Source: a virus (taxonomy: Duplodnaviria > Caudoviricetes). From it: a DNA stretch of 64,000 nt. Positions 1 through 64,000 of the stretch are shown one piece after another. The stretch is from the IMG/VR virus record IMGVR_UViG_3300028888_000061, positions 32,001-96,000 of that record; one strand, written 5' to 3'. Both the position numbers and the translations under genes were made by a program. How positions within the stretch are numbered: the stretch's first letter is position 1; the number at the start of each line of letters is the position of its first letter. The notes beneath the pieces were generated by a model. It saw only the letters and a list, made by a program, of their open reading frames with translations. It was not told the DNA's origin and did not search any database.

Positions 1-73
1 GTTCCAAACATTGCCTTTCCTGAAAAGATAAACCCGACCACGATGACCATAATCTAGTATGAGGAGAAACATC

Positions 74-3000
74 ATGGCAGGTACCTCAAACAAATCGTAC
101 ACAACGTCTTTGTACAAGAATCAAAACACCGCTCTTCAAGGTGTTTATCAGATAGACCTTAACTCCATCCAGTACAAGAAATTTGCAGGAGAAATAGAGA
201 ATATCGTCAAAGATTCCGTGTCTTACACGAACCGAGACAAAGCACTCGACATTTTCAGACAGTTGCTTACGGATTACACGTTCAAGTCAGAGTCGTATGA
301 AGCATGGACTTTATCCGTAAACCAATTTGTGGATGAGTGTGCCCATGCCATAAAGAACGGTTACAAGACAATACCCGGTACGACAGAAGATGCGAATCTT
401 GAAGGACTGAACGAAAAAATAATCATCAAGCTGTCACCTGGATTCAAAAGTCAGACAACCACGATGCGTGAGTCTAAATATGATGACACTACAATACGTT
501 CTGTTCAGAACTTTTACGACCCATCAGGTGATTCGCAGGAACAGGTGTCAACAATCGTTGCATCACAGGTGGCGGTCGGAATGACATCTGTTGAAGGTGC
601 GAGCAAGACTGTAACAGTTTTAAACTCAGCAAACGGAAATTATGACATGATGTCATCTGTTTCATCCTCTGTGAAAGCATCCGGTGTATCTGTTCAAAAC
701 AGAACTTCACCGGATGCTTACGTCTGTATTTCAGATGAGATTTATGATGCAAGCGGCGCAAAGAATGATGATGCAACAGAGGCATTACAGTCTGCACGAG
801 ATTCTTATGCTGAAATGCAACAGTCTCTTGGCGGAATGGATTTGTATGCAACAATGAACACACCCACAGAGGTGGAAGAAGCTGGCGGGTATTATGATGC
901 GGTAAATAACGTATGCACATCAATGGTTCCACTAACGAAGGATGCCTTGAAAAACGATGTATTGCTGCCTGTTTCAAACGAATGCTTTGTGTCTTCTTCT
1001 GATATGTGTCGTGCAGAAGAACCAAACGACTTAAAAGACATTAAAGAACACACGGATGACACACTAAACCATGATGATGGTGTTGGAATAGATACCATGA
1101 ACATGGATTCCGTTGAGGGCGAATGGGCATTAGACCGTGGACGTTTTGACGAGCTTCTTTCGGACAAAAAGACAGAAATTGAACGTACATGGCGTGTGTC
1201 ATTGGACAGAGAACCCATAAGATTAGCCAACTACGGCCAGACACCTTCCGACCCTTTGGACAATACGAAAAATGCAACGTACTACGAATACGGTCTGAAG
1301 ATTGTGGAGCTTCCGCCTGTCGGTGTTGATATGGCGACGTTTGGAGAAGCACAGGAATTTCGTGTTTATTCACGCATTGAAACCGTAGGGTCTTTTGCAA
1401 GCAATGCAAACATTCAGAACCCAGTTCCGCCTGCCGGTCAGAATGCAATGGGTTTTTATTACACAAACCACAATGCACGTTCGTTGAGTTTGTCGTTCAC
1501 ACTTCATCAGCAGGAATATCCTGATACCCCTTTAATGCACATTGCAAATATCTTGCAAAATTTCTCAAGACCTTATCAGTACCCAGACCTTCATGTCGAA
1601 CCGAAGCGCTGCCAGATATACCTTCCAGGTATGACATTTGAGGGATACATCAGCACAGTGCAGTGTTCTTTCAAAGGCGACCTTTACACGACATGGAACG
1701 ATGAATTACCGCAACCAGCATCAGGAAGTCTTCAGAACACCACAAGTGAACAATACTCTTACGGACAACTCGAATGCAGCATTTCATTTCTGATTGACGA
1801 AAACATAACCCTGAAACAGGTGAAGTCCGATGAGAAATATGCAATAAAGTATGAGGAACTTCCAGCCGGGGAACAAGCCGAAGTTGTTTTGTTGTCTGAC
1901 GCAGTTGAACAAATGGAACTGCCAGGTAATCCTGACAAAAACCTTGTTAAGAGTTTGTTTGCGTCTGCTTCTGATTTCCGTATTTCTGATATTCAGGAAG
2001 TGCGTGAGTGGATTAAGAAAATCAAGAAAATGGTTTCAGACAATGTAGACAAACTGGATTCATTGGATGCCGACTTATCCACGATGACGGACTCTGAAAT
2101 GAACGACCTGCAACGATATTACCTTGCAGACAAACGAAGTGAAGGCACACTGTCGTTTCTTATTATGTTTGAAGCGGCTCTGGAGTATGCCTATACATGG
2201 CGTAATGGGTATAAAACAATCGCAGGTGCAGTGTTCGGAGAAAGCGGTGGAGAAAAGAACTTCTGGGACGAACGGCTGCTTACAGACCCAGGTATTTGGG
2301 ATTCAAACTACAAGTTCTCAGAAGTGTTTTCGAGTGATTACGAGAAGTTCAAAAACGTGTACCCTTTACGGAATGACTACGTTGACACGACAGATTCTTC
2401 ATGGTTCTCATTTGGAAGTGTCGTTCAGATGGCAACCCTTACAACGATGGCTGCAATATGCCCTGTGGCTTTTATTTTGTCCGCAGCGATTGTTGGAACT
2501 GGCACTATCATTGTAGCTGCTGTAAACGCAATTAAGGAAGGAATAAACGAAATTGGATTTTTCTTCTATCGGTTATTCGGACTCTCAGACCGAGAAGGAC
2601 AGTTCCCCTACGAATATTTTTCAAAGGCACTTACGATACTTCAAGGTACAGACACGTTATGGGGATTTCTTAATGAGCTAAAAGACATTCGACCATACTT
2701 CCAAAAAATAAAGCTGGATTTTTTCAAAACAAACAAGTTAGAGCGGTTGCTCAATGAGACAAAAGTAACGCTTGCTGAGAAGACGCCACTCTTTGAGAAC
2801 GGATGTCTTGTGACAAAGTTTAATGACAAGCCGTTACTGATTTACCCGCACTTACAATTCTTGACCTTGGCATACAAAGCAATAGGCAGAGGCTTGTGTG
2901 AAGCACTGAACAACTCAGGTACAGATTTGGCAGGAAAGGCAATAAACTCGGCAATTACGTCGGTTCAAAACGCAGCAACGTATGGAACTGACGGAGACCA

Positions 3001-4492
3001 TGTGAAAGAAATCCATGAAAAAACGACAAACAACGGTGAGGATGCCTACTTTGCAAATTTGGTTTACCTGTTCCGTCTTATGCAGTGTGCTTATCTGACT
3101 ATCGTCGATAATGGAAATTCTGGTGCTGCAATCAGCTTTGATTTCAATGCCATGGATATTCCAAACGCAACAGAGATGGATACAATGTACCGCGATTTGA
3201 AAAGTCGTTTAAGTCGATGGCATGACCTTGTATTTGGTCGGCACTTTGAGTTCAACCTTGGAACATTTGTCACATTCTATAACTACGAAAACAAAGACAT
3301 TGATGGTGCAGACTTTTGGTCGAAACTTGAAAAGTCCTTGGATTGGGTTATGGTGGCAGAAGGTTCAAAGAAGACAGATTACGACATGAAATTCAAAAAC
3401 CTCCTGACTAAAACAGATAAAGGATGGTACGAACCCGGTGAACTAAAACTGGTCACGGAAGGTCCTGTTGACGGTGAACTGGACGACTTCATAATGATTG
3501 TGAAATTCGATTGGTGGCTCGAAAGCACAGTAACCAATCTGCACCATAATGGCAATTTAGGCTCTTACACAGACGGAGCTATAAAGGCAGACAGAGTCAG
3601 TGCATCGCCAAAAAACAATCCAGGAAAGAGTCGTTGGTCAAACACACGCATCGTCAATGGAAAAAACTCAAGTTTCGAGGCGGACAAGAATGTTGTCGAT
3701 AAAGAACTGTCCATGAAAAACAATGTGGACGAAAAACACATAAACGATGTCATGGAATCCGATTACGCAGTGGCTGTTTGTCTGTCTGATGGATGGTATG
3801 AACAAGGAAGAACAGGAGCGGACAGGCACTGGCTGGATGATTACTGGGAAAATCCAGAAGCAGACAATTATGCCTCAAGGGATTATGTCCATGAAACACT
3901 TGCACTCTATAATGACTTTATGGACAAACTGAAGAATCTCAAAGCTGTATCAAGGGACACACAAGCAGCAAATGAACTCCACAAACAGATGTTATTGCTT
4001 GAAGTTATCACGACTGATACGTCAGGCAACGAAATGTGTTGGTCAGCAAAAGCAATTCAAGAAACCATTTATGGAAATGCGGCAAAAGCCATAACATTAT
4101 TACGAAATATTGGAATGACAACTGCGGTATACGATGTAATGCGAACACAACGTGTCGGTCTTTTAAACACAGACAAAATCATCAGCACACTGATGTCGCC
4201 GACAGATGAAATGAAAGCGTTATGGGGAGAACTTACATGGGGCGACTTTTACGAAGTTGTAAACAACACACCGCCTGCAGACCGTGAAAAGGGATGGATT
4301 AACAAGATTCTGCTAAAAAACGGTGAAACAGGATTTTATCCTGCACAAGGATTGCCGCGTAACGGAAGTACGTATCTTGAAACAGATGATTTGGTTGTGC
4401 GTGTAATAGGTTGGTTTTACGGAGACAACAAACAAAAGACAGCTGTTGCTGAGTTGTTTGAGAAAAACGGTTGGGCATATCCGTCACTTTAA
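74..4492 (+). CDS. Large virion baseplate/tail protein with an internal tube-initiator-like domain and a hydrophobic segment
   Basis: ORF track 59-4492; GAGGAG RBS before ATG 74. Segment RSLSLSFTL...PKRCQIYLPG..FEGYISTVQCSF resembles gp48/gp54-type tube domains. Lies upstream of a gp53-like gene. Confidence 0.55.
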   Translation: MAGTSNKSYTTSLYKNQNTALQGVYQIDLNSIQYKKFAGEIENIVKDSVSYTNRDKALDIFRQLLTDYTFKSESYEAWTLSVNQFVDECAHAIKNGYKTIPGTTEDANLEGLNEKIIIKLSPGFKSQTTTMRESKYDDTTIRSVQNFYDPSGDSQEQVSTIVASQVAVGMTSVEGASKTVTVLNSANGNYDMMSSVSSSVKASGVSVQNRTSPDAYVCISDEIYDASGAKNDDATEALQSARDSYAEMQQSLGGMDLYATMNTPTEVEEAGGYYDAVNNVCTSMVPLTKDALKNDVLLPVSNECFVSSSDMCRAEEPNDLKDIKEHTDDTLNHDDGVGIDTMNMDSVEGEWALDRGRFDELLSDKKTEIERTWRVSLDREPIRLANYGQTPSDPLDNTKNATYYEYGLKIVELPPVGVDMATFGEAQEFRVYSRIETVGSFASNANIQNPVPPAGQNAMGFYYTNHNARSLSLSFTLHQQEYPDTPLMHIANILQNFSRPYQYPDLHVEPKRCQIYLPGMTFEGYISTVQCSFKGDLYTTWNDELPQPASGSLQNTTSEQYSYGQLECSISFLIDENITLKQVKSDEKYAIKYEELPAGEQAEVVLLSDAVEQMELPGNPDKNLVKSLFASASDFRISDIQEVREWIKKIKKMVSDNVDKLDSLDADLSTMTDSEMNDLQRYYLADKRSEGTLSFLIMFEAALEYAYTWRNGYKTIAGAVFGESGGEKNFWDERLLTDPGIWDSNYKFSEVFSSDYEKFKNVYPLRNDYVDTTDSSWFSFGSVVQMATLTTMAAICPVAFILSAAIVGTGTIIVAAVNAIKEGINEIGFFFYRLFGLSDREGQFPYEYFSKALTILQGTDTLWGFLNELKDIRPYFQKIKLDFFKTNKLERLLNETKVTLAEKTPLFENGCLVTKFNDKPLLIYPHLQFLTLAYKAIGRGLCEALNNSGTDLAGKAINSAITSVQNAATYGTDGDHVKEIHEKTTNNGEDAYFANLVYLFRLMQCAYLTIVDNGNSGAAISFDFNAMDIPNATEMDTMYRDLKSRLSRWHDLVFGRHFEFNLGTFVTFYNYENKDIDGADFWSKLEKSLDWVMVAEGSKKTDYDMKFKNLLTKTDKGWYEPGELKLVTEGPVDGELDDFIMIVKFDWWLESTVTNLHHNGNLGSYTDGAIKADRVSASPKNNPGKSRWSNTRIVNGKNSSFEADKNVVDKELSMKNNVDEKHINDVMESDYAVAVCLSDGWYEQGRTGADRHWLDDYWENPEADNYASRDYVHETLALYNDFMDKLKNLKAVSRDTQAANELHKQMLLLEVITTDTSGNEMCWSAKAIQETIYGNAAKAITLLRNIGMTTAVYDVMRTQRVGLLNTDKIISTLMSPTDEMKALWGELTWGDFYEVVNNTPPADREKGWINKILLKNGETGFYPAQGLPRNGSTYLETDDLVVRVIGWFYGDNKQKTAVAELFEKNGWAYPSL

Positions 4493-4537
4493 CAAAGGCG
4501 AGCGGGTAATTCACCATACGGATAGCGGAGATACGTT

Positions 4538-4825
4538 ATGACTACTATACAAACACCAGAAGTGCTTTACACAAAACTGTCACGGTACAACACTTCTGGC
4601 AACGAGAACGGATTTATCATGGAAGATTTCAAGAAAATGAACGTTCCGTTTACAGAGACCTTTGTTCGCAATGAAGAAGAAAACCATCCTGAGATTCTCG
4701 CACAGAGGATATTTGGAGATGCACGTATGTGGTGGGTTCTGTGTCGATTTAACGGATTTTCAGACCCTGACAATCTGCCAGCAGGTACACGTGTCAGGAT
4801 TCCGGAACTCAACGGAATCTCTTAG
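4538..4825 (+). CDS. Baseplate wedge protein, T4 gp53/LysM-like
   Basis: PEILAQRIFGDARMWWVLCRFNG..P..LPAGTRVRIP signature. Confidence 0.75.
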   Translation: MTTIQTPEVLYTKLSRYNTSGNENGFIMEDFKKMNVPFTETFVRNEEENHPEILAQRIFGDARMWWVLCRFNGFSDPDNLPAGTRVRIPELNGIS

Positions 4826-4875
4826 CCTGTCTGTCAACTATCGAATTAACATTAAGAAATCATAACTGATTTCTC

Positions 4876-6144
4876 ATGCAAAAGACTTTTCAAACGGAGC
4901 GTGGAGATATGTTGAAGGTAACTCACAGTGGTGCGTATGAAGCACGTGAACAGGCAAAGACTTTACAGGAATGGTTCGCCACAGGCGCTGCGACTAAAAA
5001 AATCCGTGAGGGTTTGAGTGTGTTTTCTCTCAGCAGAAAACGTAATGGTCCGGTGATGCTTGAAGCTACGTTACAGGCACAGTTCAAAAACGATGATGCA
5101 CTGTTCGATTCTGTCCTTGATGGTACGATTTCCGTGTGGTGTACAGATGTAGGGTTGAACGTCAAATGTTCCATTCCTGATTTCAAAGTCGGAAACAAAG
5201 AAGATATCACCGGCGTGATTGATGGTTGGACAACACGTTCGATTAAGGTTCAGGGTGAGACTGCTTATATGCTCGTTGTGGAAGACACTTCTTATGCGGC
5301 AAAACCTTATGAAGAAATGAAATCCATTCAGAACATGGAAAAGATGTCTGCATCAGAAGTTGTAAATGCAATTAACAACGCTGTTTCAGAAGCGACTCAG
5401 AAGATTGAAACTCAAATCAATGAAGACCTTAAAGAATACCGTGATGGTACCTTCAAATATTTTCCACCTGACCCTGAGCGTGGACGTGGAAGAAACATTA
5501 ACCCAATGGTTGTCATAACGACCATGGACAATGCGGTAGATGAACTGGGTTCAATCATGGTAGGTCTCGAATCGTTATCTGATGATGCACACAAGATGTA
5601 CAACGGAAAAGACCTGTTCGGTGGAGATTACGAACTGGATTTCGACAAAGCACTTTCATTCGCACGAAAAGCCTCAGACATTTTAAGCAACATAAAGTCA
5701 GGAGAACTTGACGCAAGCGACCCTGCACAGCGTAAGACGTTAGAGCAAATCATGTCAGACTCTACAAGGTTAAGCGAACATTTAAGTGGTTTGTGGAACG
5801 AACTGGTTTCAGGCGAGCAACGTTGTCAGTCTTTCTTTGGTTCTGGTAAAAACCTCAAACCTGTAAATCTTGCATTCTCACCTTCTGATTTTGAACCTGA
5901 TTCATGTGAAGATACGGCATACGATATTGACGAAGAAGGTCTCAAATCATTCGACATGTTGAAACCGTGTGTAAAGTCGTTCGTCAACGTACTTAATGCA
6001 CTAGGGAGTGATTATGAGCCGCTTATCGGTGAAATTGATGAAACTCTTGATAAAACACCTGCAATTTCATCAGATGGTACAATGGAAGCCGTAATCTATC
6101 AGGTCAAATACCAAAAACTGGCATACATAAACATTACGGAATAA
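4876..6144 (+). CDS. Hypothetical protein, probably virion-associated
   Basis: 422-aa ORF inside a structural operon; alternative start ATG 4909 after GGAG. Confidence 0.6.
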   Translation: MQKTFQTERGDMLKVTHSGAYEAREQAKTLQEWFATGAATKKIREGLSVFSLSRKRNGPVMLEATLQAQFKNDDALFDSVLDGTISVWCTDVGLNVKCSIPDFKVGNKEDITGVIDGWTTRSIKVQGETAYMLVVEDTSYAAKPYEEMKSIQNMEKMSASEVVNAINNAVSEATQKIETQINEDLKEYRDGTFKYFPPDPERGRGRNINPMVVITTMDNAVDELGSIMVGLESLSDDAHKMYNGKDLFGGDYELDFDKALSFARKASDILSNIKSGELDASDPAQRKTLEQIMSDSTRLSEHLSGLWNELVSGEQRCQSFFGSGKNLKPVNLAFSPSDFEPDSCEDTAYDIDEEGLKSFDMLKPCVKSFVNVLNALGSDYEPLIGEIDETLDKTPAISSDGTMEAVIYQVKYQKLAYINITE

Positions 6145-6160
6145 TTTGGAGGAAAGCATT

Positions 6161-8119
6161 ATGAAAGCGGCAAAAATTGTTTTCTGGAACGAGAACGACG
6201 AACGTTACGAGATGCAACTCGGTCAGCTGACATGCGACAGTCTTATTCTGAATGGACAGGACACCGCAAATGTTGCAATGTTCGACATCAGCCATCCATA
6301 TCCTGGATCTTCAAGATACACACTCAGACTTGTGTCTGGTCCGCTTGAAACGACAGGCATGAGCGATGTGATTGTCCCTCAAAAGATAGCGTTTATTGGT
6401 GAAACAACTCTTGGCGGTAGTGTTATGCTAAATAGCAGAACACAGGTTACGGGTTCTTTTGAGGTTTATTCATCCGCTACGTTTAATGGGGATACAACCT
6501 TTAAGAAACTTACCGTCGGTAGCCACGAAACTGACGAGGAAACAGGAAATATTGTTCCTTCAAATTCAACAACAGAAATGAATGGCGATGTGCGTGTGTA
6601 CGGCAACCTTACGTTATTTGAAACACTTGACGAATCAAGTGAAAATGGCGAAGGCGGTAAAGCATGGCTTCCATGGATTCTCGGCGTAAGAAAATTGGAA
6701 GCAGACCCTGAGACTCGTCAAGGAAATGAAGGACCTGGAAACATTATCTTTTACGGCAACCTCGAACCTGAAACCTCTGAGACAATGTCTATTGGCTCTC
6801 AGGATAAAGTGATTAAAGAAATTCACACCGACGTATTGCACGCAAACACGATTGTTTGTGATTCGTTCGACGGCGGCAGTGGCGGCAGTACAGAAATACC
6901 AACAACCTTACAATCTACCTCAAACCTTATCGTAGGCAGTCATACAGAGAGCAATGATGGAATTCAACCTTCAACAGGTGTTTCTGAGCTGAACGGACGT
7001 GTCGATATCTATGGCGGGGTTCGTGTACTCAATACAGCATATAATTCTATCGGAGGAGGTGGATATCTTTCGGTTTCGACCATTAGAGATGTGGAAAAAA
7101 TCGAACGAATTACAGGAGCAGGAGGTCAGGCAGCCATTTATGGTACAGTGGCTCTTGCGGGTAATTTTGAACCAGCATATCCTGATAAAGTTTCCCTTGG
7201 GACGGCAGACAAACCATTCAAAGACTTTCACACAGATGCCCTGAATGTTTATAAATCTGCCACGATCAAGAACCTTACGGTTGCACCAAACGCAGGTGAC
7301 ACGTTCAAACTCGGAAGCCATACAGTCAATTCATCAGACAATTCCATAACGCCATCAAACAGCATCTACGAATGCAATGGCCGTTTTGATGTGTATGGCG
7401 GAATCAGTGTGAAAAAGACAAACGGGGTTCAAGCGTTTTCTACTGGCGGTGGTTTCATCTCTGCATCAGAACTAAAAGGGATTGAAGTTATCAGCGGCGT
7501 ACAGTATGGTGGCAACTACAGACAGATTACAGTTATGGGAAGCCCTATTTTAAAAGAAACCAGCAACCAGAAGAGTACAATCAGTCTCGCAAATGAATCT
7601 TACACCAAAACCAAGTTAGTGCAGGACCTTACATTTATCCATGAGGCTGAAGGAGACTTTGAGGGTAATAGATATTCATGGACTGAAAAAGCATCTATAA
7701 ATGGGTGTAAGATTACTGTCAGTTCTTTACGTGATGACTACACCGACATAAATGCAGACCCCAGCTTTTATTCTTTAGACTTGAGAACACTATCGAGAGC
7801 TCAGACAAAAGAATCAACCCACACGATATCTGTACCGGTCGGTGGTCTTGTAATGGCGCAAATGTCGTCTGATTTTGCACAAGCACATAAAGACGAAGAG
7901 TTTTACGCAGGAGCTGTCATTGAAATTAACGACTCAAGCACTACGTGGTGGACAGATTCGGTTTACGGATATGATGCTTCAAGTGGTTCGGAATACATCT
8001 ATGGTTCTCACAGACTGGAAAGTGGTACGTACAGGGTTATTACTGGGTTTAGTATTGTAGAAACGTACCAAGGTGAAATACGTTGTCCCAACCAGATACT
8101 TCTACAGAGATTACACTAA
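6161..8119 (+). CDS. Tail fibre/spike-like protein with three internal repeats
   Basis: G/S/T-rich, beta-strand-like; repeats GSH..(I)xPS..E.NG.(V/F)..YG three times; GGAGGA RBS. Confidence 0.55.
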   Translation: MKAAKIVFWNENDERYEMQLGQLTCDSLILNGQDTANVAMFDISHPYPGSSRYTLRLVSGPLETTGMSDVIVPQKIAFIGETTLGGSVMLNSRTQVTGSFEVYSSATFNGDTTFKKLTVGSHETDEETGNIVPSNSTTEMNGDVRVYGNLTLFETLDESSENGEGGKAWLPWILGVRKLEADPETRQGNEGPGNIIFYGNLEPETSETMSIGSQDKVIKEIHTDVLHANTIVCDSFDGGSGGSTEIPTTLQSTSNLIVGSHTESNDGIQPSTGVSELNGRVDIYGGVRVLNTAYNSIGGGGYLSVSTIRDVEKIERITGAGGQAAIYGTVALAGNFEPAYPDKVSLGTADKPFKDFHTDALNVYKSATIKNLTVAPNAGDTFKLGSHTVNSSDNSITPSNSIYECNGRFDVYGGISVKKTNGVQAFSTGGGFISASELKGIEVISGVQYGGNYRQITVMGSPILKETSNQKSTISLANESYTKTKLVQDLTFIHEAEGDFEGNRYSWTEKASINGCKITVSSLRDDYTDINADPSFYSLDLRTLSRAQTKESTHTISVPVGGLVMAQMSSDFAQAHKDEEFYAGAVIEINDSSTTWWTDSVYGYDASSGSEYIYGSHRLESGTYRVITGFSIVETYQGEIRCPNQILLQRLH

Positions 8120-8198
8120 CATCTTATGTTTTGTGAGAATATGATCTTAAAGTATGGTTGTATTCTCACAAAGCACAACAGTGAAATCGGAGTGACTT

Positions 8199-8675
8199 AT
8201 GTTCGACCTCAGCGGAATTTCATCTACATCATGGAAATTGCTTTGTGGTGTTCTTTTACTGGCCACAGTTCTGTCCTTTGTGCTAACAGGTGTGCGTTCC
8301 TGCAATGCAACACGGCGCGACAATGAACGTCTTGAAACCATCCAACAGTTACAAAACACGCTGCATGAAGTCGAAAATGAAAAAGCACAAATGCAGATAT
8401 GCATGGACGGAATGCAGTCGGAAATCAACATGCTCGCCGATAAGGTTGCACAAAGAGATGCTGAAATATCCACATTAAGTGAACTGCACAAGACTGAAAC
8501 ACAGGCCATTGAGAATGAAACGAAGATCGTGGAGGGAGTGTATGAAGCAGTACGAAAGGATGAAAAGGCATACAACTGGTTTGACGAAAAAGTTCCCGAC
8601 TCAATTCTGGATGTGTTCAACAGTTGCGTTTCTCTTGACGATGAATCTGTCTGCTTGCCAGACCACCAAAACTAA
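8199..8675 (+). CDS. Inner-membrane spanin (Rz-like)
   Basis: N-terminal TM helix, then coiled coil; C-terminal W.DEKVPD; overlaps a lipoprotein gene. Confidence 0.8.
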   Translation: MFDLSGISSTSWKLLCGVLLLATVLSFVLTGVRSCNATRRDNERLETIQQLQNTLHEVENEKAQMQICMDGMQSEINMLADKVAQRDAEISTLSELHKTETQAIENETKIVEGVYEAVRKDEKAYNWFDEKVPDSILDVFNSCVSLDDESVCLPDHQN

Positions 8676-8910
8676 AACAGAGTACGTAAATGTTTACAGG
8701 ACAGAATACATCTATCCATCAGATGCTTTACTCACGCCATGTCCTGCACAAGAAGATTTGAGCTTTACGACGAACGGCGAGATGTTGATGTCCCTCATTG
8801 ACCTGTCAACGAAATACGCTGTGTGTTCAGCACGCATGTCGGCAGTTATTCAATATGTTGAAACGATGAAAACCGTAAACATGGAAAGTGAGTCTCAAAT
8901 GTCACACTGA
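8542..8910 (+). CDS. Outer-membrane spanin lipoprotein (Rz1-like)
   Basis: Lipobox LSAC, PSDALLTPCP motif, overlaps Rz in another frame; GGAGGGAG RBS before ATG 8542. Confidence 0.8.
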   Translation: MKQYERMKRHTTGLTKKFPTQFWMCSTVAFLLTMNLSACQTTKTKTEYVNVYRTEYIYPSDALLTPCPAQEDLSFTTNGEMLMSLIDLSTKYAVCSARMSAVIQYVETMKTVNMESESQMSH

Positions 8911-9113
8911 TGAGAACAGACTCAGCTTCTTAGAAGCTATGCATCAACTTTAAAAAAGAAACGTTCTGATACCGCCTCAGTCAGTTCAATTCGGTTGGTG
9001 CTTTGTCGAGAGGAAGTCGTTACGCCCTACGGGCGGGACGCACTACATCGGCTCTCATGCTGATGGCTTACAGCAACACTTTTTCATTTGGAATGCAAAA
9101 CATCCTCACAAAT

Positions 9114-9204
9114 GAGTCAAATTTGGTCTGTACGAAAAAGTTACGTGCTTACCTTAGAAGTACATGCCAAAAACAAAAAATCGCGTAGAACGAAAATTAG
9201 ACCC
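9114..9204 (-). repeat. ~92-bp palindromic dispersed element, copy C (inverted, degenerate core)
   Basis: Reverse complement reads GGGTCTAATTTTCGTTCT...ATGTACTTCTAAGGTA...GTACAGACCAAATTTGAC, homologous to copies at 10879, 53011 and 54046. Confidence 0.8.
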
Positions 9205-9228
9205 GTTCTATGCGATTTTTTGTTTTTG
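9168..9228. terminator. Long hairpin between convergent transcription blocks (likely bidirectional terminator)
   Basis: CAAAAACAAAAAATCGCGTAGAACG / CGTTCTATGCGATTTTTTGTTTTTG, 25-bp stem with one G-T pair. Confidence 0.75.
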
Positions 9229-9246
9229 CCTTACAGGTGGTGGTTA

Positions 9247-9741
9247 TTATCGAGTGAGTAAAGGAAACTTGTCGTAATCAAGCATTGCGTACACAACGTC
9301 TTTCAGACTGAGTTCACCATTTCTGTACCCATCGTGCAGAACAGAGAAATCGTGACGTTCAAAGTTCTTAGCTTGTATCCCGGCTTTGCTTATAAGGCCA
9401 TCACGGTCAGTGACATTAAGAGATTTCCATATAAGTGAGAACAATGCATTAGGGTCAATTTCGACAAGACCGTGCGTAAGTAAGTCATGTGGTCTGTACA
9501 TGCGATTCTCGGCGAAGCAGAAAATGCGTTCTCCGTCATCATCCTGATACAGTTTGGCTGCACGTGTGTCCGTATTGTCATGGAACGGACAGAAGCAAGA
9601 TCCACTTCCAGTCACACCAAGTCCTGATGAAACGATACTGTACTTTGACTGAAGCAGGTCTTCAAACGGAATGAGTCTGTCTATGACCTGATGAATAAAC
9701 TCATTGGAAAAGGTTTCCTGCTTTACTTGTGTGTCGTTCAT
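9247..9741 (-). CDS. Stand-alone primase zinc-binding (CHC2-like) domain protein
   Basis: CPFHDNTDTRAAKLY...IFCFAE; the last Cys of the CHC2 motif is replaced. Confidence 0.65.
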   Translation of the reverse strand: MNDTQVKQETFSNEFIHQVIDRLIPFEDLLQSKYSIVSSGLGVTGSGSCFCPFHDNTDTRAAKLYQDDDGERIFCFAENRMYRPHDLLTHGLVEIDPNALFSLIWKSLNVTDRDGLISKAGIQAKNFERHDFSVLHDGYRNGELSLKDVVYAMLDYDKFPLLTR

Positions 9742-9780
9742 AGCAAATTCAGAAGCTCCGGGAATCTTTCTTTAAGTCTC

Positions 9781-9842
9781 TGCCATACTCAGGACTCGAA
9801 CCTGAATCCGAGAGTTGTTTTACCATATTAAACTACACGCCC
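9781..9842 (-). pseudogene. tRNA-like remnant with D and T arms but no anticodon arm
   Basis: GTTT-AATATGGTA-AAAC and TCAGG-TTCGAGT-CCTGA separated by about 11 nt; acceptor stem does not pair. Confidence 0.55.
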
Positions 9843-9848
9843 ATAAGA

Positions 9849-9919
9849 TGTGCCCACAAGGACTTGAACCTTGATAGACTGATTAAAAGCCCGCTATTCT
9901 ACCTTTGAATTATAGGCAC
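9849..9919 (-). tRNA. tRNA-Lys (UUU), weak anticodon stem, CCA not encoded
   Basis: Acceptor GTGCCTA/TGGGCAC, D arm ATTC/GAAT, loop CT-TTT-AA, T arm CAAGG-TTCAAGT-CCTTG. Confidence 0.75.
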
Positions 9920-9925
9920 ATAAAA

Positions 9926-9995
9926 TGCTCCAATAGAGAAGCGAATAAAGCTCTATGTTTAAAAACCTTTACTCTATCCGTTTAGCTATGGAGCA
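9926..9995 (-). ncRNA. tRNA-like fold with aberrant anticodon and T arms
   Basis: Perfect TGCTCCA/TGGAGCA acceptor, TAGCTAAACGGATAG D-like arm, ATAGAG/CTCTAT stem with a 12-nt loop. Confidence 0.45.
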
Positions 9996-10122
9996 AATAG
10001 GTATTATCATAATCTCACGATTACTAACACCTGAGTAATCCACTTAGAAAAACACTAAGTATACTCACTTTCATTGTCACCAACTTCAGTGAGTTCTATA
10101 TAGGTAACCAGTCTATATAGAA

Positions 10123-10241
10123 TGCCGTGTCTGGGAATCGAACCCAAAGTCTGCATCACATCTCCGTGTCTTTAGGTATGACTTCCCTAAATGGTTTTAC
10201 CGAAGAATCTTGACCCGTTACGACCACTGAACTTTCACGGC
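10123..10241 (-). ncRNA. Oversized (~119 nt) tRNA-like RNA
   Basis: GCCGTG/CACGGC acceptor, AGTGG D loop, TTGGG-TTCGATT-CCCAG T arm, about 65-nt middle including hairpin TTTAGG/CCTAAA. Confidence 0.5.
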
Positions 10242-10289
10242 TTGATGCATGTTTTGATACAGACTATCTGCCAAACAGCTTAAACACCA

Positions 10290-10562
10290 CTAAGCGTCTT
10301 TATAAGACGAACAAAATTCTTCAATACACTCCATCAGAATTTCCTCTGAGACTGCTTCAGGTCTTAGTACAAAGATACCTGACCAGTCATCGACCGTACC
10401 GAGTTCATCAGATTCAAAAACCATGAACTCATAAGGTGTTTCGTAAAGGTCACGTCCGCATTGAAGGTCAATAAGGTCTGCAAAATACCAGTGACCATTA
10501 AACTGGAACACACCGCTGATTTGGTTTCTGTGTTCAGAACGAGTTATTCTAACATCAATCAT
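10290..10562 (-). CDS. Hypothetical protein
   Basis: ORF with AGGAG RBS, coupled to the upstream ORF. Confidence 0.7.
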   Translation of the reverse strand: MIDVRITRSEHRNQISGVFQFNGHWYFADLIDLQCGRDLYETPYEFMVFESDELGTVDDWSGIFVLRPEAVSEEILMECIEEFCSSYKDA

Positions 10563-10756
10563 AAACTGCTCCTTCTAGCGTCATGTTGAATCATGCATGT
10601 GTAGTCATATCTCGAATAATTTCCAAGATTCTTTTCCAAGAGATTGCACGCATCGTTCAAAGCCTCACGTTCCTCGAACGAAAGATGACCGTACACTTTA
10701 TCCTTTATCCTGATAAGAGTCTCAATGACTTCGCCAACCATTTTTGTCTGCTCCAT
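10559..10756 (-). CDS. Hypothetical protein
   Basis: AAGGAG RBS, downstream of a box promoter. Confidence 0.7.
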   Translation of the reverse strand: MEQTKMVGEVIETLIRIKDKVYGHLSFEEREALNDACNLLEKNLGNYSRYDYTCMIQHDARRSSL

Positions 10757-10815
10757 GTCCGTTCTCCTTACTTACAGGGTAGCATTTATGCATGTGTGCT
10801 TCACATGACATGGAA

Positions 10816-10856
10816 ACAATACCACAGAAAAGAAAAAGCAAGCAGAACAGCACCAC
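10816..10856 (-). promoter_or_regulatory. Box promoter
   Basis: GTGGTGCTG-N26-TATTGT, spacer ends CTGTGG. Confidence 0.7.
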
Positions 10857-10878
10857 GAAAATGAACATACCTATAAAT

Positions 10879-10969
10879 GGGTCTAATTTGCTCTGTACAC
10901 GATTTTTCGTTTTAGACGTGTACTTACTAGGGTAGGGGCGTAACTTTTTAGTACAGGGCAAATTTAGCT
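10879..10969 (+). repeat. ~92-bp palindromic element, copy D
   Basis: AATTTGCTCTGTAC...AGACGTGTACTTACTAGGGTA...GTACAGGGCAAATT. Confidence 0.85.
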
Positions 10970-10986
10970 GGTATATGAACGAAAAA

Positions 10987-11018
10987 GAAAAGGGAGCATG
11001 AAACCATGCTCCCTTCTC
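10987..11018 (-). terminator. Intrinsic terminator
   Basis: AAGGGAGCATG-AAAC-CATGCTCCCTT with a U-tract on the - strand. Confidence 0.75.
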
Positions 11019-11042
11019 AAAACACACAAAAACGTACCAACG

Positions 11043-11717
11043 TCAATAAGGTCTGTAATCATCGTACTCATCAGGTTCGTTGTTGTAACTCTCATCGACC
11101 CAGAATTTCATAGTAGGTGCGTTTCCATGAAGAAATGCTTCAAAGGCTTTTTCAATTCGTTCTTCTGTAAGGTCTGACCGGTCAATGTGGTCATAAAGCA
11201 TCATAGAAATGCTGATTTCAACATAGCCTGTAAACTCAACATCACCGCCAAGGTTGAAGTCCATGGTCTGCTCCAAGTCATAATCCTCATCACGGAACTG
11301 TATGAGAGTCTGGTCTTGTGCATTGTTGAACTCAACCCATATAGCGAAATACCCATCATCAAAAATGTTTTCAATCAGGTGTTCTCCAGATGGTTCCATC
11401 CACACATCGCTTTCGCCATCACCCAGATACGCACTGCGAATCTCAAAGTCGTTCAGTTGGTCGTGTAAATCAATGACATAATCTGACAGGTCTCCCTTAT
11501 CTCCATTCAAGCTGTCATGCACTTCTTTGAGAAACACATTAAAGTCTTTGTCCTTACGTTCAATACGTACAGACTTGGCGTCGTTAATCTTAATTACAGC
11601 AGACGTAATCTCATTGACGAAATCATGTGATGATTCAAATCGTCGTAATCGTCGATTGGCGTTACGTCTTATGCTGTTATTCTCAGACAAGGTTCTTTTT
11701 GATTTTCGTATAAGCAT
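11043..11717 (-). CDS. Acidic hypothetical protein with basic N-terminal leader ending RRFES
   Basis: AGGAGA RBS before ATG 11717 (MLIRK). Confidence 0.7.
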   Translation of the reverse strand: MLIRKSKRTLSENNSIRRNANRRLRRFESSHDFVNEITSAVIKINDAKSVRIERKDKDFNVFLKEVHDSLNGDKGDLSDYVIDLHDQLNDFEIRSAYLGDGESDVWMEPSGEHLIENIFDDGYFAIWVEFNNAQDQTLIQFRDEDYDLEQTMDFNLGGDVEFTGYVEISISMMLYDHIDRSDLTEERIEKAFEAFLHGNAPTMKFWVDESYNNEPDEYDDYRPY

Positions 11718-11755
11718 GTTATCTCCTAAAACAGGTACACAACTTTGATAAGCTC

Positions 11756-12637
11756 TCACGCCTGAACAAACTCAAGCACAAGTTCATCCTGAGTAGCGTC
11801 TCCGTCTCGAACACTAGCCATACGTAAAGACTTACAGCCAAAAATACCGTCCACTACGTTATAATTCCAAGAACCGTCATCAGCAAACTGCGTGACAACG
11901 ATACGATGGTCTTTGACCGTCTCGAAAGATTGGCAGAAGTCAACAACCTCATCGGAAGCAAAAAACCGAGCCGTCAGTTTGAGCTTGTTATTGTCTTGAA
12001 GACTCATACGTACAGATTTGTTAGACAGGCGAAGGCACTCAACGTCATCAATACGAATCTCATAATGTCTGCGTGACATCACATCAGAATCATAGCTGTA
12101 CTCAACACTGTCGTTGCATTCTTTCCACTGTTCAACAAGGTAAACAACTTTACCGTGTTCTAAACGAAGAATGTTCTGATTGTCTGAACCTCTCCAATGA
12201 AGACCTGGTCGCTTCCTGGACAGAACGAACGGACCGTCAACAAGCACATCAACGCAATCAATAATACGCCGAAGCGATGCATCTCCGTCATCCATTTGTT
12301 TTTTCAGCTCTCCATACGTGTAACCTGTATACAGCCAGATTGTCTTTGAACGTCCGAACTCACCTTTGACGGTTTCAACAATACGCATAACTTCATCACG
12401 ATTGTCAGGATATAAGGGGTCGCCGCCAGACAGTGTAAGTCCTGCACAGAATTCAAGACTTAGTGAATCCATAATATCCTGCATTGTTCCGATGGTAAAC
12501 TGATGTCCGTAACATGGGTCATGCGTTTGAGGATTGTGACATGACGGACACTTATGCGAGCATCCACTTACAAACAGTACTGTGCGAAGACCTTCGCCGT
12601 TCATCATGTCACAGTATTTTATTCCTGCGTAATTCAT
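11756..12637 (-). CDS. nrdG: Anaerobic RNR activase with ~125-aa C-terminal extension
   Basis: NGEGLR..LFVSGC.H.C..CHN radical-SAM motif, SGGDP, DVLVDGPF, WRGSDNQ. Confidence 0.95.
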   Translation of the reverse strand: MNYAGIKYCDMMNGEGLRTVLFVSGCSHKCPSCHNPQTHDPCYGHQFTIGTMQDIMDSLSLEFCAGLTLSGGDPLYPDNRDEVMRIVETVKGEFGRSKTIWLYTGYTYGELKKQMDDGDASLRRIIDCVDVLVDGPFVLSRKRPGLHWRGSDNQNILRLEHGKVVYLVEQWKECNDSVEYSYDSDVMSRRHYEIRIDDVECLRLSNKSVRMSLQDNNKLKLTARFFASDEVVDFCQSFETVKDHRIVVTQFADDGSWNYNVVDGIFGCKSLRMASVRDGDATQDELVLEFVQA

Positions 12638-12694
12638 ATTCTATCTCCGTGAACAGAGCAAGACACAAACCATGTCTTGCTCACAGTTACAAGT

Positions 12695-15379
12695 TTACAT
12701 ACACTTTCTGTCGTCGATTTCAGCACGTTTACCTTCGTTCATTCTGGTGTCGCCGTGCACACGTTCAAGACCAAGGTATCCGCACACCCTTGAAATACGA
12801 ACCAAATCATCGCTTCCACATGACGAACATTTGTCTTCATCCAGGAACTCTGCCCCGCATGTGCAGCAGTAATTCTTGCTGATGTTGCATCCGTAATAAT
12901 ACCCTCGTTTCATGGCCTCTCGGATAAGCGTCACGTATGCTTCTGTGTTATAATCAGACCCGAATCTGTTGTAGATGATGTTGCCACCGTTGCACAAATG
13001 GAAGCATTTGTACTCGGTATCCATCTTCTCTATCGGCGTGATGTCTTCTGAGACGTGAACATGGAATGAATTGGACATATACTTACGGTCTGACACGCCT
13101 TTGATGATTCCGTATTTCTTGCGGAATTGCTCTACCTGCAAGGAACACAGGCTTTCTGCAGGTGTACCGTACACAGCATACAAGATTCCATCCTCTTTTT
13201 TGTATTTTGTAGCATAATCGTTAATGAAACGCAAAATCTCTTCGGCAAATTGAGATTTATCTTCATACAACGATTTACCTTTGTACATCATCGTTGCCTC
13301 ATTGAGTGCTGCGATGCCGAAAGACACGGTGCAAGGCTTTAAGGTGTCGCGCCCAATATCCTCAGTCTCTTTAAGATGACCACCATATCCACCACCCTCA
13401 CAGAAAATCAATGGATTGATTCCTGCTTTCTTGTGAGAGAAATACTCCAATGTTCTGATGTGAATCTTTCGGCAGAGGTCTAGGTAATAAGTCAGCTCGT
13501 CCCAAAAGTCTGTGTGTTCAACTTGTGATTTACGAACAATCATTGGGAAGTTGAGTGAAATTGCACCCATATTCCATCTGCCTTCGTAAACGGGACGGTC
13601 GTCTTCATCAGCAGGCTCAATACCACCACGTTCATACCATGGCGAGAGGTTTGCACGACAGTTGTGTGAGCGAACACCGGAGCAGAAGAAATGTTCCGAT
13701 TCCGTGGTGACATCATAACTCACATCTACCTTGTCAACGATTTCTATGGATGAGATTTCAACGAACTGAACTGATACACTTTCCTTAACCACATCATTCT
13801 GTTCGGTGTAGGAAGGAAGCCCAAAGAAGACCTCAACGACATCACCAGGGACAAGGTCTTTTGTCTGCGTAACATGTGAAACATTAGAGAACCATGTTGT
13901 CCACGGATGGTCGGCTGTGCAGACAAGTTTTTTACCGTCAGTCAGCGTAACACGATACCAACGAGGGTTCTGAGTGTTCTTAATGATTCGTGAACAATTT
14001 ACAAACCCATCTTTGTCAAAAATACGCACCCCATGCAGGTCTATATAGACGCCGGAAGAATACCCCAAAGATTCCTGCGACAGCACTGGAAAACATTTGG
14101 ACAGATGTTCCCACATTTCCTCAATGTAGCACTCGTGAATGTCACCATAAACATCGCGATAAATAACCTGGGAGTTGCCATCGACGCAGCCCATGCGGCT
14201 TATAGTAACGCCATATTTCTTGTAAATTGAAGGTGCATAACCGTCACCGGTCATAGACAGAAAGTCAGGGTACTGTGCTCGCTTGGTACACTCAACGGCT
14301 TCAAGAAACAGCCATTCCTGTTCCTTTCCTGCACCATGTTTATTCTCATCGTACATGAAGGTCAGTTTAGGAAACAGAACAGGGATATGGTCAGCGGTTC
14401 CAGCACCAGTTCGACGTACTTTCAGGAATGCAGACGAAACCATTTGACCAAATCTGTCATCTGACAAACCGAAAGACAATGATGAAAACACGAAGTCACC
14501 ACGGGCTGTAGTAGCACTGTTAAGACGCATCTCACATTCAATCGCACCATCCTCAAGTTCCTTGTTCAGTTTCTTTGTGGCGTACAGAGTGGCACCCATT
14601 TGGTCTTTGCGTCCAAGAATATCTTCATACTCAGCATAGTACCTGTCGTAAGAATTCTTTGCATAAGGTGCAAGCAGTTTGTCGATTTCACTCACGGTAA
14701 ATCCACCATACTGACAAGCACCTGCATTCAGAATAATATCAACCATAAGAGAAATGGCAGTACCTACGGTTTTTGGTTCTCTGTACTGCACATTACCCAT
14801 GCGAAAACCGCCTTTGAAAATCGCTTTGACATCGCAAAGCATACAGTTTGACGTATCCAGTCTTGCGCCTTTGTCATGGATGTAAATGTACCCATCTTCC
14901 TGTGCTTTGTTTTCTTCGTCAGTAAGAAAGAACCTCTTGTAAAGCTCACCATTCAACTCTGCGTATGCAATAGCTTTCTGAGTCGTTACCAATTCAGAAT
15001 CCGCATTTGCGTTCGATGCGTCACGCACACTGTTCAATTCCAATTTTTTCCGATACACCTGATCAAGCATCTTCACGAACTGAGTCTTGTAGTTGCGATA
15101 CTCACGATAAGAGCGTGCGACTTCGGTATTCACTGAATCAAGGGCGCACTCGACATAATTATGCAAAGTCTTCACCTGTACTGGTTCATTCACAGGACAC
15201 ATATTTTCAACGTAAGAGACCACGAAGTCTTCCTGTTCTGTGGTCATCGTAATATTTACACGTTCAGCAGATTTACGTATTGCAGATTTTATTTTATCTC
15301 CGTCAAACGGTACAACGGCATTATTCTTTTTCAGGACTGAAATGCTTGGGCAATCTTTACTCATAGAGTACCTCATCAA
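12695..15379 (-). CDS. nrdD: Class III anaerobic ribonucleotide reductase with ATP cone and intein
   Basis: N-terminal ATP cone, YIHD, MG[intein]CR, TPAES, Zn ribbon, RVCGYL glycyl loop. Confidence 0.95.
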   Translation of the reverse strand: MMRYSMSKDCPSISVLKKNNAVVPFDGDKIKSAIRKSAERVNITMTTEQEDFVVSYVENMCPVNEPVQVKTLHNYVECALDSVNTEVARSYREYRNYKTQFVKMLDQVYRKKLELNSVRDASNANADSELVTTQKAIAYAELNGELYKRFFLTDEENKAQEDGYIYIHDKGARLDTSNCMLCDVKAIFKGGFRMGNVQYREPKTVGTAISLMVDIILNAGACQYGGFTVSEIDKLLAPYAKNSYDRYYAEYEDILGRKDQMGATLYATKKLNKELEDGAIECEMRLNSATTARGDFVFSSLSFGLSDDRFGQMVSSAFLKVRRTGAGTADHIPVLFPKLTFMYDENKHGAGKEQEWLFLEAVECTKRAQYPDFLSMTGDGYAPSIYKKYGVTISRMGCVDGNSQVIYRDVYGDIHECYIEEMWEHLSKCFPVLSQESLGYSSGVYIDLHGVRIFDKDGFVNCSRIIKNTQNPRWYRVTLTDGKKLVCTADHPWTTWFSNVSHVTQTKDLVPGDVVEVFFGLPSYTEQNDVVKESVSVQFVEISSIEIVDKVDVSYDVTTESEHFFCSGVRSHNCRANLSPWYERGGIEPADEDDRPVYEGRWNMGAISLNFPMIVRKSQVEHTDFWDELTYYLDLCRKIHIRTLEYFSHKKAGINPLIFCEGGGYGGHLKETEDIGRDTLKPCTVSFGIAALNEATMMYKGKSLYEDKSQFAEEILRFINDYATKYKKEDGILYAVYGTPAESLCSLQVEQFRKKYGIIKGVSDRKYMSNSFHVHVSEDITPIEKMDTEYKCFHLCNGGNIIYNRFGSDYNTEAYVTLIREAMKRGYYYGCNISKNYCCTCGAEFLDEDKCSSCGSDDLVRISRVCGYLGLERVHGDTRMNEGKRAEIDDRKCM
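13661..14188 (-). mobile_element. Mini-intein (176 aa, no endonuclease) in NrdD
   Basis: CVDGNS...TADHPW...SYDVT...SHN|C. Confidence 0.9.
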
Positions 15380-15472
15380 TGAATGGTTTGTGGTGATACA
15401 TAATGAAAAAGAGCCGTGGGGTTTTTCGGCTCTTTTTCAGAAACAAAACACACAGGTTGTTAAGATGTACGA

Positions 15473-16216
15473 TTAGAGTTCAAGCTCTTCGGGGTAGTCA
15501 AGATCATCGAAAACGACGGGAATCTGCTTCTTAACATAGCTAAGCAGTGGCAGCATAATCATACGCATCTGTGGATGTGCTGCCTTATCACATCGTAGCT
15601 TGAACACGTTGCGCCATTGTCGTAAGTTCGCCGACATAACCATTTCCGTTTTTAAAGCCAGTGGAAGCACGCTTCGTGCGATTTCTGGTGTAGTTGTTTG
15701 CAATAACTCAAAGTAGGTGTCGGAACTTTTTTGCATTGATGCAACCCACATATCGTACTCAACAGTACCATATTTGATTTGTGGTGGACAGATTACACGT
15801 ATCACGCCGCCGTTCTTCTCCAACGAATAATTGACATACCTGGATGACTCAACCGCGAAAGAACTCAACCGATGCCTGACGAGTTCATTCTGAACCGCAC
15901 GGTCAACAACAAATCGAACCGAAAAGGAAAAGTGCTCAAGCATAGATTCATGGCCACGTTTGATGAGCATCCGAACAAAATCATAACATGAATCATCTTT
16001 GGTATTTCGGTAAGACTGATAACAAGTCCTGCCGATTTCTTCAATGTACTTCAAAATATACAGACCATCTAACTGGGTGATGACTTCAAAAGACGGACAG
16101 GTTATAACGACTTTCGGGTAACCCGTACAAATTTCCGTTATAGGTTGTAACTGTTCTTTAGTGTATTCTGGTGCGGACAAATCCATGTCAATCCGGTTGA
16201 ACTTACTGTCTGTCAT
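15473..16216 (-). CDS. thyX: FAD-dependent thymidylate synthase
   Basis: GHESMLEH, ELVRHR.SSF..ESSRY, ARSVLP, LRC..AAHPQMR. Confidence 0.95.
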   Translation of the reverse strand: MTDSKFNRIDMDLSAPEYTKEQLQPITEICTGYPKVVITCPSFEVITQLDGLYILKYIEEIGRTCYQSYRNTKDDSCYDFVRMLIKRGHESMLEHFSFSVRFVVDRAVQNELVRHRLSSFAVESSRYVNYSLEKNGGVIRVICPPQIKYGTVEYDMWVASMQKSSDTYFELLQTTTPEIARSVLPLALKTEMVMSANLRQWRNVFKLRCDKAAHPQMRMIMLPLLSYVKKQIPVVFDDLDYPEELEL

Positions 16217-16475
16217 TTGAACTTCTCCCATCTGTATTCGTTTCGTAGGTTGCATATCCGAGAGCTTTTACTTTTTGGTCGATTAAGTCCGTGACATGTG
16301 ACACACGGTCAACAAGACGGTCGAACTCTTCACGACATTTCGTCTGCTCGATATACCATAGCTGTTTTGTACGTGAGTAATCGAAAACCTGTGCATTCTG
16401 TGCATTGTCGTTTTTCAAGGTCGTGCTCCTGCTTAGAAGTTGTATGCGGCAAAACGTTGATTGTAAAGATAACAC
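16203..16475 (-). CDS. Hypothetical protein (start uncertain)
   Basis: Fills the gap in an operon. Confidence 0.45.
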   Translation of the reverse strand: MLSLQSTFCRIQLLSRSTTLKNDNAQNAQVFDYSRTKQLWYIEQTKCREEFDRLVDRVSHVTDLIDQKVKALGYATYETNTDGRSSNDRQ

Positions 16476-16861
16476 TCACTATTTAGACCACGTGCAATGG
16501 TCTTGAGAGTTTCAAGATGACCACTGTATGCTTCAACGTAATTGTCTATGGTAGCGAGCAGCCGGTCAATGCTTGACTTCATTCTGTACAGCTCATACTG
16601 TGCTTCATTCCCCTGGGCGGCAGCGATATTCATCTGACCCCTAAGACCTGCTGATATTTTACGAAGTTCAAGAACGGAGCGAGAAAAATCCTGCATTTGC
16701 TGCATGACAGACGTGTACAGATTTGAAATTTCATCCGGGGATGTCTTTTCGGTTATAGCGATAATCTCTATCGGTTCTAAAGTGTCAGGCAGAAGCCACC
16801 GACGGATTCCCTCTTCCACCTTTTTTATGAACGTATACTGTGCTGGGTCAAGTGTTGCCAT
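16433..16861 (-). CDS. Helical coiled-coil protein (possibly UvsY-like)
   Basis: GGAGG RBS; 142 aa, helical; follows the helicase. Confidence 0.6.
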   Translation of the reverse strand: MATLDPAQYTFIKKVEEGIRRWLLPDTLEPIEIIAITEKTSPDEISNLYTSVMQQMQDFSRSVLELRKISAGLRGQMNIAAAQGNEAQYELYRMKSSIDRLLATIDNYVEAYSGHLETLKTIARGLNSECYLYNQRFAAYNF

Positions 16862-16881
16862 TGATTACCTCCGATGCATCT

Positions 16882-18426
16882 TTAAATTTTAAACAAGTCT
16901 TCTTCCGACTCAAATATATTGCTCCACTCTAATGAGTTTGCGTTCAAATCATCAGAAGGTGTCTCCTGTGACTTTTTCTTTGAGCGAACCTCACGCCTGA
17001 AATCTTCATTTGACACGGTTATGGTGTCTCCGAAGACTCCATACTGTAATTGTGTTGTCGCAGTCACGCCATCTTCACAGGTATCACCGTTACGGTTTTT
17101 CAGCAGTTGAATCAATGCAGTGTCTGAACTTGCATTTCTGAAAATCGACAGGACATATCCAGAAGAACGGTCAAGCTCATTTGCTTCCGCAAGAGCCGTC
17201 ATGGTGTACTTACCTTGAATGTTCTTGCTGTCAGTATCCATGCTTTTTAGGGCTGCTTCATACCCTTTTCGGTTAATCTGGCTAAGCAGGATTACGCCTA
17301 TTTTCTGAGGCTTGCCTTCCTTTATTCTGAATGTAGTTGCGAGCTTTCTGAAAAATGCAACGTAGTTGTTCAATTTTCCATACTCATCCTTGGACGATGG
17401 ATTGCGTCCATGACCGTTGTAAAACTTTAAGAATGTAATATGGTCGATGATGAGCAAATCAATCGGATGTTTGTCGTCTATACGATACAGAAGCTGTCGT
17501 ACAGACTCTTCTTCCATATCAGTCTCCGCAATGTCAGATTCGTCAAGTAACGTTAGATTTGGCTGAATTTTCTGTTTCCACGATTCGTCAAGGATATCAA
17601 GATTTTTACGTTGTTCTGGAGTAAGGTCGTCAGAAAGAATATCCTGAAAAGGTATTGCATTACGTGTACCGATAGGGCTTTCGTTTATGAAAGAGTACAC
17701 AGACATCAGCTTCGCCCACATCTGGTCAGACGCTACTTCAAACGACATATAAACGACATGCAGACCTTCAAGTGCATTGTGTAATGCGGCGTTCAATGCC
17801 CATGTGGTCTTACAACCTCCTGCGTAAGCGGCAATCGTCGTTATGTAACCTTTATGGAAACCTCTGGTTAGACGGTCAACGGGATCGACATACAGCCGGT
17901 AGAACCCCTCTTTGGCATTTTCCTGAACTTCCTTTTTATAATCTCTGTCTTTAGAAGCATGACCCTTGTGTGTTTCCTCATACATATCTTGTACAAGGGT
18001 TAGTGTTTCCGTAGTGATACCGTTAAGACGCACATCACTTGCGACAGAGAACAGCTTTCGTGCAAAATTTGAATGCTGCGTAAAACGCTCTATTCTTGAA
18101 ATATCTTCTTCAAGTTCCTTAGGAAGTCTACCTTGAAGTGGAGTAATGCCTTTGTAATCAGGATACTTTGAAGCGAAAGACGCCGCAGATGGAAACGTGT
18201 CCATCTGCTCAAAAGATGCTTTCAGAAAGCAGAGGATATCATAAGCGTTGTAAGCAATTTCAGAGTTCAGGGTGTCCTGAAAGTCTTCTCTGCAAAGTCG
18301 TTTAACCTGTAAAAAGAGCTGTTCAGATTTCTCTCCGAAACATGAACGTAAGACATTCAGGAAGCACGTTTTAACTTCGGTCTGAATGTCTTGTAATGCT
18401 TCCTTGCTTGATTGAGTCTCATGCAT
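16882..18426 (-). CDS. dnaB: Replicative helicase, DnaB/SF4 family
   Basis: AAYAGGCKTT, SFE, LIIDHI, LSQINR, KNRNG motifs. Confidence 0.9.
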   Translation of the reverse strand: MHETQSSKEALQDIQTEVKTCFLNVLRSCFGEKSEQLFLQVKRLCREDFQDTLNSEIAYNAYDILCFLKASFEQMDTFPSAASFASKYPDYKGITPLQGRLPKELEEDISRIERFTQHSNFARKLFSVASDVRLNGITTETLTLVQDMYEETHKGHASKDRDYKKEVQENAKEGFYRLYVDPVDRLTRGFHKGYITTIAAYAGGCKTTWALNAALHNALEGLHVVYMSFEVASDQMWAKLMSVYSFINESPIGTRNAIPFQDILSDDLTPEQRKNLDILDESWKQKIQPNLTLLDESDIAETDMEEESVRQLLYRIDDKHPIDLLIIDHITFLKFYNGHGRNPSSKDEYGKLNNYVAFFRKLATTFRIKEGKPQKIGVILLSQINRKGYEAALKSMDTDSKNIQGKYTMTALAEANELDRSSGYVLSIFRNASSDTALIQLLKNRNGDTCEDGVTATTQLQYGVFGDTITVSNEDFRREVRSKKKSQETPSDDLNANSLEWSNIFESEEDLFKI

Positions 18427-18471
18427 TTCAACAACCTGTCTGTTTAAGTTTCATAAGGTCAGTATCCACGT

Positions 18472-18513
18472 ACTATACACTGTGACGTTATGCGTGTAAC
18501 GTCACAGCACCAT
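18472..18513 (-). promoter_or_regulatory. Box promoter overlapping a hairpin
   Basis: ATGGTGCTG-N27-TATAGT; spacer holds the palindrome CTGTGACGTTA/TAACGTCACAG. Confidence 0.6.
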
Positions 18514-18525
18514 CACAAACAGGCA

Positions 18526-19593
18526 TCAGACATCCTTAGGTAAATGCTCGCAAGTACGACATCCAAAACGAAACCATGAAACCATATATCCAAGACACTT
18601 ACCGACATTCTTCATCAACGAATCACTTGTTTTCCATTCCGACCACGCAGCCTTGAGTTCAGTACTCAGCTCTTCAAAGGTGCATAGGTCACTTTCACCT
18701 CTTATTACCGTATTTTGTTGTACGTACTGAAGAAACTCAAAAACCTTCCCAGAACACTTGTCCCAGTCAATCGTGCTGTTCAATGCATCAGACCAGTTGG
18801 CTTTACTGTCAGGAGACAGCTGCTTTCGGTAATTCGTTAGCACATCGAAACGCTCATTGTGCGTGATAGACTCATATTTACCTTTTACGAAATTCGATGT
18901 AAAAGTGAGGTCAAACGGGAAAGAAGGTCGGCAAAGATATCCGGTAAGACTCTGTGGAACTGAAGAAGAAACAGGCATTTTCAGAGTAAAACATCTTGAC
19001 CAGTTATCATCATTGTCAGGGTCATCGACTGAAAAATCCATCTCGAATTTGTCATCAGAACAGTTGTAATACGTAACGTTGACATCGGACGGAACGAATT
19101 TAAGTGCATTCTCATCGTCTTTTGGTGCAAACAATCCCGTAATATACGGCAATGGTGTGTACTGCTCATAGTTTGACTGCAAGTCAGTGAAATCCTCACC
19201 CATAGGCGACAAGTCTTTATTGAACATGGGGAGAACGTCAACAGCTTCAACAGAATTTGCCGGAATGTAAAAAATGAAATGATTGATGTTAAACAGAATG
19301 CTTTCAATCACGACACTCTGTATAGAATCTGCGTAAGTGCCGATATTGTCATTGAGATAGTCTTTCAGAAGAAGCCCGGTCAAACCAATGACAGGTAGAA
19401 TTTTCTTACGAACGATGCTACCCGGTATGATGAATCCGTCACATGTCCCATCATGGATTTTTTCGACCAGCGTTACTTCAAGCGCTTCATTGACGAATGA
19501 AATCTTTTTTATGCCGCTGCGTAAAAACCCGAAAGGGATAGGTAATGACCTTTTGACAAATTCCATGTTGCTTTTAAGCGAGAACCCCTGCAT
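18526..19593 (-). CDS. Hypothetical protein
   Basis: 355-aa ORF with GGAG RBS. Confidence 0.75.
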   Translation of the reverse strand: MQGFSLKSNMEFVKRSLPIPFGFLRSGIKKISFVNEALEVTLVEKIHDGTCDGFIIPGSIVRKKILPVIGLTGLLLKDYLNDNIGTYADSIQSVVIESILFNINHFIFYIPANSVEAVDVLPMFNKDLSPMGEDFTDLQSNYEQYTPLPYITGLFAPKDDENALKFVPSDVNVTYYNCSDDKFEMDFSVDDPDNDDNWSRCFTLKMPVSSSVPQSLTGYLCRPSFPFDLTFTSNFVKGKYESITHNERFDVLTNYRKQLSPDSKANWSDALNSTIDWDKCSGKVFEFLQYVQQNTVIRGESDLCTFEELSTELKAAWSEWKTSDSLMKNVGKCLGYMVSWFRFGCRTCEHLPKDV

Positions 19594-19614
19594 TTCAAAC
19601 TCCTGTGTTCTGTG

Positions 19615-20481
19615 TTAAAAAATTGTGGATGTCTTTGACTTTCGCTCAGGAACCTCAGATTCCTGCGGTTTGTAATCCTCAAGTTCAATCCGAGACGAGG
19701 TGTCTTTTTTGGTACGTCCTTTAGATTTCGTGTTCCCAGATTTACGTGACGGTTTCTTCGTTGTTGTATCAGAACGTAAATGAATCTCAGAACACTCACT
19801 ACATTCTTTTGACGCAACAGAAACGGATTTCTCTGTAAACGACCTTTGACCTTCTTCTATATGACGTGCCGAGTTACTGTTTTCAGAAGCATGTTCGTTC
19901 CAGTCAATGATATAAGAATCTCGGTTTAGTTCAAAAGACGAAACCTCACCATAAAGACGTGCAAAGTCATTCCGTGTACCCTCAAACAAGAAAATCGTTC
20001 GTTGCTTTTTAACAACCATTCTTCTGCGAACAAACGAATTGATTATCTCTGTCAGATAACTATTGCGTTTCGCAACGCCTAACATAACAACACACAAACA
20101 CTCTGACGGAAACCAGAAGTCTCCGGACGAAAACGAATGGTCAAGTATTTGTGCATCATCGACATAAGAGAATCCATCCATAGCCGGAGGGAAGCAATCA
20201 CCTTCATTGTCCGTGTACATCATAAGAAGAGCATAAATAAGTCCTCTCAGTACCGGCTTCTTATAGAGCCATACCGTAACCGTGTCCCTTGAAAGCATGG
20301 ATAAAAACCGCTCTCTCTCAATGACAAGCATTCGATTCAGTTCGTCATGTGTAGGTCTGTTGTGTTCAGGGATACCACCCATACTTTGAAGAGCGGTCTT
20401 TCGGAACTTTATCCATGTAACTTGGTCGATTTTTTCAAGAACATCCCGATTGGATTCCGTTGACTTTGTGCTTTTTGCCAT
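19615..20481 (-). CDS. Hypothetical protein, possibly degenerate DnaC-like loader
   Basis: IINSFVRRR...RTIF resembles the DnaC/IstB C-terminal part; no Walker A seen. Confidence 0.5.
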   Translation of the reverse strand: MAKSTKSTESNRDVLEKIDQVTWIKFRKTALQSMGGIPEHNRPTHDELNRMLVIERERFLSMLSRDTVTVWLYKKPVLRGLIYALLMMYTDNEGDCFPPAMDGFSYVDDAQILDHSFSSGDFWFPSECLCVVMLGVAKRNSYLTEIINSFVRRRMVVKKQRTIFLFEGTRNDFARLYGEVSSFELNRDSYIIDWNEHASENSNSARHIEEGQRSFTEKSVSVASKECSECSEIHLRSDTTTKKPSRKSGNTKSKGRTKKDTSSRIELEDYKPQESEVPERKSKTSTIF

Positions 20482-20517
20482 AACGCCCCACCAAACAAAA
20501 AGAAAAACGCAAGTAGG

Positions 20518-20559
20518 ACTCTACCACAAATTTATGTAGAGCTTGAGTATCAGCACCAC
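20518..20559 (-). promoter_or_regulatory. Box promoter
   Basis: GTGGTGCTG-N27-TAGAGT, spacer ends TTGTGG. Confidence 0.7.
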
Positions 20560-20566
20560 ACTGTCA

Positions 20567-20827
20567 TTATTCACTGATACCGAGAAGTTCCTTCCACTCG
20601 TTAATGTGTTCTGCATCTTTGTCCAACAAAAACTGCTCAAGAGACTTATCACGGTATTCAGGGTAATTCGATTCCATCCATTCTCCCAATGCAGTGATGT
20701 CAAGGACAAACATACCGAAAAGGAAAAGACGAGGGTCGATCATCCGTTTACGTTCCTGATAACCAAGACCAATGTTGGGTGCTAGTTCATTCAATTTCTG
20801 TGCAACAGCTGCCGGCGAGTTCAACAT
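20567..20827 (-). CDS. Hypothetical protein (86 aa)
   Basis: AGAAGGA RBS before ATG 20827; the longer track ORF runs into the IS end. Confidence 0.65.
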   Translation of the reverse strand: MLNSPAAVAQKLNELAPNIGLGYQERKRMIDPRLFLFGMFVLDITALGEWMESNYPEYRDKSLEQFLLDKDAEHINEWKELLGISE

Positions 20828-20842
20828 GTTTAACGTCCTTCT

Positions 20843-22291
20843 GTCAACTACCAACAGCCTAAAGGCGGTTGGCTTGTAACTGACCCGTAGCTCTTGAGCG
20901 AGTCTTTGAAACTCTACTACGTTTTTTACCAATCTTCTTTTCAGAAGATTGGCTGTCGTTACATCGTTGGGTGATTGACTGCACCCCAACATTGAGGGAC
21001 ATACCCTCAATGTTTTCTGTTTGTTCTTTAATCCATTGAAGACCAAGATTAAACAGATTCATTGCTCCAATACGGTCATCATTTGAACGATAACCACAAT
21101 TACGACAACAGAAACAATGGAGCTTCTTGTCTCTGTTAGACTTTTCAATGTGCCCGCATTTCGGACAACATTGGGACGTGTAACGTGGGTCAACATTGAT
21201 TACTAAACAAGAATTTCGTTGCGCCTTATACTTCAACTTTTGCTCAAGGTCATAGTATGACCAGCTCACTTGAACATAACGATCTTTTCTTTTGACCTTT
21301 TCAGCTGCACCACGAATCCCCTTTAAGTTCTCAAGCACAAAAAGCGTTTTTGAAGGATTACTGGTAACGAGTGCCTTCGATACACAATGATTTACATCGT
21401 TCATCCAACGGTTTTCTCGTTGTCCGATTTTCTTCAAACGTCTTCTACTTGATGATGTACCCCGTTTTTGAAGTTCTGTTCTTAATTCTTTGTACTGCGC
21501 CCTTTTATGCTTTACTTTTCCTCCGTTAAAGAATGTAGATTTGCCTTTAGAGTCATAGCTTACTGCAAGAAAATTTATGCCACGGTCAATACCAACCACG
21601 TTGCATATCTCAGAAACCTCACAATCCTCAACTTCTGATGTGACAGGGATGTGTAGGTAGTATTTACGTTTTGAACAGACAAGCCGGGCTGTTCCGAACT
21701 TGAACTTGTCTTTGTCGAAATACTGCTCCATTCCTTTTATGTCGAAGGGTGCTTTAATCCGTCCATCTAAAGTGTTGACGCTAAACACACCTTGAACAAG
21801 CGAATAATCACGATTCCATACAAGGTCTAGTTGAGGCTTTTGGAACTTTGGTTGAATCCACTGATGCTCTTCGGCAAGAATAGTCTTATATTTGGCTATC
21901 ACCGTGATAATGGCAGAACAAGCCATCTGTGATTTCAGACCAAATTTATCACGCAATTCTTCATAAATATCGTTATGGATTATTTCTCGTTTAAGGCATT
22001 TGTTTTCAAAGCAGTAAGCCGCAATTCTGTCACAGGCAAGGGAATACTGCACCATTGAACGGTCAAGTATTTTACGAACTGACCGTTCTGGGTGTATCTG
22101 AACCTTAGCTGTGACAACGATTTTCGACATTATTCTACCTCAAAAAGAAAGTCACACTAATTGACTTTCATTAGAATAGATGATATAAGCAAATTTGTTG
22201 AAAATCAAATATTGAGAGATAAAAATCAAGAATATTCGGGTTGCTTTCATCCAACGAGCTTTAGCCTGTGGGTTTCCTGCTCGCGGTTCTT
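20843..22291 (-). mobile_element. IS200/IS605-family (IS1341-like, TnpB only) element 1
   Basis: Right end AAGCCAACCGCCTTTAGGCTGTTGGTAGTTGAC; left-end hairpin AACCCACAGGCTAAAGCTCGTTGGAT; left boundary inferred. Confidence 0.8.
20859..22130 (-). CDS. tnpB: RNA-guided endonuclease TnpB
   Basis: RuvC GIDRG / LENL / NDD.IGAMN, TSQ.CPKCG..C..CG zinc finger. Confidence 0.92.
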   Translation of the reverse strand: MSKIVVTAKVQIHPERSVRKILDRSMVQYSLACDRIAAYCFENKCLKREIIHNDIYEELRDKFGLKSQMACSAIITVIAKYKTILAEEHQWIQPKFQKPQLDLVWNRDYSLVQGVFSVNTLDGRIKAPFDIKGMEQYFDKDKFKFGTARLVCSKRKYYLHIPVTSEVEDCEVSEICNVVGIDRGINFLAVSYDSKGKSTFFNGGKVKHKRAQYKELRTELQKRGTSSSRRRLKKIGQRENRWMNDVNHCVSKALVTSNPSKTLFVLENLKGIRGAAEKVKRKDRYVQVSWSYYDLEQKLKYKAQRNSCLVINVDPRYTSQCCPKCGHIEKSNRDKKLHCFCCRNCGYRSNDDRIGAMNLFNLGLQWIKEQTENIEGMSLNVGVQSITQRCNDSQSSEKKIGKKRSRVSKTRSRATGQLQANRL

Positions 22292-22297
22292 ATGAAG

Positions 22298-22338
22298 ACT
22301 CTACCACAAAATAAACGATGCCCTCACCACAGCACCAC
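22298..22338 (-). promoter_or_regulatory. Box promoter
   Basis: GTGGTGCTG-N26-TAGAGT, spacer ends TTGTGG. Confidence 0.7.
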
Positions 22339-22346
22339 TAAAACAA

Positions 22347-22380
22347 AAGTGGCAGCAGTTCGTGAAAACTGCTGCCACTT
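22347..22380 (-). terminator. Intrinsic terminator
   Basis: AAGTGGCAGCAGTT/AACTGCTGCCACTT stem. Confidence 0.75.
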
Positions 22381-22419
22381 CTTGTACGCACAAATACTCT
22401 TATAATACGTAAAGAGATT

Positions 22420-22854
22420 TTACATGGGCTTTACCAAAAATTGAGCACATTCTTCCATATCGTCTTGGTCTTCGCCATGGAAACAAAGCATGTAAGAATC
22501 TCCAGGCTCTCCGTCAACAAAGTCAACCGATATGTTAGCTCCATCAAACCATGACGGAGACATAACACGATTTAAAAAGTCATCAACAGAGTACGTCGCA
22601 TAATGTCCGGGCATACCGTTCAAAACCTGTAACGAGAATGAAAGACCCATACGATTAAAGTCTCTTTCAATACTGTGGAGTAACGATGCCAAATCACGCT
22701 CTGTTTCAGCCTCTACATGAGAATGCTTGTAAAACACATCGTCAATGTCCCTTGCGGAACTCTCATTTCTACGACGGAAGACAGACGCTTTATGTGACAC
22801 GAACTTCCGAGCTTCATTACCACGTTGCAGACCAAAATTGTTGAGGTGAATCAT
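22420..22854 (-). CDS. Hypothetical protein with basic leader ending RRRNES
   Basis: AGGAG RBS. Confidence 0.7.
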   Translation of the reverse strand: MIHLNNFGLQRGNEARKFVSHKASVFRRRNESSARDIDDVFYKHSHVEAETERDLASLLHSIERDFNRMGLSFSLQVLNGMPGHYATYSVDDFLNRVMSPSWFDGANISVDFVDGEPGDSYMLCFHGEDQDDMEECAQFLVKPM

Positions 22855-22866
22855 AAGTCATTTCTC

Positions 22867-23937
22867 CTACATGTAGCGTTTACGAATGGCTTTCGGAATA
22901 CGGTGTTCAACATTTTTAACGACATCATCAACACCAGAGCCAAGTGTTTTCTTTACTTGGTTCGGAACATCGGCAGGAGCACCCTTTCCACCATCCGTCT
23001 GAGGCATATACTCACGGTCAGGTGCACCATTGACAGCATTGTTCCCTGATTTAAGCGCAAGGCAGTTGTTCACTGCATAAGTGAGAACTTTTGCTCCGCT
23101 TGAGTTGTCATCAAACTTAGCGTCAATACGTGAAATACGGCTTGACGCACCTTCTCCAGTTTCGAGTACTTCATCGCAAAGTTTGTTAAACGCATCGTGA
23201 GCTGGTGAAGACTCCAAACAAACCTGTGCGGCTTTTAACATTGTGGTATCGCTGTCTTTCAGAACGTTCGATGCAGTCACATTTTCCTTTCCATCAACCT
23301 TGCTTGTTGCAATAGGAACTTTCCCGGTAACAGAAGCAATCACGCCTTGAACAGCAGCCAGTGCCTGTTTAGGTTCAAGTTTCTCTGAACACTTGAAATT
23401 GATTGCAACGACCTTTGCGTTTGGATTGAAAGCATAAACCTGAGACCAACGATGATGTCCATCAATGATGTACTTACCTTCAAAAATCCAAATGGCCGAA
23501 CCTGCCTTAATCTCAGGACTTTTTTCCATGAGCATCTTACGGAAGCTGTCTTTAGCTTTGTCAGGATTGTTTACAGTAAAACCAATGGAGTTTTCAAGAC
23601 CGATGAAATTCTGTGTCGGATACAATGAATGAACGTCATAACCTTTTTCAGCTTCTGCGGTAAATGTTATATCACCATTATTTCCACCAAAAGCATAATC
23701 AATCCATGCTTTTGCTTTGTCGTCATTTACACCATCCAACAGATGCTTAACGAAATCAGTGTAAGACTGCTTGTTTGAGAACTCAGACGGAGTCTCAACA
23801 GGTTTATTGTTATCATCGTCCGCTTCATAACGGCGAGTCCGACGATTGCGACCATAAGAACTTTCTTTGTGAAGACGTGCAATGTCTTCACCTGTCCACG
23901 AACGACGAGTTTCTTGCTTTTTTTTCTTAATCAACAT
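22867..23937 (-). CDS. ParB/Srx-fold protein with basic leader (RRYEA)
   Basis: LYPTQ...YIIDGHHRW motif; GGAG RBS before ATG 23937. Confidence 0.7.
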   Translation of the reverse strand: MLIKKKKQETRRSWTGEDIARLHKESSYGRNRRTRRYEADDDNNKPVETPSEFSNKQSYTDFVKHLLDGVNDDKAKAWIDYAFGGNNGDITFTAEAEKGYDVHSLYPTQNFIGLENSIGFTVNNPDKAKDSFRKMLMEKSPEIKAGSAIWIFEGKYIIDGHHRWSQVYAFNPNAKVVAINFKCSEKLEPKQALAAVQGVIASVTGKVPIATSKVDGKENVTASNVLKDSDTTMLKAAQVCLESSPAHDAFNKLCDEVLETGEGASSRISRIDAKFDDNSSGAKVLTYAVNNCLALKSGNNAVNGAPDREYMPQTDGGKGAPADVPNQVKKTLGSGVDDVVKNVEHRIPKAIRKRYM

Positions 23938-24036
23938 GGCAAACTCTCCAAACAGGTTTTCTTTTAACTGTAATGCACCACAGGCATAACGCAGACGCAA
24001 TACACTTTTTAGATACTGCGTCTGCACACTAAAGGA

Positions 24037-27000
24037 TTAAAAGTCGATTTCATCTAAAGATACGCCACACACACAATCGTCAGAAGGGCTTTCGTCTTCT
24101 GTAGCAACGACCTTAGCTTCGACAGTATGCGTGACTTTCGGCTTCACTTCAAGCGTATCCCATTCAGGTTCATACGTGTCCGTGTCGGCATCATACGTAA
24201 ATGGAACAAGACTGCCTAAATCGGTACGACTTATGGAAAGAGAACACTTGAGAGGTACTGGCCAGTCTTCACGTTCGATGGTCATACACTTAATACACAC
24301 AGGGATAACTTCCCTAGCCAACTCAATCGGGATAGAGAAATTGACCTCATCGTGAATGGTTGACATGAATTTCACTTGCGGATATGGTTTGAAAACTTTC
24401 TCCCACAATCGACAGAATATGATTTTCAAGACATCTGCGGCGGTCCCTTGAACTGCAGTATTTTTAGTAGTTCTCTCACCAAATGCCTGTTTTGCACGGT
24501 CAGGACTTGAAAGCCAAAACTTCACACGGCGATGACGACCGAACCCTGTGTTAATATCACCATACTGTCGAGCATACGCTATATTCTCTGCCTGACCTTG
24601 ACTGATTGCAGGAAGAGCATCTTTGAACTTCTTCATAAATTCACGACACTCGTCCAAAGTCATATCAGGGAATGACTGGTTGAACCCCTGTGCCCCAGAA
24701 CCGTAGAGTATGCCAAATGATGCTGCTTTCGCTTTCTTTCGTGCATCTTTCGTATAATTTTCTTCTCCGAACAGTTTGACTGCTGTGTTCCCATTCACTG
24801 TAATCCTGCCATCATAACGTGTGACAAGAAGTCCACCAGGAACCTCAAAACAGGAATACACAGGTCCCTCTGTGAGCGAGTGCTCATGCACTGAATGAAA
24901 AGTCATTCCGACATCTTTATTCGGACGGGATTCCATGTGAAGAGCATACCTGTCAGAGCGAATATTGTGACACACAACGCATGAATAACCACTGCATGTC
25001 AAATGCCATTGAATCCAGTCTGCAAGTCCTTTGTCTTGAATATAAGACCTGCCGTGAACATCATCACCATTTCCAAGACCAAGAGTGCTGTCTTTGCGGC
25101 ATGAAAGACCGTACAGCAAACCACATACAAAACCATTATGCTGGGCATCGGAGGTAAAGAGGAGTGCATCATCTTTCACGTGTCCTGATGTAACATCGAA
25201 ATCATGCTCAAGTAAGTAAGCAACACCTTTATCGGTAACAACAAGTGCGTTACAACCAACAAGACAGTATTTGTCAATGAATGCTTGTGCGTGATAATTG
25301 AACGCAAAACACGGTCTGTACGAAACGAACAATGTCTTATCAACGACCTTAATATCGGATGCGGAAAGAAATCCGAGAATAAACGATTCACAAGTATCTT
25401 CGTTTAAAGCAGTCTTGAAATCAACACGGTTGCCTACAGCTGTTTTCATTTGAAAACGCTGTTTTGCATTGCCGCAGTTGCGTAAGTTGTCAGCACGTTC
25501 GATATGGTATCCACGTTCATCGAAGCTCACATACATACGATGGTTGCCTGTGACGTTGAACACACCACTACGAACGAACACATCTTTTCCTTTATGCGTT
25601 GCTCGTTTGTCTGCACGTGTAAATTTAAAGGAATCTGACTTCTCGTCATAATAAGCAATCTCCATGTCAGAGGTGATTTGCTCCGCTTTCATCCACCCCT
25701 GTGATTTGACATAGAACTCAGTGTCCGGTGAATAACATGCCTTGTGCACGTCTGCACCGCTGTTGAACGCTTTTATCCATGTATCCTCGTGGTAAAGGTT
25801 AGCTACTATCCTCAATTCTTCAGCACACTGATGGACATTCATACCCTGTACGTACAGCTGGTGTTCTTGCGTCTGTACGGTGCAATTCCACACAGGTACT
25901 TCCCATTCACCAAAGTTCTCCATGTACCATGTATCGAACACATCACGTTTTTGCTGAACCCAAAGCGTGGCATCCTTGTAAAGGTAATCATAGATAAACT
26001 TCTCCTGCTCATCAGTTCCTTGAAGCCTGAGGTAAGTTCTGAATTTTTGGATATACTTCCATTGACCCTCAAGACGCTTCTGAACTTCGGTCATGTATGA
26101 AGCATCACCTGCAAGCTCAGTGGTAAACCCTTCATCGGTTTTGACGCTGCCAATCGCATCAAACATCCCTCGAACGAAATGTCTGAAGTTATCGCCCAAC
26201 CATTCAAAGTTCACTCGGTCTGAGGATGTAGTGAGTCCACATAGTATTCCCAAAGAAAGCAATCTTTCACAAACATCGTTTCGAGACAAATGCAGCACCC
26301 ACCATGCACTCTGCTCTGTGACTTTGTGCCTAATTTCATAACTCCCACCAAGAACTTTACCGATAAGTCGAAGGTGTTGTTCATCTTCTGACCAAACAAC
26401 CAACAAAAGAGAAGTGTTCTCGTCTTTCACGTAACGTAGAATATTACCAGAACAGAGTATGAACCCTAGAAGGTATGCTGACGTTGGTGTGCTATCACCG
26501 TCAAACACATTCATGTCATCCGAATACTCAATAAGTTCTGTACGTGGAACTTTTCCTTTAATGTCTTTTGCTTTGACTTGTTCTCCGTCAAGGATGAACG
26601 GATGGTTTTCAGTGCAGTAAATAGCCTGACCGCCGTTATCCGGGTACACCTTTATCATGGGTTTTACACCTGTACGCATAATGCGCTCAACAGTAACCCA
26701 TCCTTGCGGCGACCATACTTCATCTCCGGGCTTCATTTCGCAGATTCCCATATATCCACGTTTCGTTTGAACGGGCGAACCACCCTCAAGGCACATGTCT
26801 ATGGACACCACATAGCATTGGTCATTCTCAGGAAGAAACGCACGTCGGATATTAAGATTGTCAGGGTCCATTCCCTCGACCAGACCTTTTGCATCATCGT
26901 CAGGAATATCGTTCGAGAAATACCATCCGAGAATGTCACGTTTCTCTGCGATTTCCTGCTCAGTAGCCTTACGCCCTTTTAGCATGACGGCATGTGGTTT

Positions 27001-30000
27001 TGGCGTGCTCTGTACGTTATTATTCGTGAAGAATCGGTTCTTTGCAGAGGTGCCACAGTTGTGGTTAATCACACCTTCTGCAATATAACGATGCAATGGA
27101 TGATCAACAGTGAGCGTGTATGCCTCTTTTTTTCCACAAGATTCAATAGAAATAACTTCCTCATAATCAAACACTTCAACAGGAAGACACGAGTCCTCAC
27201 ACAAACGCATTACAGAGTACAGTGAGTATCGCTTGTTGTGATACATCGCCTTAAATTTATTTCGTTCACCGACTTTCCAAACCTCTTTTGCGAGACTGTT
27301 TAGAGCAGTAGTCAGAAATGTCGGAACAGATTTTTTTGTGTTAATTCTAAACGGTATTGAGTCATCAAGGTACTTCCTAAAAGACTTAACACAAAATTGC
27401 AGTCTCCATTGTTGACTGTACGTTGGGTTCTTTTCAGTATCAATCTTTAACCTGTGTATCTTAGTACGGATTCCAACGTAATCGGCCAACTTTTGAAGTG
27501 AACACACTAAAGAATAAGACGTTATATTGAGACTACTATTCATCTTACCATCAGACTTACGTATATGTTTCTCTCCCTCTGCCTGATAAAATCCACAAAG
27601 AACCGAAAAAGCATCTGCCTTTGAGTGTATCACAGAAAAATCAATCTCACGTTCTTTCTGTGGAACGTTCGCAACTGGAAACCATTTCGACACAATCCTA
27701 CAAGCAGTTGCAGACATCTCAATAACATAAAGAGTGTCTTTGAGTTCACGCATACTATGACGCACACCTCTTTCAACAAGGTTGTTGTGGATATACATCA
27801 TGGCATCGTAGTCACCATGGTTAAAAAACAAGCGCAATGATTCTTTACGTCTTCTCTGAATTTTGCCACTATGTCCTACATAATATGACCCATCTCCCAA
27901 AAAGAATCCATAAAGAAACATCTCGAAATTTATTTGAAGTCCTTTAAAACTTACAGCAGTACGGCATAGGGAATCCCCACATTGAATCTCAGATGCAAAT
28001 CTCCACACATACCCAGTATCAGACGGACACAGAAACCTATGATCTGAGGTACATTCGATTGACTTTCCAGAAGAAAGAACGAAGCGCAGAAATTCCTGTT
28101 CGCCTGTTCTGACTAAAGAAGCCTTGGAATATACATCCTTTGCAATTTCAACATCATGTTCCTCTGTAATGTCTGCAATACGAACTAAACCTTGCCGTGT
28201 ATGAACCAAAGCATCAGGAGAAAAACAGCTCAATCTGCCTGTATTATGCGTAACGATACCATTTGCAACATACTCATGGACATCTTCAACCTCGATGTCA
28301 TAGACCTTTGTTTCTCCGCCAACCACTTCGACATTGGCCACTTTTGATTCGAGATAAAGGCGCATTTGCTTCGGAAAACGAATCGACGAAAACCGTTCAG
28401 TCAGCGGATCAAAGTCACTCCACAAATCTTTAAGATTAGACAATGCGTAAGGTTCGTGAATGTCGATGCGAGTCAGCTTGCACTCTCCGAACCACGCTTG
28501 AAATGAATGCTCAGTAACATCACAGCCAACAGATGCCGCCCACAGCATGGGAACAATAAGGTCACGTTCCTTTGACGGAATAATAAACACAACACGGTCT
28601 TTGTGAATACCGTCAACCCAATTCTCAGGTATGTCTTTCACGTTATAAGCCGCAACCGACGTTCCCTTAGAATCCAAATAACCACACAGGAAATGTCTAA
28701 ATGTGTCGTGTAGTACGGAACGAGCATGTGCAACACGAACATAAACACTCACGTTATCGACTTTCTTGTTTCCTTGCGAATCTGACTGTATCTCAGAAAT
28801 AAGTCCGAATTGCTCAAGTAACTGTGACAGCACGTGCCTGGTCACGCTATACTCAACGCATTTACTATCCACATCGTAACGAGAAACATTCTTCTCACCG
28901 AATAATGAAACAAGTAGCTCTCTGTAATACGATGATGTTTTCCCACGAGCAAACCTTAACGTAAACAAACATCCGTCGATATTTCGACCTTTGCCGTAGA
29001 AGTAGCCCATAATTCTAGCGAGAATACAAATCTTTCCATTATCGCATGATGAAGCAGCACATGTATGGTTGATGATTACAGGCTCGCCCGTTTTGAGGTC
29101 ACAAAGCCCGGCCCATTCGACATCATCCTTTGTCATTCCATGAGGGTTGATTGATTCCAAAGGTGATTTGCGAACAAGAACAGGATGCCTATCAGTTCCT
29201 TCAATGGTCATTCCATTCTGCAACGTAACACGAAACACCTTATCGACATCGTGAGCTTTGTTCCATAGTACTCGACGATACCCCCATGCTGTCCAAATCA
29301 TATCGTCCTGGGTCACATCTTTTATGGAAATGAAACCTTTGTCCTTCACAAGAACCGTATTGTTTTCTGTCAGACATGGGACACTGTTAGTCTTGTAAGA
29401 AAAACGAACAGGGTAAATGTCCTGCTCACTTGCAGTCTTGATGTACTTGTCAAGGTACGATGACTTGAACTTGACTGTCTTCTTGTATTCCTTGTAAGCC
29501 TTAATGAAATCCTTAATGTCCTGTCCAATTACTGAATTGTGTTTCACCATCCATGCATCAATGGTTTTCAGGTCGGCTTTCATGGCACCGGTTGCTGTAC
29601 GTGCACCTGTATCAACACCAAAGCGTTCAACAAGAATTTTTCCGAACTGCTGCGGAGCATTCAGATTGAATTGTGTTCCTGCTAAACGGTAAACTTCTTC
29701 ACGTGTGCGTTCGATTATGGCTTCTACTTGAGGAACAAGACTTTTTAAATATTCCGTATCAAGACGCTGAGGTGTATTCTCAAGACGCATCAATGGGTAA
29801 AGCATGTTGTTATCGAACCGACTTGCCGGGAGATTTTCACGGTAGAATTTATTCGACACAATAGCCAACTGATATGTTGATACGGCGTCAGTACAAGCAT
29901 AACGATAAGCGTCCTCGGCGGGAACGTGTTGGAACGTAACAGCGTCACCCAACGTCTCATCAAAGGTCTTTGGTTTCCATCCCAAAAAGTGACGTTCAGA

Positions 30001-30474
30001 TGCTTTCAGAGAAGGCATGACGACGTTCGTATCAGCAAGCCAGATTGCATTTTGAACGTCATAGTACGGCATTCCATCAAGCGTCCATCCTTTATGCTTC
30101 AGTGCCGCCTCAAGGAATCGTTGGTCAAATCGACAGTTAAAAAGGAACTGTGTTTTACGTGTCTTTTTCAGAATGGAATAAAAAATTTCAACGGCTTCCG
30201 TTCCAAGAGCCATATCATCATGGGCGACTGGTACATAGTATCCAGTTTCCCCGTCAAAGGAAAACGAGAACCCAACAAGGTAATCCATGTCAGGGTCAAG
30301 ACCGCTAGTCTCAGTATCCCATGCCGTATAATCATGTTCGACATCATGCACACGAAGTTCGTCAAGAGAACGAATAAGCACAAATGTCAAATCCTTGTCC
30401 CAATCATCCCGCTCTTCCACAGCCGGGATGTAATGAACGTAACCTTTATGCAAACTCTTTTTGTCATCAGCCAT
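24037..30474 (-). CDS. polA: Family A DNA polymerase with 3'-5' exonuclease and four inteins (~738 aa mature)
   Basis: DTETSG exonuclease I, YA..DA exonuclease III, TGRLS, DM|CAEELR motif A, RKKAKAASFGILYG motif B, IHDE motif C. Confidence 0.95.
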   Translation of the reverse strand: MADDKKSLHKGYVHYIPAVEERDDWDKDLTFVLIRSLDELRVHDVEHDYTAWDTETSGLDPDMDYLVGFSFSFDGETGYYVPVAHDDMALGTEAVEIFYSILKKTRKTQFLFNCRFDQRFLEAALKHKGWTLDGMPYYDVQNAIWLADTNVVMPSLKASERHFLGWKPKTFDETLGDAVTFQHVPAEDAYRYACTDAVSTYQLAIVSNKFYRENLPASRFDNNMLYPLMRLENTPQRLDTEYLKSLVPQVEAIIERTREEVYRLAGTQFNLNAPQQFGKILVERFGVDTGARTATGAMKADLKTIDAWMVKHNSVIGQDIKDFIKAYKEYKKTVKFKSSYLDKYIKTASEQDIYPVRFSYKTNSVPCLTENNTVLVKDKGFISIKDVTQDDMIWTAWGYRRVLWNKAHDVDKVFRVTLQNGMTIEGTDRHPVLVRKSPLESINPHGMTKDDVEWAGLCDLKTGEPVIINHTCAASSCDNGKICILARIMGYFYGKGRNIDGCLFTLRFARGKTSSYYRELLVSLFGEKNVSRYDVDSKCVEYSVTRHVLSQLLEQFGLISEIQSDSQGNKKVDNVSVYVRVAHARSVLHDTFRHFLCGYLDSKGTSVAAYNVKDIPENWVDGIHKDRVVFIIPSKERDLIVPMLWAASVGCDVTEHSFQAWFGECKLTRIDIHEPYALSNLKDLWSDFDPLTERFSSIRFPKQMRLYLESKVANVEVVGGETKVYDIEVEDVHEYVANGIVTHNTGRLSCFSPDALVHTRQGLVRIADITEEHDVEIAKDVYSKASLVRTGEQEFLRFVLSSGKSIECTSDHRFLCPSDTGYVWRFASEIQCGDSLCRTAVSFKGLQINFEMFLYGFFLGDGSYYVGHSGKIQRRRKESLRLFFNHGDYDAMMYIHNNLVERGVRHSMRELKDTLYVIEMSATACRIVSKWFPVANVPQKEREIDFSVIHSKADAFSVLCGFYQAEGEKHIRKSDGKMNSSLNITSYSLVCSLQKLADYVGIRTKIHRLKIDTEKNPTYSQQWRLQFCVKSFRKYLDDSIPFRINTKKSVPTFLTTALNSLAKEVWKVGERNKFKAMYHNKRYSLYSVMRLCEDSCLPVEVFDYEEVISIESCGKKEAYTLTVDHPLHRYIAEGVINHNCGTSAKNRFFTNNNVQSTPKPHAVMLKGRKATEQEIAEKRDILGWYFSNDIPDDDAKGLVEGMDPDNLNIRRAFLPENDQCYVVSIDMCLEGGSPVQTKRGYMGICEMKPGDEVWSPQGWVTVERIMRTGVKPMIKVYPDNGGQAIYCTENHPFILDGEQVKAKDIKGKVPRTELIEYSDDMNVFDGDSTPTSAYLLGFILCSGNILRYVKDENTSLLLVVWSEDEQHLRLIGKVLGGSYEIRHKVTEQSAWWVLHLSRNDVCERLLSLGILCGLTTSSDRVNFEWLGDNFRHFVRGMFDAIGSVKTDEGFTTELAGDASYMTEVQKRLEGQWKYIQKFRTYLRLQGTDEQEKFIYDYLYKDATLWVQQKRDVFDTWYMENFGEWEVPVWNCTVQTQEHQLYVQGMNVHQCAEELRIVANLYHEDTWIKAFNSGADVHKACYSPDTEFYVKSQGWMKAEQITSDMEIAYYDEKSDSFKFTRADKRATHKGKDVFVRSGVFNVTGNHRMYVSFDERGYHIERADNLRNCGNAKQRFQMKTAVGNRVDFKTALNEDTCESFILGFLSASDIKVVDKTLFVSYRPCFAFNYHAQAFIDKYCLVGCNALVVTDKGVAYLLEHDFDVTSGHVKDDALLFTSDAQHNGFVCGLLYGLSCRKDSTLGLGNGDDVHGRSYIQDKGLADWIQWHLTCSGYSCVVCHNIRSDRYALHMESRPNKDVGMTFHSVHEHSLTEGPVYSCFEVPGGLLVTRYDGRITVNGNTAVKLFGEENYTKDARKKAKAASFGILYGSGAQGFNQSFPDMTLDECREFMKKFKDALPAISQGQAENIAYARQYGDINTGFGRHRRVKFWLSSPDRAKQAFGERTTKNTAVQGTAADVLKIIFCRLWEKVFKPYPQVKFMSTIHDEVNFSIPIELAREVIPVCIKCMTIEREDWPVPLKCSLSISRTDLGSLVPFTYDADTDTYEPEWDTLEVKPKVTHTVEAKVVATEDESPSDDCVCGVSLDEIDF
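24787..25737 (-). mobile_element. Polymerase intein 4 (317 aa), GN end, decayed endonuclease
   Basis: CYSPDTE...TGNHRM...VTRYDGRITVNGN|T. Confidence 0.88.
25828..26793 (-). mobile_element. Polymerase intein 3 (322 aa), Gln-terminated
   Basis: CLEGGS...TENHPF...FVRGMFDAIG...VHQ|C. Confidence 0.88.
27058..28227 (-). mobile_element. Polymerase intein 2 (390 aa), LAGLIDADG endonuclease apparently intact
   Basis: CFSPDA...TSDHRF...LYGFFLGDG...LCGFYQAEG...NHN|C. Confidence 0.9.
28243..29376 (-). mobile_element. Polymerase intein 1 (378 aa)
   Basis: CLTENN...TDRHP...VTHN|T; LAGLIDADG-like helices. Confidence 0.9.
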
Positions 30475-30526
30475 TGTGATTCTCCTATGGTCAATATGGC
30501 GTTAAACGAAAATTGCCATGTTACGT

Positions 30527-30567
30527 AGAATACCACACAATACCTAATAGGAATGTGACAGCACCAC
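30527..30567 (-). promoter_or_regulatory. Box promoter for the polymerase
   Basis: GTGGTGCTG-N26-TATTCT, spacer ends GTGTGG. Confidence 0.72.
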
Positions 30568-30597
30568 TGACGAAACATGGCGACAAAGAATTTTTAA

Positions 30598-31149
30598 TTA
30601 CTTGTAGAAATGGTAGGCACAGACAGGTATGAAGGCTCCCCAAGACACGTTTATGTCTTCGTCTGTCTCTTCCAAGGCTTTTGAGAAAACAGCCTTTTCG
30701 TGACAGTAAGCACACACCGTGGACACTTCAATCAGCTCATCAGCTTCAGCCATCAGCACTATGATGCTGTCCCACAGACGCCCATCAGAAACCGTCCTTA
30801 AACCGAAACATTGAACGTCAACGGGAAGTACACCGTCACACAACAACCCGACAGACAGCAATCGAAGTTCATGTACTTGTGATGAAGTAAGAAACTGAAC
30901 CTCATCAACAAGCACAAGGTCAAAGTTTCGCAGCATGGAAGAATAAAAAGCCAGAGAATCATCTGCATTGAGCGTTATGTCTGCATGTTCGGAGATTCCA
31001 ATTCGTGATTGTACGCCATCACATCGTGTATCAACAGAAGGTTTTATAATGCACACACGCTTTCCAGTCTTTTTCCATGCGTGAGCACGTGCCAAAAGAG
31101 TCATTGACTTGGCGCTGTTTACAGTGCCGTAAAAGAATTTCAATGCCAT
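30598..31149 (-). CDS. tdk: Thymidine kinase
   Basis: GTVNSAKS, KP..DTR, DEVQF, FGL, C..C/C..H lasso. Confidence 0.9.
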   Translation of the reverse strand: MALKFFYGTVNSAKSMTLLARAHAWKKTGKRVCIIKPSVDTRCDGVQSRIGISEHADITLNADDSLAFYSSMLRNFDLVLVDEVQFLTSSQVHELRLLSVGLLCDGVLPVDVQCFGLRTVSDGRLWDSIIVLMAEADELIEVSTVCAYCHEKAVFSKALEETDEDINVSWGAFIPVCAYHFYK

Positions 31150-31772
31150 TACAAATTCTCCGGTCTTGGTTTACGAACTGGTCTTGGTGGAAGATTGCGA
31201 GGCTTCCATCTCGGTGAATGTGGAGGATTTCTGAAATCGATTTCAACCTTATCCTCAGACTGAACGTGCTGCACGAGGTTAATTAGTGTCGATGGCTGTA
31301 CAGAAGATTGCTGATTTGGAAGCTCCTTTACGTCTTCATCTGTTACATGATTCGCTTTTGACTTATGCTCTGGAACAGGTGAAGACGTAATAAATTCCTT
31401 TCGACCGTCTGGGAAGACAACCGTACTGTCATCAAACTGAATACCAAACACATCAGCATCGTTATGTGCGACTTTGTCAGTCTTCTTTGGTTTCGTCTTT
31501 TTATGCCCAACACGTTTGGTTTCAGCTTTACGTTGTTCAGAACGACACGGAATAACCGTTGAAGTTGGTCTCAATAAAGGCTTAATTTCGTTTGTGTGTT
31601 CATCTCTGTCTGGTTCAAGTTTTGGAAACATCAGCGAAGTACAACACAAATCCAATCCAAAAAAGAAAGCCTTTAACCACATAAAGAAAGAGACTTCCAT
31701 CACAACCGTGTCGGTATGATGAAGTCCAGAACCAATACACATCTGGTTGTCGATATGAAGTCTGATTTTCAC
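31149..31772 (-). CDS. Hypothetical protein
   Basis: Coupled ORF with a Pro/Arg-rich tail. Confidence 0.65.
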   Translation of the reverse strand: MKIRLHIDNQMCIGSGLHHTDTVVMEVSFFMWLKAFFFGLDLCCTSLMFPKLEPDRDEHTNEIKPLLRPTSTVIPCRSEQRKAETKRVGHKKTKPKKTDKVAHNDADVFGIQFDDSTVVFPDGRKEFITSSPVPEHKSKANHVTDEDVKELPNQQSSVQPSTLINLVQHVQSEDKVEIDFRNPPHSPRWKPRNLPPRPVRKPRPENL

Positions 31773-32059
31773 GGCAGGAAATCCATCAAGTCACCGTCAG
31801 AGACATCTCGTGTGGTAGAGACCACACCATCGGCTGTCTTCTGAACTTCTTTAGCCTGTTTACGAAGTTCCTTGTAATACTCGTCAAGGACTTCCGTAGC
31901 ACTGTTTATTTCAAATATTGTCATGTTGTCAGTCACATCGAACCCGATGTTCGCATGTTTACTCAGCATTACTTGGAGTCGGAATACCCCCTTCCAGAGT
32001 TCCTGTCGTTGTTTTAACCCCTCCAAACTCTCCGACATTGGGCAGAAAAAAGCTCTCAT
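31769..32059 (-). CDS. Tail/baseplate chaperone C-terminal frame (possible frameshift product)
   Basis: Overlaps the upstream gene by about 100 nt from a T6 run; DNMTIFE motif. Confidence 0.55.
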   Translation of the reverse strand: MRAFFCPMSESLEGLKQRQELWKGVFRLQVMLSKHANIGFDVTDNMTIFEINSATEVLDEYYKELRKQAKEVQKTADGVVSTTRDVSDGDLMDFLP

Positions 32060-32762
32060 CTACCCTCAACATCACAGAATAAGTTTGACCACATGATGGA
32101 CATTCAAGCTGCTTTTCAATGTCGGGACCAAACTCTCCAAGAGATTTGTTTACGTGAGTAAGATAGACTGCATCACGAACAGGAAGGTTGTCATACCAAT
32201 CAGCTATGGCAACTGTGTCAGAACCCGCACGGAACAAATTGCACACGTATGTGTACGCAGAGGTTACAGATTTGAGAGTTTTCGCATCCCACCTCATTTT
32301 ATTTGCACGCTCTTTAGCAAGGTTTTGTGCTCTCTCTATCATCGCCGGTGTTGTTACCATAACAGTAACATGGTCATGTGATTCAGGTAGTTCAACTTCA
32401 AATGGGTATTGGTCAGGTGTAAAATAATTTACTGGAATCGAAGACAAATCCCATTCAATGTCATGCACATCATTGCAGTACGGACATGTGGCTTTCATTT
32501 TCAGGATGTTCCCAAGCGACATTGCACGCACTTTGAAGATAATAGCCGTCCAGTCAGAAGCATGAAAGTCAGCCGCCTTGAGTGGACAATCAACAAGACA
32601 CGTGTCAATTAACCGACCAATGGATGCTTCCGATGCACCACTCAGAATATGGTCACGAAATGCTTTTGACTTGTAAGGCGTAATGGTTACATACTCGACA
32701 CCATTCATTTCCGGATAAATGATGCCACGTGAAGGCAACACCAGTCTTTCTTCGACAGCCAT
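31959..32762 (-). CDS. Baseplate hub assembly protein (T4 gp26/gp51-like)
   Basis: LPSRG..YP, R..SLG..L...CPYC, VELP.S, CPSCG, FF.P. Confidence 0.75.
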   Translation of the reverse strand: MAVEERLVLPSRGIIYPEMNGVEYVTITPYKSKAFRDHILSGASEASIGRLIDTCLVDCPLKAADFHASDWTAIIFKVRAMSLGNILKMKATCPYCNDVHDIEWDLSSIPVNYFTPDQYPFEVELPESHDHVTVMVTTPAMIERAQNLAKERANKMRWDAKTLKSVTSAYTYVCNLFRAGSDTVAIADWYDNLPVRDAVYLTHVNKSLGEFGPDIEKQLECPSCGQTYSVMLRVDESFFLPNVGEFGGVKTTTGTLEGGIPTPSNAE

Positions 32763-32778
32763 GATTTTCTCCTTAAAG

Positions 32779-33135
32779 TTAAACGTACTCTGAATCCATT
32801 TCTTCCAGTTCTGCCCGAACTGTCTTCACAATTTTCTCAACGAATGCAGCAGTTTTCTTAAACTTAACCGCCGTAGCTTTATAGTCTTTTGTCTGCCTGT
32901 AATGCATGTAAATCTGTACGCAGAGAATGCGACGTTCAATCTCTTCAAATGTGGGAAATTCTATCTTGTCGCCTTGACATAAATCAAGTATCTCAATGAA
33001 CTTATCCCCGAGTGCATACTCTAAGGCGCGAAAGATGTTGCCGTCACTCATGCTATCAAGCAACTCAGACAAAACTTCCCTGTGCGACACAGGCATTTCT
33101 GCGTAAACAACTAAACCGCCCGGCTTTCTTGGCAT
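32779..33135 (-). CDS. Mor/C-family transcription activator-like protein
   Basis: LG..FIEILDLCQGDKIEFP..IY...TAVKFKKT..FVEKIV resembles the Mor dimerisation and HTH layout; 118 aa. Confidence 0.55.
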   Translation of the reverse strand: MPRKPGGLVVYAEMPVSHREVLSELLDSMSDGNIFRALEYALGDKFIEILDLCQGDKIEFPTFEEIERRILCVQIYMHYRQTKDYKATAVKFKKTAAFVEKIVKTVRAELEEMDSEYV

Positions 33136-33235
33136 CGTAAAACTCCTGTATGTAAACGAACTGACAGATTAACAGCTTATCAACACGAACATAACCATTA
33201 TGTTACAATGCATGTTAAGGTGAACTACCCACAGC

Positions 33236-34555
33236 CTAAAGGCGGTGTGCTTCAAATTCATTAGAATTTGATTTATCCATTCTCACGAATTGGACTTCCT
33301 GTTTCAACGAACAGTCCACATCACCAAAAGATTTGGTTCTGCTTCCCTGCCCTCCGCAGGCATAAGTTCCGATAGTTCCTACCGTACCTTTAATCTTGCT
33401 TATCGCATCATTACGCAAATTGATAGCCGCATTGTGATCCCTGCTATGTTCAAGTCCACAAGATGGACAAATCCATTTACGAACGCTCAAATTCTTTACA
33501 GCTTCATTCTTAAAACCACAATGACTGCACAACTGTGATGATGCAAACCACTTATCTGATTTAACAACAGAACAATTATGGAACGTGCTCTTCCATTCAA
33601 GCATATTCACAAATTTATTCCATGACACATCGTTGTAGTTCTTTGCGTTATGGCTGAAACGCATCATGCCTTTAATGTTCAACGTTTCAACACCAATCAC
33701 TTCATAACTACGGACAAGACGGAGAGTTTCTTTCTCCATCCAATCACGCCGCTTATTCGCTATATGTTCTTCAAACTTTGCCAATCGTCGTCTAGCTTTT
33801 TCACGGTTTTTGGAACCTTTCTTGGTTCTCGAAAAGTTCCTCTGTAAATGAGCCAGATGACGTTTTGCTTCTTGCTTGAATGGAACATAATTGTGTGCTG
33901 AGTGATTGTTTGAGTCTATGTAAGCCTTTGACGGAGAAAAATCCAGTCCGATAGCTTGGTTATCACTGCCGGAAAAAGACTTTTCTTTATCGTTCAAACT
34001 TTCATAGACACAACAAATCGAAGCATAACAACGTCCGGATTTAGTTACTTCAACGGTCAAGTTCTTCCGCTTTATCCATTTGTTATGAAACCATGCAGGA
34101 ATATGATTATGACGAAATGTGACCTTACCAATTTTTGGAAATTTCAACCACATTTCATGTTCTGAAAACAGATATTTTGACAGGTCTATTTCTCGAAACG
34201 AGCAACCATCCTTTTTCTTTTTGAAGTGTGGTTTTCCTTTCTTGCCTGCGAAGAAATCAGAGTATGCCTTCTGAGCATCACGACGTGCTTGTTGCAAAGC
34301 AACGGATGAGACTTCTTTCAAGAATGGAAATTGCTCACAAAGCTGTTTCTCTGTCTGGTACTTGAACGCCTTGTAAATCTTGTTCTTTTCATCTTTGTTC
34401 AGGTTACGACCTTTGATGTTATCAGCATAGAATTGTTCCCTTACTTCGACGTATTTGTTATAGACAAAGCGACGACAACCACCAGTTTTTATGAACATCT
34501 GAAACTGCTCTGGTGTAGGGTACAATCTGATTTTAAGACAACGCTTAATTTCCAT
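33236..34555 (-). CDS. tnpB: RNA-guided endonuclease TnpB
   Basis: IRLYPT.EQ..G..RFVYN HTH, GLDF / VETL / RDHNAAIN RuvC, SSQLCS.CG..W.CP.CG. Confidence 0.93.
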   Translation of the reverse strand: MEIKRCLKIRLYPTPEQFQMFIKTGGCRRFVYNKYVEVREQFYADNIKGRNLNKDEKNKIYKAFKYQTEKQLCEQFPFLKEVSSVALQQARRDAQKAYSDFFAGKKGKPHFKKKKDGCSFREIDLSKYLFSEHEMWLKFPKIGKVTFRHNHIPAWFHNKWIKRKNLTVEVTKSGRCYASICCVYESLNDKEKSFSGSDNQAIGLDFSPSKAYIDSNNHSAHNYVPFKQEAKRHLAHLQRNFSRTKKGSKNREKARRRLAKFEEHIANKRRDWMEKETLRLVRSYEVIGVETLNIKGMMRFSHNAKNYNDVSWNKFVNMLEWKSTFHNCSVVKSDKWFASSQLCSHCGFKNEAVKNLSVRKWICPSCGLEHSRDHNAAINLRNDAISKIKGTVGTIGTYACGGQGSRTKSFGDVDCSLKQEVQFVRMDKSNSNEFEAHRL

Positions 34556-34589
34556 TGGTAACTGACCTTTGTTACTGACCGTTTTGAAT

Positions 34590-34638
34590 GGTGGCAAATG
34601 ATCGGTCAAATCATCTTTCGGGGATCAGCCTAGCCACC
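34590..34638 (-). promoter_or_regulatory. Three-way-junction leader RNA, copy 1
   Basis: GGTGGC-TAGG-N7-CCGAAA-GATGAT/ATCATT-T-GCCACC. Confidence 0.6.
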
Positions 34639-34670
34639 AAACATATTGATAGCATAACCTAATGCTTGTT

Positions 34671-35420
34671 TCAATAAAGAGGACTCTCTTTCATACCACG
34701 GGATTTAGCACGTGGGTTTTCTCGCTCGTCGTATGATAGACGAAACAGAGTTTTATTCGGTTGCTTCGTAATACCTCTTGACAAATCAAAAATCTTTAAC
34801 GTCATGGCATGAGCCTCTTCTTTGTTACTGAACACATAATCCAAAACTTCTTCAGACACCCCATGCGTGTGTATTGACTTGTCGTTATAAGCATTAAGGT
34901 CAAGCACAGTGTCCTCAGTCGGAAGGTATTTGTTATCCTTGTACAGACTGTTCGACATCGTATTACGGATACGGGTGTACAGAATTGCACGAAGGTTCGA
35001 TATCTTACCTGTGAAAAATCGCACCTTGTTATTTAACCAAGAGGCACAGTCGGACACAGCGAGTGTGTTTAAGCTGTTCTGGTCTTCATTTCTGTAATAC
35101 TTGCCAGACACAGAATATGCGAGCATTTGAATGTAAAGCCATCCGAACTCAGTCAGACCTTTGTCGTCAAGAAACTTATCCAAAGTCATTGACTTTGGGT
35201 CGTATTTGAAGGCATCAGGATACTTCTTCAATAAAAGCTGTGTTGCTTTTCTTGCCGAGAAAACCGCTGCCAAATCAAGGGTCTCATCGTTTGAAACAGA
35301 CCCGTCTTGCGTATCATCAGAAGCGTCAGCACTTTCTGAAAAAAGCTCAAGCTCATCACCCGTATCATCACCAACGTACTCCGCAGTTTCCCACGACAAC
35401 TCACCATTTAACTCGTACAT
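34671..35420 (-). CDS. Divergent sigma-factor-like protein (region 2)
   Basis: NLRAILYTRIRNTMSNSLYK resembles sigma regions 2.3-2.4; start uncertain. Confidence 0.45.
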   Translation of the reverse strand: MYELNGELSWETAEYVGDDTGDELELFSESADASDDTQDGSVSNDETLDLAAVFSARKATQLLLKKYPDAFKYDPKSMTLDKFLDDKGLTEFGWLYIQMLAYSVSGKYYRNEDQNSLNTLAVSDCASWLNNKVRFFTGKISNLRAILYTRIRNTMSNSLYKDNKYLPTEDTVLDLNAYNDKSIHTHGVSEEVLDYVFSNKEEAHAMTLKIFDLSRGITKQPNKTLFRLSYDERENPRAKSRGMKESPLY

Positions 35421-35516
35421 GGACACACCCCGTGAACCAGAAGTCCGACTTTTTATGTTTAACACAACGCAAAATTTACGACAAGAAATTGACCGAAAAT
35501 TTGTGCCTGTTTTTAC

Positions 35517-36629
35517 TTATCCAATCTCGAACGAATCCGCCCCTGACAACAAAGACAAGAGCATCGTTTGAACACCAAGGTCATCTGTAAATCCTTCAAG
35601 CACCCAAGACTGCATACAGTAGCGAACAAGTCCGTTCCAGTTAATGTGCCGGTCGCTCAAAGGCTTATCACAAACAAATCGCCTCACTGCATCCGAAACA
35701 TCTGGACTGTCATGGAACAAGGATACACGAAGTATCTCGCTAAAGAAACGTTTGTATTCCTCAACGAACATCGCAATGGGTAACGATAAAAGGCTCTCAA
35801 AGACTTTCTCAATGTATTCCGTTTTTATCTGTACGGAACCTGAATTAAGATTCCGTTGAAGTAAAAGCCGAACAAAGGCAATAATGCCGCGATAAAACCG
35901 TTCGGTATCCTGCATGAAAACATCACGACCGGACAAAAGGTAACGGTCCATAAGCATGTACGCATTACGCATCGAACCACGACTACGCTGTGCGAGAATA
36001 CGACACACCTCGTCAGGGACGTTAATATTTCGCTTGTCAGCACATTTACGTAACGTCTTTTCGATAAGAACGACAGACTTTGTCGTGTAGTGAAGTTCCA
36101 CAGCACGAGAACGTATAGTAGGTAACAGATTATCTGGGTCTGTTGTGCATAACAAAAATTTATGGAAAGGATGCCCTTCTTCAAAGTCCTTCAGAAGCAA
36201 CGTCTGCACGTCACGAGTAAGCTGGTGACATTCATCCAGAACGACAACACTCCACCTGCCGCCTGTGCCATAAGAAAACGAATCAATGATTCCACGAATG
36301 GCATCCTTTCTGTTCACGGTACTCGAATCGTACTCATGGTAAAACTTCCACTCACCAATCGGTGCATTGTTACGCAGACACGCAGCACACAAACCACAGA
36401 TGTCCTTGGATTGCCCAGAACGAAGTCGGTCACAGCACAATGCCTTATAAAACAGACGTGCAGAACTCGTCTTGCCACCGCCATACGAACCGGACAGAAT
36501 TATGGTGTTTGGTGTATTTGAAGGGTCTTTAGCGATATTAAGAAGAATGCGACTATTTTCATCTTCGCCGACAACTTCAGAAAACTTTGATGGTCTCTCT
36601 TCCTGAGCTAACACGTGACTGTACTCCAA
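35517..36629 (-). CDS. dnaX: Clamp loader AAA+ subunit (DnaX gamma/tau-like)
   Basis: RPSKFSEVVG, GSYGGGKTS, Cys4 Zn site, LDECH, TIRSR. Confidence 0.9.
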   Translation of the reverse strand: MEYSHVLAQEERPSKFSEVVGEDENSRILLNIAKDPSNTPNTIILSGSYGGGKTSSARLFYKALCCDRLRSGQSKDICGLCAACLRNNAPIGEWKFYHEYDSSTVNRKDAIRGIIDSFSYGTGGRWSVVVLDECHQLTRDVQTLLLKDFEEGHPFHKFLLCTTDPDNLLPTIRSRAVELHYTTKSVVLIEKTLRKCADKRNINVPDEVCRILAQRSRGSMRNAYMLMDRYLLSGRDVFMQDTERFYRGIIAFVRLLLQRNLNSGSVQIKTEYIEKVFESLLSLPIAMFVEEYKRFFSEILRVSLFHDSPDVSDAVRRFVCDKPLSDRHINWNGLVRYCMQSWVLEGFTDDLGVQTMLLSLLSGADSFEIG

Positions 36630-36657
36630 TGCGTAAAATAACAGCGGTCAACTTTAT

Positions 36658-36699
36658 ATCCTAAACCAAACCAGACACATGAAGCAAGTCCAGCACCAC
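36658..36699 (-). promoter_or_regulatory. Box promoter inside the 3' end of the primase gene
   Basis: GTGGTGCTG-N27-TAGGAT. Confidence 0.5.
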
Positions 36700-37461
36700 G
36701 TTCTTGTAAACATTATACATACTGTCATTATCCAGAGCGAGCTGTGCAATATCACCGAAGTCTTTCTTATACGGAGAGTAAACTCTCTCCACAGTCGGAG
36801 GCTTTCGGGAGAACTTCATTTTGGTATTCAATCTGGAATACCCCGTATCTCCGGCCTCATCATTATCGAATGCGACAACACACCGAGGCGCTGTCTGTGA
36901 AACAAGAGTGAGCATCTCTAAATTCATACCGGACACACCTCCCGATGCAATCGTATATGGATAAAAACACCGCAACCAGTCAGAGTCAAAAGCACTTTCA
37001 ACCAGTAACCAAGGCTTATGATACGGTTTGTCAGAAGTCAGAAATCCATAAGGTACGTATGGAAACGGCGTAAACGAGCGAAAACTTTTAGAAAACACTG
37101 AACGCACCGTCACACCATGAACTTTATCATCCATATCACGTGACGGCATAACAATCACAAGTTCCTCAGAGCAAACAAATTTGCGAAACCAGTCAGGTAA
37201 AAAATCACATGAATATGCTGTTTGTCCGTCAAGCAACCTATAACCCAGATGTGAAGCCCAATACAAATACTTGTCAGCACAGCCTGAATTAAGAATCCTT
37301 AAACGACCGTCAAGATTCCTGTAACGAATACACAAGTCATCCTTTGACGGAACTGTCGGTAATGATGCGAACAAATCCGTCATACGCTTCACAAGGTCAC
37401 ATGCGTCAGCTTTGGTGTAAGGAATGTATGAGTTTACGTCTGTGGATTCCATACAAAACAC
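36661..37461 (-). CDS. DnaG-like primase catalytic (TOPRIM) domain without Zn finger
   Basis: LVESAFD, ASGG, AFDNDEAG, KDFGD. Confidence 0.8.
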   Translation of the reverse strand: MFCMESTDVNSYIPYTKADACDLVKRMTDLFASLPTVPSKDDLCIRYRNLDGRLRILNSGCADKYLYWASHLGYRLLDGQTAYSCDFLPDWFRKFVCSEELVIVMPSRDMDDKVHGVTVRSVFSKSFRSFTPFPYVPYGFLTSDKPYHKPWLLVESAFDSDWLRCFYPYTIASGGVSGMNLEMLTLVSQTAPRCVVAFDNDEAGDTGYSRLNTKMKFSRKPPTVERVYSPYKKDFGDIAQLALDNDSMYNVYKNVVLDLLHVSGLV

Positions 37462-38058
37462 TTAAATATCAAGAGACCAGACAGGGTCATTTGGGTCGAG
37501 TTCGTCTGAATCCAGAAGCGTCTGATGTAATCCAAATTGCTCTGTCATCATACGGTCATAAGCAGCATTATTCTTTGAGACTTCGTGAGCATACGCATCG
37601 CACTGCACCTGGAAACTGTGTAAAAGTGCGGTAGCTTTTTTGTCACCGATTTCTGACTTCAACCACTGTAATGCATTATCCAACGCAACTTTACGGCCCT
37701 GGGATGAATTGAATTTCTCGCTATCGAACGTCGCATGGTACTCTTCATAACACTCACGCACCTTGCAAATGTAGCGTATAATTGTCGAACGTTTTTCATC
37801 CGATAACCGGTCAACAGCACGTGAAATGGTCACGGTTGGAGACGACAACTTATACGTGAACCCGTTCTTGATGGGACTCTCTGTTATTTCGTAAGGAATG
37901 CTGAAAAACTCACCTGTTGCGACAACACCATCTGTGATGTACCCGGAGCATTCTTGATAATTTGGTTTCACAACCTTCAATTTCTTACGTTTTTGCACTT
38001 CACGTTTCCCGTAAAATAATTTCTTAGCCATCGCTCTACCAAAAGCAAAACCCAACAC
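37462..38058 (-). CDS. Hypothetical protein
   Basis: ORF in operon; start may be ATG 38031. Confidence 0.65.
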   Translation of the reverse strand: MLGFAFGRAMAKKLFYGKREVQKRKKLKVVKPNYQECSGYITDGVVATGEFFSIPYEITESPIKNGFTYKLSSPTVTISRAVDRLSDEKRSTIIRYICKVRECYEEYHATFDSEKFNSSQGRKVALDNALQWLKSEIGDKKATALLHSFQVQCDAYAHEVSKNNAAYDRMMTEQFGLHQTLLDSDELDPNDPVWSLDI

Positions 38059-38087
38059 AGTCTAACAAACTGTGTTGGGTGTCCACA

Positions 38088-39335
38088 TTATTCCTTAATC
38101 AAGTCCAAATGACAAGACCAAGCACCTGATGAAATGTGTAATTCAGAGACATCGGCGGTCACGACAACATCACAGCATGAGGATGGGCATGATTTAAGTA
38201 ACATACTCAACTGAGCAGCATTCACGCACACGGTAAAGTAATTGCGAACCTCTCCAAAAACCTCGTGATGGATTACATGCTTTGTCCCATTATTCTTACC
38301 ACATAACGTAACCGACAACTCTTCGTCATCACCATCTTTGACAAAGCTCACAAGGATGTTGCCATTAAAGAAATCACGCATGTCATCCTGCATAACTGCA
38401 GGAATACTTGCAATACGTTTGAGGGAATCCAACGAGGTTATAATGCCCGCAGATACTTGAACTTTGTCATGTACGACGGATACAGTTCCGAAGCGAGCCA
38501 GAGCGAACTCGAACTGGTCACCAACAAAGCGAACATAAGGGTAGTTGTTCTTAGACTCTGTCTGAATATAAGCTCTAAGAGACTTTGACTGTGTTTTAGA
38601 CAAAAACGATGCAAGAATTTCAGCAGACCATAAAGGGAGTCTGTGAACAAATAAATCACAATCATACCTGACATAACCGCCGGTGTCGTCAACAAAGGCA
38701 TACCCATCTTTAAAAACAAGATTCGGATTAGGTGTCTTCTGTGCTTTTGCGACAACCAAAAGACTGGAGAGAACTTCTTGCATTTCTGACACAGACAGTT
38801 CTTTATCCCAAGTAGGGAAGTTCAACGGAATGTCGAACACACTTTCTGAAAAATTTCCAGTCGGCACATCAAGCCATCCACCAAGCACCAGAGCTCTTAC
38901 ATGAACATGCTCACCATCTTCAATAAATTTAAGGGTGAGATTATCGCCAAGTAACAGATTGTCAAGTTTTTGAAGCATTGACTGCTTCAAAATAACAGGC
39001 TTGCCTTCGTAAACAGCGGTTTTATTCAGCACAGGAATCGACATCTTAATCATCGTTGCGGACGAGTTGTCAGTCGCACTTACGGTAAGACGATTCTCCA
39101 TCGTTCCATTGTCTGTTTCAAACGCATCAACATCAAGCATAAAGAAAACACAATGGGAATCCTTCACACGGTCAGGTAACCGCTGCACGATGTCCAAGAA
39201 CGATTTGAGTGCCTTCCGCCGTATTGTCACATGTGGTTCAGATATGTTGACCTCTTCGTCAGACAAATCTTCGTTCACAAATAACTGATCTTCACTGCAC
39301 ACAGTCTCTAACTCTGCCATAGATTTACACTCCAA
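38088..39335 (-). CDS. Divergent sliding clamp (DnaN-like)
   Basis: I.RKALKSFL..V, LTVSATD, three-domain length, close to the clamp loader. Confidence 0.5.
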   Translation of the reverse strand: MECKSMAELETVCSEDQLFVNEDLSDEEVNISEPHVTIRRKALKSFLDIVQRLPDRVKDSHCVFFMLDVDAFETDNGTMENRLTVSATDNSSATMIKMSIPVLNKTAVYEGKPVILKQSMLQKLDNLLLGDNLTLKFIEDGEHVHVRALVLGGWLDVPTGNFSESVFDIPLNFPTWDKELSVSEMQEVLSSLLVVAKAQKTPNPNLVFKDGYAFVDDTGGYVRYDCDLFVHRLPLWSAEILASFLSKTQSKSLRAYIQTESKNNYPYVRFVGDQFEFALARFGTVSVVHDKVQVSAGIITSLDSLKRIASIPAVMQDDMRDFFNGNILVSFVKDGDDEELSVTLCGKNNGTKHVIHHEVFGEVRNYFTVCVNAAQLSMLLKSCPSSCCDVVVTADVSELHISSGAWSCHLDLIKE

Positions 39336-40233
39336 GTTTGTCCAAATATTGGGTTACGATGTTATGAATTTCGTTTGGCAGTCCCATTTCAGAAACGTAT
39401 GAACGTACAGAAGTTTGTCCGCCGTCATACGAACTGCACAAAGTCTCAACCAAATCGAACATACTCAATGATACCTCTTCCTGGTTGCGCATAATGACCT
39501 CTTCAGGCTTCTTTGCGACAGACACATCAACGAACGAAAATGCATCCGTTGAAACATCATACACCAAGACACGAGGGATACGCATCAGATTATGTGCATC
39601 AGACGAATTTCGTGAAAGACTGCCGGGGCGGTACAGCGTCCAAGACGCTTGTTTAAGAGGCATGTAGGGTGCATGGTCGTGACCGAAAATATACGTGCCA
39701 TAACCAAAGGCATCCAAATCCTCAGTCTGCAAAGACGTATCTGAGAAACCACACTGAAAGTACTCATGTGCCACACAGATTTTCTTCGCTCTGTCCTCAT
39801 CACACGAGGTAATCTTTTGGGAAAAATCATATCCGATGATTTGAAGACCCTCGTCATTCAGGTCAATCGGATTTTCAGAAAGGCGTTTCAAAAACCCAGA
39901 TATGAGCAAGACACCAAGTGATGTATCATTAAGCGTGTCTAGCCTGTCATATCGGATGTCGTGATTACCAACGATAGTGTAACACGTAATCCCGTTATCG
40001 CAGAATGACTGAAACAACTGCATCACTTGTGTGAACAATGACCATGCGACCGTCGGCGCGTCAAACAAATCACCGAGAAACACCACACGGTCGATTTTCT
40101 TTTCCATGCAGTACGACAGAATCCATTTGAGCTTCAGCAGAATGGCTTCTGCATAGTTGTCTTTACGGCACACAGGGTTTTGTGCTTTAAGATGAACGTC
40201 TCCGACGAACATCACTTTATCGTGGTGAATCAT
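39325..40233 (-). CDS. sbcD: Mre11/SbcD nuclease
   Basis: GDVH, GDLFD, GNHD, GHDH, PGSL. Confidence 0.9.
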   Translation of the reverse strand: MIHHDKVMFVGDVHLKAQNPVCRKDNYAEAILLKLKWILSYCMEKKIDRVVFLGDLFDAPTVAWSLFTQVMQLFQSFCDNGITCYTIVGNHDIRYDRLDTLNDTSLGVLLISGFLKRLSENPIDLNDEGLQIIGYDFSQKITSCDEDRAKKICVAHEYFQCGFSDTSLQTEDLDAFGYGTYIFGHDHAPYMPLKQASWTLYRPGSLSRNSSDAHNLMRIPRVLVYDVSTDAFSFVDVSVAKKPEEVIMRNQEEVSLSMFDLVETLCSSYDGGQTSVRSYVSEMGLPNEIHNIVTQYLDKLGV

Positions 40234-40889
40234 GCCGATACTCCTGTGTCTGATGGTTTATTCTGTTCAAGTGTGTAAACACCGTTCACTACATTGTACA
40301 CCCGATTTCCGTATGGAATAAATCGCTTATCATGTGTGATTAAGACCACGATGAGCCCAATCTGCTTTGTCAACTCTGAGACAAAAGCCATGAAATTCTC
40401 AAGATACGCGGTAGAAATTTGTGTGAAAGCCTCATCCAGAAACACGATTTTCCGAACAGGCAGATTCGACACATAAAAGCACTGGATTAAGAATCCGACT
40501 GTAACAAGAATGCCGCCTGCCACAGAAGAGTCTTTCAAAGGATACTGATACCCACCCTCCTCAAGAACCAACTCAGCACATTTGTTGCCACGCTTATCCG
40601 TTGTTACAATGGTCAGAGAATACTCATGGTCTGTGAAAATCTTTCTCAGACCGAACGTCAGCAGCTTCTCAAGATGGTCTAAAGCACGCCTTGAGAATTT
40701 CTGAACGATATCGTCAATGACAGGCTTAGCCGAATCAAACACACGACCACGTTCCTTCAAATACTCCAGTTGTGCTTTATGACCTGCCAGAATCTCTTCA
40801 TTCTGTTTAGCCTGAGCAACCGCTGCCTTGTAAGCAACAAAAAGCTCGCTTGTACGCTGTTCAATTTCGTCAAAAGTCATGGGTTTCAC
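40230..40889 (-). CDS. Rad50/SbcC C-terminal half
   Basis: Coiled coil, AGG signature, FLDEAF Walker B, ITH. Confidence 0.85.
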   Translation of the reverse strand: MKPMTFDEIEQRTSELFVAYKAAVAQAKQNEEILAGHKAQLEYLKERGRVFDSAKPVIDDIVQKFSRRALDHLEKLLTFGLRKIFTDHEYSLTIVTTDKRGNKCAELVLEEGGYQYPLKDSSVAGGILVTVGFLIQCFYVSNLPVRKIVFLDEAFTQISTAYLENFMAFVSELTKQIGLIVVLITHDKRFIPYGNRVYNVVNGVYTLEQNKPSDTGVSA

Positions 40890-41161
40890 GCCTCTAAAGT
40901 TTGTGCATTGTCGTATGCCTGTAACGCCTGTTCAAGGTCATGCAGTTCAACTGCTAATTCACTTGAAGTACGTTCAAGCAATTCACGTGCAGACAGTTCA
41001 TCGACAACACCATATTCACTCAATGACTCTTTCAAGGCATCAAGCTCTCTTGTCAACGTCTCAAGACGTGCTTCTTCTTTTGCACGTTCGAGCATGATAT
41101 TGTCACGTCGCTTTTTAAGTTCCTCAAATTTCGTAACCATATCCTGTGTTTTAATATCCAT
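40886..41161 (-). CDS. Small coiled-coil protein between the Rad50 halves
   Basis: AGGAG RBS, heptad pattern. Confidence 0.75.
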   Translation of the reverse strand: MDIKTQDMVTKFEELKKRRDNIMLERAKEEARLETLTRELDALKESLSEYGVVDELSARELLERTSSELAVELHDLEQALQAYDNAQTLEA

Positions 41162-41209
41162 GTTAAATCTCCTACAAGGTTGAAACAAAAACGAAAGGAA
41201 AACAATGCT

Positions 41210-41250
41210 TATGTATCACAAAGTCGTCATAAACGTGCTTACAGCACCAC
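41210..41250 (-). promoter_or_regulatory. Box promoter between the Rad50 halves
   Basis: GTGGTGCTG-N26-TACATA, spacer ends TTGTGA. Confidence 0.6.
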
Positions 41251-42555
41251 AGACGCTTCGTCGTGAGTACACAAAGGGTTGCCGCATAAAGGGCAAACTT
41301 TAAACTCCGCCAGTTGACTGTCAACGAAATCGCAATCCACATCGAACCCAAGCATCTTCTGCGATGAGACATCAACTTCACGAAACAGAGAGATGGCTAA
41401 GAGACATTTCTCAATAATTTCGTATCGTGACTTTAAGTCAGGGGCATTTCCAAGACGGACAACTGAATTTCGGATATCACGATAGAGATTTACAAGGCGT
41501 GAAATTTTCTCAAGTCTTGACAAGATTTCCATGAACTTGTTTACCGACACAGAAGCAATACTGTCTGACATGCGATAACGAGACAGTTGCTTATTGTAAG
41601 CATCATTCATTTCAACCCATTTCACAACTGTCAGGTAATGTGACAGTGCAGATTCCACACGGTTAATGGGGAATGAAGACACTTCATCACACAGACTAAG
41701 AATCTCACGTGCTTTACGTTGCTCTTCATAGCGAATCACAAGAGAAGACAGCAGATGACGTTTGCGCATCTTGAGCATACACGTGACGATGGAACTGTGC
41801 ATATCTGAATGCTTATGAAGCAATGCAGCACAACGGACACGTTCATCCTGCAACGTAGAAATCCGAGTGAGAATCGAACGAAGACTTTCAATCCGTTCAC
41901 GTTTCATCTTGACCTGCATTACACGTGCATACAAATCAGGAATTGCAGACAGCTCTTTTACACGTGCATCAGACTTTTCAAGTTCAAGCTCAAACTGTGA
42001 AACCAATTCAGTACTCAGCTTTATCTGGTCTGCAATATCTTTCACGTCAGCTTTATACAGGTCATCAAGCCTTGAGACATCGAAACTCTCATGGTAAGTC
42101 AAAACCGAATACAAAGTTGATGGTGAACCGAGTAGAAGGAACGGTCCAGCAAACTGACTGGAAAAGTTAAAATTCACAGACTCAGAGTCAATTTTGACTG
42201 AGGACACTTTCAGGGAATTTGCAACCACATCAAGCTGCTGCCTACCCAGCTTTGTGTACTCTTCGCCGTTCACCACATAACAGGCTTTTCTGTCACGGGC
42301 TTTGGTATCACGTGTATATGTGACATGTGCGTCCCCGGTATCCACATCAATCTGCATCATACCAGAACCATGCGTAACCATAGCATCCGTAAAGCTGTTG
42401 TCCGCAAGACCACGCAAAGCACGCAGTAATGTGGACTTACCGGAAGAGCTTGCACCAAGAATAAGATTGACTCCTGGAACAAAAGACAAGCTCGCCTCGC
42501 GAATAATACCTACGTTTGTCAATTCAACTTTAAACACTGCACTCTCCAAAAACAA
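41239..42555 (-). CDS. Rad50/SbcC N-terminal half ending in the Zn hook
   Basis: GVNLILGASSSGKS Walker A, Q-loop, C-terminal CPLCG; start uncertain. Confidence 0.85.
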   Translation of the reverse strand: MFLESAVFKVELTNVGIIREASLSFVPGVNLILGASSSGKSTLLRALRGLADNSFTDAMVTHGSGMMQIDVDTGDAHVTYTRDTKARDRKACYVVNGEEYTKLGRQQLDVVANSLKVSSVKIDSESVNFNFSSQFAGPFLLLGSPSTLYSVLTYHESFDVSRLDDLYKADVKDIADQIKLSTELVSQFELELEKSDARVKELSAIPDLYARVMQVKMKRERIESLRSILTRISTLQDERVRCAALLHKHSDMHSSIVTCMLKMRKRHLLSSLVIRYEEQRKAREILSLCDEVSSFPINRVESALSHYLTVVKWVEMNDAYNKQLSRYRMSDSIASVSVNKFMEILSRLEKISRLVNLYRDIRNSVVRLGNAPDLKSRYEIIEKCLLAISLFREVDVSSQKMLGFDVDCDFVDSQLAEFKVCPLCGNPLCTHDEASVVL

Positions 42556-42591
42556 ATACCACGCAAGGTGCGTAAAACTTAATACGGGTAC

Positions 42592-42632
42592 GTTTTACCA
42601 CAAAGTCGATATAGAAAAGAGTACAGCACCAC
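42592..42632 (-). promoter_or_regulatory. Box promoter
   Basis: GTGGTGCTG-N26-TAAAAC, spacer ends TTGTGG. Confidence 0.7.
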
Positions 42633-42646
42633 GACAAGTGAGACAC

Positions 42647-42683
42647 AAAAAAAAAGCGTTCTGTGATTAGCAGAACGCTTTTT
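42647..42683 (-). terminator. Intrinsic terminator of the large ncRNA
   Basis: AGCGTTCTG-N7-CAGAACGC followed by a long U-run. Confidence 0.8.
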
Positions 42684-43270
42684 CATGCAATTCGACACGG
42701 AGGGCACAAAGCCCTTACAATCAATGATGATACAAGTAACATCATAAACCTGAGACTTTAAGGGTAGGAGTATTCCCCACACGAAACGTGCGCTCTGGCG
42801 ATTCTGCCGTAAGTCACAAGGTGTGACCATCCAAGTAGGTTACATGGCTTTCCAACGTACAGCCCTTTACGGGAATTGTGTGCAACGAATCTCCCACATC
42901 TAGCCATCCACTCACCACCGGTTTTGTACCCCGGTGATGAACTGTGCGAGCAAGCCCGTAGGCCCGTTTTCCCTCGTCACAGTCAAGCGTCAAAACGAAG
43001 GTGCACGCCACGATCAATCCGTGTTAGTCATCTCACCCAATAAACACTTCTTCAGAAAACCTACCACAACCGTGATAACCTTTCTGAAGAAGTGTGTAGA
43101 GGAAACGTAAGTCAAGTTAAGACAGCCGCGAAGCCAATCTTTGCTTTTTTCTTGCTCGGAAACAACCCACAAACTCAACACATATAAGATCCTGTACGTT
43201 GGAAAGCCATGTACCAAACCCTTCTTCACCTGTCAAATAACTGCGGCAGGTCTAATGTGCCGCAATCTTA
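42647..43270 (-). ncRNA. Large structured non-coding RNA candidate (~620 nt)
   Basis: Own promoter and terminator, 22-bp long-range helix, many hairpins, no credible ORF. Confidence 0.7.
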
Positions 43271-43275
43271 CTGTT

Positions 43276-43304
43276 TAGATAACACAGAAATAAAAACCGT
43301 GCAA
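43276..43304 (-). promoter_or_regulatory. Sigma70-type promoter of the ncRNA
   Basis: TTGCAC-N17-TATCTA with TG extension. Confidence 0.6.
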
Positions 43305-43327
43305 CGTATTTGCTCAACGAAATAAAC

Positions 43328-43723
43328 TCAGCAACAACAGTCAGAACAAATCCGGCTCCAATGAAGAGGGTCAATCTCTGCGTAACCTTCCCAATCAACA
43401 AGGAAATGTTTGCCTTCCTTGTAAAAAATGTCACCTAGCACATTGAAGAACCCTGGATGGATAACCACAACGCCGGTATAGTCCAAGAGGAATGAAAACA
43501 GCACCGTATCATTCCTGTTCATAGGCAGTTCAGAAATGACAAGGAAATGTCCGTCAATCACATCATAAACCACACGTGACATCACACAATGAAGCGACAA
43601 CCACTCACGCATGATGCAAGCATACTGAAAACAGTTGCCTGTAAGCCATGTGGATTCGTCAGGGAAACGTCTGGAACGGTAACTAAAATATTCAGATTCT
43701 AGTTCAGAGAGGCATTGAATCAT
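43328..43723 (-). CDS. Hypothetical protein (GNC..YA...GHF, papain/transglutaminase-like)
   Basis: ORF and motif. Confidence 0.6.
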   Translation of the reverse strand: MIQCLSELESEYFSYRSRRFPDESTWLTGNCFQYACIMREWLSLHCVMSRVVYDVIDGHFLVISELPMNRNDTVLFSFLLDYTGVVVIHPGFFNVLGDIFYKEGKHFLVDWEGYAEIDPLHWSRICSDCCC

Positions 43724-44046
43724 TGCAGTAACTCACGAAGATTCTTATGACGCAGAAATTTGTACGCCAAATCCTGTGCATAATGCCATAACAATATGTC
43801 CTGCGTTGGATAAGGAAGCTGAACAATCCAGTGAAATTCGTCAGCGTCTTCGTCTGTAAACGGACAAGGAACACCGTCAAAACATGCTTTCATCCATGCA
43901 TCGAAACGCATGGAAATGTTTGCGAAATTAGAGTGGTAAACAATCCCACTACGTTTATCCGTAATGGTCAATAAAGGTGCATAAAACGAATCTACCGACA
44001 GAACAAAATTCGTCATTTCAAACGGAAACACGAAATTCATATACAA
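43720..44046 (-). CDS. Hypothetical protein
   Basis: Coupled ORF. Confidence 0.6.
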   Translation of the reverse strand: MYMNFVFPFEMTNFVLSVDSFYAPLLTITDKRSGIVYHSNFANISMRFDAWMKACFDGVPCPFTDEDADEFHWIVQLPYPTQDILLWHYAQDLAYKFLRHKNLRELLQ

Positions 44047-44055
44047 CCCGAATCG

Positions 44056-44526
44056 CTAAAAAACTTCATCCCAACCCAAGCCGTCATTTGAGTAAAGCGT
44101 CAGCCCGTAATCGTCAAACACATCGCCATCAATTTCCTTGCGATACGTTATCATGTACTGATGCACATCAGACTGTAAATCCTGCATCAGATACTTCATA
44201 CAGGACAGTGCATCATCGTAAGTGACCAACTCTCCGTGGTCTCCGAGAATGCTTGCGAACACAAGCTCACGAGTTGCACAAGGGAACGAAGCTACGATAC
44301 GAAAAAATCCTTTTAACGCGGAAACATCTTGCTCAGAATGAAAAACGCGGCAAGCAATGTCATCGAATGTTCCTGCATCATAGCATATACCGTGAAGCAA
44401 TTCATCATCAGTTTCTCCACCAGTACACCAGCCACAATGGCATTCGTCTTTACGGCCACAACGCTCAGTGAAAAAAGCGATTGCTTTTCTATTCAGCCTT
44501 AAAACCTCTTCTTCATACCATGTCAT
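44056..44526 (-). CDS. Hypothetical protein
   Basis: GGAGG RBS before MTWY. Confidence 0.7.
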   Translation of the reverse strand: MTWYEEEVLRLNRKAIAFFTERCGRKDECHCGWCTGGETDDELLHGICYDAGTFDDIACRVFHSEQDVSALKGFFRIVASFPCATRELVFASILGDHGELVTYDDALSCMKYLMQDLQSDVHQYMITYRKEIDGDVFDDYGLTLYSNDGLGWDEVF

Positions 44527-44632
44527 GGCTGATACCTCCAAAAGAATGTAACCCAAACAAAATCAAAGCACTCTCTTTGATAAGAGGGAATCAAAACAAG
44601 ACAACAACTACATGTATCATAAGGAGGAAGTT

Positions 44633-44863
44633 ATGTCGAAATCACTTAAAGTTCTAGCACTATCATCATTATGTGTTATTCTTGTTGGGTGTTCAACAGC
44701 ATCCAACTGGAATAATGCACAAAACTGCAAAAAACTGAAGAGTGACGACCGGTATTACTCATGTTATGTCGTCATCGACGGAAAGGTTAAAACATTCAAG
44801 AAACCGATTATAGAAGACAAACAAAGGAGAAGTGAAACAGATGAACTTGAACATACTCCATGA
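44633..44863 (+). CDS. Small lipoprotein
   Basis: AAGGAGG RBS, signal peptide with lipobox LVGC. Confidence 0.75.
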   Translation: MSKSLKVLALSSLCVILVGCSTASNWNNAQNCKKLKSDDRYYSCYVVIDGKVKTFKKPIIEDKQRRSETDELEHTP

Positions 44864-45416
44864 CCAATTCGTGCATACGGTACAAAACGACATCCACAGA
44901 AATGGTACCGAGAACTTGCTTTCATGGCTTGAGACAACGGACTTTTTCACGGCACCTGCATCCGCAAAGTACCACAGCTGCTTTCCTGGCGGACTGTGCT
45001 TACACAGCCTGAACGTACACAAGCGGATTATGACAAAAGTATCAACAGGTGACGGTATAGACAGAGAAAGTCTGGCAATCGTATCCCTGTTCCATGACCT
45101 ATGCAAAGCAAACTTTTACAAGCAAGATTTACGCAACACGAAAGACGAAAGCGGTCAGTGGATAAAAGTTCCTTATTACACGTTTGACGACCAGTTTCCA
45201 TTGGGACACGGTGAAAAAAGTCTGTTTCTGATACAGCGGCATATTGAGCTTACGAACGAAGAAGCACTGGCCGTCCGATGGCACATGGGTAACTTCGGTC
45301 TGATGATTGGTTCAAATGAAATGATTGCTTTGAACAATGCAATGCGTAAAAGCCGCTTACTTATCATGCTTCAACAGGCAGATACAGAGGCGGCTTTTTG
45401 GGACGAGACTGTGTGA
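44832..45416 (+). CDS. HD-domain phosphohydrolase
   Basis: APAS.KYH...GGL..HS, HDLCK, GHGEKS, WHMG, AD. Confidence 0.88.
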   Translation: MKQMNLNILHDQFVHTVQNDIHRNGTENLLSWLETTDFFTAPASAKYHSCFPGGLCLHSLNVHKRIMTKVSTGDGIDRESLAIVSLFHDLCKANFYKQDLRNTKDESGQWIKVPYYTFDDQFPLGHGEKSLFLIQRHIELTNEEALAVRWHMGNFGLMIGSNEMIALNNAMRKSRLLIMLQQADTEAAFWDETV

Positions 45417-45417
45417 G

Positions 45418-46575
45418 TTATCGAATACGAGAAAAGAATCGAACGCCGATAGGTTTGTTATTGTCTGGCGACATACGTCGAAATCCGTTCCCTAAATCCT
45501 GAGTATCGACCGCATCAAGGCATACGCACATATATCGTTTTCCGTCGCTCGTGTCCTGATGCAGGTAGACAAGACCACTGAAACCATTTCTGAAAAAGTC
45601 AATGATTGAATTGTGGTATGAACCGAGCGGCTCAATGTCGAACCATAAACGATCAGCAAAAGGTGCATCGCACATAACAGTTTCAATCACATTATCGTTT
45701 TCGTCGTAGTAGCACAGTTGCATTTTTCCATCGACAAGACCATGAATCAGTTTCATGGATTTCGGAAACGGAATGAGTCTGCCACCGGCTGATTCATTCC
45801 CGGCTTTCGGCACACGAATCGTAAACCCACACATGAGCGACAGATTAGTGCCGAAGAACTCTTTACGTGGAGAACCCAGTTTGTCAGCAAGCAACCCACG
45901 TCTGTCGGTATAAATAGACATAGGTGTTTCACTTTTATCGCAAGCAACGAGCCAGTTGTCTTCCATATAGGCGTAGAACCCATAATCTCGACAAACAGGA
46001 GAAACACTTACCTTTGGAAACGGAGTATAAACTTCGACATCGCCCTGAACATAGGACACTTCAAGACCGTAATACGTATCGTAATAACGGACACCATGCT
46101 CGGACAACCATACGATGTTTCGTTCAGGTGACTTCGACAACGACGACAGAAAACTGTGCATGAAACCGACAAGCGGGATATTATGAAACACAGGATAAAC
46201 ACTCTGAATCTTGTCGAACACGGCAACCGGTTGGTCTGATGCGTGTTTCTTGAGTTCGTCCAAACTCAAACCAAACCGATCCGTATCATTGCAAAAAGCT
46301 GAATGGTCACATGTCACACGAAAGATTTCCTGTTCTGAAAAGTTCTCATTACCATCCATCACGTCCAGATACGGGATAACGCCACTATATTTAAAGTACG
46401 TACACGGAACACGGGATTTCATCATAACCGAACCGATGCCGGGTTTCTGGAACTTAAACAAGTATTGCGTTGTTGCATCGCCTGAATACCGGTAAAAGTC
46501 CGTTTGAGCTTTAGAAAGTGCAATGTCGAAGTCACGAGCATGTTCAATAAGCGAACGTGAAATGTATGTGGTCAT
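45418..46575 (-). CDS. Hypothetical protein
   Basis: 385-aa ORF, GGAG RBS. Confidence 0.75.
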   Translation of the reverse strand: MTTYISRSLIEHARDFDIALSKAQTDFYRYSGDATTQYLFKFQKPGIGSVMMKSRVPCTYFKYSGVIPYLDVMDGNENFSEQEIFRVTCDHSAFCNDTDRFGLSLDELKKHASDQPVAVFDKIQSVYPVFHNIPLVGFMHSFLSSLSKSPERNIVWLSEHGVRYYDTYYGLEVSYVQGDVEVYTPFPKVSVSPVCRDYGFYAYMEDNWLVACDKSETPMSIYTDRRGLLADKLGSPRKEFFGTNLSLMCGFTIRVPKAGNESAGGRLIPFPKSMKLIHGLVDGKMQLCYYDENDNVIETVMCDAPFADRLWFDIEPLGSYHNSIIDFFRNGFSGLVYLHQDTSDGKRYMCVCLDAVDTQDLGNGFRRMSPDNNKPIGVRFFSRIR

Positions 46576-46593
46576 GTTAGCAAAACTCCAAGA

Positions 46594-46992
46594 TTAGAAA
46601 AACCCGTTATCCATAGCTGCAAGGTGTTCGTTAAGTTCTTCCTCACTTTCATATTCGGAAACAATTTCATTCACATCATCATCATCTTCGTCATCCTGAA
46701 AGTCTTGAACAGCCTTGTTTAAAGATTCCTGATGCTCTTGAGCATCAGGTGACACAGGAGCTCTTACAGGCATCGTGAAAGAAAACAAACCGCCAAGCGA
46801 AGACACATGTTCACCTCTCTGGGGTGGAATACGTGTGTTACAACCAATAGAGTTACCTGCATTTGAGGTGACTGGTAAGGTTACGTTGAGACAGCAAGAC
46901 AAAACAAGTTCCTCAAGTGTAACATTACGGTCAGAAGCAGCTTTGCACAAGTCAGCCATTTGTTTTTCAGAAAAGGAAAGAACAATATTCAT
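46594..46992 (-). CDS. Protein with N-terminal ribbon-helix-helix-like segment and acidic tail
   Basis: MNIVLSFSE..MADL..AA...NVTLEELV; AGGAG RBS. Confidence 0.55.
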   Translation of the reverse strand: MNIVLSFSEKQMADLCKAASDRNVTLEELVLSCCLNVTLPVTSNAGNSIGCNTRIPPQRGEHVSSLGGLFSFTMPVRAPVSPDAQEHQESLNKAVQDFQDDEDDDDVNEIVSEYESEEELNEHLAAMDNGFF

Positions 46993-46994
46993 AG

Positions 46995-47282
46995 TCAGCT
47001 CCTGAAAGAAAGGGATGAAGCATTGAGGCGTTCTCTCGTTGCAGAATCCAAAAGAAACCAAGCATCGTCACCATTATCATCAACAGCGAGCACAAACGAG
47101 AAGGCTTCCTCACTCCGACTTTTATGATGGGATTTCATCTCTTCAATCATCTGAGAGAAAAATACCGGTTGTGCAGAAATAGCAGCATCAATCGTGTCGT
47201 AATCCACGCAACTCGAATCAAATGGTCGCTCATTACCGTTCCTGTCAAACTCACGGATTCCATAATGTAATTCGTATCTCAT
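46995..47282 (-). CDS. Hypothetical protein
   Basis: AGGAGG RBS. Confidence 0.75.
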   Translation of the reverse strand: MRYELHYGIREFDRNGNERPFDSSCVDYDTIDAAISAQPVFFSQMIEEMKSHHKSRSEEAFSFVLAVDDNGDDAWFLLDSATRERLNASSLSFRS

Positions 47283-47317
47283 CGGTACCTCCTAAACGAG
47301 AATTTTGAAGCATCGTC

Positions 47318-47358
47318 AAGATACCATAGACACACATGAGTGAAACAAACAGCACCAT
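47318..47358 (-). promoter_or_regulatory. Box promoter
   Basis: ATGGTGCTG-N26-TATCTT, spacer ends CTATGG. Confidence 0.65.
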
Positions 47359-47360
47359 GA

Positions 47361-47392
47361 AAAAAGGGACAAACCAAATGGTTTGTCCCTTT
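47361..47392 (-). terminator. Intrinsic terminator
   Basis: AAAGGGACAAACC/GGTTTGTCCCTTT. Confidence 0.75.
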
Positions 47393-47418
47393 AATGTCAC
47401 ACCTGCAAGTCGCCGGTA

Positions 47419-47766
47419 TTACTTCTTTGAGGATTTCTTGGCAGGTTTCTTATCTGCTTTTTTCTCGCTTTTACCTGCACAATTTAACGCATTCTTGATA
47501 ACTGTGGACTGCTTGAACACAACTGCTTTCTGAGCAGGGATGTGAAGAGCTTCGCCAGTTCTCGGATTGCGTGCTTCACGTGCAGCACGTTCACGAACTT
47601 TGAGGATGCCAATCCCGTTCAACGCAACGTCTTCACCTGACTGAAGAATTCTTGCGAACTCCTTGATGATTGCATCGTAAACGAGTTCAATGTTCCTCTT
47701 GGAAAGGTTTGCTCCGTCTATCACTAATTGTTCGGATAAGGATGAAATGATGTCAGCTTTTTTCAT
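47419..47766 (-). CDS. hup: HU-family histone-like protein with Lys-rich tail
   Basis: M.KADII, RAAREARNPRTGE..IPA..FK. Confidence 0.92.
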   Translation of the reverse strand: MKKADIISSLSEQLVIDGANLSKRNIELVYDAIIKEFARILQSGEDVALNGIGILKVRERAAREARNPRTGEALHIPAQKAVVFKQSTVIKNALNCAGKSEKKADKKPAKKSSKK

Positions 47767-47903
47767 AAGATGCCCCTATGATATGTCCTGTCGGACGTGT
47801 TAAATCAAGGACTAAACCAGGCGTCCTTGTGCGAATGCTTTGATACTCCGTGTTTCGTAAACACGCAAGAAAATTTCGTGAACAACACAACGAAATTCAG
47901 ATT

Positions 47904-48116
47904 TCACGCTTTTTCAGTTTCTTTGTTTTGCTCAATACGACTGATTTCGTGTTGAAGATAATCAAGTGCCTTTCTCAGGTCTGGCAATGGGTCATCGGTT
48001 TTTACACCGGCTCGTAGCAGGTATTTCAACGTATTGCCCAAAGAAAAATTCAAGCCATACGCTTCAATAATGTCTATCGCCTCATACCCTTGCTTGCAGT
48101 AATACGGATTTTTCAT
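47904..48116 (-). CDS. DUF3310 family protein
   Basis: P.YY...EAIDII...F.LGN.LKYL.RAG.K...DL.KA..YL. Confidence 0.85.
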   Translation of the reverse strand: MKNPYYCKQGYEAIDIIEAYGLNFSLGNTLKYLLRAGVKTDDPLPDLRKALDYLQHEISRIEQNKETEKA

Positions 48117-48131
48117 TAAAAACCCCCCTCT

Positions 48132-48548
48132 TCAATTACGAATTACACAACATGGGAATCCATCGAAAATATTGAGGATTTCTATGGAGTGCCCAAGAAA
48201 ATTACGCAGCGAACTCACTGTGCCCCATCCATTGTCGGCATCGTATTCCGACAGCATTTCATTATGTTGAAGTACAAATGTGTTTGCTTCCCTGTACATC
48301 CGCAACAAATCTTGTGTCGTGTAACCATGTTCATCAATACACCAAATCGCATCGTACAGAGATTCCGTTTCGCTTACAGGAACATGCTGACACATCGTGA
48401 CAAGATTGCCTGTGATGTTGCCTATCTCAACACATCCGTCAGAAATGCAGGAACAATACCCAGACTCAAGAATGTATTTCGGTATCACATAGCATGGAAA
48501 ACCGCCGTAATGAATTTCAGGAAACTTAATGTATAACGTAGCACTCAT
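48132..48548 (-). CDS. Hypothetical protein
   Basis: NIT.NL..M and NGWGT motifs of a common phage family; GGAG RBS. Confidence 0.75.
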   Translation of the reverse strand: MSATLYIKFPEIHYGGFPCYVIPKYILESGYCSCISDGCVEIGNITGNLVTMCQHVPVSETESLYDAIWCIDEHGYTTQDLLRMYREANTFVLQHNEMLSEYDADNGWGTVSSLRNFLGHSIEILNIFDGFPCCVIRN

Positions 48549-48603
48549 GCGCTCTCCAAATCAGAAAGGTGAACGAACAAAATAAAAGAGAGAAAGGAAT
48601 ATT

Positions 48604-49020
48604 TCAAACGGCGAGTTCTCGATATCCTTCACATTCAAATATGGCTTCCATCAGAAAACCACCTTCCGTTGTTTTAACGATTCGTGATGATTTGAATCTC
48701 GTTTTCATGCATTCATATTTGCTTTCGACCTTACAGTCTTGTCCGAAACCCCAAATCGTTGCATCATCCACAAGAAAATCAACGTCTTGAGTTCTCTGCA
48801 TCTGCTGAGCCAGAGAAAATAGAACGTCTTTTTCTATGTCACTCTTGTCGATTGGGTACAAGCATTGGATGCTCTTAAGCGTGAATGTAGAGCACTCTTG
48901 AGCACACGTCATGCTGTTGATCATATAACGAAACAAATGCTTTCCATCGTTATATGACGGAATACGGATAGCAAGCTCATAGTACAGTTGATTGTGTGTC
49001 CAATTATCGTCTAAACTCAT
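48604..49020 (-). CDS. Hypothetical protein
   Basis: GAGG RBS. Confidence 0.7.
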   Translation of the reverse strand: MSLDDNWTHNQLYYELAIRIPSYNDGKHLFRYMINSMTCAQECSTFTLKSIQCLYPIDKSDIEKDVLFSLAQQMQRTQDVDFLVDDATIWGFGQDCKVESKYECMKTRFKSSRIVKTTEGGFLMEAIFECEGYRELAV

Positions 49021-49035
49021 TTCAAAAACCTCGTT

Positions 49036-49602
49036 TCAAAAAGTCAATGTTTTCAAGTCCATTCCATGCGTATTCAGGTAATGGCAGATGTACAGAAACG
49101 CTTCACAGCAATCATGGCACGGAGGTCGTATCTTTCCGGTTTTTGAAACGACAGGAACACTCCATCCGGCAGCATGGAAACGTTCAAGTAACTTCGTGGC
49201 ACGGTTCACGGAGACGGTTTTTGTGTAGTCTCGTTTGGAATGAATCGTCCGCAGGGTGGACGGGTTGTACGTTTGCAACACATGGTCTTTAATACGCTCA
49301 AAAATCAACGAATCCAAGCAGTACAGTGCAGGGGACATAGAACTTGCAGGTAGCGGTTCTTCCATTACAACACGTACAGGGTCAAACGACATAACCCAAG
49401 ATGCAATGTCATTAGCCAGTGCAAATGCAGACTCGAACACGGAATGGAAACCACGTTTGACCGTACCGTCAACAGACGCCTTCCCGGTTATTGGATGGGA
49501 TAGGTTATGGAATACAACACGCTTCGACCCGTCTTGCATAACACAACAAAGTCCTGTTCGAGAGAATGACGGATCAATTCCAACCAGATTGTATGGCAAC
49601 AT
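49036..49602 (-). CDS. ruvC: RuvC-like Holliday junction resolvase
   Basis: VGIDPS..RTG, VVMEEP, HD.CEAF. Confidence 0.85.
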   Translation of the reverse strand: MLPYNLVGIDPSFSRTGLCCVMQDGSKRVVFHNLSHPITGKASVDGTVKRGFHSVFESAFALANDIASWVMSFDPVRVVMEEPLPASSMSPALYCLDSLIFERIKDHVLQTYNPSTLRTIHSKRDYTKTVSVNRATKLLERFHAAGWSVPVVSKTGKIRPPCHDCCEAFLYICHYLNTHGMDLKTLTF

Positions 49603-49688
49603 GAGAACTTATCCACCAGAAAACAAAAAGGAAAGAACAAAGAAACGAGCATGTGTTATCACTACAAAACAAACGTAGTGATAACACA

Positions 49689-50177
49689 TCAAGATAGGAA
49701 ACGTCCAGATTCTTCAAGATACGCAAAGAATTGAGTGTCGTTCATGCCTACAGTTTTCAGCGGATTATATTCCAACGTATGTGCTTCATCCGCATCGTAT
49801 TCGTCCATCAGCAAATCAACGATTTCGTTGTACGCATTAACCTGATGGACACCATGATGTTTTCTCCACGAGCATTCAATCCAAAACTGATTTTCGACGA
49901 TGATGTAAGTATGCGTTGCAATCATGCGTCCGTTTTTATGCAATCCCGTGAAGTAACAGCGATATTCGAGCCAATGACGCTGTATTGCACTCGCTTCTGC
50001 AACCACGAAATCCCAGCACACGCCGCCACCCGCTTGCTTCAGTTCCGATGGAGATTTGATGTGGTCGAAACCAACATCATCGTAATCGTATGCGACAAGA
50101 CGATCATGCAAGCGTTTGAGGTATTTTGAGATTAAGTGCATTAGAGGATGCTCCAGGAAGAAACTCAAAATGAACAA
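49689..50177 (-). CDS. Transglutaminase/papain-like protein
   Basis: GVCWDFV...THTY...WIE Cys-His-acid pattern; start uncertain. Confidence 0.55.
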   Translation of the reverse strand: MFILSFFLEHPLMHLISKYLKRLHDRLVAYDYDDVGFDHIKSPSELKQAGGGVCWDFVVAEASAIQRHWLEYRCYFTGLHKNGRMIATHTYIIVENQFWIECSWRKHHGVHQVNAYNEIVDLLMDEYDADEAHTLEYNPLKTVGMNDTQFFAYLEESGRFLS

Positions 50178-50278
50178 ATAAAAAGTCAGGTCTCTTTGTA
50201 ATTTCGACAGACTTCAAATATCCTGACACACTTGCATTGATAAACTTCAAGGTAACAAGTATGCCTTCCACATGTCCA

Positions 50279-50662
50279 TTACGGCAGCACATCACACGAA
50301 GATAACACGTGCTGCCGTATGGCAATCCAATCCACATGACCGTCAACCATAGGAATGCCTAACCCATGGTCGTCAATGTAAAGGTCGGCACCTACTTTTG
50401 TTTGTCCACCATATAGTTCACGTGACTGTGGATTGTCGTTTACTGCGTATAGTTGGATTCCACGTGATTTACACCAATCGACGGCCTCTGAGAGCGTGTC
50501 ATGTCCGTCATGCAGAACATGCGTCCTGCATGTGTGAAGAATAATCTTATGACCAAGGCTCACAAAAAGTTTGAGAACCTCAACCGCAAATGGAATTTCT
50601 TCACCGATACGAGGATAATCCTCTTTCACGAGGGTTCCGTCAAAATCAACAGCAATAATCAT
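50279..50662 (-). CDS. HAD-superfamily phosphatase
   Basis: IIAVDFDGTL, L.TCR, K..ADLYIDD. Confidence 0.88.
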   Translation of the reverse strand: MIIAVDFDGTLVKEDYPRIGEEIPFAVEVLKLFVSLGHKIILHTCRTHVLHDGHDTLSEAVDWCKSRGIQLYAVNDNPQSRELYGGQTKVGADLYIDDHGLGIPMVDGHVDWIAIRQHVLSSCDVLP

Positions 50663-51422
50663 ACTCCAACTCCTCTTCTTCACAAGATTCCTCGTCTTTA
50701 CAAGATTCCTCTTCGATACAGTCCCGAAGATGTTCAGACAAATCTTCTAGGTCATCAGCAAACGAACGTAGTTCAGAAATAAAATCCTGAATACACTCCA
50801 AATCACAGTCTTCAGGAGTATTGCCTCTCGCAAACTGAGACAAGGCTAAAAAAGTTCCATTCTCTCCTTCCATACTGTGCATGTTATTTAACAACGGAAT
50901 GTTGCTCACTCGTTTTGAATAACGATTATAAACGTCAAAAAGCCGTTTCAAATCATCGACAGTGACAACAACCGAATGACGCTTATAACCACACATAACA
51001 TGTTCCATCTTTGTGATGGAACCTATCGGACGTAACACGTATCCATCGACCGCAAGAACGTCCAGAGTGTTCGTGCTTTCATTGAAAGACACAATCACAG
51101 GGTGGTCAATGTCTGCGAAAATGTCCGAACGGTGACATCCCCCGTGAACATAAATTGCACTATGTTTAAGGTTTTCGACAAGGGACGCATCATCAATCTT
51201 ACGGATATAAACACCACAAGAAGACGATGAAACAAAGCCATCAATGATTGTGGAGAATGTGTCTATGTGCTCCAAATCGGAGAACTTGAGTTCGTGATTG
51301 AACACGTACTCTTGTTTTGCATTATGTACTGTTGGAAAGTCATCAAGAAGACGGCTTTTTCGGAGTGATTCATTATGGTTTCTGGTGTAGGACTTGATGA
51401 TGTTCTCAAAGCTGTAGTTCAT
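50646..51422 (-). CDS. Hypothetical protein
   Basis: AAGGAGG RBS. Confidence 0.75.
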   Translation of the reverse strand: MNYSFENIIKSYTRNHNESLRKSRLLDDFPTVHNAKQEYVFNHELKFSDLEHIDTFSTIIDGFVSSSSCGVYIRKIDDASLVENLKHSAIYVHGGCHRSDIFADIDHPVIVSFNESTNTLDVLAVDGYVLRPIGSITKMEHVMCGYKRHSVVVTVDDLKRLFDVYNRYSKRVSNIPLLNNMHSMEGENGTFLALSQFARGNTPEDCDLECIQDFISELRSFADDLEDLSEHLRDCIEEESCKDEESCEEEELEYDYCC

Positions 51423-51477
51423 GGTTGCCTCCTTATGGCATCATGTTCGACGGACACCCTATCCGTCAGACAAGCCC

Positions 51478-51518
51478 TTTATACCACAAGAGACAGAGCA
51501 CAAACGAAACAGCACCAC
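51478..51518 (-). promoter_or_regulatory. Box promoter
   Basis: GTGGTGCTG-N26-TATAAA, spacer ends TTGTGG. Confidence 0.75.
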
Positions 51519-51519
51519 G

Positions 51520-51551
51520 AAAAAAGGGATGCAGAATTGCATCCCTTTTTT
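51520..51551 (-). terminator. Intrinsic terminator
   Basis: AAAAAGGGATGCA/TGCATCCCTTTTT. Confidence 0.75.
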
Positions 51552-51572
51552 CGACAGGAAAATGGACTACGA

Positions 51573-52307
51573 CTACATCACGAAGTTTCCTTCAAGTGCT
51601 TTTGTGTCAACCGGCGCGGCAGGAACTGCAGGAGCAGATGCCTGTACGTTCGACATCTGACCACCGTTTATGAATGAACGGTATTTGTCAATGTTAAACC
51701 TGACACCGACCGCATCAAACAACTCATTAACATGAGCACTCAGCGTATCAGACACCCATTTTTTAAACTCAGGAACCTGCTGATAGAGACATGCAGAAGA
51801 ACCTGCCATGGATTCAAGACCACCGGCGAATTGTCCAGTCGTAGGTGTAAGAATCCAATCTCGTGTCATAATATCGCCGTTCGCAAAACTGTCTGCCATG
51901 CGTTTGTTGTACGTCTGGAAATGAACACTCCAAACGTAGATACGAAGGTTTTTCAGACTAATATCGCTCACGATGGCACGAACAGGGTCAGCAAGACCTT
52001 CATACGACAAAACAGGGAACAGAATACGACGTGTGGTATCCACATCAGGATTACTTGACATGTGTTTACAGCATTCACCCTGGTCGCACAAAATCGTACC
52101 GAACCCTTTGAGATAGTGCTGCTGATATCCAAGACCACCGTCAGTCAGGAAGGCAATACGTGTTTTACGTTGAGGGTCAAGTTTGAGCTTGTTAATGGAA
52201 AATTCGTCAATGACAGAACCTGCCGGGATATACGATGCAATCCCACCAAAACCGATGCTGTCTGAACTGAGAAGCGATTTGACATCTACCATAGTGTTTT
52301 CGGACAT
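51573..52307 (-). CDS. Putative single-stranded DNA-binding protein (gp32-like)
   Basis: KL...KTRIAFL, H..C..CC Zn site, R..FPVL.Y, flexible C-terminal tail. Confidence 0.55.
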   Translation of the reverse strand: MSENTMVDVKSLLSSDSIGFGGIASYIPAGSVIDEFSINKLKLDPQRKTRIAFLTDGGLGYQQHYLKGFGTILCDQGECCKHMSSNPDVDTTRRILFPVLSYEGLADPVRAIVSDISLKNLRIYVWSVHFQTYNKRMADSFANGDIMTRDWILTPTTGQFAGGLESMAGSSACLYQQVPEFKKWVSDTLSAHVNELFDAVGVRFNIDKYRSFINGGQMSNVQASAPAVPAAPVDTKALEGNFVM

Positions 52308-52476
52308 TTCTTTTTCTCCAAGCGAAAGTTAAGTTTTGTGTACTTATACGTGAGTAACCAAACAAAATCACGTACCCTGTCCAGAATACTGGAACTCGGA
52401 CGACACCGTAGCAAAGACCCGTGTGCCTCGACGTTTCTATGCGCATTCTCGAAACGTCTCAGCGAACACAAGAGGG

Positions 52477-52517
52477 GTTATAACACAGATTTGAACAGAT
52501 GTGAACAACAGCACCAC
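52477..52517 (-). promoter_or_regulatory. Box promoter
   Basis: GTGGTGCTG-N26-TATAAC, spacer ends CTGTGT. Confidence 0.72.
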
Positions 52518-52546
52518 GACAAATGCATTTTCTTTTCACACACGCA

Positions 52547-52978
52547 TCAGACACCCGTATGACCGAATCCTCCTGAACCACGCTCCGTGGTTTTATCGAC
52601 AGAAACCACCTGATGAAAATCCACGGTCTCATGCTTCATTACGACCATCTGTGCGATACGGTCTCCTATCGCAATGATAAACGGCTTCTGGCTCACATTG
52701 CACAGAATGACACCAACCTCACCCGTGTAATCAGAATCTACCGTTCCAGGGCTGTTTAAAACAAACACACCGTGTTTTGCAGCAAGACCACTTCTGGAAC
52801 GTATCTCGACATGATAACCTTTCGGAATGTCCATACGCAGTCCTGTACGAACGACACGAAACTCATTTGGTAAAAGCATCACTGCCTCGGCAGAACACAA
52901 ATCCGCACCTGCAGCTTCCTCTGTCGAATAAACCGGCAGCTTGGCTGTCCCAATCATTAACTCAATTCCAATGTCCAT
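52547..52978 (-). CDS. dut: Trimeric dUTPase
   Basis: AGADL, RSGLA, GTVDSDYTG, GDRIAQ, RGSGGFGHTG. Confidence 0.95.
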   Translation of the reverse strand: MDIGIELMIGTAKLPVYSTEEAAGADLCSAEAVMLLPNEFRVVRTGLRMDIPKGYHVEIRSRSGLAAKHGVFVLNSPGTVDSDYTGEVGVILCNVSQKPFIIAIGDRIAQMVVMKHETVDFHQVVSVDKTTERGSGGFGHTGV

Positions 52979-53010
52979 GAAAATCTCCAAAAATGGAACA
53001 CGTCCGTAAA

Positions 53011-53102
53011 GGGGTCTAATTTGCGTTCTGACGCATTTTTTACTTTAGACGTGTACTTACTAGGGTAAGGTCGTAACTTTTTAGTACAGGGCAAATTTGA
53101 CC
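53011..53102 (+). repeat. ~92-bp palindromic element, copy A
   Basis: AATTTGCGTTCTGACG...AGACGTGTACTTACTAGGGTA...TACAGGGCAAATTT. Confidence 0.85.
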
Positions 53103-53119
53103 GCTCTGTGTTTGAAATG

Positions 53120-53860
53120 TCACAGGGTTATCTGACAGGGGATGGTCATCGTCTCTCTGATACGTTTTATCTGCGTCCACAAATTGCGTGCTTCCTGTTC
53201 GATTTCATCTTTTGTTCTGTCCTTGTTCCAGTCAAGGGTAATAACATGAGAGAACCGTGACAGATTTGAAGTGAGCTCTCGGTACTCTGCGATAAGTCCT
53301 TCCATGTACTCACGCGGTATGCTGCTCTCGCACTTCCGTTTTTCTTTCTCGCTGATACGCTGTGCAAGACGGCGCATCGAAGTGTCCGGTGAAACATCCA
53401 GGTAAACAAAGCATTGCGGGTACATAATCTCCCGAGACATGTTGTGGAACAGCTCAAAGTAGCAGTCTGCTTCATCATGCGTCATATCGCCGGACTTTTC
53501 GAGTTTGCACACAAAAATCGAATCCGACCAGATAGAGCTGTCGGCGACAGAGTTTTCTCCGTTCATTGCCATCGACTGAGCAAGACGTGTCTGCTCCAAG
53601 CGTTTGTTCAAAAGGTAAATCTGAATCGTAAACGCCCATCTCGGAACGTCCTTGTAGTACAAAGCAAGGAATGGATTCTTTGACCCCTCATCGTCTTCGG
53701 TAGCAGGCTCAAACATTGTCCTGCATGGTTTCCCTGTATCTTCTGCAATCGCTTTGGCTAAAGCACGACAAAATGAGGTCTTGCCGGAAGCAATGCACCC
53801 GATGACAGGAATATGAACTCCTGATGGATAAACGGCGCAGCGAAAATTTGAAATGGTCAT
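53120..53860 (-). CDS. Deoxynucleoside kinase
   Basis: GCIASGKTS, EP...NPFL.LYY.D..RWAF..Q, YLD, RI..R..E. Confidence 0.9.
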   Translation of the reverse strand: MTISNFRCAVYPSGVHIPVIGCIASGKTSFCRALAKAIAEDTGKPCRTMFEPATEDDEGSKNPFLALYYKDVPRWAFTIQIYLLNKRLEQTRLAQSMAMNGENSVADSSIWSDSIFVCKLEKSGDMTHDEADCYFELFHNMSREIMYPQCFVYLDVSPDTSMRRLAQRISEKEKRKCESSIPREYMEGLIAEYRELTSNLSRFSHVITLDWNKDRTKDEIEQEARNLWTQIKRIRETMTIPCQITL

Positions 53861-54045
53861 TGGAATCTCCTTGCTTTGCAGTGAACAAAACAGCGAACAG
53901 TGTGTCCGCAACACTATGCCTGTCTGATACGAACAATGTGGTTTTAGCGTCAACAATAACAGGTGCATTCGTTCGACAAACACGATTAAGACAGAAAGTC
54001 ATTTTCGTCAACAAAGAACAGCAAAAAACAAAACACGTCCATAAA

Positions 54046-54136
54046 GGGGTCTAATTTGCCCTGTATGCGATTTTATGACACAGACGTGTACTTACTAGGG
54101 TATGTTCAAAATCGTCGTCAGAACGCAAATTTTGGC
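54046..54136 (+). repeat. ~92-bp palindromic element, copy B
   Basis: AATTTGCCCTGTA...AGACGTGTACTTACTAGGGTA...CGTCAGAACGCAAATTT. Confidence 0.85.
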
Positions 54137-54159
54137 TGCCATGCTGCGAAGTTTAAGGT

Positions 54160-54600
54160 TTGGTGCGGGCAGAGGGTTAAAACCCCACCAAAGAATTCGA
54201 GGTGCATATCCACAGGGTGCGGGCAGAAGGTTAAAATCAAAGTAACGACCACAAACAGGAGCGAAACAAGGGTCACGACTACGTTCTTGATGACAGCATT
54301 GTTCAAACCATGACTATGTTTTTCCACAGGATAATTTTTCAGGATGCGATGCTAGAGCATAAGTTACGACTACGATCTTAACGACAGGATGCTGATGCTT
54401 ACGCATGACATGACTTGACTACGTTCTTGATTACAGGTGAAGACTTTACAGGAATTCGAGCTTGAACGCTCTTTGACATGACTATGTTCTTTACTACAGG
54501 ATGTGATGCTTACGCATGGCATGGCATGACTATGTTCTTTCAACAGGATGATTTCAGGATGTGATGCTAAAACATGACATGGCATGACTAAGAACGTCAC
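54160..54600. repeat. Iteron-like direct repeats
   Basis: GGTGCGGGCAGA(G/A)GGTTAAAA twice; about six copies of GACTA(C/T)GTTCTT-N3-5-ACAGG, several followed by GATGCT. Confidence 0.8.
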
Positions 54601-54609
54601 TTTAAGATT

Positions 54610-54880
54610 TTTGCAAACCTTCAAAAATACGTTCATCTCCTTGATTTTATTGACATTTTAAATTTATTTCACTTTGGCATGTTTTGTGCAATATATTATA
54701 TAATCAAAGTTAATACAATCTAATCTTTCTCTCTTTCTCCTCACTTTCTATCGAAAGTGATTATATTGGATTACTTTTGATTATATAATATATTGCACAT
54801 AGTATGCCAAAATTTAAAAAATTTTTAAAAGTGTTGAAATTGTTGAAGTTCAGACAGTTTTCAGAAAATTTTGAAAGCTG
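54610..54880. other. AT-rich large inverted repeat; candidate replication origin
   Basis: TGTGCAATATATTATATAATCAAA / TTTGATTATATAATATATTGCACA perfect 24 bp; gene strand and base skew switch here. Confidence 0.65.
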
Positions 54881-55075
54881 AAAAAGCTGAAGAAAAAGTG
54901 CGAATTTTGGTTGAGGACAAATTTTATGGAAGTTAATACGGCTGGCATGATTTTTGCTAGAAGACTTGTACGTAAGTACTCATCCACCTGTGAACTATGA
55001 TTTTGGTTAAAGACCGATTCAGGCATATTCCTGTTTTGCTTTACTTTGAATGGAATTTGCTGTATCAGAAAATTT

Positions 55076-55126
55076 GTGTGGCTAGGGTAGCTACCGAAAA
55101 GACGTAAAGCCTAACGTCCGCCACAC
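55076..55126 (+). promoter_or_regulatory. Three-way-junction leader RNA, copy 2
   Basis: GTGTGGC-TAGG-N7-CCGAAAA-GACGT/ACGTC-C-GCCACAC. Confidence 0.6.
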
Positions 55127-55187
55127 TCTCTTTTTAGAGATGACTCAGGCACGTATTTGAGGCTGAATACCGTTAAAATTTCACGCC

Positions 55188-56051
55188 TTGAACTTTAACA
55201 GATGCGATTGGGAAACCCACCGCTTTCGTATTTCCTGTATGGAGTGTTTTATGTTCGAGACTGCACGCACAGATACTTCCTGTGCATCAAAGACTTTGTT
55301 TTCGATGGCTGTAAAGATTTGTGGTATACAGACATTGATAACTGAGTTAGGTACTTTGGTATCATCCAAGGACGTTGGAGCTTCCTGTGACGATAATGCT
55401 GATGAACTGTTTACCTCGGATGTTCAGTTTGTTGGAATCAAGCAGAGGCCATTGAATGAGTCTGTCTGTTCTGCATTACGGAGAGAATCCTGGTGTCTGT
55501 TGAATCATGTTCCAATTCCTCTGTCGCTTGAATTTTACAGAGACCTTCAAAGTGCTACTTTTGAGTTTGGTTCTTTTCTGAACGATACCAGGACTTCATC
55601 TGTTTCTTCTTGTCCCATTGGAAAATTTCGTTCGTCGAAGTTGTTTTTCTCTCTTGACCTTTATCGTGATTTTGCCATTTCTCGTTCCGCTTCTGAGAAT
55701 GGCGACTGTCGCCTTTATCTGTCGATTTCCAACATCTTGTCCCAATGGGATACCTCAATTTTTGAAACGCTTCTTAATGAATCGGATGTCACCTCGATAT
55801 CTTACGCGCTCTCGCAGCTTGTCGGTAAAAAAGAATCTGCTTTAGAACTCAGTAATGGAACGCAGAAGGCTCTTTATCGTTACGTGCTCGCTTTCCGCTC
55901 GGCTTTACCTGATAGTTATCTCCGCCTGTTCTCTTACCGGTCAAAGTACGTTGCGTTCTATCCGTACAAAACTTTAAAGCTCCTTGGATTTCCTCCTGTT
56001 GTTGAATTTGAAGGGATGATTAAGAATAACTTACTTGGTATTGTGGAGTAA
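55188..56051 (+). CDS. Hypothetical protein (start may be ATG 55251)
   Basis: 287-aa ORF; GGAG before 55251. Confidence 0.7.
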   Translation: MNFNRCDWETHRFRISCMECFMFETARTDTSCASKTLFSMAVKICGIQTLITELGTLVSSKDVGASCDDNADELFTSDVQFVGIKQRPLNESVCSALRRESWCLLNHVPIPLSLEFYRDLQSATFEFGSFLNDTRTSSVSSCPIGKFRSSKLFFSLDLYRDFAISRSASENGDCRLYLSISNILSQWDTSIFETLLNESDVTSISYALSQLVGKKESALELSNGTQKALYRYVLAFRSALPDSYLRLFSYRSKYVAFYPYKTLKLLGFPPVVEFEGMIKNNLLGIVE

Positions 56052-56159
56052 GAAGGATTTTGTTTGGCTTGTGGCATTTGCTTTTATCAGACTGATGGTA
56101 TGGGTTTTTGCCCAATCAAAGTTGTGAGCAGGAAACCCCCACGTTTGGAGAATTTGAGT

Positions 56160-57689
56160 ATGGCAAAACGTAAAACGAAGAGTGATGAAATTGTGAGTAC
56201 GGTTGCATTGGAAACCCCTGTGGAGAACATGGAAACCTCTGTGGAAACCCCTGTAAGGAAATCGAAAAAGGTTAAGACCGAGAAAACGGAGAAGACCGAG
56301 AAGACCGAGAAGACAGAGAAGACAGAGAAGACGGCATGTCAGTCATCTGATGTGGAGTCTTTATCTCTTGTTGCTGATTCAGAAGTTCAGGCAACTGAAC
56401 CTCAGGAGTCATTGCATGACGCTACGGAAACCGCAACCGAGGAACCTGAACCTTTCCGTATTGCTGCTGTTCCCGGTAAACCGCAAGAGTCTAACGATGA
56501 TGATTCTGTGATACAGCTTGTACCAGATACGGATGCTCAAACACAAGCAGAGGCGGATGCTGAGCAGGAACCTTTCCGTGTGGTTGATGTTCCGCCAAAC
56601 AGCATATCGTCGGATGATTACGATGCACGTCAGAGCATTAGCGTACCTGTTACGGAGAAACGTAAGGATGAGGGTTATCTTCGGTTAAACAAACCGAAAC
56701 TCGGTATGCTTATGGTTAAACCAGAACTTGAGGATTCTGTCGAAAGCAATGATGTTTCCTTAGTCGGTGAGTCTGATGAGAATGATTCCGATGAAAATCA
56801 GCCTGATGCAGAGGATGCTGCACAGCAGGATATGGATGATTTCTTTGTCGTTCACAGGCATGTGTCTGCTGATGATGTTCCGCAGGATTGTGCTGATTCG
56901 GGTGAACCTGATGAAATGATTCCTGATGAACCTGATGAACCTGATGAACTGGATGATTTTACTGATGAGCCGAGTGATTATTTGGATGACGATGACGTGG
57001 AGGATGAACCTTGTGACCAGGATAATTCCTCTTATCCATCGTGTCTTGAACCACCTGCCTGTCCTGTGTTTGTTTGTAAGGGTGTTTTTGACTTACCGTT
57101 CGTCAAAAAATCTTCGTCAGACAAGTGTTATCTTGTACCTGATGGAAAGAATGAAAAGTTGCGTTTCGAGCGTTCTTACACGGTGAAGAAATCACGTCCT
57201 TACAGACGTGATTTGAACTATGAGCTTGAGGATACGTGTATCGCTGATATGCCTTATTACTGCTTCGACGGTCACGTTGTAGGCATGGCTCACGAGTTCG
57301 ACCCACTGTCCGGGATGTACATGAATGAGGTTTACACGACACGCGGTGTGTATTCTTTCAGAACGTGTTCAGAATTACCTGAGCGTTCAGGTTCGTATGA
57401 TGACTTTTTTCAGACGATTTTGAACACCCTCATTCTCTACGATGCAGAGTTTACTCCGTTATGTGATTTGTCTGGGTATGACTGTACTTCTGTGGACAGT
57501 GAATGCGATGACATTTCCGTTGTGTGTATGGGTGTGCTTGAGGTGTGTGGTGTTCGTTATGGTATGCGTTCCGACTGCACAGTTGATTTTGAAAGCGTGA
57601 TTAGAGCTTTGTGGGAAATCATAAATACAGATGACTCCGATGAAGACCTTGGATTTTATCGTGCGTATTTTAAACTTTTAGGAGACTGA
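56160..57689 (+). CDS. Very acidic, largely disordered protein with KTE and EPDE repeats
   Basis: Composition; GGAG RBS. Confidence 0.75.
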   Translation: MAKRKTKSDEIVSTVALETPVENMETSVETPVRKSKKVKTEKTEKTEKTEKTEKTEKTACQSSDVESLSLVADSEVQATEPQESLHDATETATEEPEPFRIAAVPGKPQESNDDDSVIQLVPDTDAQTQAEADAEQEPFRVVDVPPNSISSDDYDARQSISVPVTEKRKDEGYLRLNKPKLGMLMVKPELEDSVESNDVSLVGESDENDSDENQPDAEDAAQQDMDDFFVVHRHVSADDVPQDCADSGEPDEMIPDEPDEPDELDDFTDEPSDYLDDDDVEDEPCDQDNSSYPSCLEPPACPVFVCKGVFDLPFVKKSSSDKCYLVPDGKNEKLRFERSYTVKKSRPYRRDLNYELEDTCIADMPYYCFDGHVVGMAHEFDPLSGMYMNEVYTTRGVYSFRTCSELPERSGSYDDFFQTILNTLILYDAEFTPLCDLSGYDCTSVDSECDDISVVCMGVLEVCGVRYGMRSDCTVDFESVIRALWEIINTDDSDEDLGFYRAYFKLLGD

Positions 57690-57690
57690 G

Positions 57691-57924
57691 ATGAAAAAAG
57701 ATAACGTGTTTTCCTATGTGTATGAGAATACCGACTTGTCTGTGTTCCATGAGTATCCGAATAATGTGTCCATCGTGTGTTCTGACGGTAGTGTTCAGAA
57801 CATTGTGAACATGCACTCAAAGTCTCTTGGCGAGGTGATTACTAATGTGAACGCTCAAGACATTACGTTTTTTGAGTTTGACCGAGAGGGTGTTCAGACG
57901 GTAGTTGTGCTTCCTGATAACTGA
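57691..57924 (+). CDS. Hypothetical protein
   Basis: AGGAG RBS. Confidence 0.7.
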   Translation: MKKDNVFSYVYENTDLSVFHEYPNNVSIVCSDGSVQNIVNMHSKSLGEVITNVNAQDITFFEFDREGVQTVVVLPDN

Positions 57925-57929
57925 CTTTC

Positions 57930-57971
57930 GTGGTGCTGTGTGTTCTGGTTACTTTAGTTTTGTGTTAAAAG
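57930..57971 (+). promoter_or_regulatory. Box promoter for recA
   Basis: GTGGTGCTG-N27-TAAAAG, spacer ends TTGTGT; on the + strand like its gene. Confidence 0.65.
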
Positions 57972-58037
57972 GCATGATGCGGTAAAGGTGTCATGCCTTT
58001 GTTTTTACTGTCCCATTTACTTTTGTTCGGAGAAGTT

Positions 58038-59333
58038 ATGCCAAGAGTGTCTGCAAAAAGTACGGTAAAGAAGAGTTCATCACGTGGTGCGAAGAAGGAA
58101 ACGTCATCTGCTGCGGTTGAAAAGAGAACCCGTAAATCCAGTAAACCAAGCAAACAAGTCGCAAAGGAAGTTGTAAATGACACAGAAGAAATCATTGAGG
58201 AGACTCTTACAGAAATAACAGAAGACGGTGAGCAGGTTTCGGTTCGTGTAACGAATGATTCCAATGCCGGTAAGGATGTTCAGATTGAGGATTCTGAGTG
58301 GAATGAGGATAATCAGAGAGACTTGGAAGCCTTTAACGCTATGCCAGAGGCACGCAGGAAGTACTATGACAATTTGACGGCTGCGGTGCTTCGAGACCGT
58401 AAGTATATCAAGTCTGGCAGTTTCGTTCTCGACGCAATCCTGTCTGATGGTCAAGGAATTCCTACAGGAACGTTCATTGAGCTGACTGCACCGTATGCCG
58501 TCGGCAAATCAAGTCTTCTTTTGTTCATGTGTAAGAATCTTTGTGACCAAGGATATCGTTGTGCTTACATCGACACAGAGCGTGGACTGAACGACAAACA
58601 GATTGCGAGTTTTGGGCTTACGAATCATACCAAGTCTCGTATGTTCCTGCCGATGACTATCGACACGTTTGAAGAAATTGACGAGTTCTTATGCAATGCT
58701 TTGACTGATGATACGTTGAAATTTATCGTTGTCGATTCTTTAACGGCTGCTTCTGCGTCCGATATGATTGAGAAGGAAACTGGTCAGAATCAGACATTGG
58801 CTATCCATGCACGTACAATTTCTGCGTTCTTGCGACGGTTTAGGTCTAAGTTCGGCACATCCGACAAGACTATTTTCTTTGTGGCACAAAACCGAAAGCA
58901 GTTTACTCAGTACGGTGCACAGGACGGTGCAGCCGGTGGCGAGGCACAAAAGCATTACATGGACATCACTATCCGGATGAAATTAAAGGACAAGCTGACC
59001 AGAAAAATAAAAGGCTCTACCGAGAAGCAGCAGTATGGAACGATATGCACGATTATGTGTGACCCAAAGAACCGTTTCTGCAGTCCACGTATTCCGATGA
59101 GCATCGCTATCGTGTGGGGCAAGGGTGTTTCAAATGCAGCCGCTCTTTATGACGCTTTAGTGAGTCAGGGAAAAATCACGCAGAAAGGTTCTTTTTATGT
59201 GATTGAGGGCGTCGATGGACGTGAAGAGCAGTTTCGTGGTCAGGACGCCGTCACGTTCTATATCTCACAGCATTCGGATTATTATTTAAGGCTTGTTGAA
59301 CGTCTTGGTGGTATCCGGCTACCAAAGGTGTAA
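58038..59333 (+). CDS. recA: RecA/UvsX recombinase with ~110-aa N-terminal extension
   Basis: SGS..LD.IL..GIP.G..EL, GKS, YIDTE, IVVDSL, GGEA.KHY, KNR..P. Confidence 0.92.
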   Translation: MPRVSAKSTVKKSSSRGAKKETSSAAVEKRTRKSSKPSKQVAKEVVNDTEEIIEETLTEITEDGEQVSVRVTNDSNAGKDVQIEDSEWNEDNQRDLEAFNAMPEARRKYYDNLTAAVLRDRKYIKSGSFVLDAILSDGQGIPTGTFIELTAPYAVGKSSLLLFMCKNLCDQGYRCAYIDTERGLNDKQIASFGLTNHTKSRMFLPMTIDTFEEIDEFLCNALTDDTLKFIVVDSLTAASASDMIEKETGQNQTLAIHARTISAFLRRFRSKFGTSDKTIFFVAQNRKQFTQYGAQDGAAGGEAQKHYMDITIRMKLKDKLTRKIKGSTEKQQYGTICTIMCDPKNRFCSPRIPMSIAIVWGKGVSNAAALYDALVSQGKITQKGSFYVIEGVDGREEQFRGQDAVTFYISQHSDYYLRLVERLGGIRLPKV

Positions 59334-59440
59334 TTAACGTATCAGTCAGAATCCCATCGTTTCGTCACGGTGGGATTTTTCGTTTATCAAAGGAGTGTAT
59401 TGTCGCTGTGCATGGTGCACTTCTTTTTTAACTTTGTTCA

Positions 59441-60103
59441 TTGAGTTGGACGATGGCTGAGAATTTGTCTGCTTCTGTTGTGTCTTCATCTGTTTCTTTA
59501 CCGCTTTCAAAAACATGCCTCTATATGGCTCATGCTTTTATGTCAGGAAGGCCACACCCTGTTTCTTACGTGAAATCTGCGATAGATACAGGTTCCGTGA
59601 GTATCGACACAGAGACCTCCGATGTGTGTATGGAGAAAGCCAGGTTATGCCTGAATGACCTTGATGCTTTAATTTCACGTCTGTCGAAAGATGGAAATGC
59701 GGAACGATTGCTGACACGCTTAGTTGAGATGGCTAAGTTTGTTGGAACAGAACACGCAGTACGAGAGTCTGATTTGGGTGTTCTTGCTTTTATGTTTCGT
59801 CAGCATTTTGGTTGTCGGAAAAAAGACAGGAGACCAAAAACCCAGTGTTATGAATTCGCCCCGTATGGTAAAGTTTCCGTTGTTCCGTCTCAGGTTTCAT
59901 TTATGGCTGATGGCGTAGATGTTTACGGTAAGTACTTCAGACTGTATTCTGTTACTGATGAAGACGCAAAGGTACTTTACGTGGTACGGTCGGATGAATG
60001 GATTGATGACTTTCTTGAAGCCGATGTGCTGACATTAAATGTCGAAAAGCGTGAGACCCGAAAGGGTGTCAATCAGTCTTTATGCAGTCTTGTGATAAAG
60101 TAA
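59441..60103 (+). CDS. Hypothetical protein
   Basis: 220-aa ORF. Confidence 0.7.
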   Translation: MSWTMAENLSASVVSSSVSLPLSKTCLYMAHAFMSGRPHPVSYVKSAIDTGSVSIDTETSDVCMEKARLCLNDLDALISRLSKDGNAERLLTRLVEMAKFVGTEHAVRESDLGVLAFMFRQHFGCRKKDRRPKTQCYEFAPYGKVSVVPSQVSFMADGVDVYGKYFRLYSVTDEDAKVLYVVRSDEWIDDFLEADVLTLNVEKRETRKGVNQSLCSLVIK

Positions 60104-60118
60104 TTCAGGAGGTGTACT

Positions 60119-61219
60119 GTGCAGCAGTTTGAAAATGAGGAGTTTTACGTCGAGGTTTATGACAGATACAGCGAAAAGCCTTTGTTTGACGCAGCGTGCA
60201 TTGTGTTCAGTCTGGGGCGTAAGATGCTTGATTGGGCTTTAGCTCGTGTGCCCAATGAGGAGAAAGTCCTTTCAGAGCATCCATGTGGACGTAACTATTT
60301 GACGCTTGGTGGCGTTAGGACTTTGTGCAAGAAATCGAATTCGAAGAAAAGTCGCCGGTTTCGTGATTGGTTTGAGAATGTTGTCGTAAGCAGTGTGTTT
60401 CCGCAGGATGTTGTTGATGCAGCAGACTTGTTTGTCAGTGAAAATGATTTGTCCACTTCTGACGATTCGTCATGTAAGGCACAGAAAAAGTCTGTTGAAG
60501 TGTTTGATGAGCAAAACGACGTTGCGACGCAATTACAGTCTTCAAACACGTGTCAAGAAACAGAAGCCTCGAATAATCTCGTTAAGTGTTTCGACAATGG
60601 TGTTTTCAGTGTTCGTACTGTTATGCGTGACGGTGAAACGTGGTTTGTTGCAAGTGATGTGTGTAAGTGTCTTGGACTGGCACAGGTAAGTCGTGCATGT
60701 GACAGGCTGGATGAGGACGAGAGAGTCTTACTAAAAGTAACCCACCCCCAGAACCCTGAAAAAGAGTTGGATGTGTGTGGTGTTTCTGAATCTGGTCTCT
60801 ATGCTCTGATTTTGCGCTCAAATAAACCAGAGGCAAAGCCATTTCGTAAGTGGGTGACTTCGGAAGTTCTGCCTACCATACGAAAAACCGGCATGTACGT
60901 TCCGCAGCATGTTATGGACAGGATAGCGGTGCTTGAACAGATGGTTCTTGAAATTCGTGATGTATTACCGGTTCAGAATCAGCAGTCATCGTTTAGAACT
61001 GCACGTGATGTTTGTGAAGAACTTGGTCTTGATGTTGTTGACACGACGTTCAAGTTTATTGTGTCGTCTTACATGAAGAATCTTTGTGATCAGCATCCAG
61101 AGCGTGAGACATACAGTCGTGGGTTTAACGGGATACGGGTTTTTCCTTCCTGGGTAACTGACGAGTTTATATCTATGTATCGAACCAATCCAAAGATACT
61201 TGACCCTTATCTTCCGTGA
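60119..61219 (+). CDS. BRO-N domain (antirepressor-like) protein
   Basis: WFVASDVC..LG, VSESGLYALILRSNKPEAKPFRKWVTSEVLPTIRKTG.Y. Confidence 0.92.
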   Translation: MQQFENEEFYVEVYDRYSEKPLFDAACIVFSLGRKMLDWALARVPNEEKVLSEHPCGRNYLTLGGVRTLCKKSNSKKSRRFRDWFENVVVSSVFPQDVVDAADLFVSENDLSTSDDSSCKAQKKSVEVFDEQNDVATQLQSSNTCQETEASNNLVKCFDNGVFSVRTVMRDGETWFVASDVCKCLGLAQVSRACDRLDEDERVLLKVTHPQNPEKELDVCGVSESGLYALILRSNKPEAKPFRKWVTSEVLPTIRKTGMYVPQHVMDRIAVLEQMVLEIRDVLPVQNQQSSFRTARDVCEELGLDVVDTTFKFIVSSYMKNLCDQHPERETYSRGFNGIRVFPSWVTDEFISMYRTNPKILDPYLP

Positions 61220-61276
61220 CATGATGCGTGCAATCTAAACTTATTAGTTTGCGTTTCGTAGCATTGGAGGTTTTTC

Positions 61277-62899
61277 ATGGCAGGACGCACGGTTCCAAAG
61301 ACAACAAGGGTTAGTTCGGACAACGAGAATCCGCAGGGCGTCCATCCGTCTGTGTCATCGGATGGCGTCATAGAGAAAAAGAGTGGTGGTCTTTTTCAGT
61401 GGGTCAAGAGTCTGTTTGGTGGGCGTGTTCGTGTTGTCGATGACCCGCAAGATTCTCGTGACGATTTTCTGAAAGACCTTATTTCAAGAACAGATTGTTC
61501 CATTCTCGGCGACCTTCACAATTATGCAACTGACCGAGAGGGCATGATTGCTGATTATAAGGAAATGCTTACAGATGCAACAGTTATTGCAGCTGTTGAG
61601 TTAATCGCAGAGGATTCAAGTATCATCGATAACGATACGAATCTTGCGGCATGGGTTACATGTCAGGATGACCCTGACTTCGGCGACATGATGACCCAAT
61701 GGCTCGCAGATACGGTGAACATCAATGACCTTATTTATCCGATAGCTTTCAATATCGTTGCTTTCGGAGAGTGTTTTCTAAATACGAATTTTACGAATGA
61801 AGTGTACCGTGAGAATTTTACTCTCGGTGATTTCTTTTCCATTGCTGACCCGCTTGAGTGTATTCACCTGTTTCGTTTTGGTGCTCCTCTTGGGTATGCC
61901 ATACGAGAAGGTGATGGTGTTTACACGTATGGCGAGAATGACGCGATTCTTCCGGAGAAGTCTTACATACATTTCATTTCTGACCGTGGGCAAGACCAGG
62001 CAGTAGGCGACCCTGATGACGGTGTTGTTATCCGTTACGGTACAAGTTTTCTGGATGCCGCAAAGTACCTTTTCAGACAGAAGAAATTATTGGATGACTT
62101 ATTGATTCTCGCCCGTCTTACTAGAAGTGCTTTTTATCGCATTTTCAGTGTTGAGGTAGGGAACGCAACAAGTCAGGATACCGCCAGGATGATGCGTGAG
62201 GTACGCACAGCCATCAACTCAAAACAGTCTCTTAATGTCGCACAGGGTGTTTTCAGTTCTGTGAACGCTCCAATGATAACCGGCGGTAATGTTTACATTC
62301 CGGTTAGAAACGGTGTTGGTAATGTGAGTGTCAATGAGGTTTCTGCTCCGACAGAGATTGGACAGCTTACGGATGTGAATAATATCTTAAAGAGCTTTAT
62401 GGGTGCTTTAGGTGTTCCGCCTCAATTTCTTGGTTTCGCAGATGAAACAGGAGGCGGTCTGAATGATTCAACGCTTACGCAGCTTGATATCCGTTATGCA
62501 AGAAAAGTCAAACGTGTGCAGCGTATTTTGCGTGAAGGTATCAAGAAGCTCGTTATCTGGAAATGTCTTATTGACGATATCATGCCGCCTGAGTTTACAA
62601 TTCAGATGCCGACCATTCTCACAGGTGAAGACGAAAAGCGTGCTACTGCGATTACTGCAGAAGTTGACCGTATGAATACAGCACTTGACATCGTTGCAAA
62701 GATTGACCCTGAATACATGAACGGCGTGAATAAACGTGAACTGATTTACTTCATTCTGCACAAGGTGTTCAAGAATGATGACCTGCTTGACGCTCTGGGT
62801 TACAACAATCCGCAACCGGAAACACAGGGAAACGGAGAAGAGGGCGGTGAAGATGAAGAGGGTGGATTCGACAGAGGTGGCGGATTCGGCGCTGTGTAG
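61277..62899 (+). CDS. Portal protein (T4 gp20-like)
   Basis: DY.EM.D..V.AAVE.IAED, YGTSFL, LDD..IL.RLTR...RIF.VEVGN, Y.IPVR, ALGVP.QFLG, L.Q.DIRYAR.V.R.Q. Confidence 0.9.
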   Translation: MAGRTVPKTTRVSSDNENPQGVHPSVSSDGVIEKKSGGLFQWVKSLFGGRVRVVDDPQDSRDDFLKDLISRTDCSILGDLHNYATDREGMIADYKEMLTDATVIAAVELIAEDSSIIDNDTNLAAWVTCQDDPDFGDMMTQWLADTVNINDLIYPIAFNIVAFGECFLNTNFTNEVYRENFTLGDFFSIADPLECIHLFRFGAPLGYAIREGDGVYTYGENDAILPEKSYIHFISDRGQDQAVGDPDDGVVIRYGTSFLDAAKYLFRQKKLLDDLLILARLTRSAFYRIFSVEVGNATSQDTARMMREVRTAINSKQSLNVAQGVFSSVNAPMITGGNVYIPVRNGVGNVSVNEVSAPTEIGQLTDVNNILKSFMGALGVPPQFLGFADETGGGLNDSTLTQLDIRYARKVKRVQRILREGIKKLVIWKCLIDDIMPPEFTIQMPTILTGEDEKRATAITAEVDRMNTALDIVAKIDPEYMNGVNKRELIYFILHKVFKNDDLLDALGYNNPQPETQGNGEEGGEDEEGGFDRGGGFGAV

Positions 62900-62956
62900 C
62901 TGAACACTATCAAAAGTGTTGTCAGATGAGTTAGGGGCCAATGGGGAGATTGTGTC

Positions 62957-63682
62957 ATGTTGGACGCAACGCATACGCTTTTTTTCATCATCGGCTTCCT
63001 TGTGCTTTTCAGTGTGGTGATGCCGTTGGTGGCACGTGTTACGAAAATTTCTTTTACATGGACTTTGGTAATCGTTTATCTCGGAATCCTGTTTGGTGTT
63101 ATACTTGATTTCTCGCATCTTACGAACGAAGTCCGTATGATTCTTGCAGTAGGCTCAATACTTGTGTCGGTGGCTTACATTCTTTCACATGTGTCTGAGA
63201 AAGCTCGGGCACGTGGTGAACAGTTACGTCTGCCAGAGATGAATTTGAAGAAAGGAAATACTCGTGTTAATGTAAAGTTCTCTGATGCTAAGAAGATTGT
63301 ATCTGAGGATGATGACAATCTTGATTTGAATGAACTTTCAACACTTCCGTATAACAACAACGATGCATTCGACACGGAGTTTCCTGTGCAGCAGGATAAC
63401 ACTTCGGTTGTTCAGAGTCAGATGAGAAGTACACAGGAGCGTATTACTGCACAGGAAAATCCGTATGCCATACGGACTCCTGTTCCTCAGACTTGCGCTC
63501 AGTCGAATCGTTCATTACGGCCTGTGTCCTCTGTGAACGACACGGTTGACCAGGACGAACTTGCACAGTTTATGAGGACTGACAGACGTGTTCGCCGGGA
63601 TGGAAACACAGGTGTCCATAGAATGTCCTCAAGTCAGGGATTTTCTTCTACACGTTCTGGAAACTGGAATCAGCCTCAGTGA
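62957..63682 (+). CDS. Membrane protein, three TM helices plus long cytoplasmic tail (holin candidate)
   Basis: Three hydrophobic segments in the first 80 aa. Confidence 0.6.
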   Translation: MLDATHTLFFIIGFLVLFSVVMPLVARVTKISFTWTLVIVYLGILFGVILDFSHLTNEVRMILAVGSILVSVAYILSHVSEKARARGEQLRLPEMNLKKGNTRVNVKFSDAKKIVSEDDDNLDLNELSTLPYNNNDAFDTEFPVQQDNTSVVQSQMRSTQERITAQENPYAIRTPVPQTCAQSNRSLRPVSSVNDTVDQDELAQFMRTDRRVRRDGNTGVHRMSSSQGFSSTRSGNWNQPQ

Positions 63683-63715
63683 ATTACCCACCCGCTAAAA
63701 CGGTGGGTAATTCAC
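63679..63715. terminator. Palindrome between convergent genes
   Basis: GTGAATTACCCACC / GGTGGGTAATTCAC. Confidence 0.7.
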
Positions 63716-63720
63716 GAACA

Positions 63721-64000
63721 TCACACGATTTGGTTGTTGTATGGTATGTCTAACACATAAAGATGTTCCGTTGAGTTTCCGATAGCCATCAGTAATACCA
63801 GGTCGCCGACTTTCAGCAGCACATCATCATCGATGTCGTGGCAGTAGGGCTTCAGGCTCTTTGGTTTTTCAGTCAGCGACATGTCGTACTCTCCAATGCT
63901 GTTGGATAATGACATAGACGGTCCGACCATTGCTCCAAGTTCACTTACGAGTGATGAGTCTAAGGTACCACTTGCAGCTTCAAATGTGTCATTGACTTTA
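63721..64000 (-). CDS. C-terminal part of a gene running off the window
   Basis: Frame is open to the window end; LKVGDLVLL OB-fold-like motif. Confidence 0.55.
   Translation of the reverse strand, partial: KVNDTFEAASGTLDSSLVSELGAMVGPSMSLSNSIGEYDMSLTEKPKSLKPYCHDIDDDVLLKVGDLVLLMAIGNSTEHLYVLDIPYNNQIV

Follow-up and report, generated by a model that had tools for sequence, protein, structure and literature searches.

What is encoded by the 772-nt intergenic gap that separates the stop codon of a 131-aa ORF from the start of an ATPase gene in an uncultured phage? The gap lies in the window, the whole 64,000-nt stretch of DNA analysed here, which corresponds to bases 32001–96000 of an IMG/VR virus record of 138,361 bp (43% G+C, ~72% complete) and in which the minus strand carries all genes from ~33 kb to 52 kb. 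A preliminary description, made from the sequence alone, had placed in the gap a free-standing, large structured non-coding RNA (ncRNA) of a ROOL- or GOLLD-like class or of a new one. Covariation, together with a promoter and a terminator of the RNA's own, bore this out in favour of a new family, and we consider it highly probable that a stand-alone gene occupies the gap and encodes a ~620-nt highly structured ncRNA, the founder of a small new family of phage RNAs.

The transcription unit and its distribution

The predicted primary transcript of ~622 nt occupies positions 42647–43269 on the minus strand, with an inferred start ~7 nt past the −10 element and its end in the terminator's U-tract. 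The promoter that had been read as TTGCAC-17-TATCTA at 43304–43276 is present: a −35-like hexamer, TTGCAC, lies at 43299–43304 (−) and an extended −10 element, TGT-TATCTA, at 43276–43284 (−), with TATCTA at 43281–43276 and the TG extension at −15/−14. In five of the seven core lineages (window, L001, L007, L014 and L005) TTGCAn stands exactly 17 nt before TATCTA, the sequence of the spacer being variable; G-TATCTAAAC is invariant in five lineages, and L008 has TATCAA. Compared with the sigma-70 consensus the promoter is poor, matching at 6/12 positions, and a simple promoter scan missed it. The strong terminator reported at 42683–42647 was also found, as an intrinsic terminator (42647–42684, −) with a 14-bp stem at 42684–42650 and then a T-run giving U9. 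Between the window and L001 the stem shows one compensatory change, A-U to G-C, and the terminators of L007, L014, L005, L008, L009 and L010 lie at the same place and are non-homologous, so that a terminator closes the RNA unit in every lineage, its sequence often being unrelated.

Just past the terminator, and outside the RNA, another transcription unit opens with a GGTGCTGT box (42623–42630, −). In 7/8 members (window, L001, L005, L007, L008, L009 and L014) a TGGTGCT(GT) box lies between the RNA terminator and the next gene, whereas none was seen in L010; the box probably serves as a phage-specific promoter element and belongs to a class unlike the RNA's own promoter. Since the terminator is followed by this box ahead of the next gene, the RNA constitutes a separate unit, and, judging by these elements, it is read from a host-type promoter unlike those of the neighbouring genes. 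Two more copies of the −10-like block GTATCTAAA occur upstream of protein genes, at window position 24015 (−) and record position 19596 (+). The genes behind both copies have GGAGAG-type ribosome-binding sites, indicating that the host uses Shine–Dalgarno initiation, which argues against a Bacteroidota host.

Relatives were traced via a 22-mer and the flanking ATPase, and these led to further contigs of uncultured phages with a homologous interval in the same position. Seven core lineages were defined (window, L001, L007, L014, L005, L008 and L009), with L010 as an eighth locus. The six further core lineages were matched by nhmmer over the whole length of the transcript, with E values from 1e-113 to 1e-182. 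The L001 interval, which is 87% identical to the window across the aligned interval, recurs without change in L002, L003, L004 and L016. The DNA runs that contain the RNA stretch come from sheep, goat and bovine gut metagenomes of 11 studies, and the phages that carry it are uncultured, very large (~230–240 kb) and inhabit the guts of sheep, goats and cattle; the L005 record, of 227,618 bp, is 96% complete. Scans of IMG/VR, JGI metagenomes and GTDB genomes with patterns of the invariant blocks returned the same three or four phage lineages only, the sole GTDB match (L017, a Bacteroidales MAG) being rejected as a chance match within a coding region, and blastn of the region against 50,697 GenBank phages gave no match.

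L010 was missed by nhmmer. Its order of elements is a 5′ hairpin, UUUCUUUGAAAC, a long-range helix (16 bp uninterrupted, lengthened by flanking pairs), a UGUAAGGGC-loop-GCCCUCU hairpin and a terminator, and by this architecture alone it is a probable divergent member. The ATPase next to the RNA is 49–95% identical to that of the window in the core relatives and 35% identical in L010. ATPase relatives at 25–35% identity (L011, L012, L013 and L018–L021) have neither a gap nor an nhmmer match, indicating that the RNA is confined to a sub-clade.

The 3′ neighbour of the RNA, which served as a synteny anchor outside it, is the SbcC/Rad50-like ATPase gene (41239–42555, −; Pfam AAA_23, PHROG exonuclease/SbcC), and an SbcD-like phosphoesterase gene comes after it. 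The 5′ neighbour, likewise outside the RNA, is the 131-aa protein (43328–43723, −), which has no assigned family, adjoins the RNA in 7/7 core lineages with 37–88% identity and is not present in L010–L013. The motifs GNC, DGHFL and a C-terminal DCC are invariant in the seven core lineages. Its AlphaFold2 model is confident (pLDDT 91.5), had no counterpart in the PDB at E ≤ 0.001 and gave no hint of RNA binding; papain-like proteases and deubiquitinases are among the weak rows of the structure search, and Pfam gave just faint YunG-like and transglutaminase-like matches. The protein may be a small Cys-His enzyme, and its tie to the RNA may be mere synteny. Further upstream, positions 3130–3819 of L007 hold a TnpB C-terminal fragment (Pfam Cas12f1-like_TNB) joined to 55 N-terminal residues of a homologue of the 108-aa ORF found at window 43720–44046. 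The fused homologue sits two genes upstream of the RNA, pointing to an IS insertion there, and related tnpB copies occur elsewhere in the window's own record, e.g. at window 33221–33784. At window 55075–55140 (+), an Rfam match to int-alpA RNA reached 37.5 bits, barely over the gathering threshold of 35.8 bits.

Fold, covariation and RNA-library evidence

The minus strand of the locus folds with a minimum free energy (MFE) of −243 kcal/mol (z = −6.0 against dinucleotide shuffles), while the opposite strand reaches −203 kcal/mol, i.e. 40 kcal/mol worse; among the relatives, z was −13.5 for L005 and −7.6 for L010. To this we added an alignment of the seven core sequences (MAFFT), of which ~5 are well separated. 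The RNAalifold consensus contains 116 pairs, with compensatory changes in 55. When 111 pairs were counted, 91.1% of 764 cells were paired, compared with 40–42% when the partners were slid by 1–3 columns, the paired-cell figure being inflated because these very sequences had served to derive the consensus structure. Double changes were found at 55/111 pairs and at 8–24 after sliding by 1–3 columns, and in neither measure did any of 500 shuffles (0/500 for each) reach the observed value. The pair cells include 126 G.U and 16 A.C combinations, and this excess of G.U indicates that the pairing takes place at the RNA level, on the minus strand, and not in a DNA palindrome.

From the 5′ end, the transcript begins with hairpin P1 (43239–43267, −), which occupies a boxB-like position, appears in the MFE fold and is helix 1 of the consensus; compensatory changes were found in 5/5 of its pairs, and 74% of its cells are paired. 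The perfect 22-bp helix that had been proposed to close a ~330-nt domain was confirmed: its leader (5′) strand at 43192–43213 (−) is complementary at 22/22 positions to its trailer (3′) strand at 42841–42862 (−), the two arms lying 329 nt apart in the window, and it covaries. As consensus helix 3 it has 17 pairs, 100% of cells paired and compensatory changes in 8 pairs, and it runs without interruption for 20–22 bp in 7/7 core lineages despite sequence turnover. The multi-helix domain that it closes measures roughly 330 nt, with 351–373 nt enclosed across these lineages, and is split by a long internal hairpin of 16–21 bp (43042–43097, −; consensus helix 6). In the window this hairpin consists of a 16-bp stem, uninterrupted in the MFE fold, and a distal stem; the 15-bp repeat noted earlier at 43044–43058 and 43081–43095 is perfect (15/15). 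Helix 6 has 20 pairs, with compensatory changes in 11, and L005, L008 and L009 have an entirely different sequence here, yet their stem still measures 16–21 bp.

The most conserved core (42862–43036, −; helices 8–14) comprises the blocks UGAGAUGnnUAnCnCGGnUUGAUCGnGG and CACAnnUCCnGUAnAGGGCUG and a subdomain closed by helix 9. It is followed by a 3′ domain of small hairpins (42690–42840, −; helices 15–17) with an invariant ACUCCU and a AUAAGGGC-loop-GCCCUCC hairpin (42701–42715), into which ~100 nt are inserted in L008 and L009. Covariation was also detected in helices 5, 9, 11 and 13. Among the smaller stems of the preliminary description, the 5′ hairpin, CACCGG/CCGGTG and AGGGC/GCCCT recur in both the MFE and the consensus folds, and the remaining small 3′ stems are present where it had placed them. 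In L008, at ~2230–2290, two hairpins take the place of the core's variable hairpin; their loops, GGUUCGACUCC and GAGUUCGAGUCUC, resemble T-loop modules, the kind that mediates tertiary contacts in large RNAs, and ARAGORN found no tRNA in these hairpins.

Two metatranscriptomic runs from one sheep-gut sample (one study) contained contigs 100% identical to 42862–43036 and to 42889–43032, the latter with Illumina adapter sequence at both ends. Their depths were 125 and 173, compared with 2–5 where contigs from these runs fall on neighbouring genes of the phage, contig depth being a poor measure of expression, as contigs can neither rank expression nor show ends. These data hint that the conserved core exists as an abundant RNA. 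The 5′ leader and the 3′ domain are uncovered by contigs, as is the inner domain in its 5′ half, and runs X21 and X22 had no contig within the RNA; such gaps prove nothing, so they are no basis for the idea that only a ~175-nt core is stable, which is an inference.

Alternative explanations

ROOL, a possible relative, often adjoins tRNA genes in phage and prophage DNA. The name stands for 'rumen-originating, ornate, large', and the RNA forms RNA-only assemblies, while GOLLD is a large ornate phage-associated RNA that accumulates in the lytic cycle (PMC12286853). With ROOL (RF03087) the present RNA shares a length of ~600 nt, carriage by phages or prophages, the rumen habitat, many conserved stems and a free-standing gene (PMC12286853), and with GOLLD it shares being large, ornate and phage-associated. 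The size class, carriage by a phage, habitat and many-stem architecture would thus fit a known Rfam family, be it ROOL, GOLLD or another, of which this RNA is a divergent member missed by the models. Against this, the searches of Rfam 15 found no match in the RNA region of the window at the gathering score, nothing sensible in 42400–43500 (1.1 kb) with permissive filters at E ≤ 10, and no match, ROOL and GOLLD included, in six homologous loci at E ≤ 1. Nor is there a tRNA neighbourhood: ARAGORN and Rfam detected no tRNA or tmRNA at the RNA and no tRNA in the six homologous loci, and the sole tRNA of the 64-kb window (9847–9920) is 33 kb away. Unlike ROOL, whose covariance model matched none of 7 members, the RNA is closed by a helix that runs for 20–22 bp without interruption and carries a boxA-like element in its 5′ part; GOLLD, in turn, is larger (~800 nt) and differs in habitat and neighbourhood, and its model gave no match. 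Membership of a known family is therefore very improbable, and on these comparisons the RNA is best classed as a new family, not a member of ROOL or GOLLD, of the large ornate phage ncRNA kind. None of the outcomes that the preliminary description had named as refuting occurred: the homologues keep no reading frame and Rfam gave no family, and covariation in seven lineages supports the fold. Nor does the RNA appear to be a cis-acting leader or attenuator of the downstream SbcC/Rad50-SbcD recombination genes instead of acting in trans. At every locus it precedes the ATPase gene on the same strand, as such a leader would; however, a strong terminator and a separate conserved GGTGCT-box element intervene, an extra ORF stands between RNA and ATPase in L005 and L010, the promoter type is unlike that of the neighbouring genes, and a conserved multi-domain fold of ~620 nt is far beyond known attenuators, making this reading improbable.

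The perfect 22-bp inverted repeat with arms 329 nt apart, situated within a replication/recombination module beside a gene pair resembling palindrome nucleases, could also suggest a DNA-level element. Candidates are a replication origin, a site of recombination or cruciform formation, and a miniature transposon whose ends are the 22-bp repeats. Yet the element has no paralogue elsewhere in the 138-kb record, being single-copy, and it occupies the same locus in all relatives with the flanks outside the repeat co-conserved. Covariation of its arms involves G.U wobbles; in DNA, or read on the other strand, these would appear as A.C mismatches. The cumulative GC skew reaches its minimum ~11 kb away, and RNA-library contigs cover the inside of the element; we regard a DNA-level role as extremely improbable. 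The lowest probability falls to the encoding of one or more small proteins with incidental structure, which we give next to no weight. Mechanical sense-strand ORFs of 49–71 codons do exist in the RNA, but no ORF is conserved among the homologues in start, frame or length, close relatives carry 1- and 2-nt indels inside these ORFs, and the substitutions concentrate in loops and compensating pairs; none of the ORFs is preceded by a ribosome-binding site, so the earlier remark that the region lacks a ribosome-binding-site-led ORF holds, with no conserved reading frame among the homologues.

Resemblance to pre-rRNA and a possible maturation route

For the stand-alone ncRNA gene, a pre-rRNA-like layout (boxA-like element and processing-type helix), which the preliminary description had not noticed, suggested a route of biogenesis. 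After the 5′ hairpin, a (Y)CUUGAAA block is found in 7/8 members and is barely recognizable in L009. In the window it forms part of the boxA-like element GUUAUUUGACA (43231–43241, −), a block conserved across members; it reads GUUCUUUGAAA in L001, CCUUGAAAA in L007, L014 and L008, and UUUCUUUGAAAC in L010, and was also given as CCUUGAAA(A/G) in L007, L014, L005 and L008. The boxA consensus of gamma-proteobacteria is GYTCTTTAANA, in which C4 is critical (PMC5725501), and a conserved boxA-type sequence, GTTCTTTGAAAA, with the primer GTTCTTTGAAAACTGAAT, has been described in the rRNA spacer of mollicutes (PMC4312986). The block resembles both GYTCTTTAANA (PMC5725501) and GTTCTTTGAAAACTGAAT (PMC4312986), although it is short and imperfect; in the window, A takes the place of the critical C4, the consensus being one from other bacteria that may not be the host's.

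The order P1 hairpin, block, 12–17 nt and 20–22-bp helix is kept in seven lineages. In rrn operons, boxB and boxA are followed by 18–19 nt, boxC and the leader strand, and the leader–trailer helix, which bears the RNase III site, must be >17 bp (PMC10250234). The RNA therefore resembles a bacterial pre-rRNA in the order of its elements and in having a long helix of >17 bp, with strands hundreds of nucleotides apart, around an RNA. In contrast to pre-rRNA, its spacer is 12–17 nt instead of the 18–19 nt of enterobacterial rrn, its boxA-like block is imperfect and the enclosed RNA of ~330 nt has no significant similarity to rRNA. A likeness of two core blocks and the 5′ block to rRNA (universal 16S segments), striking by eye, was rejected as lying at chance level: the best local scores against E. 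coli rrnB were 23–30, compared with a shuffle mean of 23–24 and maximum of 28–30, the family profile had no nhmmer match in E. coli rrnB, and no SSU or LSU match was found in Rfam. Weighing likeness and difference, we put at slightly below even the chance that the unit is built like a pre-rRNA, with boxA/Nus transcription and RNase III maturation.

The route would begin with the hairpin and the boxA-like element loading host NusB/NusE and other Nus factors onto RNA polymerase. These factors would keep Rho from acting on a transcript that is long and untranslated, and would help its distant 5′ and 3′ strands to meet, a role of the host Nus machinery that we hold to be plausible, if somewhat on the doubtful side. 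RNase III would then cut the 20–22-bp long-range helix and the 16–21-bp internal hairpin. By the length criterion for this enzyme (~20 bp, or about two turns, uninterrupted), the long-range helix measures 20–22 bp in seven lineages and 16 bp in L010, and cleavage of both long helices by host RNase III has, by analogy with rRNA processing, roughly even chances. Neither this record nor three relatives, the 96%-complete one among them, contain an RNase III gene, so processing would depend on the host; a reverse-transcriptase gene is likewise absent from this record.

Phage early transcripts carry RNase III processing hairpins, e.g. R1.1 of T7. The present RNA is like the R1.1 type in that phage helices of about two turns occur in early transcripts made by host RNA polymerase, and differs from it in that those hairpins sit between protein genes and yield mature mRNAs, whereas here the helices bracket a conserved non-coding core.

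Cleavage would free a stable inner RNA of ~175–330 nt holding the invariant blocks, and the matured core would accumulate early in infection and act in trans. No catalytic or base-pairing target of the core was identified, and a search of the phage record for antisense targets of the conserved single-stranded blocks returned none, yielding just an unrelated 9-mer that is over-represented. With low confidence, we lean to a core that would act in trans as a decoy or scaffold binding a host or phage protein, or by self-assembly as in ROOL and GOLLD. In the boldest version, drawn from the rRNA analogy and likewise of low probability, the phage would have copied the rRNA production line (boxA/Nus, leader–trailer helix and RNase III) to mass-produce a new kind of stable RNA core, with invariant blocks that serve as a ribozyme, build an RNA-only assembly or bind a central host machine as a high-affinity decoy. 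If true, it would represent a maturation pathway and a function undescribed for any phage non-coding RNA.

Beyond GOLLD, ROOL, OLE and raiA, only a handful of structured bacterial or phage RNAs of >400 nt have solid covariation, and each RNA of this group opened new RNA structural biology. The present family adds an unusually clean gene structure, RNA-library support and a biogenesis hypothesis (Nus/boxA and RNase III) that is open to testing, and heterologous expression could probe the RNA without culture of the phage. It points to a possibly abundant RNA product of widespread jumbo phages of the ruminant gut.

The 9-mer CAGGTGAAG has 14 copies, on both strands, in the whole 138-kb record, compared with ~1 expected; examples lie at window positions 43224–43232, 31376, 54434 and 62622, most copies are inside the coding regions of unrelated genes, and in nine cases the 9-mer is flanked by A on both sides (11-mer ACAGGTGAAGA; eight end in AC). 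The pattern G[TC]T[CA]TTTGA[AC]A occurs in four copies in the record, compared with ~0.5 expected. A near-consensus boxA-like sequence, GCTCTTTGACA, is located at window 54468–54478 (+), at the strand switch and GC-skew minimum where rightward transcription starts, and from its sequence and position it could be a nut-like site for the rightward arm.

Follow-up and report, generated by a model that had tools for sequence, protein, structure and literature searches.

Multi-copy intergenic palindromic repeats, such as the REP and BIME elements of E. coli and the Correia elements of Neisseria, are co-transcribed, possess inverted-repeat ends and affect termination or RNA processing. The attC sites of integrons are imperfect palindromes of ~60-140 nt at gene 3' ends, which are found in fixed orientation, combine conserved ends with a variable middle, and of whose two strands one folds better; hallmarks of the system are an IntI-type recombinase, the R'' and R' boxes and an array of cassettes beside attI. 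In Campbell-type insertions, the inserted DNA is bordered by attL and attR sites, whose cores are identical and directly oriented and whose flanking arms are exchanged; a cognate integrase belongs to the system. The promoter-early stem-loop (PeSL) cassettes of T4-type phages (Arbiol et al. 2010, PMC2839356; Comeau et al. 2014, PMC4122927) are built on a conserved intergenic motif of ~100 bp, which occurs in about 50 copies per genome and combines a terminator-type stem-loop with a strong sigma-70-like early promoter. PeSLs neighbour variable or accessory genes and mark the breakpoints of indels that distinguish close relatives, and a mechanism for the exchange of arms and genes has been proposed (PMC2839356): a single gene flanked by directly oriented copies could be looped out, forming a mini-circle with one chimeric element, and re-insert at another copy by homologous recombination.

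Here, we describe two elements, A and B, that flank a gene for a deoxynucleoside kinase (dNK) and are members of an intergenic palindromic repeat family of large rumen phages that form a small clade. The window, i.e. the whole 64,000-nt stretch that was analysed, comprises bases 32001-96000 of one virus record of 138,361 bp (G000), the completeness of which is estimated at 72%; the sequencing runs containing the window are sheep, cattle and goat gut metagenomes. From ~10 kb to 54 kb of the window, the genes are read on the - strand. To the right of the genes for dUTPase and dNK lies a stretch of ~1 kb without convincing genes, which is rich in direct and inverted repeats, and beyond it the + strand genes start, among them a RecA/UvsX-like gene (57993-59333). 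Both elements are intergenic and ~120 nt long: A is located between the stop codon of dNK and the start codon of the dUTPase gene, B is positioned upstream of dNK at the edge of the gene-poor region, and dNK is the sole gene between them (Table 1). Homologues of dNK with 97%, 81% and 78% identity are present in relatives; the closest of them appears to be carried by the 238-kb contig JAEEGK010000061.1 (JAEE in the following). A megablast search with the region yielded no match among GenBank phages.

Table 1. Positions of the repeat elements and neighbouring features, in window coordinates unless given as genome positions
Feature	Positions	Strand	Details
Element A (X-type)	52991..53110	+	left arm 53018-53033, core 53047-53067, right arm 53085-53097; nhmmer E 6e-31; repeat family D1
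Element B (X-type left half, R2-type right half)	54026..54145	+	left arm 54053-54065, core 54082-54102, right arm 54116-54131; nhmmer E 1.6e-27
Element C	10858..10980	+	exact core 10914-10934; left and right arms mutually paired
Element D	9106..9230	-	inverted, degenerate, hairpin-type; 25-bp stem 9168-9228; 13/14 pairs; repeat family I7
Further full copies outside the window	genome 11268-11380 and 103501-103613
Partial copy outside the window	genome 137235-137296
dNK (deoxynucleoside kinase, 246 aa)	53120..53860	-	Pfam dNK PF01712 E 1.1e-33; PHROG 761
dUTPase	52547..52990	-	Pfam dUTPase E 3e-31; PHROG 135 E 9e-53; directly downstream of element A transcriptionally
Promoter-like TTGACG-N17-TAATCG	53983..54011	-	between B and dNK; putative, as read from the sequence

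The exact 21-bp core is found three times in the window, always on the + strand (A, B and C in Table 1), with none expected from shuffled sequences. The family is larger than the three copies counted in an earlier reading of the window: a profile derived from the copies detected six full copies and a partial one in the 138-kb record, namely A, B, C and D within the window and two full copies and the partial copy outside it. Core-pattern and model searches added at least 15 further copies in relatives, namely the IMG/VR contigs G001-G006 and two metagenome contigs of ~240 kb. A metagenome scan for the core, in which chance matches are abundant, contributed at least three true copies to this number among the matches listed. 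All copies are intergenic and ~110-125 nt in size. The family resembles REP, BIME and Correia elements in consisting of multi-copy intergenic palindromes, several of them with inverted ends of ~12-20 nt, but it is phage-borne and has a unique invariant core. Of the traits of MITEs, no duplicated flanks were noticed, and those copies for which a comparable locus exists in a relative are all occupied there, too. No match to the elements was found in Rfam at E values up to 1.

Along the + strand, the parts of an element are, in this order, the left box, a loop motif that is conserved, a left arm that is hypervariable, a T-run, the near-invariant 21-nt core and a right half. The left box exists in two versions, S, which is the complement of the left arm, and X, which is a conserved box. 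As their right half, most copies have a conserved module of 35 nt (M); in B, G005_B, JAEE, G002b and all G006 copies, its place is taken by an arm termed R2, which mirrors the left arm, so that a single long hairpin results whose tip is formed by the core region. In the S form (D, E1, F, G001b, G001c), S and left arm are paired at 13-14 of 14 positions, and the stem with its flanking A-runs and T-runs has the look of a bidirectional intrinsic terminator; in D, which is located at a convergent gene junction, A-runs and T-runs are present on both sides of the stem. In the X form (A, B, G001a, G003, Ga23_a, G005_B, G001d), six or seven of the seven nt of X pair with the core's 5' end, and a compensatory change is present in G001d; in copies lacking X this end of the core drifts, the rest of the core being fixed. 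Element A accordingly has the layout X box (7/7 pairs with the core), loop motif, left arm, core and an M module that holds the right arm. In its right half, B deviates from the M module found in most copies and corresponds to the R2 arm of those other copies that have one.

The hairpin-type copies reach whole-element minimum free energies of -35 to -42 kcal/mol, and in 13 of 14 copies the fold of the + strand is more stable than that of the - strand. RNAalifold, applied to 14 copies in both orientations, returned no common structure because the family has alternative architectures. The core is identical at 21/21 positions in eight copies, although the genes of the source phages differ by 10-20% and the arms a few bases away are hypervariable. 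The left arms fall into two loose types, one fitting M (E1, C, G001a, B) and one fitting S or R2 (A, D, G001b-d, G003, G005_A, G005_B, Ga23_a, JAEE, G002b).

The sequence-only reading had likened A and B to the attL and attR of a gene cassette. The observations underlying this comparison were confirmed: the identical core is present in direct orientation on both sides of dNK, the left arm of A (A-left) is the exact reverse complement of the right arm of B (B-right) over 16 nt, and B-left is that of A-right over 13 nt. Each copy also pairs better with the other copy than with itself (-33.6 kcal/mol for A-left with B-right and -38.9 kcal/mol for B-left with A-right, compared to self-pairing at -21.7 kcal/mol in A and -24.7 kcal/mol in B). 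Furthermore, a crossover in the core would regenerate two better hairpins, as had been claimed: recombinants generated in silico fold at -35.6 kcal/mol (z -6.2) and -40.0 kcal/mol (z -6.3), and the unrecombined elements at -24.9 kcal/mol (z -1.7; A) and -25.2 kcal/mol (z -1.1; B). Among the 15 copy pairs of this genome, A/B has the largest gain from such a swap (-26.1; runner-up -11.3). Among all 136 pairs of the family it ranks second, as B scores well with any A-like copy.

The specificity of A for B is lower than the raw match lengths imply, since seven matched nucleotides per arm belong to a motif that is conserved family-wide and B-left has its 13-nt match in a right arm common to six copies. 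The arms may have been inherited as old consensus types (L2 with M in A; L1-like with R2 in B) in the absence of any exchange between A and B, their fit being a by-product of the small number of arm types. The motif that distinguishes A-left and B-right recurs in JAEE, G001d, G006a, G006d and G006e, and together with other L2/M copies B attains similar swap gains (-31.1 with G001b, -21.5 with G001d), as this reading would have it. We nevertheless consider it unlikely: within this genome, B-right has no exact partner other than A, which is at the same time the nearest neighbour of B, both matches are perfect though arms elsewhere diverge fast, and B is the sole copy seen to combine an M-type (L1-type) left arm with an R2 right arm. 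The JAEE contig contains a self-paired element whose two arms correspond one by one to A-left and B-right and even show the same slight asymmetry, which indicates that A-left and B-right are the halves of a genuine element type.

The closest relative that includes the locus (G005, L009) is 85% identical over 3.6 kb and has the same order of B', dNK, A' and dUTPase. As in G000, B'-right finds its best partner in A'-left (-39.0 kcal/mol); the sequences are different, with changes on both sides. B'-left and A'-right do not fit (-18.7 kcal/mol), and B' is moderately self-paired (-26.9 kcal/mol). Pure neutral shuffling does not predict that the fit of A-left and B-right is kept through different sequences. 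A functional long-range pairing could account for it: a duplex of A-left and B-right (16-21 bp) in the leftward transcript or in single-stranded DNA would bracket the dNK message, for example as a stem for processing or stabilisation by RNase III, and would be kept by selection. Several two-sided changes and a matching loss of one base per arm are in line with this idea, and in both phages the duplex is more stable than B's own arm pair. On the other hand, the only promoter-like site for dNK is positioned downstream of B, so that B-right may fall outside the dNK transcript, and the inner pair is not kept in G005. The left arm of G005_A is, moreover, identical to that of the unlinked copy G003, which points to concerted evolution of left arms within a genome and not to a constraint on this particular pair. 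Taken together, we regard selection for a long-range duplex as very unlikely; the complementarity of A-left and B-right in two phages is nonetheless only partly explained and leaves a small door open for a functional stem of this kind.

Comparison between relatives indicates where the elements change. In the alignment with G005, the elements are the least conserved stretches of the A-B region (63-78% identity), and orthologous copies differ in their arms though the flanking genes are 85-93% identical. A recent transfer of dNK was considered and rejected: its identity to the relative (~93%) is no outlier with respect to the neighbouring genes (73-95%). Several breakpoints coincide with or adjoin copies of the family. 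G000 and G004 cease to be homologous at the point in element F where S borders on the loop, adjacent to an indel of 2.4 kb that comprises two genes; C and G001a have a common right flank and different left flanks; and the contigs of G003 and JAEE show a rearrangement of the interval that separates C from the inverted copy D. G006 (96% complete) is a more distant relative, in which dNK adjoins a RecA-like gene ~95 kb from the dUTPase gene, is followed by a plain terminator and has no flanking elements. Thus, dNK has moved during the history of the clade and constitutes a movable module. The proposal that dNK is a movable unit is borne out to this extent; the part that is not supported is a current mobility at the present locus, where the closest relative has the same placement between A and B and no variable content was seen among relatives.

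For a dedicated cassette system, A and B would be attL/attR-like sites, and a phage or host recombinase acting in the 21-bp core would excise dNK as a ~1-kb circle and restore paired hairpins. The family is indeed reminiscent of attC sites, with imperfect palindromes in fixed orientation at gene 3' ends, a conserved core, variable arms and a preference for one folded strand that recalls strand-specific folding. Identical direct cores with reciprocally swapped arms and the different location of dNK in G006 could also be read in this way. However, the closest relative carrying the same insertion keeps dNK between both copies, has no reciprocal swap and shows a mismatched inner arm pair. The arms of A likewise speak against an att hybrid: no combination is more common in the family than theirs (S/R2-type left arm and M), it also occurs where no partner copy is nearby, and A's very left arm recurs with the M module at an unlinked locus of a relative (G001d). 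Copy C, to which the same combination had been ascribed, turned out to be different, its left arm pairing with its own right arm over the full length apart from a single G-T mismatch.

The search for recombinases points in the same direction. As the sequence-only reading had stated for the window, a site-specific recombinase is absent throughout the record (est. 72% complete): no tyrosine recombinase (PF00589), serine recombinase (PF00239) or Y1 transposase (PF01797) was detected in G000, in which the RecA/UvsX-like gene is present. PF00589 was likewise not matched in G000 and five relatives including the 96%-complete G006, with the controls matched in 14/14 genomes, and G006 has neither a tyrosine nor a serine recombinase. 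A serine recombinase was found in the clade only in G001; its MerR-type HTH and the TnpB that comes next identify it as an IS607-type transposase (tnpA-tnpB unit). The attC motifs R'' (RYYYAAC) and R' (GTTRRRY) are both absent from A and B on either strand. In four gut metagenomes, no contig that skips dNK was found, contigs being prone to drop rare variants, and a search of IMG/VR for the empty site by means of the dUTPase and the 541-aa right-hand neighbour gene matched only the already known relatives. In a 190-nt contig from one run (X4), B-left is continued by the core and A-right (a step back of 1035, with 47 letters on the shorter side), the other 93 letters being unaligned; a further copy of the family or a variant strain is a likelier source than a circle junction, and the contig is counted neither for nor against excision. 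The elements thus differ from integrons by the lack of an IntI-type recombinase, of R''/R' boxes, of an array beside attI and of variable cassette content among the relatives seen, and from attL/attR pairs by the lack of a cognate integrase and by being a multi-copy family spread over the genome. With their orientation linked to transcription and their terminator-like appearance (see below), a dedicated integron- or att-like system or a current mobility of dNK is not supported, and we assign the cassette system only a remote probability.

Position and orientation of the copies relate them to transcription. Of 16 copies in the G000 clade, a count that corresponds to about seven independent loci, 15 have on their right the 3' end of a gene that is transcribed in the direction of the element; on the left, they are bordered by a convergent gene or by the beginning of the next gene of the same direction. 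Copies are oriented in accordance with the genes around them, also in small - strand clusters within + strand regions, and their orientation therefore tracks transcription rather than replication. A simple scan identified sites consisting of a hairpin and a T-run inside A and D, among them a small + strand hairpin at 53022-53035 in A; the hairpins are 14-25 bp long or stems between X and core, with a T-run after each. Most likely, judging from these sequence features, the elements stop or insulate transcription in both directions at gene 3' ends. In the S form, termination would be achieved by the 14-25-bp hairpin with its flanking A-runs and T-runs, and in the X form by pairing of X with the 5' end of the core together with the small hairpin of the left arm.

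Termination alone seems insufficient to explain the family, since C and three other copies directly follow a separate canonical terminator (for C, a - strand terminator at 10987-11018, which precedes it transcriptionally, with a phage promoter box following C) and since the core is invariant. The core is probably a recognition site for a protein or an RNA, with a further sequence-specific role. Several copies are located between a terminator and the next promoter box. A consensus scan for promoter-like sites inside A, B, C or D found none, and inspection of the X form by eye yielded only a weak match to TGGAAC/TTGAAC-N17-TAATTT; a sigma-70 or Bacteroidota-type promoter in core and M module was rejected, as neither eye nor scan revealed a convincing one. 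A T7-like RNA polymerase, as a candidate reader of the core, gave no match in a search whose control did not match anywhere either. Between B and dNK, the promoter-like site listed in Table 1 scores below the threshold of the consensus scan and is kept as TTGACG-N17-TATTCG in L009; if it is real, the core-to-core segment would carry its own promoter.

Among known systems, the elements are closest in kind to PeSLs, with which they have in common the size of the intergenic motif, its repetition over the genome, the terminator-type stem-loop and the location beside variable genes and at indel breakpoints; a gene between two direct copies could be looped out and re-inserted in the same manner. They differ in that no promoter was found inside the elements, in the invariant 21-nt core, the conserved 35-nt module and the two alternative hairpin forms, in the copy number (about 6-8 per genome vs. 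about 50 for PeSLs) and in their hosts, which are large uncultured ruminant-gut phages. The explanation that we consider probable is that the elements are PeSL-like repeats acting as terminators or insulators, whose conserved core lets ordinary homologous recombination shuffle arms and neighbouring genes, with no dedicated recombinase taking part. The caveat of the earlier reading, simple shuffling of arms within a repeat family, thereby becomes the better-supported general explanation. The (near-)identity of core, loop motif and M between copies would provide the substrate for a RecA/UvsX-type recombination system of the phage, and recombination between copies would exchange arms and neighbour genes as in the PeSL cassettes of T4-type phages. 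The reciprocal arms of A and B would then be the footprint of an exchange inside the core; the most economical origin of the present arms is an exchange between a self-paired element of the JAEE type and an M-type element. Two routes would yield the present arrangement, with about even chances: (i) the Campbell-type insertion of a dNK mini-circle with a B-left/A-right element into a resident A-left/B-right hairpin, or (ii) gene conversion of single arms. A past insertion of dNK as a mini-circle is hence possible but unproven. It counts against a homologous route that the homologous stretch at the proposed crossover amounts to 21 bp only.

As a highly improbable variant, the elements might be folded-strand recombination sites of a cassette system that requires no known integrase, in which single genes such as dNK, each with its own promoter, would be excised and re-inserted at the 21-nt core; the fit of A-left and B-right would then stem from repeated insertion into one hairpin site or from a long-range stem. 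The elements provide no evidence of a new recombination machinery and do not represent a new principle. If the preferred reading as PeSL-like repeats shuffled by homologous recombination is true, a clade of very large uncultured rumen phages would have its own 'linker' or PeSL principle, in which conserved intergenic repeats with a regulatory role would at the same time be sites of crossover, moving accessory genes, here a nucleotide-salvage kinase, and reshuffling the modules of the genome.

Two regions bordered by copies of the intergenic hairpin repeat differ in gene content among the related phages. Left of the F-type element (copy F lies outside the window), G002 and G004, two of the relatives, have an additional pair of genes, encoding proteins of 572 and 211 aa with no family assigned, whereas the genome of the window is devoid of both; the breakpoint of the difference between G004 and this genome falls inside the F-type element, at the boundary of its left box S and the loop motif. 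Copies D and C, inverted relative to each other, enclose a segment of small genes and tRNA-like sequences. Related contigs show rearrangements of this segment: an inversion of one gene, the insertion of a paralogue and further genes in the metagenome contig JAEE, and the absence of genes from G003. Judged from these sequences, the D-C segment behaves as a hyperplastic region with an element at each boundary.

Sequences related to TnpB were encountered in two relatives. Just upstream of the ribosome site of dNK, the deoxynucleoside kinase gene, G005 has an insertion of ~45 nt for which the window has no counterpart. This insertion, perhaps the solo end of a TnpB element or a scar left by one, is closely similar to the end sequence common to the two tnpB elements of the window. 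The related contig G001 harbors an IS607-type unit, in which TnpA, a MerR-HTH serine recombinase of 197 aa, overlaps the start of the TnpB gene.

To the right of element B, the copy on the far side of dNK from element A, lies a stretch with few genes that is dense in direct and inverted repeats. The cumulative GC skew turns and the gene strands diverge at this place, which gives the stretch the look of a replication origin or control region.

Features of the window and of related phages
Feature	Position
~45-nt insertion, G005	L009:3940-3985
End sequence of the two tnpB elements	window 20843-20875 and 33220-33252
IS607-type unit, G001	L193:4909-6535 (G001:53908-55534)
Two-gene difference, G004 vs genome of the window	L006:6244-8718 vs genome 103423-103528
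D-C segment	window 9230-10860; compared with L094
Stop-codon stretch	window 53061-53090 (+)
Gene-poor repeat stretch	window 54200-54830
Direct-repeat families, 20-nt and 36-nt	window 54277-54597
Inverted repeat, 66-nt	window 54660-54725 / 54759-54824
RTGGTGCTG junction after dNK, G006	L010:4740-4790
RTGGTGCTG junction after C	window 10840-10860
RTGGTGCTG junction after G003	
RTGGTGCTG junction after Ga23_b	

Within element A, all three frames of the + strand are closed by stop codons (TAG, TAA, TAA, then TAG) in a stretch formed by the 3' end of the core and the beginning of the M module, and the corresponding part of the other copies is closed likewise; this stretch would end translation arriving from the left in any frame. 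At several junctions, of which the table lists examples, a phage-specific promoter box, RTGGTGCTG, directly follows a terminator or an element. The succession of terminator or element and box gives, as read from the sequence, a recurrent layout in which a stop would be followed by a restart.
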